From: Octopus sinensis
Taxonomy: Eukaryota
Direction: 5' to 3'
NCBI RefSeq assembly: GCF_006345805.1
Contig: NC_043009.1
Coordinates: 38,316,001 to 38,380,000, forward strand
DNA: 64,000 nt
Positions 1-64,000 of this stretch are shown in pieces. Positions within the stretch are counted from its first letter, which is position 1; every line of letters begins with the position of its first letter. The notes below the pieces were generated by a model. The model was not told the DNA's origin, made no database searches, and worked only from the letters and a program-made list of their open reading frames with translations. The translations under genes and the position numbers were made by a program.

Positions 1-671
1 AACGTACGTAGGAACAAATGATATAAACTTCCTCTTGTGTTTATCTTTCTTTTCCTTTCTCCCATCTCTCTCTGCCTTCCTCTTTCCGTGTATATAATAC
101 AAATGTATAAAATGCATTAAGAAATAATAGTGAAACACCATTTTGTGAGAAGGAGAGAGAAAGCGAGAGAAAGGGTGAGAGAAAGAAAGAAGGACAAAAT
201 AATGAAAGAAATCTCAGTTGAAGTCAAGAGGATTAGTGGTTTAAGATAAAGAAAGCCGAAAATGTTTGTGCTTTAAGCTATAGCACTATCTATTTGGTAA
301 TGAGGCTTCATTGAAATTTAAGCACCAAGTTCTGTCCTTCCAAAACTGTTTAAAATGTGATTATGTTATTTTTTCTTACATATTTTGGTGTTTTTCGTCT
401 CTGCTTTAATTTATTTTCTATTGTCGAACTCAAACTGTTTCCTCTCATTTTATTCTCTGGTACATTTCATCGTTTATCTTTTATTTGGTTCAGTTATTGG
501 GTTGCAGTCACGCTAGGGTATCATCTTGAACGGTTTTAGTCGAACAAATATCCACACCAGTACTTATTGTTTTAAAGCCTGGTACATATTTTATCGGTAC
601 CGAAACGCCAAGTTACAGGGACGTAAACACACCAACACCAGTTGTGAAAAGGATTATATATATATCATTAT

Positions 672-1087
672 ACTCTCTTTTACTCTCTCTTTTACTCTTT
701 TACTTGTTTCAGTCATTTGACTGCGGCCATGCTGGAGCACCGCCTTTAATCGAGCAACTCAACCCCGAGACTTATTCTTTGTAAGCCCTGTACTTATTCT
801 ATCAGTCTCTTTTGCCGAACCGCTATGTGACGGGGATATAAACACACCAGCATTGGTTGTCAAGCAATGCTAGGGGGACAAACACAGACACACAAACATA
901 TATATAAATATATATACATAAATACGACGGGCTTCTTTCAGTTTCCGTCTACCAAATCCACTCACAAGGCTTTGGTCGGCCCGAGGCTATAGTAGAAGAC
1001 ACTTGCCCAAGGTGCCACGCAGTGGGACTGAACCCGGAACCATGTGGTTGGTAAACAAGCTACTTACCACACAGCCATTCCTGCGCC

Positions 1088-1089
<2 letters not shown>
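672..1089 (-). mobile_element. tRNA-derived, CORE-like SINE (abundant family with internal microsatellite and GTAAAAGA-type tail)
   Basis: Minus strand reads a head with A/B-box-like motifs (TGTGTGGTAAGTAGCTTG...GGTTCAGTCCC), then CTTGGGCAAGTGTCTTC, an internal (TA)/(TG) tract, and a body ending TGACTGAAACAAGTAAAAGAGTAAAAGA. Many similar copies occur in the window. Confidence 0.85.
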
Positions 1090-1139
<50 letters not shown>

Positions 1140-2591
1140 ATATATATCTATATATATATTTATAATTGTGTTGTCCTCTACTATCACTTGAAAGTCGGTG
1201 CTGGTTTGTTTGTGTCTACGTAACATAGCGAATTGGCAAAAAAACCCAATAAATTAAGTAACAACCATTAGAAAATAAGTAGTGAGATCGATTCGTTTCA
1301 CCCATACAAGAGGTGCCCAACCCTGGCTGCAGTCTAATGACCGAAACAATTAAAAGCTAATAAAAAAAGAGGCAAGAGATGTGTTATTCCTCCAGCCTCC
1401 TGATAAAATACATTTTCATTCAAGCCTTTCGTTGTCCCAGGGAATGATGTAACATAGATTCCCAACGCCTGTGATTGAAGTCATATTTGGCGCCTACATC
1501 TTAACAATCATAAGAGATCAGAAGAAATTGCATCCCTTCATCGCTGCGCTCTTCGTCCTATCCTGTTACACTTGCACTCTGCCCTCGTTTTCTGTTTCTT
1601 TGGTGAAATATGTTAATCTTAGCAAAATTGATTACAGTAGTAAACATAACAACAGTACTTTTGACAATTGTTTTTCACAATAATACATTACTTATCTCAA
1701 TGTTACAAACTGAATCAATCAATGTCTCCCGCTATAATTAGTTCACGTTGTTGTTGTTACTTTTGATATTGTTGACGTTTTGGTTGTATTTGAGGCTGTC
1801 GATGTTTCTATCATTGTTTTTGCCGTTGTATTTGCTACTTTTGTCGTTGATGTTGTTGTACTAGATGTTGGTATTGTTTATCCCGAAGTCACATCGGACT
1901 GAGTAGAATTACGACCAAGAATGTTTCAGGAACGTCCAACCAATCGTTTTTATTTTTATACATTGAAGATGTTATGCAATATGGGCTTCCTTCTAATTTT
2001 AAAACAGTGAGGTATAATTCAAGGGAAATCAGCTGCTAAATCTAGTACTTCGAGAGAAACACTGCAGCGTATGACAGTAAGTATAATCAAAATGCTAGAG
2101 TGGCAATGAGTACGAAAAACTTTATGAGAAGTAGGAGCCGATACCTTGTGCTGACCCCATAGCAATACTCCTGTGTCCGTCCAATATTCTGTAACTCGAC
2201 AAACAAGTTACCATAATCAATAAGATAACAGCCTACATTCAGTATAATTGCGAGGTCATTCGCGGACAGTCTACCGTCTGGCCTTTATCAGAATAAAAAA
2301 AAAATTTCTCAGCTTATATTACCATTTGTATGTGTGTTTACATAATGCAAAGACCATTAGCCATTCATATTATGCAGAATAACCAAACAAAAGTGACAAA
2401 TACCACAAGACGTTTGATTAAACCGGTTCTAGGTTATCAGGTTAAGCATACTTACATAAGGTCAGAGAAAGTAAGGTCGGATGGAACGCTATATACGGTA
2501 GATTATTTTTATGTCCGCATAGTTTTAATATTTTTATTATTATTTCTATGAGCAGAATTCTATATATTATTAACACAGCACAACAGAATAA

Positions 2592-2656
<65 letters not shown>

Positions 2657-3432
2657 CATATATAATTTCACACATACACACAAACATATATCAATAATTT
2701 CATATGTTTCATATATATATATATAACGATCTCAGTCTGATCTTGATATATAACTTTTAGATAAAGAATAATTAAGACAAAATCAATAATAAACAGCCAA
2801 TTTTGTATGATGCTTCCAGAATAATTGTGGTACGAAATAATGAATAGAATTGTTATTTGGTGTACGAGTTTCTATTAAAACTTGGAGGGGAATATATATA
2901 TATATATGCATGTATGTATGTTTGTATTTATGTGTATAGTTATGCATATGTATGTATATATGTATATATACATAATACATACATACACACATATAAACAT
3001 ACATACACGCACACATACACACACATATATTTCGTGGAATAGTAAAATGAGACTTTTATTAAAACACAAGGTGATTTGGGGTCGCCTCTTAAGACGTTGT
3101 TCTGCATAAAAATCTGAGGAAATTAAGAATACAAGTGAACAAGAGTGAAAAGTATTAAACGAGTATAAGAAATTGCTCGAGGTATTTCAATAAACTAACG
3201 AAAAGAATAAATATTTTTCAATGTTCTTGCAAGAAAATCCTTTATATAACAAATTGGAAAAATATACTTTCAAAGCACCGAAGCAGAGTATTTCTAGTCT
3301 TATACATGGAAGTAAACGAGATACCCTTTCTCGAAGAACATATTGTCTGAATGATACATTTTGGAAAGCAGCTGATGATTTTGACAACCAATCCATCATG
3401 TACGGCAGGCCTTTTGATGTTTTCGGATAATA

Positions 3433-3992
3433 TTGGGTTGTCCGGAAAGTTCGTGCCGATTTTTAAAGGAAAAAAAAAGCTCAATAAATACTTGCCATTA
3501 CATTTTTAATCAACCAAATATGAGCCATTTTGTTGCACAATGCGTCTCCATCTTTCTTTTAACTTGAAAATACCAGCTCCCCAGAATTGAGGTGGTTTCA
3601 TGGCAAAGAATTCATCAAGGTATCTTTTTACATCATCCAAGGAATTGAAATGTTTACCATTAAGATTATTCTGCAGAGACCTGAATAAGTGGAAATCCGA
3701 AGGAGCAATATCTGGGGAATATGGAGGGTGGGGTAACACATCCCAGCCGAGCTGCAGCAATTTTTGTCTGGTTCCCAAAGTATCAAGTGCCAAAAATGAT
3801 CCTTCTTATCTTCCATTTTAAAGGTTACAGAATTAACACAGGTTATAGGAACATAAACCTTCTTTCACGAAAAGATAGCTTAAACTGTGCTCTAAATGGA
3901 GGTGTAGTCAAATCCTATTTTATGGACTCAACCATAAAATAAGTGGAAAGGTAAGCTGCTATAAATCGGCACGAACTTTCCGGACAGCCCAA
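3433..3992 (-). mobile_element. Internally deleted mariner (Tc1/mariner) element with intact TIRs
   Basis: 30-bp TIRs at 3433-3462 (TTGGGTTGTCCGGAAAGTTCGTGCCGATTT) and 3963-3992, one mismatch. TA on both sides (3431-3432, 3993-3994). Contains the transposase C-terminus. Confidence 0.95.
3506..3816 (-). pseudogene. Mariner transposase remnant: start region fused to C-terminal ~90 aa
   Basis: ORF 3506-3793 has HPPYSPDIAPSDFHLFRSL (mariner YSPDLAPSD motif) and a typical C-terminus. ATG at 3816 gives MEDKKDHFWHLIL, resembling a mariner N-terminus, in another frame. Confidence 0.9.
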
Positions 3993-4019
3993 TATTAAGA
4001 CATTGCTGACCTCTTCAGT

Positions 4020-4253
4020 TTTTATCGTTTGTCTTGTACTCGTTTCAGTCATGGGGCTGCGGCCATGCCGAAGCACTGCCTTGAAGAGGTTAAACAAATC
4101 ACCCCGAGTATTTATATTTTTTTAAAGTCTAATCTTTTTTTTTTTAAGTCAAGTACATTTTTTTTAATGTCTAGTACTTATTACATCAGTCTCTTTTTCC
4201 GAACTGCTATGTTACGGGGACGTAAACAAACCAACACCGGTTGTAAACAAACA

Positions 4254-4301
<48 letters not shown>

Positions 4302-4440
4302 CACACATACAAACGCACGCATGCACACTCACACACGCACACAGACAACTCGCTTCTTTCAGTTTCCTCCAACCAAATCCAGCCGCAAGGTTTTGGTCGG
4401 TGCTGAGCTATAGTAAAAGACATTTGCCTAAGGCACCACG
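4020..4440 (-). mobile_element. CORE-like tRNA SINE copy with internal (CA)n
   Basis: Same body as 672-1089 (TTTCAGTCATGGGGCTGCGGCCATGC...TTCTTTCAGTTTCC), with a (CA)n tract at 4255-4340. Confidence 0.8.
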
Positions 4441-4589
4441 CAAACAGTGAAGTCGCTCGATGTAATACTGGTTTCCACCCCTTTCCTATTCTGTCGAAAC
4501 TTTTGACCTTAGCGATATTGAAAGAAAGAACATGAGCTTTAAGGATTTAAAACACTTCTTGTCCGTATTCGTTCTTTCATTATTTTACT

Positions 4590-4750
4590 TTCAGTTTAGC
4601 GGTATTTCGTCTGCCGCTACGTTCTGAGTTCAAATTCCGCCGAGGTCGACTGTGCCTTTCGTCGTTTCGGGGGTCGATAAATTAAGTATCATTGGAGTAC
4701 TGGGGTCGATGTAATCGACTATCCTCTCCCCGCAATTTCAGGCCTTAAGG
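4590..4750 (+). mobile_element. 5'-truncated tRNA SINE, tail type A
   Basis: TTAGCGGTATTTCGTCTGCCGCTACGTTCTGAGTTCAAATTCC (B-box-like), ending ...GATGTAATCGACTATCCTCTCCCCGCAATTTCAGGCCTT. Confidence 0.8.
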
Positions 4751-5555
4751 ATTATTTTACTTTCAGTCACTGGGCATGCTGGGGAACCATCCTAAGGGGG
4801 TTTGGTTAATCAAGTTGAAAGTAGTGCTTATTAGTGACTTTACTACCTGCTTTTGCGAAACCGATAAGTTATGGAAACGTAAATAAGCCAACACCTGTTG
4901 TCATGCAGCGTGAGCCAAATACAAACACGCATAGACACAAAGACAGACAGACACATACATATAAACACAGATGTACACACACACACACACACACACACAA
5001 CCACGCCGCATATACAAAAAGGTAATATTGGCACGTACATTCATGCACTTAGATACAATGGGTTTCAAAACAGTCTCCGCCTACAAAATACACTCACAAG
5101 GCGTTGGTCGGCCCAGGGTTATAGTCGAAGGTAACAGCTTAGGGTACGAGGTAAACAACCTAAACTACACAACCATCTTCACGCCTATCAAAAGTTGAAA
5201 AATTAATTTATTGAAGATTTTGGGATTAAAAAGTAATATTTGGAGAAATAAATAATTGTTCCACGACTTGGCCTTAACCACCAAGCCACACATCTTCACA
5301 TTTATTCATAGAAAATGTTTTAATGGGCGGAATTTGGGACCTAATATATCTTTTGAAGAAACATTTTACTGAATAAAATTAAGAAATGAAAACTAATAAA
5401 GCATTGAAATTGTTAATTCACGTTATAAAATTAATTTCAATTATTAAAAAAAAAAAATCAGTCGCTTTCTGAAGTTATCATGTATCATTCGTGGTTTCAT
5501 GTTTAGGTGCGAATTAGATAAATCAACCTTTGTGTTCGTTCTTTCACTTGTTTTA

Positions 5556-6100
5556 GTCATTTCTTATTCCAGTTCAAGCTAGGCCGAAAAGCTGCTGAAA
5601 CAGCTCGCGATATCAACGATGCGTTTGGTCCAAGAACCGCTAATGAATGTACAGTACAGCGCAATGGCGGTTCAAGAAATTTCGTAGCGGTGACCAGAGT
5701 CTTGAAGATGATAAGCGTAATGATCGGCCATCGGATGTTGACAACTAACCTTAGTGGAAGCCAATCCACGCACAACTGTTCGAGAGCTTGCTTCTGAATT
5801 AGGCGTAACACGTATACGACAATTTCTAACCACTTGAAAGAAATTGGATAAACAAAAATACTTGAAATATGGGTGCCGCACGAATTGAATGACAACACCC
5901 CGCCCCCCCAAAAAAGAAAATGCCATTTTGAAGTGTCGTCTTCCCTTCTTTTACGCAACAAGAACGACCTGTTTGTCGACCGGATTGTGACTTACGATGA
6001 AAAGTAAGTGCATTCTTAAAGATAACCGGCGACGTTCAGCTTAGTTGCTGGACACCGACGAAATTCCACGGCACTTCTAGAAGCCAGACTTGCACCAAAG
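5556..6100 (+). pseudogene. Decayed mariner transposase, N-terminal half
   Basis: Plus-strand frames give FLFQFKLGRKAAETARDINDAFG, then WVPHEL (5870-5887) and IVTYDEK (~5983-6003, first catalytic D region). Frameshifts present; no TIRs seen. Confidence 0.85.
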
Positions 6101-7234
6101 TTGCACACACACACACACATACACACACACATCAGGCTTGCTTCCATCTACTGAATTCTTTCAGACGGCATTGGCCAACCTGGGTCCTATGGCAAAAAAT
6201 GCTTGTCCACGGTACCGGTGCCTTGCTATATTTATTCCTCCTTCTTTGCGTTCTGAGTTCATATTTAGCCGTGGCCTGCATTGGGTGGCAGACATCATCA
6301 TCCGGCACCAGGTTTAGCACCTCCATTTGGCAACTGGGGTGCCACTGTGTTGCAAGCATTCAGGCCAGGTCTTTGGTGGGCGGATACCTTACCTCTCCAC
6401 CCCAGCCCACCCATTAACCTCAGAGGCCCCGTGAAAGGTCACAAGTATTACCTAATCTCCTGACTACAAAAAAGAAAAACAAAAAAAGCTTAAAAAGGAA
6501 CGAAATATTTCTAAGGCGATAATTTATTTAATCTCTGGACGATTCTGCTTGAAAATTTTTCTAAATTTTTCTAAAAAAAATCCTCCGTTTTCGTGACAGT
6601 CATTATTCATATACAAAATATTTAAATTTCTTTCTTAGATTTGAAATATGCTTCAAGCTATGATTAGATGGAATGCTCTTCTAAATATAAATCCCTTTGG
6701 AGAAAATATTAAAAAAAAACAGTAGTCGTTATATTTCTTTCCTTTAATACAACTTAGTGATGCAGCATAAATATCAATAATAAGATTTGTGTTAGTGACA
6801 AAATAGCTCCAAACAAACGTTGATATCATATCACTGAAGGAAAATTGTACTAAACATGGTCAGGGTTAAAATAAAAAGATTATTACCACAGAGTGAGATT
6901 ATTCCTATTAATCAGTCGGAGCATTTACCTTGGCTGTAGGCATAGCTGTGTGGTTAGAAAGTTCATTTGTCGATCGCGCGGTTCTGAGTTCGATTCTACA
7001 GCGCAGTACCTTGGATATGTGCTTTCTGACATAGCTTCGAAGTGACCATTACCTTGTGAACGGAATTTGATAGACGAACATTGTATGGAAAGCTGTCCGA
7101 ATAGTTCAAATTTGAGTTTTAGGTACCAAGTCAAGCTTGAGCACTCAATGTATCTGCCTATTAATTTACGTCAGCAGAGGTGATATCATTTGAAAGACAT
7201 ACATACGTGTGTGCATGTATGTATATATATATAT

Positions 7235-7625
7235 ATTCTTCTACTTGTTTCAGTCATTTGACTGAGGCCATGCTGGAGCGCCGCCTTTAGTTGTTGAAGA
7301 AATCGATCCCAGGACTTGTTCTTTGTAAGCCTGATACTTATTCTATCAGTACATTTTGCTGAACCGCTAATTTTCAAGGGCGTACATACACCAACATCGG
7401 TTGTCAAGCTATGGCGGGGGGCGGGATAAACACGGGCACCCACATAAACATATATATATATATATATATATACACGACGAGCTTCTTTCGGTTTTCGTCT
7501 ACCAAATCCACCCACAAGGCTTTGGTCAACCCGAGGCTATAGTAGAAAATACTGGCTCAAGGTGTCATGCAGCGGGACTGAACACGGAGCCATGTGGTTG
7601 GGAATTTACCTTCTTACCACACAGT
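7235..7625 (-). mobile_element. CORE-like tRNA SINE copy
   Basis: Full head-to-tail similarity to 672-1089, with internal (TA)n at ~7450-7472. Confidence 0.8.
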
Positions 7626-7667
7626 CACATATGTATATGTATACACACACACGCATACACAATCACA

Positions 7668-7713
<46 letters not shown>

Positions 7714-7920
7714 TGGGGTGATGACCACTAAGTGGACATCCAATATGCTAGAAGTAGACTCCATATGGTCTGACCACTAAGAAAAAGATTGCTCTCTTAC
7801 CTGCATGTAATATAATTTTTCTGAATCCTCAGATATTTGAATATGCTAGGCTACTGGTTTAAATTGATGTTAGTCAAGTTAATATTCAATTATTTTTACC
7901 ACCTCCACTACCACCACAAC

Positions 7921-7951
<31 letters not shown>

Positions 7952-9013
7952 GACGACAACAACGACGACAACAACAACATAGTGCTACTTGAAGTGAGAC
8001 ATATTTTCAATGTTTGTAATGCAAATTTCAAACAACTCTCAGGACTGTAAAGCCACTCACGTGCTCATATAATACAGAGAAAGCACGTCTAATAAGAAGT
8101 GACAGAGGCTTTAAATAGGACCATACTACTTGTGCGTGCGTGTGTATGTATGTGTGTGTGTGTGTATGTGTGAATATATCTGTCATACACACACATATAC
8201 ACATACACACACATACACAAACACACAAGTATTAAATCCACCTCTACAAAATTAGGTGTTTAAGTTTCCTTACAGTTCAGAATCTTAAGGTGGTAAGAGA
8301 ATTGTGCTTTGCAGAGAGAGAGGGGGGGAGAGGGATGAGACAGCGAGAGATAGAGAGAGAGAGAGAGAGAGAGAAGGAGAGAAAGAGAAGGAGAGAAAGG
8401 GAGACTGTGAATGAAAAATGTATATAAATTCTTTCAAATTCTATCACAATAATTGTTCAATGAGACTTTTGTATGAAAGACGTTATCAATTCCGAAATAA
8501 TATAAAGTAGCTTTAGAAAAATCGCTCTTTAACAGTTTTCTTTCTTTTTTGGCAAATAATAACAAATTTATTTATTTTTTGACAAATAATTAATATTTGG
8601 TCAGAGTTACTTCTGTCTTAGAAAATGGGAACCTAGTAATGGAAATAAAGAGAATTTTAATCGAATTTAATTATAATGTGTTTCTAAGGCTGCTCAAACC
8701 TACAGCTTGTGCAAACATGACAAATATTCTATTATTGTGTAGAAGATCTGGGTTCGAAACCTACTATAGTCGTTATCAATTACTGTTCAAGGTAACTAGT
8801 GTTGAGAACTTTGAGAAGGTTATGCAGATGTATTTGAAGATCAATATAATAATATAGTCGATTCATTAAGGATCGATTAATGGTGCAGAGTTGATGCATT
8901 ATTGTATTAAGCAACACTAGATTATCTGAAACTCACGTAGGCAAATTATATATTATAATTAGAATAAAATGTACACTTCTCCATTCTACTTTGTATTGTG
9001 TGTAATTATGTGT

Positions 9014-9058
<45 letters not shown>

Positions 9059-9677
9059 CGATTTCGTTTAGTTTTCGTTTTATAATTTGACGCAAGTGTT
9101 TTCGAAATACCACTGGTCGTGGCTTATTCACAAATTATACACACAGATACACACACACTACACTCACCTATTAAAATAAGCATACTTTTCGTTCTAATTA
9201 ACAACATACAACACAACTAATTTATATACGCTATATTATTTTAAATATCAAAAATATTCGGTGGCACCACTTGTTTCTAATTTTACTAATTAATTAGTTT
9301 AACAATTAATTAGCTTAACAGTTGTTAAAAACTCTATGATAAGTCGTACCGTTCTTTAAAAATCTCTTTCAGTATTCATATAATTATTTAGGATTAGCTT
9401 GTTTAAGCAATGAATGAATGACCTTATCTAAGCAATGAATGAATGAGTGGATGGATGGATCAATTTGTTTCTAAACAAACAAATAAATAAATAAAAGCCT
9501 GTACGGTTAATGGGCACAGGGATGCGTATATGGTAAAGGAGTTTGATTTACAACTATGTGGTTCCAGGTTCAGTACCAGTGTACGGCCTTAGGAGCCTCG
9601 ATAATGACCCCACCGGCTAACCAAAGCCTTGTGAGTGCATGTGTCCGGTTTTGTAAGGCGGAAACAATGCGCTTACT

Positions 9678-9753
<76 letters not shown>

Positions 9754-10469
9754 ACACACACACACACACTCACACACACAGAGACACAGACACAGACACA
9801 CACACACAGAGACACAGACACAGACACACACACACATACACAATATAGCAATGTCGTCTGTTCGTAAAGAACACTCACGTTAAAGTAGCAATAAACGCTA
9901 TATACATATAAGCAAGAGTTACGGAATGGAGTATGGGAAGTCCGGGTTGTATATGTTTCATAGCGAGTGGAGCATCAGAAGTGGTAAAATCCAAGTGAGG
10001 TGTATACCGCTGGTTACTCGTCAGGCCAAGGATATCTTGATTAGATTGAAGGCTACATTGTCATAAGGAGGTACATGTTGACGTAAAGATTTAATATATA
10101 CAACTATTGTTTGGAATTGTATCTCGAAGTACATATAAAGCTATGAATAACGGCATATAAATACTGGGTCGAAACTCCATTGCGAGAGAAAAAGTCGAAG
10201 GCAAGCCTTGACTTTTTCTATCCAAAAGGGAGTTTCAACGAAATATTCACAAGCTATTATTCATAGCTCTATATGTACTTCGAGATCCAGTTCCCCAAAC
10301 AATTATTTCATGTTCTCTCGAAAGTTTATAAATTCTTATGACGTCAACAGCACACACACACACACGCACCCCCACACATATATATTTACATAAATTTATT
10401 TATATGCGTGTAAGTATGTCTGTGTGCATATATGTGCTGTGTGTGTGTGTTTGTGTGCTCTGTGTGAGT

Positions 10470-10504
<35 letters not shown>

Positions 10505-10873
10505 TTTTATCTGTCGCTCACCGCTTGATACAAGCAGTTTGTGTTTGTTTTGTTTGTCCCAGTAACCTAGCAGTTAGAGTAAAAGGAGATTGATAAAATA
10601 CCGAAACCGACTTGATCGAGCAAACTCTTTTTGGCAGCGGTGTCCCAGTATGGCCGCATTCCTCTGACGGAAACAACTGAATAAAATAAAAAAATAAAAA
10701 AAGCATCATTCTCAGAACTCGCTTTTTACGAGTTTATAAAGTTTAGTCTAATAATCGTTTCGCTTAGCACCAACCAGCTGGACCGATTATTTCCTTAGAA
10801 AATACTAAAAACTATTTCCATGTTTGTTTTAAGTTTATCAACATTCTTGTCATATTCCCCGTCACATATGCAG

Positions 10874-10937
10874 ATGTCAGAACTGCCATTTCAACAGACA
10901 TCTATCAGAATCAAAATAATAGTAGTCTCTCTACTGC
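10874..10937 (+). CDS. Candidate internal exon of unknown gene ((D)VRTAISTDIYQNQNNSSLST)
   Basis: Acceptor ...TTCCCCGTCACATATGCAG and donor GTAAGT flank 64 nt of non-repetitive sequence. Two frames are open. No homology recognised. Confidence 0.25.
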
Positions 10938-11499
10938 GTAAGTCTTATATACTATAACTTCACCTAAAACTTGGGGTTGGAAAATACCATCGTTAATCTT
11001 CGCATCCAAACGCATTCCTTTTATGTGTCTTTCATTCTTCAGCGAAAGTTCATTGAGTAAAAACGAATTAGTATTCTCCCCTTTATAGCAAATTAACCAA
11101 CCTAGTGAATCTAACTAAATGATAGAGTGAACTCGACCCATTCGTACTTTTCACCTCACGTCAGCCTTGTTACAGCCAACCCCATAACCAGCCTCGCACT
11201 TATCATTATTCCTAGTCCTTTCTTTCCTTAACATCGCCCTTTTGGAATATTCTTCTTGCTCATGTGTCTCCCGCAGGTGTTAGCCCATAACAGTTTAAAA
11301 GCGAACATTAATACCTTTGATCACAACACGCCTCAAACCGCCCTCGGTTCTGGATTAAAAAATATCAGTTTTACAAAAATTCACTTTCCCCTTTCTCCTT
11401 TTCACCCCCTCTCTCTCCCCACTCTCTCCCTCTCCACCTTCTCACTCTCCACACACAGATATTAGTTTCAAATTTTGGCACAAGATCAACAACTTCTGG

Positions 11500-11930
11500 A
11501 GAGGGAACAAGTCGATTACATCGATCCCAGTGGTCAATTTATTTTTATTTTATCGATCCCGAGAGGACGAAAAGCAAAGTCAACTATGGCGGACTTTGAA
11601 CTCAGAATTTAAAGACGGACGAAATACCTATTTCTTTATTACCCACAAGGGGCTAAACACAGAGAGGACAAACAAGGACAGACAAACGGATTAAGTCGAT
11701 TATATCGACCCCAGTGCATGACTGGTACTTATTTAATCGACCCCGAAAGGATGAAAGGCAAAGTCGACCTCGGCGGAATTTGAACTCAGAACGTAGCGGC
11801 AGACGAAATACATATTTGTTAACTACCCACAAGGGGCTAAACACAGAGGAGACAAACAAGGACAGACAAACGGATTAAGTCGATTACGTCTACCCCAGTG
11901 TGTAACTGGTACTTAATTTATAGACACAGG
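11500..11930 (-). mobile_element. Tandem tRNA-SINE array (two tail-B units followed by an older tail-A unit)
   Basis: On the minus strand, tail B (...TTTAGCCCCTTGTGGGTAATAAAGAAATA) joins directly to GGTATTTCGTC at 11628 and to TGTATTTCGTC at ~11812. Confidence 0.85.
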
Positions 11931-12389
11931 TACATAACACGCACACACACACACACACACGCACGCACACATACAAACACACATACATATGTATTTATTC
12001 GACGGGCTTCTTTCAGTTTCCGTTTACCAAATCCACTCACAACGCTTTAGTCATATCGTGGTTACAGTCGAAGACATTTGCCCCAGGTACCACGCAGTAG
12101 GACTGAACTTGGAAGCATGTGGTTGGGAAACAAGATCTTAACAGGCAGTGGTTCCGACAGCTCGCCGCCTTAAATAAAGTCATAACGAACAGAATGTGAA
12201 CATGAGACTGAAAAGCCCTTTGGACAAAAAACGTTGAAGGCAGGCTACCTTCAAGTTTCTCTAGCCAAAAGTCATTTTTTAAACCATCTACTTACATGCT
12301 ATTATTCATAGCTTTATTCGCTTCGATATTCACCGCTCGTAGACAGAATTCCCGTTCTCTCGAAATTTATACATTCTTATGACGTCTAC

Positions 12390-12715
12390 TAATGGTCCAG
12401 TGGTTAGGGCAGCGGACTCGCGGCCGGAGGATCGCGGTTTCGATTCCCAAACCGGGCGTTGTGTGTGTTTATTGAGCGAAAACACCGAAAAGCTCCACGA
12501 CGCTCCGGCAGGGGGTGGGAGGTGGCAACCTCTGTTGTACTCTTTCACCCCAATTTTCTCTCATTCTCTCTTCCTGTTTCTTGAGTAACGCTGCGATGGA
12601 CTAGCGTCCCGTTCACCTGGGGGGGGGGGGGGCACACACATAGGCCACAGAAACCGGGAAACCGGGCCTATGAGCCTGGATAGGCTTGAAAAGGGCGTAT
12701 AAATAAATAAAAATA
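12390..12715 (+). mobile_element. tRNA-derived SINE, second family
   Basis: Head TGGTCCAGTGGTTAGGGC...GGTTTCGATTCCC (A/B boxes). Tail GAAACCGGGAAACCGGGCCTATGAGCC...AAATAAATAAA. The same head recurs at 33410. Confidence 0.8.
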
Positions 12716-12773
12716 AATATGACGTGTTTGGAATTGGGTTGCAAGATTCTTTATATGAGTTCGTGTGTTGAAG

Positions 12774-12929
12774 CATATTCTGTTGTGTCTGGGGAGAGTC
12801 ATTTTCTTTTTGTGCCGGTAAAATTTCCACTTATTTCTTATTTTTATTTTCCTAAAATTTTCGTTGGGTCTTGCAACCTTTTCAATAGTCAAGAAAATGA
12901 CTCTCCTCGGACACAACATAATAAATATG
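12774..12929. repeat. 28-bp inverted repeat plus an interleaved 10-bp inverted repeat
   Basis: 12781-12808 and 12891-12918 are complementary with two G-T pairs. GGTTGCAAGA (12737-12746) is complementary to TCTTGCAACC (12869-12878). Confidence 0.85.
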
Positions 12930-13185
12930 ATGTCTACACTGTAAAAAATATTTTGATTTATTCTGTCGTGGTGACGCGTTTGACTTTCCGTAGAAGGAAT
13001 AATTTAGGCGTTGGGCGTAGTTATACATAAAAAAAAACACAGAAAGTGTATATCCCGTGTATTTATGTTTTTAGAAATGACTTTTGCAACTATTAAAACA
13101 AGAAACTAAATATTTTAGTAGACAGGACTTGACAACCACTGTTGTCTTATGAAAGGTTTATAAACATGAATGAAATGTTTGAAAC

Positions 13186-13225
<40 letters not shown>

Positions 13226-13343
13226 ACAACAAACACACACACACGCACATATGTATACATATATACACATGTATACATACATGCATATATATATATATAC
13301 ACGCACATATTTATAAAAACATACAGATGCACATGTGTATATA

Positions 13344-13384
<41 letters not shown>

Positions 13385-13398
13385 TATATATATATATA

Positions 13399-13449
<51 letters not shown>

Positions 13450-13590
13450 ACATATATACATATATATATGTGCACGCATAAATATATATGTATATAGTTG
13501 TATGTATAATATATGTGCATATATAACATATATATATATATGTATACATATATATAGAATATATATATATATATATGTATAGACACACCA

Positions 13591-13638
<48 letters not shown>

Positions 13639-14028
13639 TATCAGTATATAATAGAGTTTCTTTGTGCTGTGAATAACTTTCTTCAAAGGCACACTGAAAC
13701 CCCTAAAGTATGATATACTGTATTAGAAATTGTGTTAATTAGTACAGAAGACCCTACTAAATCACAAAATGTTGCCACTTGACCACACCCATCTGTTTCG
13801 ATAACGAACGGGTTTTTGTTCTACATTTCTTTCGCAGTGTTCCCTTGTGGGTAGCAGCAGACCATTTAAAAAAAAAAGTGCAAGTCTACTTTTTCCATGT
13901 TTGTTCTCTTGCCTGTGAGTTTTTCTGTAGAGAAATAAGACCGAGGAAGTGCGTGAGCGAGGGAGGAAACGTGAAAGACAGGGAAAGTGAGAGAGAGAGA
14001 TGGAGGGGAGAGGAAGGAAAAAGAATAT

Positions 14029-14081
<53 letters not shown>

Positions 14082-14679
14082 GGAGAGGAGAGAGAGAGTG
14101 AGAGGAAATGCGAGTAAAGGCTGCTGTTAATCTTTATTTTAAAAATACATTCACTTTTATCGCCGAAATATTTCCCATAAACAAGCAGCTGTGTTAATTA
14201 ACCAATGACCTAATTAACAAGATTTTGCTTCTATTTACCTCCAAACTAGTATTACAATAATGATTAAGGCGGTGAGACGACAGAATCGTCGCTACTGCGC
14301 CGGATAAAATGCTTTGCGGCAACTTCTTCACTTTTACTTTCTGAGTTCAAATGCTGCCGAGGTCAGCTTATTCTTTCATTAAGGATCAATAGAATAAGTA
14401 CCAGTTAACTACTGGTGTGACCAAAATTGATTTCAAATGTTGGCACAAGGCTAGAAATTTTAAGGGTGAGGGTAAATCAATTACATCGACTCCAGTGCTT
14501 AACTAGTACTTAATTTATTGACCCCGAAAGAATGAAAGGAAAAGTTAGTCTTGGCGGTATTTGAACTCAGAACGTAATAATAAATATCATTAAGCATTTT
14601 CTCCGACCCGTTAACGATTCTACCAGCACGCCGTCTTTACTGTTATTACAATAATCCTTTCTACTAAAGGCGCAAAGCC

Positions 14680-15045
14680 TGAAATTTTGGAGGAGGGGAC
14701 TATTCAATTACATCGACCCCCAGTGCTCGATTGGTACTTATTTTTACCTACCCCGAAAGGATAAAAAGAAAAAAATCGATTTCGGCGGAATTTGAAGTCA
14801 GAAGGTAGCGGCAGACAAAATACATATTTCTTTACTCCCAACACAGAGAGGGACTAAACACAGAGAGGACAAACAAGGACAGACAAACGGATTAAGTCGA
14901 TTATATCGACCCCAGTGCGTAACTGGTACTTATTTAATCGACCCCGAAAGGATGAAAGGCAAGGTCGACCTCGGCGGAATTTGAACTCAGAACGTAGCGG
15001 CAGACGAAATACTGCTAAGCATTTCGCCCGGCGTGCAAAGGATTC
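14680..15045 (-). mobile_element. tRNA-SINE dimer: tail-B unit joined to a tail-A unit
   Basis: Minus strand: head, body, tail B ending GTAAAGAAATA, then TGTATTTTGTCTGCC (junction ~14823), body, and tail A ending AGTAGAAAGGATTATT. Confidence 0.85.
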
Positions 15046-15592
15046 TTTACTGCCATTACAATACTACAAATATACAAAAAAAGTGCTATGTGCTTGTTGA
15101 AGCTGCTTAATCTCCCTCAAGTCGCACTCTAACATCTTAAACAAGGCAAGGACAACAACAGCAATTTTAAGCAGGTTTGAATATATATTATCATAGGTCA
15201 TTTACGATGAAGACTGGCCAGTCGTCAAACAACAATTCTAAAACAATAACGATGACGACAACGATATACAAAAATATCTTGTCTCATCACTTATGTACCT
15301 TAGGCCAGGGACGTCATTTGTAGTCTTTGCTCTGTAACTCCGGGACGACCAATGCTCCGCGAGTGAATTTGCTAGACTGTGTGGAAGCCCGTCGTGTTTT
15401 TATACACACATACACACACACATACGCGCGTGCGCGCGCACACACACATATATATTTCAGGATTAAATAAAAAGAAACGGGAAAAAATGACGCAGCTGTA
15501 TATTATATATATATATAGTACGCATACATACATATACATACATACATTATATATATTATATATATATAATATATATATAGATATATATATGT

Positions 15593-15639
<47 letters not shown>

Positions 15640-15642
<3 letters not shown>

Positions 15643-16205
15643 CAGCACTTGATCTGCTTGGGTTGTGAAATCCCAGAGGATTTTGCAAGTGTCTGACTCC
15701 GCCATACTCTGCGGTTTGTGGTCATACCACGTCTTGCTTCCCTCTAGCCTCCACTTTTCGCACAGTTTCCAACGTAATACTTTCGCTACCTGGTCGTGTC
15801 GCCACAACTTGTAATGGTTTTGGGTAAGACCAGGGCATTCGTTCGTGATATGAACAAAAGTTTCATCCACTGTGTTGCACAGCCGAGACACTTGCTCATT
15901 CTTAATGTTGATCCTGCAGTTCGTGGCCAGTATAGTGCTCTCGGTCTCTTTTTTTAGGGTTCCTTTCATCAGCCAATCCCACCTATTTTTTCTATTGTGG
16001 CTACATGGAATTGATTGTGTAGTCCCTTGTTGCGTAATTCTTCTTCATGTCATTTTTATATTTCCTCCCTTGTTTTCCCTTTTTTCTGCTTTCAATACTC
16101 CCTCATTCCTAACTGACATTAGCAAATCCTTACTTTGGGCTAGGTATCTCATTAAGCTCTCCAGTTCGATACGCATGCAGTCTTCCACACTTATCAGTCC
16201 CCTTC
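15640..16205 (-). pseudogene. RLE-type non-LTR retrotransposon fragment (R4/Dong-like), post-RT region and zinc knuckle
   Basis: Minus-strand frames give GLISVEDCMRIELESL, WDWLMKGTLKKETESTILA, and SRLCNTVDETFVHITNEC...RHDQVAKVLRWKLC...KILWDF. Truncated at a (TA)n tract. Confidence 0.85.
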
Positions 16206-16225
16206 ATCTATTTACTCTCTTCCAT

Positions 16226-16363
16226 CTTTTCGGGGTCGATTAAATAAGTACCAGTTACGCACTGGGGTCAATGTAATCGATTTAATCCCTTCCTCCAAAA
16301 TTTGATGCCTTGTATTCCCAGTATCCCTTCCTCCAAAATTTGATGCCTTGTGTTCCCAGTAGA

Positions 16364-16430
<67 letters not shown>
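16226..16430 (+). mobile_element. SINE 3' fragment with a 38-bp tandem duplication and (ATT)n tail
   Basis: ATCCCTTCCTCCAAAATTTGATGCCTTGT(A/G)TTCCCAGT occurs twice in tandem (~16285-16360), followed by AGAAAGT(ATT)n. Confidence 0.75.
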
Positions 16431-16747
16431 TTTCTTCTTTCTTCAAATTTTCTTCCGTTTGTCGCCGGGTGTTTTCCGTACACCTAGGGCAGAGAAGCTC
16501 ATTGCATGCATTCCCAGATTACACGCGCAAATTCACAGGTAAAATATGTATTTAAAAATTAATAAATAAATAAATTCATGAATAGATGTTGTATTCAAAG
16601 CGATAATTCTCTTCTCAGTACATGAGCCGTTCCAGTTAATACGATTTTTTGAACTTCCTGTAGGGATGGTAAGCCTGTATCATTTTCAAATAGGTTTCAG
16701 TACCTTTTTTTTTATCATTCCTAGATACCAGAGCCTTCATTTATTCC

Positions 16748-16814
<67 letters not shown>

Positions 16815-17199
16815 GTTATTGTTATTATTATTATCATTATTATTAATCATTGTCATCTGTTGTCCGTTCCGTTATATATAGCTATTTTGATTATAACTTT
16901 TCAGAAAGCAATATTTCTAACTGTTACTAAGTTTCTGGATGTAGAATATTTTTGCATTTAGAAAATCTACACGATTCTCGTAATCCTTTCAAAATGATAG
17001 AGTTTTATTTTCTTTTTTTTGCTTTTATATATAATATATCTTATTGATAAAAAAAATAAAGAGAAGAACAAAGTTAGATATAAGAATCGAATACTGTGTA
17101 TTAGAGTTCGGTTGTACAGTAAATTATTGTTGTCTTGCGTGATATATTCTAATAACAGGAAAGTAAAAGAGAAAAATATAACAAGAAAAATATAGCAAG

Positions 17200-17596
17200 A
17201 TAGATATGTCCTACTAAGTTCTATACAAGCGCACTCACAAACAAATAAACACGCACAGAGAGGCATACACACAAACACACGCATAAAAACGCGCACAGCG
17301 GACACAAACACACAAATACACGCGCGCATGTAATACACACACACACATACTTACATTTATAGATTGTATGTATGTATATATATGCATAAATATACGTGTG
17401 TATATACATGCACAAGTGTGTATATGCATCTATACATAGATATGCGCGTACAAATACCTATGCATGTACACATACATATGTGTATAGATTTATGTTTATG
17501 CGTATATACAAACGTGCATACACACACATATATACACACTTTTATATTTACACATATTTCCTTATATATTCATGCATATATATATATATATGCATG

Positions 17597-17642
<46 letters not shown>

Positions 17643-18797
17643 ACATGTATATAAATATAGTTGTATATATATGTGCCTTGAGTAGATAAGCAGATATATG
17701 TATTCATATATATCAATGAATATGTGTATGTATATATGTATGTATGTATGGTTGTATACATACATATGAATACTCAGACACAAACAAGTGTGCTTTCAGT
17801 GTTGTTTGTGTGTGTATATGCGCGAGTGTGGGTGGGTGTGTGCATGTATGTGTATGTATATGTGTGTGCATGCGTGCATTTATGTGTATGTATATGCGTG
17901 CGTGTTTGGTTGTGTGTGTGTGCGCGCGTGTGCCCGTGTGTGTGTATGTGTGTGTGTGTGTGTGCGTGTGCGTGTGTGTGTGTTTGTTACAAAATAAATA
18001 AAAAATTATCATATAAATTATTAAAGGAAACTCAGGAAAGGAAGTGTACATGATAATTAGGTTACGATATTGTCACTACTCCAATGTTCTTAATACTACA
18101 GAGCTGACTTCATTGAAACAAAATATGTTTCTATACGAAGGATTTTCTTCTTTACAGCAGCTCAATATAAGTCAGATATCTATTGTCAATATATTGTCAA
18201 TATGGCAGCTAATATGAAATACAATCACGTATGAACTTCCATATCATTTCCTTATTACTTGTATAAGGTATTAAGATGATTTCATTTTTATTATGATTTA
18301 CTTAACCTCGTGTATTTCTGTGTTGAGTACTGAAAATTTACTACATGCTAAGATAAACAATATAGTCAATTTTTTTTGTTCTGGCATTTTCTCATACGTT
18401 TGTTGCTGTTGTTCTTGTTGTTGTAGCTGGTGCAATTTCTATTCTATTAATTCGATGAGTTTATCTTAATAAACGTCTAATTTATACAAGTACATTCTCT
18501 ATTCGTTATCAAACAAACGGCAATCAGAAAGAAACTTGAAGTTATTAACAGACAAGCAAACCTTGTCTATTTTTATACAATTCATCAATGCGATATACCA
18601 TTATTATCATCATCTCACGTATATTTATTTCTTTATATATTTTTTTTATTTAAATCTATTTATTTTCGCTTGTTATCATTCCATTACTTTTTCGGGAAAC
18701 ATCCGTTACGATAATAATGACAGAAATATTACTTCATTAAAACGTATCTATGTTAAAATCATATATATATATATATATAGATATATATATAATATAT

Positions 18798-18828
<31 letters not shown>

Positions 18829-18842
18829 GTATACATATATAC

Positions 18843-18873
<31 letters not shown>

Positions 18874-18917
18874 ATATAATATATATATAATATATATGTA
18901 TATATATATATATATGT

Positions 18918-18948
<31 letters not shown>

Positions 18949-19170
18949 TACTATATATATATATATACATATGTATATATACATATAATACATTATATAT
19001 ACATATATATATACATAATATATATATATATATATAATATATATACATATAAATGTATATATGTATATATATGCATATATGTATATTAATATATAAACAT
19101 ATATATGTGTATATATAATATATATATATATATATATACACTCACACAGACACACGCATATATATATGGA
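17200..19170. repeat. Compound (CA)/(TA)/(TG) microsatellite-rich region
   Basis: Direct reading. It accounts for many of the IYIY/CVCV/THTH ORFs in the track. Confidence 0.9.
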
Positions 19171-20019
19171 CAGAATAATAAAGTATATTCATGGAACACA
19201 AATGCAAATGTTATCAGCCGCAAGGATGATACTGGCTTTGGTCGGGGGGTGGGGGTGGAAAGCTAATACATTTTTACATCTATTTGCGTCCACTAGCAAA
19301 TATATATTCGGTTATTAATATAACGACACACATTTCCATAAATCAGCATTTCTCTTGAATTGTCTCTCTCTTGTTCATTATCGACTTAGCTTATTAGCTG
19401 GAGAAACAAGAGATGAAGGCCAGAGATTCCCCACTGAGACTTAACCTATAGCAGTTGAATTATTACGGAAAGCTATTTCAACTATTAAAAGCAATTCTCG
19501 TATTTACAGATCCTATTAAACCATGTGTGCGATCAATAAAAGCATTGATGAATATATTCTGAACGTTCCATATTTATAGTATAATATTGTTTTCTTACAT
19601 AAGTACATGGTTTCAGATTTACTTGGACAAACTAAATTATATTGTGCGACTTCGGCTTTCGTGTCTTTCTCCGTTGCAGGAATAATGTAAATGCAAATAA
19701 AGTGAATTGATCTGCAGTCTCAGTTCCCCGAAGAGTATTTTTTTGTCTGTGTTTTGAAGTTATAGTAATATATCTGTTACATAATAATGTTAATAATGAG
19801 CTTGTTGTATACATATACTGCTCAGACGGCACTTACATCTCGTCGGAATATAAAAGAGACAGAAAGCATCAATAAATCAAGTAAAGAAAAATACTATTGC
19901 ATGCAAAAGTGCATGCATAGTACACAGGATTAAGCACAACCCACCTGCCCTAATGTGGACAGTAAAAGAGTCACAAAGAGAAAAAGGTGTACAGGCAAAT
20001 TAAGGGGAATGTTGGTGAA

Positions 20020-20790
20020 TTTCGTAAAATGTGGGTTTTTTGAACGGTGCGGTGTTCTGAAAGCGAACAACCAACGCGGGTAGTTTATTCAATGCTTCGT
20101 TAGTATACACTGCTTAGGTGCACTACACCTCGTTGGGAAAGGGCTCAAAGGAGGGGACAGAAATTGCAATAAGCCAACTAAACAAAAGACAGTAATAGTA
20201 GCCAAATGTACATGTATAGTATACAGAATAAAACACAAAAGACAAAACGAAAAAAAAAAAAAATGAACAGTGAAGAGGAAAGGTGGTGCTGTCATGTCCG
20301 GAATGGTGTTGGCGAATTTCAAGAAATATGGAATTTTTTTAGGAATGCCGTGTCCTGACGGCTAACAGCCGATGTGGGTAATTCATTCCATGCTTTGTTA
20401 GTATAGCTTTAGTCCTGCCGATGCAGGCTTCCCTGCAAGCGGCAGGAAACTTACTTGGGTGCCCGGATGAGGAAGACGAAGAATAATGAAAAATATATTT
20501 TTGTAATTTGCAATTGTAATTTTTGAATTTTTGCGACTATAATTTTGGTTTATATTGGTTTAAATTGAACAGTGATTTCGAGGGGTTATCGGTCGGCGGG
20601 TACCGGTGCCCCTCCCATTTTTTTCCATCTTTGTCGTTTTCATATACATTAATGTCTCTGTCCAGCCCGCAGCTACCTTTATCTGTGTTCGACCTTCAAG
20701 GTCAATTCGATAAAATGAGATAGTATAGCTTTAGTTTCAGCTGTGCTCTTTCATTCGTTGTGTTGGTTCGCAGAAAAATACAGGCTGCAG
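20020..20790. promoter_or_regulatory. CpG-enriched unique island, possible promoter or 5' non-coding exon on the minus strand
   Basis: Local CpG clusters (GGTCGGCGGGTACCGG, CAGCCCGCAGC). Minus-strand donor CCCAA|GTAAGT at 20455/20454. No long ORF. Confidence 0.3.
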
Positions 20791-21239
20791 CTCAGAATAA
20801 GAAGTTACATATATTCTTTTGTAAATCTTTTGTAAATCATCTAAATGTCGCGACTAACTCAATAAAAGTGATTCACTATTTGAAACTTACATCTCAAACT
20901 GTCAAAGAGAAAAATATTCGTCAAAATTGAAGATGTTAACGCAAGTTGCAACAATGTGTATATTTTCACATTTGCCAACGAAAATGTTGAAAAATGTGTC
21001 TATTTATACCAAATAATTCTACACAAAATTTACTGTGTGTTAGCAATGAATTTAATATATAAAAAAATAATATTTTGAATTAAATCTAACATAATGGAAG
21101 CTACAATATATTTGTAGAAGCGACAGGGTATCTGATTACACACATAGATAGCTACGTTAATACACCCACCTTTTTGCATATATGTATATATCTTAGAATA
21201 AATACATACGAATATGTGATTATGTGTACTTAGACCATA

Positions 21240-21293
<54 letters not shown>

Positions 21294-21912
21294 ATATATA
21301 ATATATATGTTTGTGTGTATATATGTATGTATGTATGTGTGTGTGTGCTTGTATAAGTTCTATGTCTATTTTTTCCTTTCTTTATACACAAATATGTTAT
21401 AATATGCTGCTACATACACACAATTATTAATCCATTTCCTTCTCTATCATTCTGTCTTTGTGTGTTGTTTTTATATACATGTACGTAGAGGAAGGGAGAG
21501 AGGGAGGAATGGAACTGGAGACGGGAAAGAGAAGGAGGAGGAAGAGAGATTACAATAAGAAATTCTATTAATGTTTGAATTAATGCTGTGATATACTTGT
21601 TTCGTATTGCCGAAGGATAAACAAGAAAATCAATATTTAAGACATTAAATTTTAGTCATAACAGTAAACATCACGCTAGCTGTTAACAATATGGTGCATT
21701 AGATAGTTTTACTGTTTCCACTGATAAGATAAGGTGTTGAACACAACAAAATAGTCGCTATAGTTATAGTGTTGATTCTACACTTGCTAGTTCTGAGCCA
21801 AGTAACTCCACTAACAGCAAAAACTAACGCCATTCTAGCATTATATTTCACCTCTTTTGTTTATACAGTCATACACGTATAAGTATGAATATACATACAT
21901 TATACTTATACA

Positions 21913-21946
<34 letters not shown>

Positions 21947-21956
21947 ATATATATAT

Positions 21957-22001
<45 letters not shown>

Positions 22002-22011
22002 TGTGTGTGTA

Positions 22012-22062
<51 letters not shown>

Positions 22063-22270
22063 GTTTCTGTTCTTTTCTATTCTGTAATGTATATAGCTTC
22101 CTATGAGTACACATGGCATGCGGAAGTCGCGGATGTAGATATCTCTTAACGTTCTAACATGGCGTCACAGCAGAAACAAAGAAATAAAAATGAAAATACC
22201 GATCAATTTCGTAATATTTGTGTCAGAGTATGAAAATAAAGCAAAAAAATACCCTAGGCAACAAATAAAT

Positions 22271-22301
<31 letters not shown>

Positions 22302-22499
22302 TTCATTTATTTATTTATTTATTTATTTATTACTTGGTAACCAACATTTTCCATGATAAATGAGAATTGGAATTAGATATTAATGAAATTCTTTATATTA
22401 ACCTTCTGGAAACTAAGTCGAATCTCTATTTGCAACATTTGACTATTTACCTTGCGTAATGATATAACACAACAGGGACAGCACGAACAATACCTAAAA

Positions 22500-22940
22500 G
22501 ATTCACGAAAAACTATTTCATAGCAATTTGAAAGCTTATATTTCTGAAAATTGTCATCATTTTCATAGACGTGACATTTTCCAAAGAAGAAATAACAGGA
22601 CTAAAATGCTGGAATGGATTCTTCATGTTGATGTCGTTGATTAGTTTGCCAAGAGTAACTTCTTTAACAAAACAGGCCATGATTTTCCTTAAAATTACAT
22701 TGAACTTCAAACATTCTGAAAAACCATCATTACACTGCAATAGAAAACACCATGCTTTTATTTCTCAAATCACATTAAATAAGACACCTATCACAAGGCA
22801 TTGCTTTCAAACCTTTCTTATTTAATATAACGCTGTCGGATATTGATACAATATTTCAGAGCGCTTTAATCATCTTTTCTGCAAGAACATTAATGACACT
22901 ACAAATTTAAACCATATATTCCCAGACACGAAGCCGTAAC
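22500..22940 (-). pseudogene. Possible highly decayed hAT-type transposase fragment
   Basis: Loose, frameshifted resemblance by eye to the HC..H / NALNDRLF / LLHTEVRWLS segment of hAT transposases. No motif is intact. Confidence 0.2.
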
Positions 22941-23340
22941 ACGATGTTAAGTTCCATAAAATGTTTTACTATATATCCTTATAGGGAAAGAGAAATAAAA
23001 GCAATTTTACAGCATGATACGATATTCAAAAACAAAAAACAAACAAACAAACAAACATGCAACCCCCCCCCCCAAAAAAACCCCCAAAAAACATTTAGCA
23101 TTTAGAAATAACACTTTCGCATTTAGAGGTACTCTGAACAAGAATTACTGCACGTTGTTAAGCATTATCACAAATACCTGAAGATAATTCCAACTGCTTC
23201 CAACATTTCCAAAATCCTATCTCTTCAATGTTTCACAATCTATTTCCCCCCAAACCCCACTATAACTTTCCAGAAAAATATTTACCCCACCGGTAATTGA
23301 AAAGTCAAAAAATAATTATTTTTAATATTTTATCCCAATT

Positions 23341-23570
23341 AAGGTGGCAAACAGGCAGAATAGTTAGCACGCCGGGCAAAATGCTTAGCAGCATTTCTTC
23401 CGTCCTTACGTTCTGAGTTCAAATGTTGCCGAGGTCGACTTTGCCTTTCATCCTTTTAGGGGTCGATAAAATAGGTACCAGTTGAGTGTTGGGGTCGATG
23501 TAATCGAGTCACTCCCTCACCTGAAATTGCTGGCATTGAGCCAAAATTTAAAATCAATATTCTATTATAA
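23341..23570 (+). mobile_element. tRNA SINE, tail type A
   Basis: AAGGTGGC...AGAATAGTTAGCACGCCGGGC...GAGTTCAAATG, ending GAGCCAAAATTTAAAATC. Confidence 0.8.
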
Positions 23571-24291
23571 TTTCTTAATATAAAAGGATCTACCGGTGAC
23601 CCTTTTATTAAGAACTGAGTAGAAGAATAGAAAAAAAAACATTATGGATTAGATATGGGTCAATACATGGGTTGAGTCTCCTGTATTGTGTTGTCAGATA
23701 AATTCGCTCGTCCTCCCTCTCTCTCTTTCTCACTATATATATCTTATTTTAATTCTTTCCTAACACGTAAAATACTTTTGTCGTTTAATGGTTTTTTTTT
23801 TGTAGCTTTATTCATTCTGAACAGCTTTTCTTTATTGTTTTTGAAATTTGTATAAATTGTATCGCTTTCCAGACATATGACGACGGCATACCAAGAACAA
23901 AAAAATGAACGAATTTATCTGCCCCCAGTACTTAATGAACATCGATTTCATTTAGAAATATGATAATCAAGACTTTAAAATCTGTGCCTAGGGTTAGTTT
24001 AATTAGAATAACGGCAAGTGTAAAAACAACAAAAAACAAATTGGTTAATATCAATTTTTAGTTTAGGTATAAGAACAGCAATTTAGGTGAAAAGGGGTCA
24101 ATCGATTAAATAGTCCCTAGTTTTGACTAGCGTTATTACTTTATGAATTCCCCAAAGAATGAAAACAGCTGACCTCGGTTTGACTTGAACTCAGAACGTA
24201 AAGATCCAATACAAATACTATAAACCACTTTTTCTAACGTTCTAGAAGTTTCTGCCAATCCAGCGCCTTCTTGTTAATAACTTGTCCATAT

Positions 24292-24910
24292 AAGGCGGCG
24301 AGCTGGCAGAAACGTTAAGCACGCCGGGCGAGATGCTTAGCAGTATTTCGTCTGTCGCTACGTTCTGAGTTCAAATTCCGCCGAGGTCCACTTTGCCTTT
24401 CATCCTTTCGGGGTCGATTAAAAAAGTACAACTTACGCACTGAGGTCGATATATTCGACTGAATCCGTTTGTCTGTCCTTGTTTGTCCTCTCTGTCTTTA
24501 GCCCCTTGTGGGTAGTAAAGAAATAGGTATTTCGTCTGCCGTTACGTTCTGAGTTAAAATTCCTCCGAAGTCGACTTTGCCTTTCATCCTTTCGGGATCG
24601 ATTAAATAAGTACCAGTTACGCACTGGGGTCGATATAATTGACTTAATCCGTTTGTCTGTCCTTGTTTGTCCCCTCTGTGTGTAGCCCCTTGTGGACAGT
24701 AAAGAAATAAGAATCGTTAGCACGCTGAGCAATAATGCTTAATGGTGTTTCGTTCATCTTTACGTTCCGAGCTCAAATTCCACCGTGGTCGACTTTGCCT
24801 TTCATCATTTCGGGGTCGGTAAAGTAAATACTAGGTGAATATTGGGGTTCGATGTAATCAACATAGCTCCCACTACCGAAAATCTTGGCCTTGTGCTAAA
24901 ATTTGAAACC
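24292..24910 (+). mobile_element. Tandem tRNA-SINE trimer (B, B, older A)
   Basis: Head AAGGCGGCGAGCTGGC. Tail B joins GGTATTTC at 24526 and AGAATCGTTAGC at 24710. The last unit is more diverged and has tail A. Confidence 0.9.
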
Positions 24911-25474
24911 AGTAATTGTTTTATAGTTAGGCTGGTGGCTAGGAGCTTTAGAGCAGGGGCTTGACTGCTACATAATTTTATCGACATTCAAAAGGATGAA
25001 TGCCAAAGGTGGCCTCTTTGGGATCTGAACTCAGAATGTAAAGAGTCAGAAGAAATACTACAAGGTATTTATTCTGACCCTCTCACGATTCTACCTGTTC
25101 AACGCCCTCACTACATGATAAGAGTAACTGCAGCTTGATGGAGTTTCAAGACACATTGAGCTCCATACACCATAATATTAAGAGGAACAGTAGATGAAAT
25201 TAATGGAACAGATGTATTCAAAGACAGGCACTATACACCTTCTCTGTGAATGCGGCATGAATAATTTGTTAGACTCTTTCAAAAACCACTTCTACTAACT
25301 ACGCTAAAATACATTTTAAATTTTCTATTGTATTATTATATTGTGTTATATTACTTTAAATTACATTATATTATATTATATTATATTATATTATATTATT
25401 TTATATATTATATAATGTGAATATTATATTATATATTATATATTGTGAATATCATATTATATATTTTATAGTGT

Positions 25475-25800
25475 GAAGGCGCATGGCTCAGTGGTTGGGG
25501 CGTCGAACTTAAGATCGTGCGGTTGTGACTTCGAATCCCAGACCGGGTTGTGTATTGTGTTCTTCAGCAAGATACTTTATTTCACTTTGCTCCAGTTCAC
25601 TCAGCTGTAGAATTGAGTTGCGACGTCACAGGTGCCAAGCTGCATCGGCCTTTGCCTTTCCCTTGGATAACACTGGTGGCGTGGAGAGAGGAGGCCGGTA
25701 TGCATGGGCGACTGCTGGTCTTCCATAAACAACCTTGCCTGGACTTGTGTCTCAGAGGGTACCTTTCTAGGTGCAATCCCATGGTCATCCGTGACCGAAC
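25475..25800 (+). mobile_element. tRNA-derived CORE-like SINE, third family
   Basis: Head GGCGCATGGCTCAGTGGTT...TTCGAATCCC, followed by the CORE-like segment GTTCTTCAGCAAGATACTTTATTTCACTTTGCTCCAGTTCACTCAGCTGTA. Confidence 0.75.
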
Positions 25801-26025
25801 GAGCTGGCAGTAATGTTAGCACGCCGGGCGAAATGCGTAGCCGTATTTCGTCTGCCGTTACGTTCCGAGTTCAAATTCCGCCGAGGTCGACTTTGCCTTT
25901 CATCCTTTCGGGGTCGATTAAATAAGTACCAGTTACGCTCTGGGGTCGATATAATCGACTTAGTCCGTTTGTCTGCCCTTGTTTGTCCTCTCTCTGTTTA
26001 GCCCCTTGTGGGTAGTAAAGAAATA
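25801..26025 (+). mobile_element. Single tail-B tRNA SINE
   Basis: GAGCTGGCAG...GTAGTAAAGAAATA, followed by non-SINE AATATT. Confidence 0.85.
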
Positions 26026-26612
26026 AATATTATATATTACTACAACTGGTTAACAAAAGCATTGTTATAGGTTTCGAGTTGGCCAATAAGTGGTTCACTG
26101 CATTTTCGACAATGAATGTGAAAAGGGAGACATGTGTAGCTCGCCACAGAACAAACGTCAGAGGACTTCTTTTGCAAAGAATTGCTTCTTTTTGGGATTT
26201 CCTGGAGATATTCCCCCGGCCAACACATACATATACACACGCATACACACACAAACGCATACACAGATACGCATGCATACACACACACACACACACATGC
26301 ATACATACAAGCACACACACACACGAACAAATGAACATCTTCTAAATTGTGACGTGCGAAAAAAAAATGGATTTAGAATTTACAATTTTTATTTGAAATC
26401 TTTCGCTTTAGTTTTGCCCTTAATAACTTGCAGAAAAAGCTAAAATGCCACAAGGTAACTTAAAATATCTCTATCGTATTTCGAAATAATAATAATAATA
26501 AAAAAAAGCCTTAACTATTTATATAGGCAAACGAAAACAAATAGAAGATACATACATAGATACATAGACACATACATGCATGCATACATACATACATACA
26601 TACATACATACA

Positions 26613-26646
<34 letters not shown>

Positions 26647-26692
26647 CATACATACATATATACATACATACATGCATATATATATATATATA

Positions 26693-26730
<38 letters not shown>

Positions 26731-26737
26731 TATACAC

Positions 26738-26770
<33 letters not shown>

Positions 26771-26819
26771 ATATATATATATATATTATATATATATATA
26801 TATATAATTATATATATAT

Positions 26820-26852
<33 letters not shown>

Positions 26853-28329
26853 TATATATATATATATATATATGAAATAGAAGCTGACGTGATATTAGGT
26901 TATTTTTTAAATCTAGACTACGGGGTTACTGAGCTCACAATTTTAGGAAGTCTTAGAGGAATTTAAAAAGGAGTAAAAGGAAAGGAGAGAGAAAAAAATT
27001 TATCCAAAGGAATTTTGAATCCTGATAAGGAATGTAAGTTTGATTCAGCATACTTACTTCGGCGTCATGTTTCTGTCTTTCATTGAAACACGTTTCATTA
27101 GGCGAATGAATGTATAGAAATCGCCTGCTTTCTCCAATTGCTGTGCCGATATCTTGTTATAGAATATATACAAATAGAAACATTTAAAGGACACACCAAC
27201 ATTGTTATTTATTCCTCAAAACTTGCGTGTATATAATACATTAAATGTATAAAAAAGATGTACAATGTGTGTATGGTTATTTACACACATACGAATATAT
27301 ATATATGCATCTATGTATGTACGTACGTGCATATATATGTGTATATATATATATATAAATACACATAGGCTATAAGACGATAACGCTACCGACAGGCTAA
27401 AAGAGAAATAAAAGGTCTGAAAAAATGGCTGAAGACATTTATAACACGCGCACATATGTAGGCATTTTTATAAACATATATTCGGTTATCTAAAAAGAAT
27501 ATCTCGGGAATTGTAGGTGAAAATCATCAGAGGCTAGCTATTAATTCATACCTTCCCTGTCGAACTACAATAACGTCAGGCAATTCATTATTTTAAAGTA
27601 ATTTTATTTCCCCCTTTAATCGAATAAAACTTATATGAAACTATAACGATGGCTAACACGCAACCCGGATTTCTGTTTATATATAACAGTCGCATGTAGT
27701 ATGTGTGGTTTTGATGATTCTGTCTAATCTAATCTAATTTTATCATATCTTTCAGAATTCTTTAGAACTATAAAGCTTTCAAACGTGTATGTGATACATT
27801 CATCGATTTTGAACTGTTTCAAAGTCGCATGCAATAAAAATGGATGATAAATGATTATAAAATATATTTTTAACTCTTGAAAACTGAATTGAATAGAACA
27901 TTAAAGAATGGCTTTTGTCTTAAATGTTGCTACATTCTACGGTCTGTTTGAGAAGCGGTGTACAGGATAAGTGTATACGGAACATACACCAATAAGTAAG
28001 AGCGATTTTATTCGTAGGCTTTTAAGTTTACCATTCTCAAATTTATATTATTTCAATCAACTGCATTTAGATTCTAGATAATATTATCACCGTTTATATT
28101 ATTCCAAATAGAAGTCTAAACTTTTGAAATGTTGGCTCAATTTAGCTCCTCAGCACTTATATATATATATAAGTTTTACGCGGAATATAGTTTTACGTGG
28201 ACTATTTCGTTTGCTTGAAATATTATGTCCATGCAGGCTGCTCTACTTAGACGTTGCTTAATAAATGTGTTTAACCATTTGCCTGTTCTGTGTATCATAC
28301 GTGATCAAAAAATGATCAAGTGTCTTTCC

Positions 28330-28560
28330 CCGAGTAATAGCCTCATAGGGCCAGTTTCCCGGATTTTGTGGCATATATATTCCCCTGCACTGCATGGGAC
28401 TCTCATCCATCGCAGGATTACTTATATTTGCCAGCTAAGTGAACTGGAGCCAGGGGAAGCGAAATGTTTTGCTCAAGAACACAACGTATCACTCAGTCCA
28501 GGAATTGAAACCACAATCTTGTGATCATGAGTGCAATATCCTAAACAATAAGCCACGCGA
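28330..28560 (-). mobile_element. Decayed tRNA SINE with a GAAACTGGCCCTATGAG-type tail
   Basis: Minus strand: GTGGCTTATTG...GTTTCAATTCC head, TGTTCTTGAGCAAAAC, and a tail similar to that of the 12390 family. Confidence 0.65.
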
Positions 28561-28775
28561 TCCACATTACATGTAATACACAGGACATAACATATTTTCT
28601 TGACGTCCATGCATCATATATGATACACTTCCCATTTTTTTTCAACTACCATAGTAACTTCGGTCTTATGAAAGGAAAGCTTTATATGACTCAGAACTTA
28701 AGACACAAGGGCTGACAAAATGTCTGTAAACAAACATAGTTATTCAGAACAAACTTATGAATATAATTTGGACAA

Positions 28776-29135
28776 AGGCGGCGAGCTGGCAGAAACGTTA
28801 GCACGCCGGGCGAAATGCTTAGCAGTATTTCGTCTGCCGTTACGTTCTGAGTTCAAATTCCGCCGAGGTCGAGTTTGCCTTTCATCCTTTCGGGGTCGAT
28901 AAATTAATTACCAGTTGCATACTGGGGTCGATCTAATATTTAAAGGCGGCGAACTGGTAGAAACGTTAGCACGCCGGGCGAAATTCTTAGCGGTATTTCA
29001 TCCGTCTTTACGTTCAACTTTGCCTTTCATCCTTTCGGGGTCGATGAATTAAGTACCAGTTGCATACTGGGGTTCGATCTAATCGACTGGCCCATTCCCC
29101 CCAAATTTCGGGCCTTGTGCCTAGAGTAAAAAAGA
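28776..29135 (+). mobile_element. Head-to-tail tRNA-SINE dimer
   Basis: Two AAAGGCGGCGA(G/A)CTGG heads at ~28776 and ~28942. Both units share CCAGTTGCATACTGGGGT(T)CGATCTAAT; the first is truncated there. Confidence 0.8.
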
Positions 29136-29200
29136 ATATGCTTTGGACATGTAAAAGATTAAAAAAGCAAGTTCCACAGAACACGTACTACTATGTAAAA

Positions 29201-29360
29201 TACCGTATTTACTCATATATAAATCGCCCCACTAACTCTAGGTTACAAAATATTTTCCTTTCATAGTTTTAGCTTTACCTCGGATATGCGTGGCACCACC
29301 CGCTTATCCAGTTAAAATCAGGTATAGAAGAGCATGACTTATACACGAACTAATTCGGTA
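29201..29360. mobile_element. Possible old Tc1/pogo-type MITE
   Basis: Left end TACCGTATTTACTCATATATAAATCG and right end TGACTTATACACGAACTAATTCGGTA are complementary at about 18 of 26 positions, with TA termini. Confidence 0.4.
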
Positions 29361-30473
29361 TGCGAAACATTGGTAGCACAACTACGAAATAAATATTTTT
29401 TAGACTCATTTATAAAACAGTATTTCTTTTAACTGGAGAATAAAATTAAAACTGTCTTTACTAAAATAAAAGACCAAAGCATAAACAAAAAGAAAGAAAA
29501 ACTCAAAAAGAAATTATTTCAAGTGTTTACGTCAAACTTCGCTTTTTATTTCAACGGAAAAATCAATAACTCCTTAATTATTACACTACTGTTCGATATT
29601 AGTTGTCCATTGATAGTGTCACTTGAACAGCTTTTATCACCGAACTGTTGACATATATAATGAATGCTACGTCCCCTCTTGTTTCTTTTTCCTCTTCTAT
29701 TATTTCATACGACCAAATTCTATAGAAACTCTGAGATATTCAAACAAACCATATTTGAATATTTGACCAAGCTTCAAGGAGGTTTTGCGTTGAGTATCAG
29801 GTCAATCTGTTGTAAGTTTTGTGGGATAAGAAATGAAATAGTAAAAAGCGACGAAATATTTTTCTAGCAGCTTAGAAACAAAATTACTGATGCCGTCAAA
29901 TACTGGCAATCGCTAAGCAAATAAGCAAATGAACACTTCTTGTGTCTCGAGTAATAAAGCCAAGTGTTGTCGCATACATATATATATATATATACATACA
30001 TATATAGCTAGTGCTTGTTGTTTGTGATCGCAGTAAAAATGTCTCACTAAGTCAAGAGCTAAGTTTCTTATCACATTTCAGCCTGGGCCAATTTTGTTGT
30101 TTATGAGCTAGTTGGAGCTTTTTATGAGAGTAATTAATATTCATTGGACCTCGGTTTTCACACCTGGAACGGCATAAACATGGAAAATTAGCGGGACTGT
30201 GCACAGGCCATTAGTCAGACAAAAAAGGAGGCAGAAGAAAGCGAAAAACTCGAATTTGGATGCAAAATAACTTATGGGCATACGGGGTCGGTTTATCGAT
30301 TATTTCAATGGCTTTCTAGGGTGACTGGAGAAATAAAAAAGATCTTCAACGACCACTCTCAGACAGCCCAAGGAAAATGCGAGCGTTTTACGTGAAAAAC
30401 TGGATTTGTATAAAGGGCACACAGACACAGAGTACACCAGACACACACACACAACACACACACACCAACACAC

Positions 30474-30516
<43 letters not shown>

Positions 30517-30587
30517 GTGGGGGTTGGGTGTGTGGTGTTATATAATATGTGTGTGTATAAATATATATATATAATATATGTTATATG

Positions 30588-30620
<33 letters not shown>

Positions 30621-30720
30621 ATGAAATAAATATACCTGCAGAATAAGAGAATAAAAGTTGAAATAACGAAACACCCAGTCTTACATATAACGATGGATAT
30701 ATTAAATATTAGTGTCTCTC

Positions 30721-31955
30721 ACACAAGGTTGTGCGGGAAAGTTCATAGAATGACTATGAAAGCGTGATGTTAGAGTTGAGAAATCTTGCATGCATTAATC
30801 TCATCTCTTATTAGTTATTGCATAGTTTCATTCCAGGTAATCTGACATTTGTCTGTTCAAAGAAGACTTCAAAAATAACTTGTAGCGACTTCTCTTGAAA
30901 ATCGACAAAATTTGGCGCCGCGGTGTGATCACGAAGCGTCAGAAAAAGGGTTTAACCCTGAAAAACATTCATGCTGACATGGTTGCTGTATTAGGGGATG
31001 ACCCTCCAGCTTTATTAAAAGTGCAAAAGGGGGTAGCAATATTTAGGTGGGAAAAGGAGAGTCTTGAAGATAACGCAAGGTCTAGACGTCCTGTAACTGA
31101 CACCACCGAAGAAAACATTTGCTGTGTCCCCTACATGCTAATGGACGACAGGCGATTGATTATAAATCAAATAGCCAATGCTATTAGCATATCCTGTAAG
31201 AGAGCTGAAAATATCGTGCACAATGAACTCGTCGTGACAAGAATGTCTTCTCGGTGGGTGCCACGTATTCTGACAACTGATCAGCGCACCAGGTTGATCA
31301 CATCACGGGAAAATTTGACATTATTCGCGGAAGGTCCTGCTGGTTTCTTTGAATATTTCCTTTAGACAGAGACGAAGAGACAATCCATGCAGTTGAAACA
31401 ACCGTCCTTACCTGCTTCAAAAAAGGCAAAGGCCGTTTCATCAGTAGAGAAGACGATGGCCTCATTTTTTTTTGGAATGCAAAAACCTTGTGTTCATTGA
31501 CTACCTTAAAAAGGTCACACCATCAATGGAGAGTAGTATAGCAACTTGTTGAGGCAGTTCCGAAAGGTTATCAACACCAAACGGCCGGGAAAACTGACGA
31601 AAGGGTTCTTGCTTCACGAGGAAAATGCTCTAACACACAAGTCCTTCGTTTCAAAGGCTACTGTGCATGACTGTAGCTTTAAACTGGTTGATCCCCTTCT
31701 CTACTCTCCTGATTTGGCTCCATTCGATTATCTTCTGTTCCCTAACAGGAAAAACCTTGGTTGGGAACTTGTATCACAGTGATGATGACGTATATATCTG
31801 CTGTTGATTAACTTTCTGACTAACAGGGTGAAAGCTTTTTTACTAATGGGATCCAAGCACTGCAATACCAATGGAAGAAGTGTGTGGACCACAACGGGAA
31901 CTATGTTGAAAACTAAACCTTATTTGGTCATTTGCCATGAGAGTATTTTGGTCAG
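30721..31955 (+). pseudogene. Near-full-length decayed mariner element
   Basis: ORF 30895-31365 carries the HTH region, EDNARSRRP and WVPRILT. ORF 31546-31782 carries LLHEENA and YSPDLAPFDY. Frameshifts present. Degenerate left end GGTTGTGCGGGAAAGTTCATAG; right TIR not found. Confidence 0.9.
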
Positions 31956-32406
31956 ATACTCTGTTGACGCTGGGAAAGCAGAATCCGCGGAGCGTCAAGC
32001 GATATTTCTTCTTGAGATCTTGTTCCTATGTTATGTGTTCAAATACTACCACTATCAATTTTTTAATTTTTTGTTTTTTTTTTAATTTTCCCAAATCAGT
32101 AAAATAAAATACCATTGAAGCACTGGGTCCGATATAATCGACTGTACGAAAATTTCGGGCCTTGAGGCTGTGTGAGGAATTATTAACGGTTTTATTTTTG
32201 GTAGCGAAAATGGGAAGCCAGACTGCAACCATCCTTGCATTTTATAATTACCTCCCTTTAGGTTCATCATTTTCAAATACTTAATAACAATAGAAAGTTT
32301 TAACAAGCATTCTCTCTGCCTCTCTTTGCCTCTCTCTGTCTCTCTCTTTCACACTCTTTCTCATAAACATTCTCTAACACATAAAACACACACAAACACA
32401 CAAACA

Positions 32407-32461
<55 letters not shown>

Positions 32462-32719
32462 ACACAAAAACACACAAAAATATGCCCTCACACATTCTCT
32501 CTCTTTTTCTTACCCTCAAGGAATATGCAGAAAAAGCAGAAAGCTTGAAGAATTGCCAGGTAAATATTCTTGCTGTATGCGAAGTTCAAAAGACACTGAT
32601 CTAGGAATTACCTATATTCTTCTCCGAGGAATGTTATCAATAAAATAAGTAAAAAGAAAGTTTTATAACAACTGCAAATCACTTTTTGGATTCGGTACAC
32701 AGGATATACAATCTCAACG

Positions 32720-32734
32720 GGAATGATGATGATG

Positions 32735-32811
<77 letters not shown>

Positions 32812-32842
32812 AAAAATAAAAATAAAAGTAATAATAATAATA

Positions 32843-32884
<42 letters not shown>

Positions 32885-32981
32885 ATGATGATAATAAATA
32901 AAAATAAAAGTAATAATAATAATAATAATAATAATAATTGTAAATAATATAATAACAATAATAATAATGATAATAATAATA

Positions 32982-33014
<33 letters not shown>

Positions 33015-33015
33015 T
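32720..33015. repeat. (AAT)n / (GAT)n compound microsatellite
   Basis: Direct reading. Confidence 0.95.
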
Positions 33016-33409
33016 TAAACTACAACAGTAAAATATAAAATAAAATAAAATAAATTAAAATAAAAAAGCAACAACAAGAAAACAACAACAATTTCTATAT
33101 AGACAAGAAGGTTCTAGATATACGGTATGCAAGGGTCTCGATATACGGTATACAGGAGAATTACAAAAACGTGTACGCATGTAATAAACAGAAAGGGGTG
33201 GGTGATGAAACACAATGCAATTAATGGGACATACTTCATTAGTAAAGTTGATCTCGGTGGGGTTCGAACCGCTATGCATTTTTTTTCTGACGCTCTAACG
33301 AATCTAGTGTGGCACATCACATGATTTCTAATTTATGCACATGGCCAGAAATTGTGAGACGCGAGATTTAGTTGATTGCATTGGTCGTAGTATTTTACAT
33401 TTACCCAGT

Positions 33410-33780
33410 AAGTGGAGGCGCAATGGCCCAGTGGTCGTAGGATCACGGTTTCGATTCCCAGACCGGGCGTTGTGAGTGTTTATTGAGCGAAAACACCTAA
33501 AGCTCCATGAGCTCCGGCAGGGGATGGTGGCGATCCCTGCTGTTACTCTTTCACCAAAAATTTCTCTCACTCTTATTCCTGTTTCTGTTGTACCTGTATT
33601 TCAAAGGGCCGGCCTTGTCACTCTCTGTGTCACGCTGAATATCCCCGAGAACTACATTAAGGATGCACGTGTCTGTGGAGTGCTCAGCCACTTACACGTT
33701 AATTTCACGAGCAGGCTGTTCCGTTGATTCGGATCAACCGGAACCCTCGTCGTCGTAACCGACGGAGTGCTTCCATACAC
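33410..33780 (+). mobile_element. tRNA SINE sharing its head with 12390 but with a different 3' half
   Basis: Shared TTTCGATTCCCA.ACCGGGCGTTGTG.GTGTTTATTGAGCGAAAACACC.AAAGCTCCA. The 3' part diverges into ...GGAACCCTCGTCGTCGTAACCGACGGAGTGC. Confidence 0.8.
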
Positions 33781-34074
33781 ACCCAGTAAGTTATCTTATC
33801 GACTTGGAAAGGGTTAAATGCAAAGTTTAATTGACCTCGGCGAGGATTTGAACGTAAACTGCTGGGGGAAAATGCTACAAAAGCAGCGTGTTCGTCGCTC
33901 TAACGATTCTGCTAAAGCGCTGGGACACAAACTTTCAGGAAAGATGCAGCGGATTTATTTTAACTGCAATATTTGGCTGTTACTAATTTTGTGGACCCTG
34001 GAGGGATAGAAGGTGAAGTCGTCCTCAGTAGGAGTCGATCGTATAAAAGCAAGGGGAGTGTAATTGAGTATCGT

Positions 34075-34507
34075 AAAGATGATGATGATGAGGAGGATAA
34101 AGGAGGATGATGAAGGTGATGATGATGATGATGGATGATGATGATGATGATGATGAAGGTGATGATGATGACGATGATGACGACGATGATGATAATGATG
34201 ATGATGATGATAACGATGACGGTGATGAAGCCAACAATGGGGACAACGCCAACAATGGCGACTACACCGACGCCGAAGATGATGACGACAACGACGATGA
34301 TGAAGACAACGATGACAACGACAACGATGATGATGATGATGATGATGACGATGCTGGCGATAACGACAACGACGAATAATGATGATTAACTTGATGACGA
34401 TGACGGTGTCTGATGATGATGATGATGATGATGATAATGAGGACGGTGATGAGAACGATCATGAAGATAAAGACGACGACGACGACGTTGGCGACAATGA
34501 TGATGAA

Positions 34508-34553
<46 letters not shown>

Positions 34554-34564
34554 GTGATGATGAA

Positions 34565-34648
<84 letters not shown>

Positions 34649-34742
34649 AACGACGTCGATGATGGCGATGATGATGATAACGAGGACGATGATGGCGATG
34701 ATAGTGATGATGAAAATGACGGCGATGATGATAATGATAACG
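34075..34742 (+). repeat. Long degenerate (GAT)n tract (poly-Asp in one frame)
   Basis: GAT with GAC/AAC/AAT/GGT/GGC/GAA variants. Frame shift near 34133 and in-frame TAA at 34377-34379. Confidence 0.9.
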
Positions 34743-35239
34743 TCATTCGAAGGCTAAAATCAATACCTTTATTTCACTACAATAGTGTGAGTGAGATAAA
34801 TAACAGGCAATATCTATAGATATCTGAAAAATGATCGGATATATTGCCTTGAGAACAGATTAAATACCACAGATTGACCGAGCGAACTGAGAACTTTGCT
34901 ACTAACAGGTAAATTATTTCTTCAGCTTTATAGAGAAAACGATATACAAACCATATGGTTGCATGTCTCGGCAATAAATGATTCCTTGACACAACTTCTC
35001 TTTCTTGATCAATGGAATGTTCATGGTTGGCAGCAGTAGCAGAGAAAATAGTCATCTGTTATCTGTATGAAGAATTTAATATAACTTTGGAAAGCAACAC
35101 TGTTTTAGGCGCCGAAAAGACAAAAGCGTTGTCATACGAATAATCTTTGGAAAAGATAGCGACATTATGAATAATATAATAGTTATAAAGTTAATGTTTG
35201 GTGTGGAAGTATAATTTATTATAAACATGTTTCAACAAA

Positions 35240-35298
<59 letters not shown>

Positions 35299-35521
35299 AA
35301 AGATAGATCAAATTTTTTTTTCCTCTCCCCCTTTTTCTTTAACCCCCCTTTTTTTGTCCCCTTTCTCTCCTTTTACGATCCCTTTTGATCGAAACTCCCC
35401 TTCCTTTTTTTTTTTTTAAACCTTCAAAAGAAAAGCTCTACCTTGTAATTTGTTCTATCTGTGTGCAGCCCTGTGTGGCTAATAAAGAAACATATCTATC
35501 TATAAAGATATATATATGTAT

Positions 35522-35565
<44 letters not shown>

Positions 35566-35683
35566 ATATATATATTATATTATAATATAATATATATATA
35601 CATATGTATATGTACACGCACACAAATATACACATAAATGCATACACACACATATGTTAATTATATATCTATATATATATATA

Positions 35684-35720
<37 letters not shown>

Positions 35721-35734
35721 ATATATATATATAT

Positions 35735-36130
35735 ACGGCGTAGCTGCGGGGTAAAAGAGATTGGTTCGCAACCACGTGGTTCCGAGTTTAATCTCAGTGC
35801 GTGGTACCATGGGCAAATGTCTTCTAAGAAAAACTCGAGCTGACCAAAGCCATGTGAACGGTAGCTGGAAACTGAAAGAAGTATGTCGTCTATATTCATG
35901 TATATCTCTCTGTCTGTGTGTCCTTTAGTCCGTATTTGCCCCCTACCGCTCTTTGACAACCGGTACGGGTGTGTTTACGCCCCCCCCATAACTTAGCGGT
36001 TCGGCAAACAGAGTCCGATAGAATTAGTACCAGACTTTAAAAAGATAAGTCGATTGGTTCGATAAAATTCTTCAATGCGGTGCACCAGCATGACCGTGGT
36101 CTAATAACTGAAACAAATAAAAGATAAAAG
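35735..36130 (+). mobile_element. Diverged CORE-like tRNA SINE copy
   Basis: Head CGGCGTAGCTGCGGGGTAAAAG...GTTCCGAGTTTAATCTC, ending AACTGAAACAAATAAAAGATAAAAGA. Confidence 0.7.
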
Positions 36131-36317
36131 ATGCGCGTGCGCTCACACACACACACACACACAAAGAATAAGGAGAAAATGGAGATGTAATTAATAAAAT
36201 ATTTATTAATTATAAAATAGGACAACATCTCTGCGCATGGATTGGTAACTAACTAGTATATTCATTGGATTTTATGATTCCCTTATGAGGTTTATAACTT
36301 TTATTTGAATTTATGAA

Positions 36318-36362
<45 letters not shown>

Positions 36363-37620
36363 AAAAACACACAAATATACACATATGTTATATATGTATA
36401 TGTGTATGCATACATGCAGTGTCTGTATTAAAACTACTAAGCGTTCTTATAGCGATTCGAGTTCCATGTTTCAGCAATGTACTTGCTTATACATTGATAC
36501 ATTCATACATATACATGCTTCTATAAAAGAAAATATATAATATAATATATATATGTATGTGTGTTTATTATATATGTAGTGAGTAGAAAAAACAAAAGGA
36601 AAAAAGCAGTCAACACATTACTAGGAGTTATATTCTTATTTAACAGTTTGATTCGGCTCTGTGTGACTTAAGGTTTCGCAGGCTTCTAACTGAATCCTAG
36701 CTCATTCAAGTCCAGTTAACCGAATGAAGAGATACAGGGTATCTAAGATGGCTACTGGAAGCTGGGCTGCTACTGTTTAAGGTGGGCCACATAGTATTGT
36801 TAGAAGATCGCCCTCAGCGACACCAGATGAATTAGGAGAGAAAATTCTTGGAACACATATGACTGAACAGGAATCTGGTAGCCGGCCATTGAGGGGCTTG
36901 CAGGCCGATGTGTGTGTGTGTATGGGTATATGTCAACTATGCGTCTGTGTACGGGATGTGTGTGTATGTGTAAGCATGCGGATGAGAGCTGGACTTTGGT
37001 GAGGGCTGATGGCATCAACTCGCTGATGTGTTGCTAAGGTGTGTTTTCGTATGGGTACGTGCATATCAGCTGCGTGTGTGCGCGTATGAATGTTGCTATT
37101 GTGGTGAACCTGTCCTGAATGTGAGTGTTTAACAATGATATATACATACATACATACATACATACATACATACATACATACATACATACACACACACATA
37201 TATATGTATATATATATATAATGTATGTATGCCTGTATGTATATATGTATATATATATAAATAATATATGTATGCCTGTATGTATATATATATATATATA
37301 TGTATATAATGTATGTATGTATACACACACACACACATAATATATACGCGCGTATGCGCTCTTTCGCGTGTTTATGTTTGTATCTATACCGCTTGATGAC
37401 CAGTGATAGTTTGTTTACGTCACCGTAAGTTGGCGGTTTGGCAAGAAGGCTTTTAGGAAACGTACAAAATAATTTTTAAAAAAAGACAAAACAAAAGAAG
37501 AAAGACATATGTACTCAAGCCAATTTATTCGATTACACCTTTCAGCCTTGCACTCCGCATAACCGCAATACAAGGATTGACACATGCAAAAGAGTAAGTA
37601 CATGTTTTATATACTATATA

Positions 37621-38011
37621 TCTTTATATAAAAGTAAGGTTGTGTGTCTGTCTCCTACGATTTAGATTCCTAACTACTCCCACATTTTGCGGTGCAGTTT
37701 AACAAAAACGGGTATCTTATAGTCGTGATTCATATCGCCCTTCTGGGTATTAGTGCGGTCTACGATGAGTCTACGATTTTAAAAATAATTTACCATCATT
37801 TTTTTTTTCATTGTAATGCATTTTTTCGCTAGTATATAAGGAAGTGACTCTCTAAAAATGTCTACGATGAGTCAACGATTTAAAAAAAAATTTACCCAAT
37901 TTTTTTTCCATTTTTAATGCATTTTTTGGCTATTTTTTGGCTATAACTCTCTAAAAATCCTTATATAGTTATTTCCCTACGAACCCGAGCAACGCCGGGC
38001 GATACGCCTAG
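37621..38011 (+). mobile_element. Non-autonomous Helitron (391 bp)
   Basis: Starts TC (37621), has a subterminal GC hairpin CCCGAGCAACGCCGGG, and ends CTAG (38008-38011). Inserted between A and T with no TSD. Internal diverged tandem duplication beginning TCTACGATGAGTC. Confidence 0.8.
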
Positions 38012-38132
38012 TATATATATATATTATATATAATAGAAATATGTTACAAAAAGAAAATAGAAACTACACGTGGTAATGTAAAGGGAAAGTAAGAAAAATC
38101 AATGTGCATTTTCGTTGATTTTTCATACTTTC

Positions 38133-38173
<41 letters not shown>

Positions 38174-38557
38174 TATATATTGTGTGTGTGTGGGTGTGTG
38201 GGTGTGTTTAAAATTAAAATGAGGGTGAAAAGTTGGATATTAATTTGATAATACCAATTTAACACCAGTGGTCTAGCATATTAAAAAACTGAGGTTCAGT
38301 CAATTGTATTACGTACATATGTGAGGGATTACCACATTTCTTAGTGGTAAGACTAACCGGATCTACTTCTAGCATTTTTTTTTTCTCTATTTTGTTGCAC
38401 ACGCGCATTTTTGCTAATACATACGCGGTGAAGCTACACATTAGCGTCGTATTTTTACGTTCGCTATTTCCAGTAAATATCGGTACTTAGTTGTGCCATT
38501 TATTTACTAATTTGTGTATATATATATATATATATTATATATATATATATATATAGA

Positions 38558-38589
<32 letters not shown>

Positions 38590-38599
38590 AAGTTAATCC

Positions 38600-38790
38600 A
38601 AACAAGAAAACAAAAACAAAAAAAACAACAACGCAAGGACGTGGAACAAATAAAGTATTATTGGATGCTCAGGAAAGAAGGGAAGAAGGAAGGCTGACGT
38701 TTCGAGCGGAGCTCTTCGTCGGAAACACAAGGAGAAGGAAAATCCCGAGAGGGAAGACAGGGGAAAAAAATCGCTAGTGATACAGACGAG
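38600..38790 (-). mobile_element. Penelope-like terminal-repeat fragment with a minimal hammerhead-like motif
   Basis: Minus strand 38726-38696 reads GTTTCCGACGAAGAGCTCCGCTCGAAACGTC: core CCGACGA, stem II GAGC/GCTC, GAAA, palindromic ACGT, and triplet GUC. Confidence 0.55.
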
Positions 38791-39499
38791 GCACACACAC
38801 ATATATATATATATAATATATATTATATATATATATAATATATATATATATAAATCTGAGAAATCTAAACGAAATTCACTGGGCAACACCGACAGCAACT
38901 AATGCTATTAACTCAAATGTACGGAACAGAGTTATGTCAACGACGAATTACGCAACAACATAAGCGGTCAGATGGTGTCACGTGAACAACACCGACAACA
39001 ATTCACAACAACAATAACAACCACCACCACCACCAATAACAGCAAAAACACAAACAATGCACGGTTCGTAATAACAATAACATTAACGAGAAGACTAACT
39101 TCAGCCAAATGCATCGAAGTTGACATAAGTTTCCCAAGAATTTACCATTAAATACATTTAGAGTTCTGAATAATTTCATTGATTCTTAGTGAAGTTTTGA
39201 AAGGAAAACTAGTGATTATTGATGTAATATATTCTCTGTGCGTTTGTGTCAAAGAGCCGGAACTAATATCAATATATGTTTGCTTCTCTGACTCTTCACT
39301 AACAGCCAGTCGTTCATGTTTGACATCGAATGTCACGGTTCAGCATACGTCTAATGAGGAGACTGTCTATAGCCTGTTCAAACTACTTTATTATACAAAT
39401 GTTTATTGCTAATTGAAAGTGGCGTTTCATTTGTGTAATACTGCATTCCTTAAAACAGAAATATTAAACCTACATTTTCTCTCTTCCATTTCGAAGCAT

Positions 39500-40270
<771 letters not shown>

Positions 40271-40737
40271 TGTATCTTCTTTTGCCTACCTGCAATTGTT
40301 TCAGTTATTGTACAGCGGCCATGCTGGAGCAAGGCTTTGAACATCTGGTACCTATTCTATCAGCCTCTTTTACCGAACCGCAAAGGAACAACTTAATGAA
40401 ACCAAGATTGGTTGTGAAACGTTAAGGGGACAAATAGAAACACGAATACACACAAACACACGCACACATATACACACACACGCTCACACACGCTCACACA
40501 CAAGGCTTAGGCGTGGATGCGTGGAAGGAAGTTTGATTCCCAAGCACATGCTTCCGGGTTCAGTCCCATTGCGTGGCACGTTGGACAAGTCCCTCCCACT
40601 ATAACCGAAATGAAAAGAAATCTGTCGTATATATATATATATTATAATATATATTAGTGTGTGTGTTTTGTTGTGTGTGTGTTGTGTGTGTGTGTGTGTG
40701 TGCGTGTATATATATATATATATTATATATGTATATA

Positions 40738-41130
40738 TAATCCGTTTGTCTGTCCTTGTTGTCCTCTCTGTGTTTAGCCCCTTGTGGGTAGTAAAGAAAT
40801 AGGTATTTCGTCTGTCGCTACGTTATGAGTTTAAATTCTGCCGAGGTCGACTTTGCCTTTCATCCTTTCGGGGTCGATTAAATAAGTACCAGTTACGCAC
40901 TGGGATCGATATAATCGACTTAATCTGTTTGTCTGTCCTTGTTTGTCCCCTCTGTGTTTAGCCCCTTGTGGGTAGTAAAGAAATAGGTATTTCGTCTGTT
41001 GCTACGTTCTGAGTTCAAATTCTGCCGAGGTCGACTTTGCCTTTCATCCTTTCGGGGTCGATTAAATAAGTACCAATTACGCACTGGTGTCGATGTAATC
41101 GACTTGCCCACTCCCCGCAAATTTCAGGCC
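40738..41130 (+). mobile_element. Tandem tRNA-SINE array (truncated tail B, B unit, tail-A unit)
   Basis: GTAAAGAAATA|GGTATTTCGTC junctions at 40802 and 40986. Confidence 0.9.
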
Positions 41131-42119
41131 TTGTACCTATTGTAGAAAGGACGTTGCTCTATCTCAGGTAATGATCTCTCACAGAGAATCACTTGCCATA
41201 AGCAATGACTATAAAAAGCTTAGAGTACCTCCTGTGTGCAAGTAGACGAAAGACAAGTTATTTAAATATTAGTTTTTATCTTTGAATTATCTCAGTCACT
41301 AGACTGTGGCCAAGCAGGGGCACCGCCTTAAAGGATTTATTCGAACAAACCGACCCTATTACGCGAGCGCACACACTCTGCCAAATTCACTCACAACGCA
41401 TTGGTCAGCCCTGGGTTTCAGTTGGAAACACTTGTTCAAGGTGCCGCGCAGTGGGACTGAGTACAAAACCACACAGTTTTAAAATGAGCGTCTTATCCAC
41501 ACAGCCATACCTACACCTAATTTATGCACTTATGTAACATATCAATAAAGAGAACAAGCACGAAGACTCTCATAATTACAAGAAGAACAATTAACGCTTG
41601 GCTTCAACTGAGAGATACGAAATAATTATGATTACAACCCAAGGAGACAGGGATTAAAAATTGATCAAGTATAAATGGAAATGAAGAATAGTAGTAGTAG
41701 TAGTTGCAGCGCTTTGATCATTAATACTAATATTGATGGAAGGGATAGAAACCAATATTGATATAAGTGATAATAATTTTGATAGCAATCGCAGATGAAC
41801 AGATTACGTATAGCTTATATCAGATACTAAGCACACACACACACACACAACACACACACACACACACATAGTAGGTGTGTGGCAATAAGCTTGCTTCCCA
41901 ACCACATGGTTTCGGGTTCGGTGCCACAGCGTGGTACCTTGGGCAAGTGTCTTCTACTATAGCCTTGTTACTTATTTGCTATATATATATAATATATATA
42001 TATATAAATTAAGAATTGTAATTAAAAGCAGGTGTTATTCAAATCTTTATACTTCCGACATATGTTTCGAAGAAAACGTTGGTATTATTCCCGAGGGAAT
42101 ATATATATATATATATATA

Positions 42120-42520
42120 GTCACAGGCGTGGTTGTGTGACTAGAAGGCTGTTTCACAACATGGTTCCGGGTATAGTCCCACTGCGTGGCATCTTAGGCA
42201 GGTGTCGTCTGCTATAGCCTCGGGTCGACCAAAGCCTTATGAGTGGATTTGGTAGACGGAAACTGAAAGAAGCCCGTCCCATATATATATATTTATATTT
42301 ATATATATTCATGTGTGTGTGACTGTGTTTGTCTACCCCCATCACCACTTGACAACCGGTGTTGCTGTATTTACGTCTCCGTAGCATAGCGATTCGGCGA
42401 AAGACACCGATAGAATAAGTACCAGGCTCACGAAATTAATACTGTTGTCCATTCATTTAACTACAAATTCAAGGCGCTGCCCCAGTATGGCCCCAGTCTA
42501 ATGACTGAAACAGGTAAAAG
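42120..42520 (+). mobile_element. Full-length CORE-like tRNA SINE
   Basis: CACAGGCGTGGTTGTGTG...GGTATAGTCCCACTGCGTGGC, ending GACTGAAACAGGTAAAAGA, with internal (TA)/(TG). Confidence 0.85.
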
Positions 42521-42562
42521 ATACATACATATTTATATATATTATATATAGATATATATATA

Positions 42563-42645
<83 letters not shown>

Positions 42646-42883
42646 ATATATATTGGCTTTAGATTTTAATACAGAGGTCAGCAGTTCCAAGGGAAAGGGT
42701 GAGCCCATTGCATCGATCCGAGAGCTCAAATGGGTACCTATTTAACTCCGAAATGAAAGGATGAAAGGCATAGTCGACCGCGTCGGAATTTGAACTCAGA
42801 ACGTTAAGACCAACAAAATGCTGCTAAGCATTTTGCCCGAGTACTAACCATTCTGCAAATTCGCAGCCATGTGTGTGGTGTGT

Positions 42884-42934
<51 letters not shown>

Positions 42935-43042
42935 TGAGAGAGAGAGAGAGAGAAAGAGAACAAGAGACAATTTGTGTATGCGTGTGTGTGTATAAACACG
43001 CATATCTATATATAGATACATACATACATATATAATATATAT

Positions 43043-43084
<42 letters not shown>

Positions 43085-43085
43085 T

Positions 43086-43138
<53 letters not shown>

Positions 43139-44254
43139 GTATATATTATAAATGTGTATATATATATATAATATATATATATATATGTAGAATATATATA
43201 TATATATATATATATGATATATATATATATATTATATATATGCATATATATATATATATATATATACACACAGGTACATATACACGAATTTATGTATGTA
43301 TGTAAGTAAGTGTATATATATACGCGTACATCCATTGTGTCTTTGCTTATCTATCAATCTCTCTGTCTATCTATCTATCAGTCTATCTGTCTGTCTGTCT
43401 CTATCTGTCTGTACATACATACGTGCATACATACACACATATGAAAAACTGCGACTGCTCTGTTCTTATTGTTTGTTTTATATCTGTGTTATTGACACAT
43501 CCTTCATAAAAATACATTCCATTTACGAAATATTCCATTTCCATAAAGGTCTCCGGGAATATATATATGCATTGAGAATAAATACATACATTAACACCTG
43601 GAATCAATACATCTCGTCAAGGTAACAAAAGATGTATTCACTCTGATCTGGAGAACTTCTCTCCGTGGATGGAAATAATCGCCATCGTAACTTAAGTCAA
43701 TACTGGCTAACTCGTCTTTCTGTAGTATATTTTACCGTTTAGTTAGGGATGGAAGGGTAGCGCCTATGATATGATCCTTATGTTTTTAGAGAATACTAGG
43801 CAGAAGAGAACAGATTGCCCTTAAAATGGAGTCGTGGCATGAATAATTGCGACAAAATATATTCTGTTAAAGATACCCATGGGGCTTCGTATTGTTGTTA
43901 AAGTTAGATGATGAATCATGGTTATTTTAAGATTATCAGAATATGATCAAATATTATTAAAATTACGTACATTTCAGACACACACGCATACATACGTGCG
44001 AGCAATGCCTCGTGAGCGAATTTGGTAATCGGAAACTATGAAAGTTGTTCATATATGTATGTATGTCTGGATGTGTGTGTGTGTGTGTGTGTGTGTCTTT
44101 CTGTTTGTGTTTGTCATCCACCGCTTGATAATCGGTGTCGATTTGTTTACATCCCTATAACTTAGTGGTTCGGTAAAAGGCGTTCGATAAAATTAGTATC
44201 AGATTTTAAAAACCTGTAAGTACTGGGGGCGATTTGTTCAACAAAAAACCTTAA

Positions 44255-44760
44255 AATATACGAAGTCCAACATACCCATTATGGCTACCAGTCTAACAAA
44301 AGTACACCAGGCACATGCATCACAACCATATGTGCGTGACATAGCGACAGGGTGATCTCATATCAAGATAAACAGCAGATGACCTTGCCGGTGGGGGCCC
44401 AGTTAGAATTTTATTCAGATCGAATAGCCGAATGAGGATTGTTTAAAGATGTTGAACAAAACATCCATGTTTCCAAAAGTGAATTATCCAAACCTCAAAG
44501 AATTCCTCTCAACACATGGCTATGATGCTCCCCCACTACTTCTGCTCGTGATCACAAATGCACATATCGTTAACCGCTAAGGGATATATTCAACTGGTTA
44601 AGGTCAAGCAACTGACAAGCAAATCTGTGGTATTGAGCAGAATATTTGCTGTAGCCCATCTTTTATACCGAGACAAAACAATGTACATGATAACACTTCC
44701 AATCAGTTAAGATAAGAATACATGAGAGCCACTGCCTGGTACTGCATCAAGGCATTTATC
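44255..44760. mobile_element. Unclassified interspersed repeat
   Basis: Non-coding, GC-balanced block that I recall as a recurrent octopus repeat. No internal evidence for its class. Confidence 0.35.
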
Positions 44761-44791
44761 ATCATCATCCATCATCATTATTATTATTATT

Positions 44792-45030
44792 AAGGCGGCG
44801 AGCTGGCTGAATCGTTAGCACGCCGGAAGAAATGCTTAGCGATACTTCGCCCGTCGCTACGTTCTGGGTTCAAATTCCGCTGAAGTCAACTTAGCCTTTC
44901 ATCCTTTCGGGGTCGATGAAATAAGTGCCAGTTACGCACTGAAGTCGATGTAATCGACTAGCCCCCTTCCCCCAACAAAAAGTTTCAAGTCTTTGTGCCT
45001 AGAGTAGAAATAATAATAATAATAGTAATC
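44792..45030 (+). mobile_element. Full-length tail-A tRNA SINE
   Basis: AAGGCGGCGAGCTGGC...GGGTTCAAATTCC, ending GTGCCTAGAGTAGAAATAATAATAAT. Confidence 0.85.
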
Positions 45031-45034
45031 ATCA

Positions 45035-45147
45035 TTCTTCTTCTTCTTCTTCTTCTTCTTCTTCTTCTTCTTCTTCTTCTTCTTCTTCTTCTTCTTCTTC
45101 TTCTTCTTCTTCTTCTTCTTCTTCTTCTTCTTCTTCTTCTTCTTCTT

Positions 45148-45177
<30 letters not shown>
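45035..45177. repeat. Pure (TTC)n microsatellite
   Basis: Direct reading. It is the source of the poly-K and poly-L ORFs. Confidence 0.98.
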
Positions 45178-45178
<1 letters not shown>

Positions 45179-47646
45179 ATTTTGTTCATCATCTGTAAAT
45201 GCGTGTGTATTAATCGTTTTATTTATTTTATTCAATTTCAGAAAAAGTGAAGCAAGTCTTTGACAATTCCGGAGTGTATCAAACCATTTTGTGCGTGACA
45301 TTTAGCCTACCCTGTATAACACACACAAACACGCACACACACACACGCATACACACACGTGAGCATGTGTGTATAAGTATACGTATTTTACCGCCTTTAT
45401 TAAAGAGTCACCAGACTCTTTAGCAAGAGTCCAGTCTGATCGATATTTGATGTCTAATCAATATGGCATATGCATAAAGCACTTTAAGGGCGACTAGTGT
45501 GCCATTGATTTCTGGTTATCTTGTATTTGTTGAACAGTGTAAATAGATGTTTATTACAGTAATTAAATAATTACTATTTTACTTCATTAATAACCTGTTA
45601 TTTAACTATGTCTTTGAGATTTCTGAAAGAGTAATTTTAAACTCACCACCTTTAATAATATTGAATAAATACGCTCTAGTAAGCGTCTCAGGCTAGAACA
45701 ATTCAGTCTAACCACTAATGTGATTACGTTTGTTAAGAAAGTGCGTCAAAGCAGCGAGATCAAAGACTATAATGAATGTTGTTTACTTCTAGGAATTCAA
45801 TCTCCGTTAATGCCTAATGCTCTGCCGAAGATCTGAATACTTTAATGGTTTCTATAAACATTTCAAAATGTCTTCAGGTTAAGAGGGTTTTTCTTACGGT
45901 TTTTGCTGCCGAAATGAAACAATTTCGAGCCAAGACACATGCACTAAAAAAAAAGAAAAAAAAAAAAGTAAAAAGAAAAAATACAAATAAAATATAAAAC
46001 AGATTTTATATTTATACTAATGGCTGTTTTAAAACAATTTCATATAACCTATAAGATTATGATTTCATTGCAGTTTAATTCTTCTATAGCACAATATGGC
46101 CACAAAATATTCATAACAAAATAGTTATGATAGAATTTCGAGGAAATATTAAAAACACATAATAATTAATGGGGTACACGCAGAGCAGCAAGAATACAAA
46201 CGATATCATATCTATCCATTCTTAATACATTTCTGACAGATTCGAACGTCAATCGGATAATATCTCCACCCTTTATGTTCATAATACGTGATTCACCGAC
46301 TTAAAAAAAAAAAACTTTGAAGAACCGCACTGTTTCGACCTTTTTGTGTGTCTCCCACCTTAGTAAAAGTTATACACCAAGCCGATGAGTTTGACAAGAG
46401 CACGAGCTCCTGTCTATGAGAATTAAGAAACAAATTATTTGCTGGTGCATGACAATAAACAAGGGGCAGGGGCACGTAGAGCAGCGAGAATTCAAACAAT
46501 AATGTCTCTATTCATTCACAAATGTATCTATTCATTCTCAAATTCAAGCGTAATTATTTGCGTGCAGTTACGTTTCGTCGTCGAAGAATACCTCCTCTAT
46601 TTAGACGATGGGTGTTCACAACGCATGTAATTTACAGGTATTTGAGGACTGGAAACACTGCAATGTTTCGACCCCGATGAATCTGACAACAGCGATTAGA
46701 TATCCACGTTCGAATCTTCCAGAATGTATTATGAATGAATAAACGCTGAAACATATTTTACAACAAATTTTAAGATTTCTTATTTATTTATAGTGTTATC
46801 ACTGGTTCTCTCTCCATCATTATTGTAGTTTAGCCCAGATTAATCGTTCTAGCTGTCACCATTCCATCCTTCACTCAGTGATAATACCTTAAGGATCACT
46901 TTAGGCGATGTACCTTCCCTTTTTCAGAGAGTAGGGTGCAGTTTGATGGAAGTTGGGTGCTTTCTTTAGCAGACTTGGTGCCTATGCATAGGCACTCTCA
47001 TTTGTTCTTCCTTATCCGTCCATTTAGTTTTACAACATTTTCGTTTCCCAAAAACATTTCTTTTATAAAACATTGGAGTATTACAATAAAACTAAAAATA
47101 TTCAGTTGAATGGAATAAGATTTCATTTAGCATGTACGTGAATATTCTTCAGGAAACTTACACGTAGAATTGGCGGAGTAATTCAATAATCTACATCTAC
47201 ATCTCTTCATTTCATATTCTATACATATATTTTCGGTTCAACACTCACAGAAGTTAGAAGTCTCAGCACTTAATTCAAAATCAGCTCATAGGTTCCCTTA
47301 AGTCAGCATCACAACTTACAAGGCATCAACATTTTCTTCAGTACACGAAACTGACTTTTAAACGTTTCTATATAAAATTATAAGCGTATTATACGAAATT
47401 TTATGACAACCGTCTTCACAAGCAGAATACCGTCCAAAGGGACTCCAATGAATTTTGTGAATAATTTTCAACTTATTTATGACACTTGACATCATACCTT
47501 GTTTTGCCTTCGTTCCTTAAATCATTCATGGAATTTTGGGGATGGAATCTTAACATACGGCAACATCGGTAAGTGTCTTCGAATATAGACCCGGACCGAT
47601 TAATGCCTTATAAGTGTATTTGTTAAACAGAAACTGGGTGGAAGCC

Positions 47647-47761
<115 letters not shown>

Positions 47762-48774
47762 TATATAAGATTCAGTTGAATTAGGTACTTAAGTTCAGGT
47801 ACCAAGTCTGTCCGATATTGTCCTCACCACCATCGCCTGACAACCGATGTTGGCGTGTTTACGTCCCCGTAACTGACCGGTCGGCAATAGAGACCGATAG
47901 AATAAGTACTGGGCTAACAAAGAATAAGTCCTGAGGTCGATTTGTTCAACTAAAGGTGGTGCTCCAGCATGGCTGCAGTCAAATGACTGAAACAAATAAA
48001 AGAATAAATACAAGCTTCTCAACCACATAGCCACGTCTCTTCAATATATTAATGATAAAAATAATACTTTCTACTATAGGCACAAGGTCAGAAATTTCAG
48101 GGGTGGCATATTCGATTACATAGACACCAGTCCGCCACTGGTTCTTATTTTATTGGCTCCCAATGGATAAAAGGGGATCTCAGTGAAATTTGAACTAAGA
48201 GTTTAAAGAGCCGGTTGAAATACTCCGAAGCATTTTTTGCACGCCGCTCTAACTATTCTGTCAGCTCGCCATCTTAAAAGACGTATGATATAATGTTAAT
48301 ACGGGCAGTTACGAAATTATATGGTGACCTTGTACTTAACCAGAACAAACTATTAATTTCACGAGAGGATTTTAGTCAATGTACTGGTGTAGGGTCAGAA
48401 GTACTTTATCGTTAACATTATGGAAAAGGTAACTTCAGCCTTGCTCTGAAAATATAATTTGCAGTTAATCAGAAACGATTAACTGAGCTCTAGTTGTTAT
48501 TTAGCCCCAAGCCAACGCTAATTGAGTAAGGTATAGCCAAAAGTGTTCGACCCAGGATCAACCCACCTTTGTTTCAGATTTGTGTGTATTCAGGAAATCT
48601 AAATTATCACGGAAACATACGACTTTTTCTTTTTAGGACAGTAGCATTCAATTTTGAGGGAGTTTGGCTGCTATTTTTAGCTGACCGACCGATCACATAA
48701 AGGCCGCATCTTTGCGATGTACTTTTAGAAAATGATGGTGGTGATGGTGATGATGATGACAATAATGATGATGA

Positions 48775-48808
<34 letters not shown>

Positions 48809-48825
48809 GGTGGTGGTGGTGGTGG

Positions 48826-48997
48826 TTATGGCAGTCGAGGTGATATTTCAGCTCTGTTTCTTAGGGTGGGATGTATGGGATGTGTAATATGAACTCTTTT
48901 CTCTGGCGTTTCTGAATGTAACTGTCGTTGCTTATCCTTCCTTTCCTGGGAATGAATCTCTGTGATTAGAGTTTCATAAGCCTCTCCCCAGCCACAA
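48826..48997 (-). CDS. Candidate terminal coding exon of an unknown gene (CGWGEAYETLITEIHSQERKDKQ...EISPRLP*)
   Basis: Pyrimidine-rich acceptor TTCCTATTTGCTCCTTATGTATTCTTCAG, then 1 nt plus 56 sense codons and TAA in non-repetitive sequence, followed by a UTR-like (CAC/CAT)n tract. No homolog recognised. Confidence 0.45.
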
Positions 48998-49306
48998 CTG
49001 AAGAATACATAAGGAGCAAATAGGAATATGAAAGCTAAATGTGCTTTATTACATGATGGGCACAAAAAATAAAGACAAATAGAGAATAAATATTAAATAT
49101 ATAAGATGAGAGAGACATCGTTAAAATTAGGATGAGAAAGAGAGAGAGAGAGGGGGGAGAGAGGGGAGAGAGATGGGGAGAGAGAGGGGGGAGAGAAAGA
49201 GGAGGAGAGAGAGATAAACAACAGAGTGAATAAGTGAAATATATGAAACAAGGAAGAGAGAGTGCAAGAGTGAGTGAGTGACAAAGAGAAAGAAAGAAAG
49301 AATCAG

Positions 49307-49409
<103 letters not shown>

Positions 49410-50127
49410 TTAAAACTTGTCTCCTACGGTAGAGAATATCTGGTCAACAATTGACTTCAATGCAAGCAGGAAAATAAAGCATGAATGACTGGGTTGTTGA
49501 CATACAACAAAAGATGTTGATTGACAATAATAATATTATTAGTATTCAAAAATATTTTAACAAAAGTTCACATAAGTGTCTGTATTTTTAACGACAAATG
49601 AGAGTCTAAAACAAGATGTCATACCAACATTACATTAAAACTTATATTTATTTCGACAAAGTTTTGTTTTAGACAACATCTGTTACTATTTCCCCCGTAC
49701 CACGGCGAACATTCTAGATATGTGTTTCAATGGAAATTAACCGGAAAGATGGCTTGTTATTTGCAGAAAAGTGTGGGAAAGGAGCTATCCTCTTCAAATT
49801 AGAAACGTATGTCATTTTAAGCCGGCCCGACCCTTCAACCACTAGGCGTGAGACCTTGTTGTTAGAGTATTATGCACAAGATCGTTAGGTTGTTGGTTCG
49901 GTTCTTGAACTGGGCATTACGTTGTTCCCTTCAACATAACTCTTCGACACTTCATTTCACGTTACTCCAGTATACTCACCTGTGAATAAAATCCATGTTG
50001 ATGTAGATTTTTCTCTCCATACGGCTGTTCACACCTTGAGTGTTCTCTTATGTATGTATGTATGTATGTATGTATGTATGTATGTATGTATGTATGTATG
50101 TATGTATGTATGTATGCATGTATGTAT

Positions 50128-51203
50128 GTCATTATTCAGTTTGTTTCAAGATTTTTTGCCAATAGAGAAAGAATCGGATTCTAACTTAGATCCAAGGCTC
50201 CTTCACTGGAATTTCAACATCAACAACAGGGTATGTTTGTATGTATGTATGAGTGGATGTATATGTATGTGTAGATTTGTATGTTTTATGTATGTATTGT
50301 CATGCATAGAGTTGTACATCTAAATATGCTCATATACCTTTAAATGATAAACTTCTGGAAAGTTTTACAGATTGTTACATCGAATGATGATTGGATCTGT
50401 AGTCTTCGAATTAGCTTTCTCCTTTCTGGTTTTGAGAAGCCTAATTTCTCAAGATGGGTATTTAGGCCGTGTGTTACCTATCTCAGGGATCCAATAACTG
50501 CAAGTATAAACCTGGACTTCTAATTTGGATAGAGTAACTGCATATTTCTTAATAGCTCAGCATAGGTGTTCTCTTTTTCACTGATCTTCAGCTTTATGTT
50601 AACATCTGCTGGGCAGCTAATTTCGACAACAGTGCACAGTTTCTCCTCTCCATCCCAAATCATTATATCAGGTCTGTTGTGCTTACATTTTATTGGGGTG
50701 TTCACTGAGATATTCCACCAGGATCCCTTTATATTAGTGGCTATGACTTCTGCCATATTGTTCGTTCTTATTTCTTTGTCCTCGGGATTATCCTTTCCAC
50801 GGATTTTATTGTAGAGTGTCCTAGCTACAACATCATGTCACATCGGTAGATTATACCGTGATGACATTTTCGGACAACTGCTTATGATGTGGGTGATATC
50901 TTCAGTGTGAACTCCACAAAGTCTGCATCGGTTGTCACATTTTACTGCTTTCACCGTATCTCTATCCCTTTTGTGCATCAGGCACTTGGTTGATATTTCC
51001 TGTTCCTGGATCGCAAACGCATACCCTTCAGAGTGGGAGAGTAGTAATCCGGCCATTCGTCCATGATAAACTGCTTGGATGATCGATGTTACTATCATCA
51101 CGGAGCTTTCTACTGATATATCTATGCATAATCTGCTCATATAGGCTCGTCCTTTCGTCTGATGATACTATACGACTTCTTTGGGCATGTATTCTAAGTT
51201 ATG
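50128..51203 (-). mobile_element. 5'-truncated RLE-type LINE (R4/Dong-like) flanked by (CATA)n
   Basis: CRLCGVHTEDITHIISSC knuckle, (R)HDVV, NRPDIMIWD...VEISCPAD...SEKENTY (PD-D/ExK-like nuclease), then a 3' UTR. (TATG)n on both sides. Confidence 0.9.
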
Positions 51204-52289
51204 TATGTATGTATGTATGTATGTATGTATGTATGTATGTATGTATGTATGTATGTATGTATGTATGTATGTATGCATGTATGCATGTATGTATGTATGT
51301 AATAATGTATGTTTGTATGCATGTATGTATGTATGTATATGTGTGTGTGTTCATATGTATGAGTGAATGTGTTTGTGTTTGTTCCCGCCACTGGTTGATA
51401 CCGCTATTAGTTTGTTTACATCTCCGTAAGTTCGTAGTTCTGAAAAAGTGTCCGATAAGGATAAGCACCAAACTTAAATATAAGTACAGGGATTGATTTG
51501 TTACTACTAAAATCTTCAAGGCGTTGCTCCGAAATGGCTGCAGTCCAATGACTGAAGCAAGTAAAAGATAAAAGAGACATGCACAACTTGGTTGATTATT
51601 GGCTTAATCACTTTGTTAATCTCCAACGATAAGAAATAAATATTTTATACAACAGTTTAATGAAACTGATGGAATTTTATTTTTAATCTAATGTGCTCAT
51701 GTGATGAACTATTGGGATTAAGAATGCTGAATATTCAAAATGTTTGGGGAGACATTAAAAAGTGAAAAACTTGTACTTGTTTCATTTATTGGATAGCAGC
51801 TTTGAAGGGTTTAGACGAACAAATTGACTCCTGTAGTTATTTATTTCTAAAGTCTGAGACATTTCTAAAATCTGCTCCAGCTTAGTTACGTGGACGTAAA
51901 CAACGGGTTACCAAGTGCTAAGAGTAGGGGAAATGCGAAGACAAAGACACAAACGTACACGCATACTTACACACACCATACATATACACGATGGGTTTCC
52001 TCAGTTTCCATGGACAAAATCCACTCACAATGCATTGGTCAGGCCGAGGTTATAATGGAAGACACTTGCCCAAGGTGTCACTCGGTAGGACTGAACACGA
52101 AATTATACAGTAGCAAATCGAGATTCTTAAGTAGACAGCTTGCGCTTATATACAGATATTTAATATTCAAATACTTCAAGATTCTCAGTGTGAGCATACA
52201 ATAGGAAGAATTCTCATTATTGAAAACTACGAAGACTAATAAGTTCTGTTTGAGCAAAAATTCTGAATAGACAAGTAATTCAAAGATTT

Positions 52290-53660
52290 GTTGAAAGAAC
52301 TGTTGATATAATGGCGGCCGAAAAAAAGTCAGCGATCTGGAAGAAGCGTTACTGCACCGGACAAAATGCTGTCCAGAATTTCTTCTTCCTTTGGGTTCTG
52401 GGTTCAAATTCCTATTTCTTTACTACCAACAAGAGGCTAAATACAGAGGGGACGAACAAGGACAGACAAACGGATTAAGTCGATTATATCGACCCCAGTG
52501 CATAACTTGTACTTATTTAATCGACCCCGAAAGGATGAAAGGCAAAGTCGACCTCGGCGGAATTTGAACCCAGAACGTAGCGGTAGACAAAATACTGCTG
52601 AGCATTTCGCCCGACGTGCTAACGTTTCTGTCAGCTCGCCTGGGTTCAAATTCCATCGAGATCGAGTTCCTCTTTCATCCTTTTAAGATCGATAAAGTAC
52701 AAGTTGAGCACTGCAGTCGGTGTAATCAACTATCCCCTTCCCACGGAACTTCAGGACTTTAGCCTATTATTATGAAGGCGGCGAGCTGGCAGAAACGTTA
52801 GCACGCCGGGCGAAATGCTTAGCGGTGTTTCATCTGCCGCTACGTTCTGAGTTCAAATTCCGCCGAGGTCGACTTTGCCTTTCATCCTTTCGGGGTCGAT
52901 TAAATAAGTACAACTTATGCACTGGGGTCGATATAATCGACTTAATCCGTTTGTCTGTCCTTGTTTGTCCTCTCTGTGTTTAGCCCCTTGTGGGTAGTAA
53001 AGAAATAGGCATTTCTTCTGGCTCTTTAAAATCATGAGTTCGAATTCCATCGAGGTCGACATTGCTTTTCATCCTTTGGGGGTCGATAACTTAAGTACTA
53101 TTCGAGCACCGGGGTCAATGATATCGACTAGCCACCTCCTTCAAAATTTCAGACTTTGTGCCTATATTACGAAGACATTATTGCGAAAAATATGCGGTGA
53201 GCTAGTGGAGTTGATACGGCGCCGAATAAAATGTTTAGAAGCAATTCTTCCGGATCTTTACGTTCTGAGTTCCGATGTCACCGATGTCAATTTTGCCTTT
53301 TGTCGTTTCGGGGGCAATAAAATTAAGTACTATTAGAGCAGTGGGTCAAAGTACTCGATTCCCCACCCGTCACCTAAAGATGGTTAACTTTGTATCAAAA
53401 TAACAAAAAAAATTGTTTAGAAAAATCGAAAGGCAGAGAGCTGGTAGAATCGTTAGAGCATCAGGAAAATGCTGTGTGAAATTTCTTCCGGTCCTTTACG
53501 CTCTGAGTTCAAATCCCGTTGATGACAACTTCACTTTTCATCATCTCAGGATCAATAAAATAAAGCACCACTCAAGTACTGAGATTTGATGGGTTTGACT
53601 TATTTCCCTTTCCCTTAAAATTGCTGGCATCGTGCCTAAATTCGAAACCATTCTTATTAT
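52290..53660. mobile_element. Cluster of about six tRNA-SINE units, including an antisense nested tail-B copy
   Basis: Minus-strand B copy at 52413-52639 is flanked by a 15-bp duplication CTGGGTTCAAATTCC (52398-52412, 52640-52654). B-to-A junction at 53008. Confidence 0.9.
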
Positions 53661-54007
53661 GGAAAATTGAGAAAGGGATCTCCAAAGGAACAGAAAATAT
53701 TTGTCTTCTATTGATGTAACAATGTATATTGTATTAGAAACGTAAAAGACAATAGTTAATAAACTGGAATGACATTGTTTCTGTTATCAATCATAAATTA
53801 ATGAAGGGAAGCTTTAATGATTTTTCGATATAATTATTCATTGGTCTGGTTTGTCATCTTGCGTTCGCTTATTAATCTTCGTCACTTTCTACCTTTATCA
53901 TTCTCACTAAATTTCTCTTCTAATCTACTTTTGTGTCTACACAACCACGTGCGTGCTCTCTCTCTCACACACACACACAAACACACAGGCGCGCACGCAC
54001 ACACACA

Positions 54008-54054
<47 letters not shown>

Positions 54055-54535
54055 ACAATCAGTTTGTTTCCGGCTAGTTTCTATTGAAACAAATATCTAG
54101 AATTTTAGCCAGCGGAGAAATTGCAACAGATGTTGTCTGACACAAAACTTTGTCAGAAAGATTTAAGTTTATAATGTAATATTGGTATGACATCTATTTG
54201 TAGTGTTTTATATATATGCCACTAAAGGCAGGCAATATTTATATATCAACGTTTGCGAAATAATTTTGAATATCAAAAAGTAATAATGATAATGATAATA
54301 ATGATTATGATAATAATAAAAGTAATAATGATAATGATGATGATAATGATAATGTTGATGACAATAAGAATCCTTTCTGTTATAGGCACAAGGCTTGAAA
54401 TTTGGGGAGAAGGGATTAGTCGATTAGATCGACCCCCAGAACTCAAGAATTACTTATTTCATCGACTGCGAAAGACAAACGAAATAGTATTAAGCCTTTT
54501 GTCTGGCGGGGCGACAATTTCGCTAGCTCGTCGCC

Positions 54536-54583
<48 letters not shown>

Positions 54584-54603
54584 TAATAATATAATAATAA
54601 TAA

Positions 54604-55289
54604 TGAAAAGAAATATTACAAGTAACTGCAGAATATGTGGAGATGGACAAGAAACAATAAATCATATTATCTCTAGCTGCCCAGTCCTGGCTAAGAAGGA
54701 ATATATTCACAGACTTGACAGAGTTGGAACCTACATACATTGGAAGCTATGCCAACATTATGGAATAACAACAGAAAAAAGATGGTATAGGCACACACCA
54801 GAAAAGGTCACAGAAAACGAGAAAGCAACCATACTCTGGGATATGCCGATACACACAGATAGAGAAATTAAGGCCAACAGACCAGATATAGTTGTCAGAG
54901 ATCATGAAGAAAAAAAATGCTTTCTAATTGATGTATCAATACCGGCAGATGACAACGTGTCTCTAAAAGAAATGGAGAAACTCTCAAAATACAAAGACCT
55001 GGAAATAGAGGTAACTAGAATGTGGAACCTGAAAACAGAAACAATTCCTATCATAGTAGGTGCATTAGGCATGATAAAAAATATTCAGACACATACATAA
55101 CAAAAACACCAGGACTTACAAACACATATAACATACAGAAAATTGCACTACTAGGCACTGCACACATCCTACGCAGAACACTTTCCATACAATAACCATC
55201 AGAGCATCACAACAAATCACAGCACATACCCAAGGCACACAGAGCTGCGCTCGGTAGTGAAGTGAAAGCACGCTATAAAAATAAAACTA

Positions 55290-55292
<3 letters not shown>
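54604..55292 (+). mobile_element. 5'-truncated Dong-like RLE LINE inserted in (AAT)n
   Basis: CRICGDGQETINHIISSC, NRPDIVV...IDVSIPADD...KEMEKLSKY. A 1-nt frameshift near 55080 is followed by ...IQKIALLGTAHILRRTL and TAA at 55193-55195, then a short 3' UTR. (AAT)n on both flanks. Confidence 0.92.
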
Positions 55293-55333
<41 letters not shown>

Positions 55334-56239
55334 CAACAACAACAGCAACAATAATAATAAGAATCCTAAAAATAATAATTTCTACTATAAGTGCAAGACC
55401 TGAAATTTTGTAGGATGGGACTTGTCGATTACAGCGATTTCCGTGCTCGGCTGGTACTTATTTTGTCGACCCCGAAAGAATGAGAGTGAAAGTCGTCCTC
55501 CGCGGAATCTGGCTTCAGAACGTGAAGACGGACGAAACGCCGCTAAGAATTTTGTCCAGTGTGCTAACGATTCCGTCAACTCGTCGCCTTACCAATAATG
55601 ATAATGGTTAGATTCATTGACCCACAACTCGTGGCCAACAGAAGTAAGGGCTTTCACCGTCACACATTTTCTTTTTTTTCTATAGAGATTATACCCGTCG
55701 GCCTTTTTTCTTAGGACCCGTCGCTTTTGTATATTTTCTGGTACCATGTTGACAGGTACCTGTGCGTAAATTTGTATAAAAAAATACGCTGTCCCATAGC
55801 ACGATCATGTAAACACATGCGATAGTCAGAGCATTTTGATAGCTGAGCATTGTGAGTGATCGCTGGGGTATATTTGTGCGGTACAAGCAGAACCTTTGAC
55901 TGATCGCTGACCCGTGTTATCGCACATCAATCCGTAATAACATGTTTCACAATTGAATGCACTATGTTATCCCGGATCAGTGATAAATGGATCAGTGCTA
56001 TACGCGGCTACATTATCATTATCTTCCGTTGTACGTCTACGACCCAGTCACTCATGTTATATATTTCCTGTATACAGCTCATGTTGGTCAGATATTATCT
56101 GCGTAGGAAGTCAATTTTAGCTTCTCTCTCTTTCGCTCTCTTGTTCAATAATATACCAGTATCTTCTCGTTTTTATGTTCCCACTCTCGTCTTCCAAATG
56201 CTAACGTTTGTATCTCTCAACTTATATATTCTAATTTAT

Positions 56240-56500
56240 TATCAGTCTATCTTTGTGCTCATCATTTTGTTCGACAATCCTACATATCAACTACAGAATG
56301 AAAACGTTGTTTACTATACAATAGGGATGGTTTATGCGCAAATCTAACCACATCTTATGAAGAAGAGACAATAAAAATACAAATGGAAGGTTTGAAGAAA
56401 CAACATCAAAAGGGAAATTTCATGTATATTTTACCGAGATGCGCAGGATAAACATGATGGATCACTCCACAAAATAATCCCTATTTGAATATCATATTAA
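56240..56500 (+). pseudogene. Possible very decayed Penelope-like RT fragment
   Basis: IILFDNPTYQLQNE...TIGM.YA(N)LTTSYEE loosely echoes the ILxNNxFxF...GxAMG...YANLxMxYxE segment. Similarity judged by eye only. Confidence 0.2.
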
Positions 56501-57239
56501 CACATCCAACCGCAAATTCAATATGTAGTTTATTACACTGCTCTTTCATTTTTACGATATTGAGATGCATCTGAAACGAGTAGATATATGTGTGCTCTTT
56601 GCAACTATTAAGATACGATACAAAAGTAAAATAACAAAATCAAACAAAATACAGTTTATAATGTCTTTATTGTTTTAAATACCTATATTTAACTCAAGCT
56701 GTGATTTGAATGAGTATACGACTCTAACATATATCAGTAAAAGTATGTAATGTGATATACATGCATACAACACATACAGACACAGACACAGACACACACA
56801 GACACACACAGACACACAGACACACACAGACATAGACACACACAGACACACACAGACGCACATACACACGTGTGTGCGCGCGTGTGTATGCATGTATGTA
56901 CGTATGTATGTATTTGGCAACATCTATTGTAACTCGTACACTCGAAAGTGGAGCGACATGTTTTAACATACAAGTGTGAAATTGTTCTACAAGATTCAGT
57001 CCCATAGTAATTGCCGTTACAAATAGCTGATACACACGTATATACGTATATATATATATATATATATTATAATAAGTAAGAACAAAAGAATGAGACCTCG
57101 ATATTAGATAAATAGGATATTCTTTATATATGTTATAATTTAGAACAAATAGTAAGAGTTTGTCATTATAGTAATCAGAGTTTCGATGTATTCTCGTCGG
57201 CTATTAATGGTAAGAGACGCTATGGCATTCAGTATGTAA

Positions 57240-58230
57240 AGGCTTCATTTTTGTATTGTTTTGGTGAAGTAGCGAGTTGGACGGAGCTACCCTTCTTTGC
57301 ACCTCCTGCTGCGATTTGGGTTCATTTGTCCTGGTGTTCTTTGAAGACCTAGTCATTTATAAATCGCAAATCTTTGAGTTTGTTTGACAGAATGTTGAAC
57401 AACTGTAGGCCCTTGAAACCGAAGCTGTTACAGTACTTGGCCTTTATTTGAGATGGAGAAGATGGGATCTTTGGTATTATGCAGTGGCGTCCAGTTCGGT
57501 GGTTGGTATAACTTTAAAAGGCGGCGAGCTGGCAGAAACGTCAGCACACCGGGCGAAATGCTTAGCGGTATTTCGTCTGCGTTACGTTGTGAGTTCAAAT
57601 TCCGCCGAGGTCGAGTTTGCCTTTCATCCTTTCGGGGTCGATAAATTATGTACCAGTTACGCACTGGGGTCGATGTAATCGACTTAATACCTATGTCTGT
57701 CCTTGTTTGTCCCTCTGTGTTTAGCCTCTTGTGGGTAATAAAGAAATAAGTATAACTTTAAATTCCAAAGTTGGGAGCTAGACTTTCCAGGATCTTCTAT
57801 CTGCATATCACTGTAAATCTTTCACACCTTCTCTCTAGGAGTAGAACTTCAGTTCCTATAGCCGTTCCCAGTAGCTCGTCTGTTTCACCCAGTTATTCTT
57901 CTTTATATCGCTGGATGCTTTAAGTTCCGCCGCCAGTTTGATGCTCAGCGGTGATCATAGTTGGAAGCAGTAATCCAGAAAATTGACAACGAACGTTCCC
58001 CAAAGGAGTAGCATAGTACTCTTTTTCGCGTTCTGAATGATCTCAGAATCCATCCAGATCATTCAATGCAGATCATACTTTTTTTCAGGAAGACTAGCAG
58101 TTTCTCGTGTATGAAAGTTTTTGCATGTCACCAATGTTTTATTCAAGGAAAACGACTCCACCTTCTGCCCATACACCTTGGTTCCAATGTTATCGCAAAC
58201 GGTACTATGAGAAAGCAAACGCCAGGAACA
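57240..58230 (-). pseudogene. Decayed CR1-like LINE 3' region, interrupted by a SINE
   Basis: Frameshifted minus-strand reading ELKFYS-LERRCERFTVICR*KILESLAPNFGI*SY, and after the SINE, TGRHCIIPKIP...YCNSFGFKGLQLFNIL, matching the CR1 ORF2 C-terminus pattern. Confidence 0.8.
57519..57749 (+). mobile_element. Tail-B tRNA SINE with a 13-bp TSD inside the CR1 remnant
   Basis: GTATAACTTTAAA at 57506-57518 and 57750-57762. Confidence 0.92.
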
Positions 58231-59167
58231 GGTTCTGCAAGGCACATTTCCTGACCTTTTACATTTCCGCTCGGGAATTTCTCTTAAGGCTAGTTACTTG
58301 GCTTCCATGGCGTATAAGTGTCCAATATCACAACATTGAACGGGACGTCGACTTGTTGTACTGTCAAAAGATCTGTGGATAAACCGATCGCATTAATCTT
58401 ATTACTTGACTGGTACGCTAGTTTATCGAGCCCAGGCGGTGTGACACGCAAAGTAGATCTCATTAGGATTTGAACTCTGAATGTAAGGAGCCGGAAGAAA
58501 TACTGCATTGCATTTTCCGACGTTCTAACAATTCCGCCAATAAACCAGCCTTCTTCAAACAGTAAAATAACAGCGGTCTTACCTTCTAATGTATAACTGT
58601 CTTTGTGTCAATCACTCAGGGAAAAGAATAAAGAAATCATGGATGTAGGAGGAAATGTAGAGGTGTGAGGTATTGTTATAGAAAACAATGGGGAATTATA
58701 TACTTGTCTTGGTTTTTAATTATTTTATTTCATAATGTTTGAACGGTGTTTTTAATACAATAGAATGTAAGTTTACTTTCTTATAATGGCATATATTTAT
58801 TTTGGGAGTGTATTTTAAATATAACTTTTATTGAAATGGATTATTGTATCTTTACTTTCTTACTGCGGCATACAATTGTTTTTGCGACGTATTTTAGACG
58901 TAGATTATATTAGAACGGATTATGATAAACCAAGATATATATTATCATCTCTAAATGTAGCCTTCGATATAAATTCTATTGAAATAGATTATGATCAATT
59001 GGGAATATATTGATCTTTCTATAGTATTTTGAGACGTAATAATTTTTAACGAAAGGTAATTTAATAATGTAAAAAATATTGGAATATTGATTAGGTTAAA
59101 TTTATATTCAAAATTTCAATTTAAATTCCAAAATTTTTTAAATGGTTCAAATTAAATTTTAGAAGCG

Positions 59168-59841
59168 GATATTCGATTGTAACGGCTGGCTGTGAACTTG
59201 TTAAAAATGGATAATTTGGTGAATTCGAAAAATTTGAATAATTCGTTGAAAACGGTTGCTTGTATAGGGTGTGTTGAATATGCTGTGCTTATTTGTAATA
59301 ATTTTGAAGGACTGCGGTGGGGAGCGAAAAAAATTGAGCGGAATAAAAACAATGAGAGAAGAAAAAGAATAGAAGTAAATGGAAACCATATATTAAAAAA
59401 CAAAACTCAAACACGAAAAAACTAAATACGCAGAAACCAATTCACTATTGTTTACCAAAAAAAAACAATACCTTTCACCTCTACTCAAGCGACTCCTCCT
59501 AGTTCCATAATTTCTCTTTGTTTTAGCTTGATTGATTGACAGAAAGACAGCTTTACGGTTCGAAGACGAGACGGCATTTTATGTAACTGCTCGAAGTGCT
59601 CCCCACAAAGTGAAACGTGTGTACAAGGTGCAGGCATGGGTGTGTGGTTAAGCAGCTTCTTTTGCAATTATGCGCTTTCGCGTTCAGTTTTACAACGCAG
59701 TACCTTGAACAAGTACCTTCAACTATAGCTCTTGGCTGACCAATTCCTTGTGAGAATTTTCATGTTGCTTACTGTTGGTGACGTCCTGTGCCCTGTATGC
59801 ATATGTATATGTATGTATGTATATATATGTATGCATGTATG
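59168..59841. repeat. Left arm of a 674-bp inverted duplication
   Basis: Reverse complement of 60939-61612. The only mismatch I found is 59621/61159. The ORF track shows the same peptides on opposite strands. Confidence 0.95.
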
Positions 59842-59844
59842 GTG

Positions 59845-60010
59845 AAAATCTTGCTTCCCAACCATATGGTTTCCAGTTCAGTCCCACTGTGTGACATCTT
59901 GGGCAAGTGTCTTCTACGATAGCCTCGGGCCGACCAAAGCCTTGTGAGTGGATTTGGTAGAGGGAAACCTAAAAAAGCCTGTCATATATATATGTATGCA
60001 TGCATGTATA

Positions 60011-60095
<85 letters not shown>

Positions 60096-60300
60096 TATAT
60101 ATATTTGTATGTATTTGTGTCTGTGTCTGTTCCACTACCATCATTTGTCGACCGATCTTGGTGTGTTTACAATCCCGTAGCTTAGCGGTTCCAGGCTTAC
60201 AAAGAATAAGTCCAGGCGTCGATTTCTTCGACCAAAAGGCGGTGCTCCAGCATGGCCACAGTCAGAATGACTGAAACAAGTAAAAGAATAAAAGAATATA
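59845..60300 (+). mobile_element. CORE-like tRNA SINE in the spacer of the inverted duplication
   Basis: CTTGCTTCCCAACCATATGG, ending GACTGAAACAAGTAAAAGAATAAAAGAATA. Confidence 0.85.
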
Positions 60301-60313
60301 TAAATATATCCTT

Positions 60314-60350
<37 letters not shown>

Positions 60351-60696
60351 TGATAGATAGATAGATAGATAGATAGATATTACCCGAAATATTAGCGCCA
60401 AGCAGTGTTTATGGATATGCAAAGTTCAAGTTAGTTGAAATATTTGTGTCATATTTGAACTGCTAAAGGCAAATTCACTGTAGTTTCCGCAGAGAGAAAT
60501 TTTCCCTTATGGTAAAAAGGTGTGAAAACACCCTATCTGTTCACTGTCGCCATCACTCAAGATTCCCAGACGTCGATGTTCCTAGCTCGTTGGCTTTTAT
60601 CAATGGGAATTACCTAGGAGATGTAACTCTGAACAGATCTTTTAACGCGACAGCTTTATGTAAAATATAGTCAACAACGTTGACTGAGTTGCGCTA

Positions 60697-60771
<75 letters not shown>

Positions 60772-60822
60772 GTATATATATATATATATGTATGTATGTA
60801 TATATATGTATATATATGTGTG

Positions 60823-60855
<33 letters not shown>

Positions 60856-60864
60856 GTATATATG

Positions 60865-60925
<61 letters not shown>

Positions 60926-60938
60926 TTATACATATATA

Positions 60939-61612
60939 CATACATGCATACATATATATACATACATACATATACATATGCATACAGGGCACAGGACGTC
61001 ACCAACAGTAAGCAACATGAAAATTCTCACAAGGAATTGGTCAGCCAAGAGCTATAGTTGAAGGTACTTGTTCAAGGTACTGCGTTGTAAAACTGAACGC
61101 GAAAGCGCATAATTGCAAAAGAAGCTGCTTAACCACACACCCATGCCTGCACCTTGTAAACACGTTTCACTTTGTGGGGAGCACTTCGAGCAGTTACATA
61201 AAATGCCGTCTCGTCTTCGAACCGTAAAGCTGTCTTTCTGTCAATCAATCAAGCTAAAACAAAGAGAAATTATGGAACTAGGAGGAGTCGCTTGAGTAGA
61301 GGTGAAAGGTATTGTTTTTTTTTGGTAAACAATAGTGAATTGGTTTCTGCGTATTTAGTTTTTTCGTGTTTGAGTTTTGTTTTTTAATATATGGTTTCCA
61401 TTTACTTCTATTCTTTTTCTTCTCTCATTGTTTTTATTCCGCTCAATTTTTTTCGCTCCCCACCGCAGTCCTTCAAAATTATTACAAATAAGCACAGCAT
61501 ATTCAACACACCCTATACAAGCAACCGTTTTCAACGAATTATTCAAATTTTTCGAATTCACCAAATTATCCATTTTTAACAAGTTCACAGCCAGCCGTTA
61601 CAATCGAATATC
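60939..61612. repeat. Right arm of the 674-bp inverted duplication
   Basis: Reverse complement of 59168-59841. Confidence 0.95.
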
Positions 61613-62974
61613 GCCTTCGCCGTGAACAGATATTAATCTTCTCCCTTCGCTCCTTTGTGCCACATGAGCTCAACTCCCCTCCTCTCTTCATCTGACACAT
61701 CGCTTCACACCTACCTATCTCCTCTCTTCATCAATACCTCCCTCATGTATGTGTATGTGCGTGTGTGTCAGTGTGTGTTCTTAATTATACGATCTACATA
61801 TCCTATAATTCAACATAGAAGTGATGCCACGTTTGACATATATGTTCCTTCATTACATTACGAATGACAACAAAGCAGATATTTATACATGCGTTAATGT
61901 ATGACAGCACTAACTGCTCATCATAGCTGAAAAAAGCCTAAATCTTCAAATGTACTGATTTGTGTGAACATATTTCTGCTCTGTTGCATTTCCTTTTTCT
62001 CTTAAACTATGGCTTACCCAGGATATATATTATATATTGTGTAGAGAACGAGGTCGTGTATTTAATATCCGTATATTTTACAACACAAAGCAAACAGCAA
62101 TTTATTTTGTTTACTCATCACTTTTAAAAGAAAATATCAACTTCCTATCTTCAAGACTTTTAAAGATCCTACTTCACACCTTCAAATAAGTTGGGAAACA
62201 CTCATGAAAATGCAACATAAAGGCAGCATCCAAATTTGCAGGAAATGGTTATTTTAAAGGGTGGAAAAAATATTGTTGTGATGAAGAATATTATGATATA
62301 TTATATATATACATATGCACAGACAAACACACACACACACACACACACATACACGCGTACACAAACACACAAACAAATTTAACGGTTTAACGGGCGGTAG
62401 ATGGGGTCGGATTCGCGCCAAAATTTACACTGGGTGGTAAAATGGGGTGGGCAATGGTGTGAGGAGGGTTGCAAGTCGCTCGGGGCTACCGTTTGGTTGC
62501 CATGGTGAGGAATATGGGAAAGATTGAGTTTTATGGGATAGACAGGTTCCGCTGTTTGAATAATGGTGGCTTTTCGTTTTGCTGCAAGGGTTAGAGGTGG
62601 TTATCTTTAATCTAATCTATAAAAGGAAGAAGGCGAACGTTGATACAAATTGGATTTTTATGCAAAAGGGGTCTAAATGGGGTTGGAAGGGGATTAAAAT
62701 TTACAGGAGGGAGTAACTTAAGGTGAGAAATTGATTGGGAAACGTTTTGGGGCGCTACAGATGTTGCTTTGCTGTGAAAACGGGGATTTTATTGATTTTG
62801 GGGGACACTTTGGGGTCTAGATTGGACACCTTTTGCCCGATTTCAATCAAATTTTCAACATGGTAAAGTGTAAGCGGATTTAAGCGCAGAAAATGGGTTC
62901 GAAATTTTGACAATTAAGGCTGGATTTAAGAAACAGAAAGGAAGCAACAGAAAGTAATAGCCACACCCTCACTC

Positions 62975-63570
62975 GTTTGTCTGTCCTTGTTTGTCCCCTC
63001 TATGTTTAGCCCCTTGTGGCAATAAAGAAATAAGAAACGTTAGCACGCCGGGCGAAATGCATAGCGGTATTTCGTCTGCCGCTACGTTGTGAGTTCAAAT
63101 TCCGCCGAGGTCGACTTTGCCTGTCATCCTTTCGGGGTCGATAAATTAAGTACCAGTTACGCCATGGGGTCGATATAATCGACCTAATCTGTTTGTCTGT
63201 CCTTGTTTGTCCTCTCTGTGTTTAGTCCCTTATAGGTAGTAAAGAAATAGGTATTTCGTCTGCCGCTACGTTCTGAGTTCAAATTCCGCCGAGGTTGACT
63301 TTGCCTTTCATCCTTTCGGGGGTCGATTAAATAAGTACCAGTTACGTACTGGGGTCGATATAATCGATCTAATCCGTTTGCCTGTCCTTGTTTGTATGCT
63401 CTGTGTTTAGCCACTTGTGGGCAGTAAGGAAATAAGAATCGTTAGCACGTCAGATAACATGCTTAGCGGTATTTCTTCCGCCACTTTACGATTTTCATTC
63501 CTTAGTGATCAATAAAAATAAGAAACTACCCAAGTACTTGGGTCGATATAATCGACATGTCCCCTTCCAC
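62975..63570 (+). mobile_element. Tandem tRNA-SINE array (truncated tail B, B, B, older A)
   Basis: Tail-B junctions to AGAAACGTTAGC (63033), GGTATTTCGTC (63250) and AGAATCGTTAGC (63435). Confidence 0.9.
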
Positions 63571-63894
63571 AAAGAAAAAAAGAAACTGGCCTAGAATCTG
63601 CGAGGAACCGGTGTCCGTTGGAGAGAATGTTTCGATTTCGGTTAGTTAAGCATCATGGAAACTAAATAATCGGCCTTATTAACCCTAGGGATCGTGGAAA
63701 AAGAAAAAGAGATTTTTAAAATTAAAGAAACAGAGAAAAATATAAAAAAAAAGTAATAACAGTAATGATGTGAAAACGTCATTAGGTGTAACGAAAATTA
63801 TTTTTAGTTGGAACAAGCAAGAGAACTAATATTTCAACTAGTCGAAAAAATGAGATGAGCAGAAGTGGAGGGTGAAGATTGAGTCTGATCTTTG

Positions 63895-63908
63895 GTAGCC
63901 ATGGTAAC
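63895..63908. promoter_or_regulatory. Candidate RFX X-box motif
   Basis: GTAGCCATGGTAAC fits the GTNRCC-N(0-3)-RGYAAC consensus. Motif match only. Confidence 0.3.
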
Positions 63909-64000
63909 AACTCCGGATACAATTTATATCGTTTCAAATAAATTTAACTTATTTTGTATTTTTCTTCATTCGATGTCGCTGATATTGGTGTGTGTAGCTT

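What the first reader, a model, noticed from the sequence alone, without database searches (positions are those of the whole stretch)
59168..61612. 674-bp near-perfect inverted duplication around a 1097-bp spacer
The arms (59168-59841 and 60939-61612) differ at one position that I could find. They comprise unique sequence, an old SINE half and a microsatellite edge, so they are not ordinary TIRs and the event must be very recent. Just outside the outer ends, GAAGCG versus GAAGGC suggests microhomology-mediated template switching; the inner ends lie in TATG repeats. If transcribed through, this gives a very long dsRNA. That matters in coleoids, where ADAR editing is extensive, and it could also yield endo-siRNAs. 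It lies next to possible promoter signals at 62-64 kb.
Basis: partly seen in the sequence, partly recalled or inferred. Interest (0 to 1): 0.7.

Follow-up and report, generated by a model that had tools for sequence, protein, structure and literature searches.

The report
Small inversion flanked by inverted duplication
Two 674-base copies of ordinary non-coding DNA face each other across a 1.1-kb spacer, most likely the scar of one recent rearrangement that flipped the spacer and copied one flank; no function is shown.

Summary
Arms 59168-59841 and 60939-61612 are reverse complements over 674 nt with one mismatch (59621 G against 61159). The spacer is 1097 nt. No other repeat pair in the window exceeds about 95% identity.

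Each arm is a mosaic of low-copy DNA, a decayed SINE head and a TATG microsatellite. There is no target-site duplication and no other copy in the window, so this is not a transposon with terminal repeats.

New here: the spacer begins at 59842 with a younger SINE that starts exactly at consensus position 22. That SINE's 5' terminus (GGCGAAGGC, 8/9 to consensus) lies on the opposite strand at 61613-61621, directly against arm B's outer end. One element split into two opposite-facing halves at two junctions is the signature of an inversion.

My best model is a single event that inverted about 1.1 kb and duplicated one 674-bp flank. This would arise by two template switches or by staggered breaks, with short homeology at both new junctions.

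A transcript through the locus would fold into a roughly 677-bp duplex. Transcription could not be tested. Published surveys find no endo-siRNA pathway in molluscs. No independent sequence of the locus could be found, so an assembly artefact is unlikely but not excluded. This is a known kind of mutation, of low to moderate interest.

The parts
58553..58757 (+). Old, 66%-identical paralogue of an internal arm segment. It matches 61184-61389 in the same orientation as arm B and 59391-59596 in inverted orientation. It shows that part of the arm belongs to an old repeat.
   Evidence: blastn, (214-nt alignment, E about 1e-19); also seen
59162..59167 (+). Left flank GAAGCG. It shares GAAG with the reverse complement of the right flank (GAAGGC). 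This is possible 4-nt microhomology for the return switch.
59168..59841 (+). Arm A (674 nt). 59168-59625 is low-copy DNA. 59626 to about 59795 is a decayed SINE head with its 5' end at 59626, 73% identical to the consensus. 59796-59841 is TATG microsatellite. Under the best model this is the parental copy.
59621..59621 (+). The only internal mismatch between the arms: G here, and T in the reverse complement of 61159.
59831..59841 (+). Last 11 nt of arm A, ATGCATGTATG. They match SINE consensus positions 11-21 (ATGGCTGTGTG) at 8/11. This is the proposed homeology used for the first template switch or join.
   Evidence: The actual junction scores 129.1 bits against 119 for non-microsatellite joins, and only 2.8% of TATG-microsatellite controls reach that score.
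59842..60313 (+). Younger SINE copy that starts exactly at consensus position 22 (88.6% identical). The head is 59842-59983, the internal TA/CA microsatellite is 59984-60100 and the tail is 60100-60313.
60314..60379 (+). (TAGA)n microsatellite inside the spacer.
60380..60697 (.). Single-copy part of the spacer. It has no SINE similarity on either strand.
60698..60938 (.). Long (TA)n/(TATG)n tract at the end of the spacer. It runs without a break into arm B's microsatellite. It is a candidate site of fork stalling or breakage.
   Evidence: the array spans 60698-60979
60939..61612 (-). Arm B (674 nt), the reverse complement of arm A. Under the best model this is the derived copy.
61613..61621 (-). 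Orphan SINE 5' terminus GGCGAAGGC (minus strand), 8/9 to consensus positions 2-10. It directly abuts arm B's outer end and faces away from the SINE body at 59842.
   Evidence: In 128 kb of both strands there are only 5 matches within one mismatch: 3 true SINE 5' ends, 1 stray match and this one.

Best explanation
The locus is the product of one structural mutation in non-coding, repeat-rich DNA. I infer the ancestral order as: left flank, arm A, M (the reverse complement of today's spacer), right flank. In that order a full-length SINE on the minus strand ended with its 5' terminus at what is now 61613-61621.

The proposed event runs as follows. Replication moving rightwards through arm A stalled at the start of the long TATG/(TA)n tract. 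The nascent end (ATGCATGTATG) annealed to the similar stretch of the SINE about 1.1 kb ahead on the opposite strand (ATGGCTGTGTG, 8/11). Synthesis then ran backwards, copying the spacer and arm A in reverse complement. It returned to the original template at the right flank, where the two sequences share GAAG.

The result is an inverted 1.1-kb spacer flanked by a 674-bp inverted duplication. In the four-point template-switch model this is event type 3-1-2-4. Staggered breaks followed by fill-in and end joining give the same product.

What is shown and what is inferred:
- Shown: the repeat itself, its mosaic content, the split SINE, the homeologies and the predicted fold.
- Inferred: the ancestral order, the direction of copying, and the choice between a replicative and a breakage route.

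No function is indicated. If an RNA polymerase reads through, the transcript would form a roughly 677-bp near-perfect duplex, which is a possible ADAR substrate. The arms could also mediate further inversions of the spacer.
For: - The arms are 674 nt with one mismatch and sharp boundaries on all four sides.
- Each arm contains a decayed SINE head (73% to consensus) and microsatellite. The duplicated unit is therefore ordinary local DNA, copied long after the SINE decayed.
- The SINE body starts exactly at the A|spacer junction, at consensus position 22.
- The matching 5' terminus GGCGAAGGC sits on the opposite strand exactly at the B|right-flank junction. Such 9-mers are otherwise almost confined to real SINE 5' ends in the window.
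- The 11 'missing' SINE bases resemble arm A's last 11 nt at 8/11 and in register.
- The microsatellite is continuous across the spacer|B junction, as expected if that junction is ancestral.
- The known classes fit. Inversions with inverted breakpoint duplications of 46 bp to 1.9 kb, often at one breakpoint only, are described in PMC1885836. Type 3-1-2-4 events that create an inverted repeat plus an inverted spacer are described in PMC5453318.
Against: - No ancestral, allelic or orthologous sequence was available, so the inversion of the spacer rests on one 9-mer and its placement.
- The inference is post hoc. After allowing for the places I would have accepted, I estimate p at roughly 0.001-0.02.
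- GCGAAGG occurs a second time 30 nt further into the right flank (minus strand, 61644-61650). The motif may therefore be native to that flank.
- SINE copies of this family with 5' ends worn into microsatellites are common in the window. The A|spacer junction could therefore be ancestral.
- TATG microsatellites in the right register score nearly as well as the actual junction.
- Target-site duplications of the young SINE did not discriminate between the models.
- Documented template-switch mutations of this type are tens of bp long, not 1.8 kb.
Confidence: 0.55

Rival explanations
1. A plain inverted duplication without inversion. One arm was copied in reverse complement and inserted 1.1 kb away, either A between the left flank and the spacer or B between the spacer and the right flank. 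This would be a two-switch template-switch event of type 3-2-1-4. The spacer keeps its ancestral orientation.
For: - It gives the same product as far as the arms go.
- 5'-eroded SINE copies next to microsatellites are frequent in this window, so the A|spacer junction may be original.
- The actual A|spacer join is the best continuation of the SINE profile: 129-144 bits against 119-132 for the artificial joins.
- This event type is at least as common as the inverting type in human and chimpanzee: 31% against 23% (PMC5453318).
Against: - It leaves the SINE 5' terminus at 61613-61621 as a coincidence, although that terminus sits exactly at the arm boundary and in opposite orientation to a SINE body lacking just that end.
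- It does not explain why the truncation point (position 22) and the orphan piece (positions 2-10) fit together with an 11-nt gap that resembles the arm's end.
Confidence: 0.25
2. An assembly or library artefact. On this reading the second arm, or the junctions, come from chimeric long reads or a mis-join, and the genome holds only one copy of the arm.
For: - Near-identity of the arms.
- Both inner ends lie in microsatellite, where aligners and assemblers fail.
- No independent sequence of the locus was found to contradict this reading.
Against: - Fold-back chimeras give palindromes with no spacer that run on to the read end. Here the arms have four sharp boundaries, two different unique outer flanks and a 1097-nt unique spacer.
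- Two separate false junctions would have to survive consensus.
- There are no Ns or gaps in the window.
- One arm difference is present.
- My own graph argument shows that merging two haplotypes that differ by a simple inversion cannot create the A|spacer junction.
Confidence: 0.1
3. An older palindrome-like structure whose arms are kept nearly identical by gene conversion. It may also flip its spacer repeatedly by recombination between the arms. On this reading it is not a recent event.
For: - Arms 674 bp long at 99.85% identity are good substrates for intrachromosomal recombination and conversion. This rests on general knowledge of inverted repeats.
- An older 66% paralogue of part of the arm lies 400 bp to the left. 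This hints that the region has been rearranged before.
Against: - The boundaries are sharp to the base, with no zone of decaying similarity outside the arms. An old duplication homogenised only in its core would show such a zone.
- Conversion tracts would have to cover the whole 674 nt.
Confidence: 0.07
4. A foldback or other terminal-inverted-repeat transposon, or a pair of identical transposon insertions in opposite orientation.
For: Long inverted terminal arms around a non-repeated centre resemble foldback elements.
Against: - There is no target-site duplication at either candidate boundary.
- The arm sequence has no further copy in 64 kb.
- The arms consist of a decayed SINE head, a microsatellite and low-copy DNA, not element-specific termini.
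- There are no transposase-like ORFs in the spacer.
Confidence: 0.03

Closest known systems
Template-switch mutation of type 3-1-2-4 in the four-point model (Löytynoja & Goldman 2017, PMC5453318)
   Same: [quoted passage not shown] The switch points show short homology. The product can fold into a perfect hairpin.
   Different: Documented cases are tens of bp long. Here the reverse-copied fragment is about 1.77 kb (1097 + 674). [quoted passage not shown]
Inversions flanked by inverted duplications of breakpoint sequence, the staggered-break model (Ranz et al. 2007, PMC1885836)
   Same: Sequence that was single-copy in the ancestor is duplicated in inverted orientation at the two ends of an inverted segment. 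Often only one breakpoint region is duplicated. The duplication sizes reported are 46 bp to 1.9 kb with a median of 321 bp, and 674 bp fits that range.
   Different: Those are chromosomal inversions fixed between Drosophila species, and their duplicates are now about 88% identical. Here only about 1.1 kb is inverted and the copies are 99.85% identical.
Fold-back inverted duplications after double-strand breaks, and the ODIRA model (PMC10622511, PMC10766183)
   Same: An inverted duplication with a single-copy spacer, primed at short inverted homology.
   Different: I did not read these papers beyond their titles and abstracts. Those events give large terminal or amplified rearrangements, dicentric chromosomes or extrachromosomal DNA. 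This locus is a small interstitial change with normal sequence on both sides.
Hairpin RNA (hpRNA) loci and inverted SINE pairs as ADAR substrates
   Same: A long intramolecular duplex is predicted if the locus is transcribed. Across metazoans, editing correlates with dsRNA abundance (title of PMC5625713; the paper was not read).
   Different: There is no evidence of transcription, editing or small RNAs here. Molluscs appear to lack a dedicated siRNA pathway (PMC12479628). The arms match no gene.

Membership tests
Template-switch mutation, type 3-1-2-4 (four-point model) | [quoted passage not shown] | tested here: met
   The arms are 674 nt with one mismatch and lie 1097 nt apart.
Template-switch mutation, type 3-1-2-4 (four-point model) | The spacer between the repeat arms is inverted relative to the ancestral sequence. 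| tested here: inconclusive
   The split SINE supports this: the body starts at 59842 on the plus strand from position 22, and the 5' terminus lies at 61613-61621 on the minus strand. No ancestral sequence was available.
Template-switch mutation, type 3-1-2-4 (four-point model) | A closely related reference sequence lacks the change. | not testable with these tools
   No related locus was found in any accessible collection.
Template-switch mutation, type 3-1-2-4 (four-point model) | Short range, with fragments of tens of bp as described. | tested here: not met
   The reverse-copied fragment would be about 1771 nt. The scale is closer to FoSTeS/MMBIR events.
Inversion with inverted breakpoint duplication (staggered breaks) | Inverted duplicates of non-transposon, ancestrally single-copy sequence flank the inverted segment. 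| tested here: met
   The arms are a local mosaic with no other copy in the window.
Inversion with inverted breakpoint duplication (staggered breaks) | The duplication size falls within the reported range of 46 bp to 1.9 kb. | tested here: met
   674 bp here, against the range given in PMC1885836.
Inversion with inverted breakpoint duplication (staggered breaks) | The segment is shown to be inverted by comparison with an outgroup. | not testable with these tools
   No outgroup sequence was available. The only evidence is the internal split-SINE argument.
Foldback / terminal-inverted-repeat transposon | Target-site duplication flanking the element. | tested here: not met
   No direct repeat of 6 nt or more occurs at either candidate pair of boundaries.
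Foldback / terminal-inverted-repeat transposon | Multiple copies in the genome. | tested here: inconclusive
   There is none in the 64-kb window. The rest of the genome could not be searched.
Hairpin-RNA / endo-siRNA locus | A long inverted repeat able to fold into an intramolecular duplex. | tested here: met
   MFE is -1606 kcal/mol on the plus strand and -1548 on the minus strand, with 677 and 676 in-register arm pairs. Shuffled sequences give about -550.
Hairpin-RNA / endo-siRNA locus | The locus is transcribed through both arms and yields 21-22-nt small RNAs. | not testable with these tools
   No RNA data were available. The literature reports no dedicated siRNA pathway in molluscs (PMC12479628).
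ADAR hyper-editing substrate | Clusters of A-to-G mismatches in RNA reads over the arms. | not testable with these tools
   No RNA-seq data could be accessed.
Fold-back chimera / assembly artefact | A palindrome with no spacer, or only an adapter-sized one, running to a read or contig end or lying next to gaps. | tested here: not met
   The spacer is 1097 nt and unique, the two outer flanks are different unique sequences, and the window contains no Ns.
Fold-back chimera / assembly artefact | No raw reads span both arms. | not testable with these tools

The most novel reading that the evidence does not exclude
The locus is transcribed, for example as part of an intron or a long non-coding RNA. 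Its roughly 677-bp near-perfect hairpin would then be a newly born, heavily A-to-I-edited dsRNA in a cephalopod. It could act as an ADAR sink or an innate-immune trigger and be visible to selection. It would be a kilobase-scale example of template switching creating a structured RNA in one step.
Probability: 0.05. Interest if true: 0.6.

Novelty: new member of a known kind. Interest (0 to 1): 0.3.

Why it matters
If the inversion-plus-duplication model is right, this is a clean and very young example of a two-switch or staggered-break rearrangement. Its size lies between the tens-of-bp template-switch mutations known from primates and the megabase inversions known from flies.

Both junctions are still readable, so it could help show that these are one mechanism acting across scales. 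It also shows how a long, perfect hairpin-forming locus can arise in one step in a genome where RNA editing depends on double-stranded RNA.

For the organism itself it is most likely a neutral structural variant in repeat-rich non-coding DNA.

Tried and rejected
1. Independent sequence of the locus.
- Exact look-ups of four window ORFs found nothing: two that cross the outer junctions and two within 5 kb of the arms.
- A homology search with the junction-crossing ORF found nothing.
- A 612-aa concatenation of nine ORFs from both flanks, the arms and the spacer also found nothing.
- Two metagenome scans with 20-mers from the arm and the spacer gave nothing or one hit. That hit is a chance 20-mer in a 60%-GC bacterial contig.

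2. Deciding which arm is parental from the old SINE's tail. A profile search found no tail on either strand of 60380-60697, so this was uninformative.

3. Target-site duplications of the young SINE under three junction models. All three alignments were weak, with scores of 13-16.

4. Rfam. The only hits were sub-threshold microsatellite-driven miRNA-family matches (mir-297, mir-466 and similar). They are far below the gathering scores and I rejected them.

5. ARAGORN found no tRNA-like genes in the window.

6. Species identification.
- A LINE-derived ORF (54603-55100) has its best relatives in an unnamed NCBI assembly (GCA_024449705.1) and in a Logan run (SRR7158634).
- A literature search for those accessions found nothing useful.
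No tool confirmed it.

7. A polarity flip of the microsatellite near 60926 was considered as a breakpoint marker. I rejected it because the young SINE's own internal microsatellite shows similar flips.

Full report
**1. The observation**

The repeat finder reports one outstanding inverted pair, 59162-59841 against 60939-61618. It is 680 nt long with 1097 nt between the arms.

A base-by-base comparison shows three differences:
- Two are adjacent at the outermost tip: 59166-59167 CG against GC.
- One is internal: 59621 G against T in the reverse complement of 61159.

Similarity stops abruptly outside them.

In a self-comparison of the whole window this pair stands alone at 99.85% identity. Every other repeat pair is a SINE copy at 95% identity or less and 420 nt or shorter. 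The feature is real in the sequence and cannot be chance.

**2. What the pieces are**

I built a profile from other copies of a SINE family in the window. Its 5' consensus is AGGCGCAGGCATGGCTGTGTGGTAAGAAGCTTGCTTCCCAACC. This gives the following map.

| Region | Coordinates | Content |
|---|---|---|
| Arm, outer part | 59168-59625 | DNA with no other copy in the window, except as noted below |
| Arm, middle | 59626 to about 59795 | Decayed SINE head, 73% identical to consensus, complete at its 5' end |
| Arm, inner end | 59796-59841 | TATG microsatellite |
| Spacer, start | 59842-60313 | Younger copy of the same SINE (88.6% identical), beginning exactly at consensus position 22 |
| Spacer | 60314-60379 | (TAGA)n |
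| Spacer | 60380-60697 | 318 nt of single-copy DNA |
| Spacer, end | 60698-60938 | Long (TA)n/(TATG)n tract that runs straight into arm B |

The exception in the outer part is 59391-59596. It has an old 66% paralogue at 58553-58757.

The duplicated unit is therefore a slice of ordinary local 'junk' DNA. It was copied long after its SINE had decayed.

Three findings argue against a transposon with terminal inverted repeats:
- There is no target-site duplication at either candidate boundary.
- No transposase-like ORF lies in the spacer.
- The arm has no further copy in the window.

**3. A split SINE points to an inversion**

The right flank begins at 61613 with GCCTTCGCC. Its reverse complement, GGCGAAGGC, matches the 5' terminus of the SINE family (positions 2-10) at 8 of 9 bases.

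In the 128 kb of both strands, 9-mers within one mismatch of GGCGCAGGC occur only five times:
- Three are genuine SINE 5' ends.
- One is a stray match.
- The fifth is this one. It lies exactly against arm B's outer end, on the strand opposite to the 5'-truncated SINE body that starts exactly at arm A's inner end.

The 11 consensus bases between the two pieces are ATGGCTGTGTG. They resemble the last 11 bases of arm A (ATGCATGTATG) at 8 of 11, in register.

One element split into two opposite-facing halves at two junctions is the classical mark of an inversion whose breakpoint lay inside that element.

This gives a specific model. The ancestral order was left flank, arm A, reverse complement of the spacer, right flank. 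The two new junctions are A|spacer (59841/59842) and B|right flank (61612/61613). The junctions left flank|A and spacer|B are ancestral. The unbroken microsatellite across 60938/60939 agrees with that.

**4. How strong is that inference?**

Profile scoring of artificial joins gave mixed support.

| Join tested | Score (bits) |
|---|---|
| Actual A|spacer join | 129.1 |
| Left flank + spacer | about 119 |
| Reverse complement of right flank + spacer | about 119 |
| TATG microsatellite controls + spacer | mean 124; 2.8% reach 129 |

The last bases of arm A are therefore in register with the SINE. This may reflect either true continuity or microhomology at a new join.

Several SINE copies in the window have 5' ends worn into microsatellites. 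The A|spacer junction could therefore be ancestral.

The right flank also contains GCGAAGG a second time 30 nt further in, so the motif may be native to that flank.

Target-site duplications of the young SINE did not discriminate between the models.

After allowing for the places where I would have accepted a match, I put the chance probability of the 9-mer's placement at roughly 0.001-0.02. I rank the models as follows:
- Inversion plus flank duplication: 0.55
- Plain inverted duplication: 0.25
- Assembly artefact: 0.10
- Conversion-maintained older palindrome: 0.07
- Transposon: 0.03

**5. Mechanism**

Two known routes give exactly this product.

The first is replicative, with two template switches. 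[quoted passage not shown] This type made up 23% of events between human and chimpanzee (PMC5453318). The inferred steps are:
- The nascent strand stalls on entering the roughly 290-bp TATG/(TA)n tract.
- It anneals through 8/11 homeology to the SINE about 1.1 kb ahead on the other strand.
- It copies back through the spacer and arm A.
- It returns to the right flank, where rc(left flank) CGCTTC and right flank GCCTTC share CTTC.

The second route is staggered single-strand or chromatid breaks, followed by fill-in and end joining. This was proposed for the 59% of Drosophila inversions that carry inverted duplications of breakpoint sequence. Those duplications range from 46 bp to 1.9 kb with a median of 321 bp, and often only one breakpoint is duplicated (PMC1885836).

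The sequence alone does not separate these routes. The homeologies at both new junctions favour an annealing-dependent process.

**6. Age**

One difference in 674 nt is 0.15%. The Poisson 95% range is about 0.004-0.8%. This is far younger than the split SINE, which is 11% from its consensus, and the old SINE, which is 27% from its consensus.

With an assumed neutral rate of a few times 10^-9 per site per year, this corresponds to the order of 10^5 years. That rate is my assumption and was not computed here. The uncertainty is wide, and the variant may still be polymorphic. Gene conversion between the arms could make it look younger than it is.

**7. Consequences**

If a transcript runs through the locus, either strand folds with 676-677 in-register arm pairs. 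The MFE is -1606 or -1548 kcal/mol, against about -550 for shuffled sequence. That would be an obvious ADAR substrate.

Nothing available here shows transcription. Endo-siRNA production is unlikely. A survey of 32 molluscs, including Octopus bimaculoides, found no siRNA-type Argonaute or Dicer and no Dicer-signature small RNAs (PMC12479628).

Rfam gave only sub-threshold, microsatellite-driven hits.

**8. Artefact check**

Several features argue against a fold-back chimera or a simple mis-join:
- The arms have four sharp boundaries.
- The two outer flanks are different unique sequences.
- The spacer is unique and 1097 nt long.
- The window contains no gaps.

By my own graph argument, merging two haplotypes that differ by a simple inversion cannot create the A|spacer junction.

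I could not obtain any independent sequence of the locus. All ORF look-ups, two homology searches and two metagenome scans were empty or gave chance hits. Read-level confirmation remains the decisive missing step.

**9. Verdict**

- No function was found.
- This is a new member of a known kind of structural mutation, of low to moderate interest.

Noticed in passing
window 58553-58757: An old 66%-identical copy of an internal arm segment (it matches 61184-61389) lies about 400 bp left of arm A, next to a fragment of a second SINE family at 58380-58539. Part of the arm therefore belongs to an uncharacterised old repeat, or the region was rearranged before.
   Followed up: partly
window 58766-58923: Two tandem copies of a 79-nt AT-rich unit (71% identical) lie just left of the structure.
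   Followed up: no
window 62974-63489 and 57519-57753: Three tandem partial copies of a second abundant SINE family (GGCGGCGAGCTGGCAGAAACGT…type) lie right of the locus, and one copy lies left of it.
   Followed up: partly
window 52406-52640 and 52780-53014: An inverted pair of second-family SINE copies, 235 nt long, 93% identical and about 140 nt apart. This is a more ordinary potential dsRNA-forming pair in the same window.
   Followed up: no
window 7638, 35730, 41861 (SINE 5' ends): Several copies of the first SINE family have their first 10-15 bases replaced by, or merged into, TA/TG/CA microsatellites. This affects how 5'-truncated copies should be read.
   Followed up: partly
window 54603-55100 (+): A 165-aa ORF carries a weak zf-RVT match (reverse-transcriptase zinc-binding region) and has hundreds of relatives in marine invertebrate assemblies. 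The best are 91% (Logan SRR7158634) and 82% (GCA_024449705.1). It is a LINE remnant.
   Followed up: partly
window 61614-61620 and 61644-61650: The 7-mer CCTTCGC (GCGAAGG on the minus strand) occurs twice within 37 nt of the right flank. This weakens the argument that the first occurrence is SINE-derived.
   Followed up: no
window 34379-34819 and 32608-32958: Long trinucleotide-type low-complexity tracts give spurious ORFs (poly-Asp/Glu and poly-Ile/Leu).
   Followed up: no
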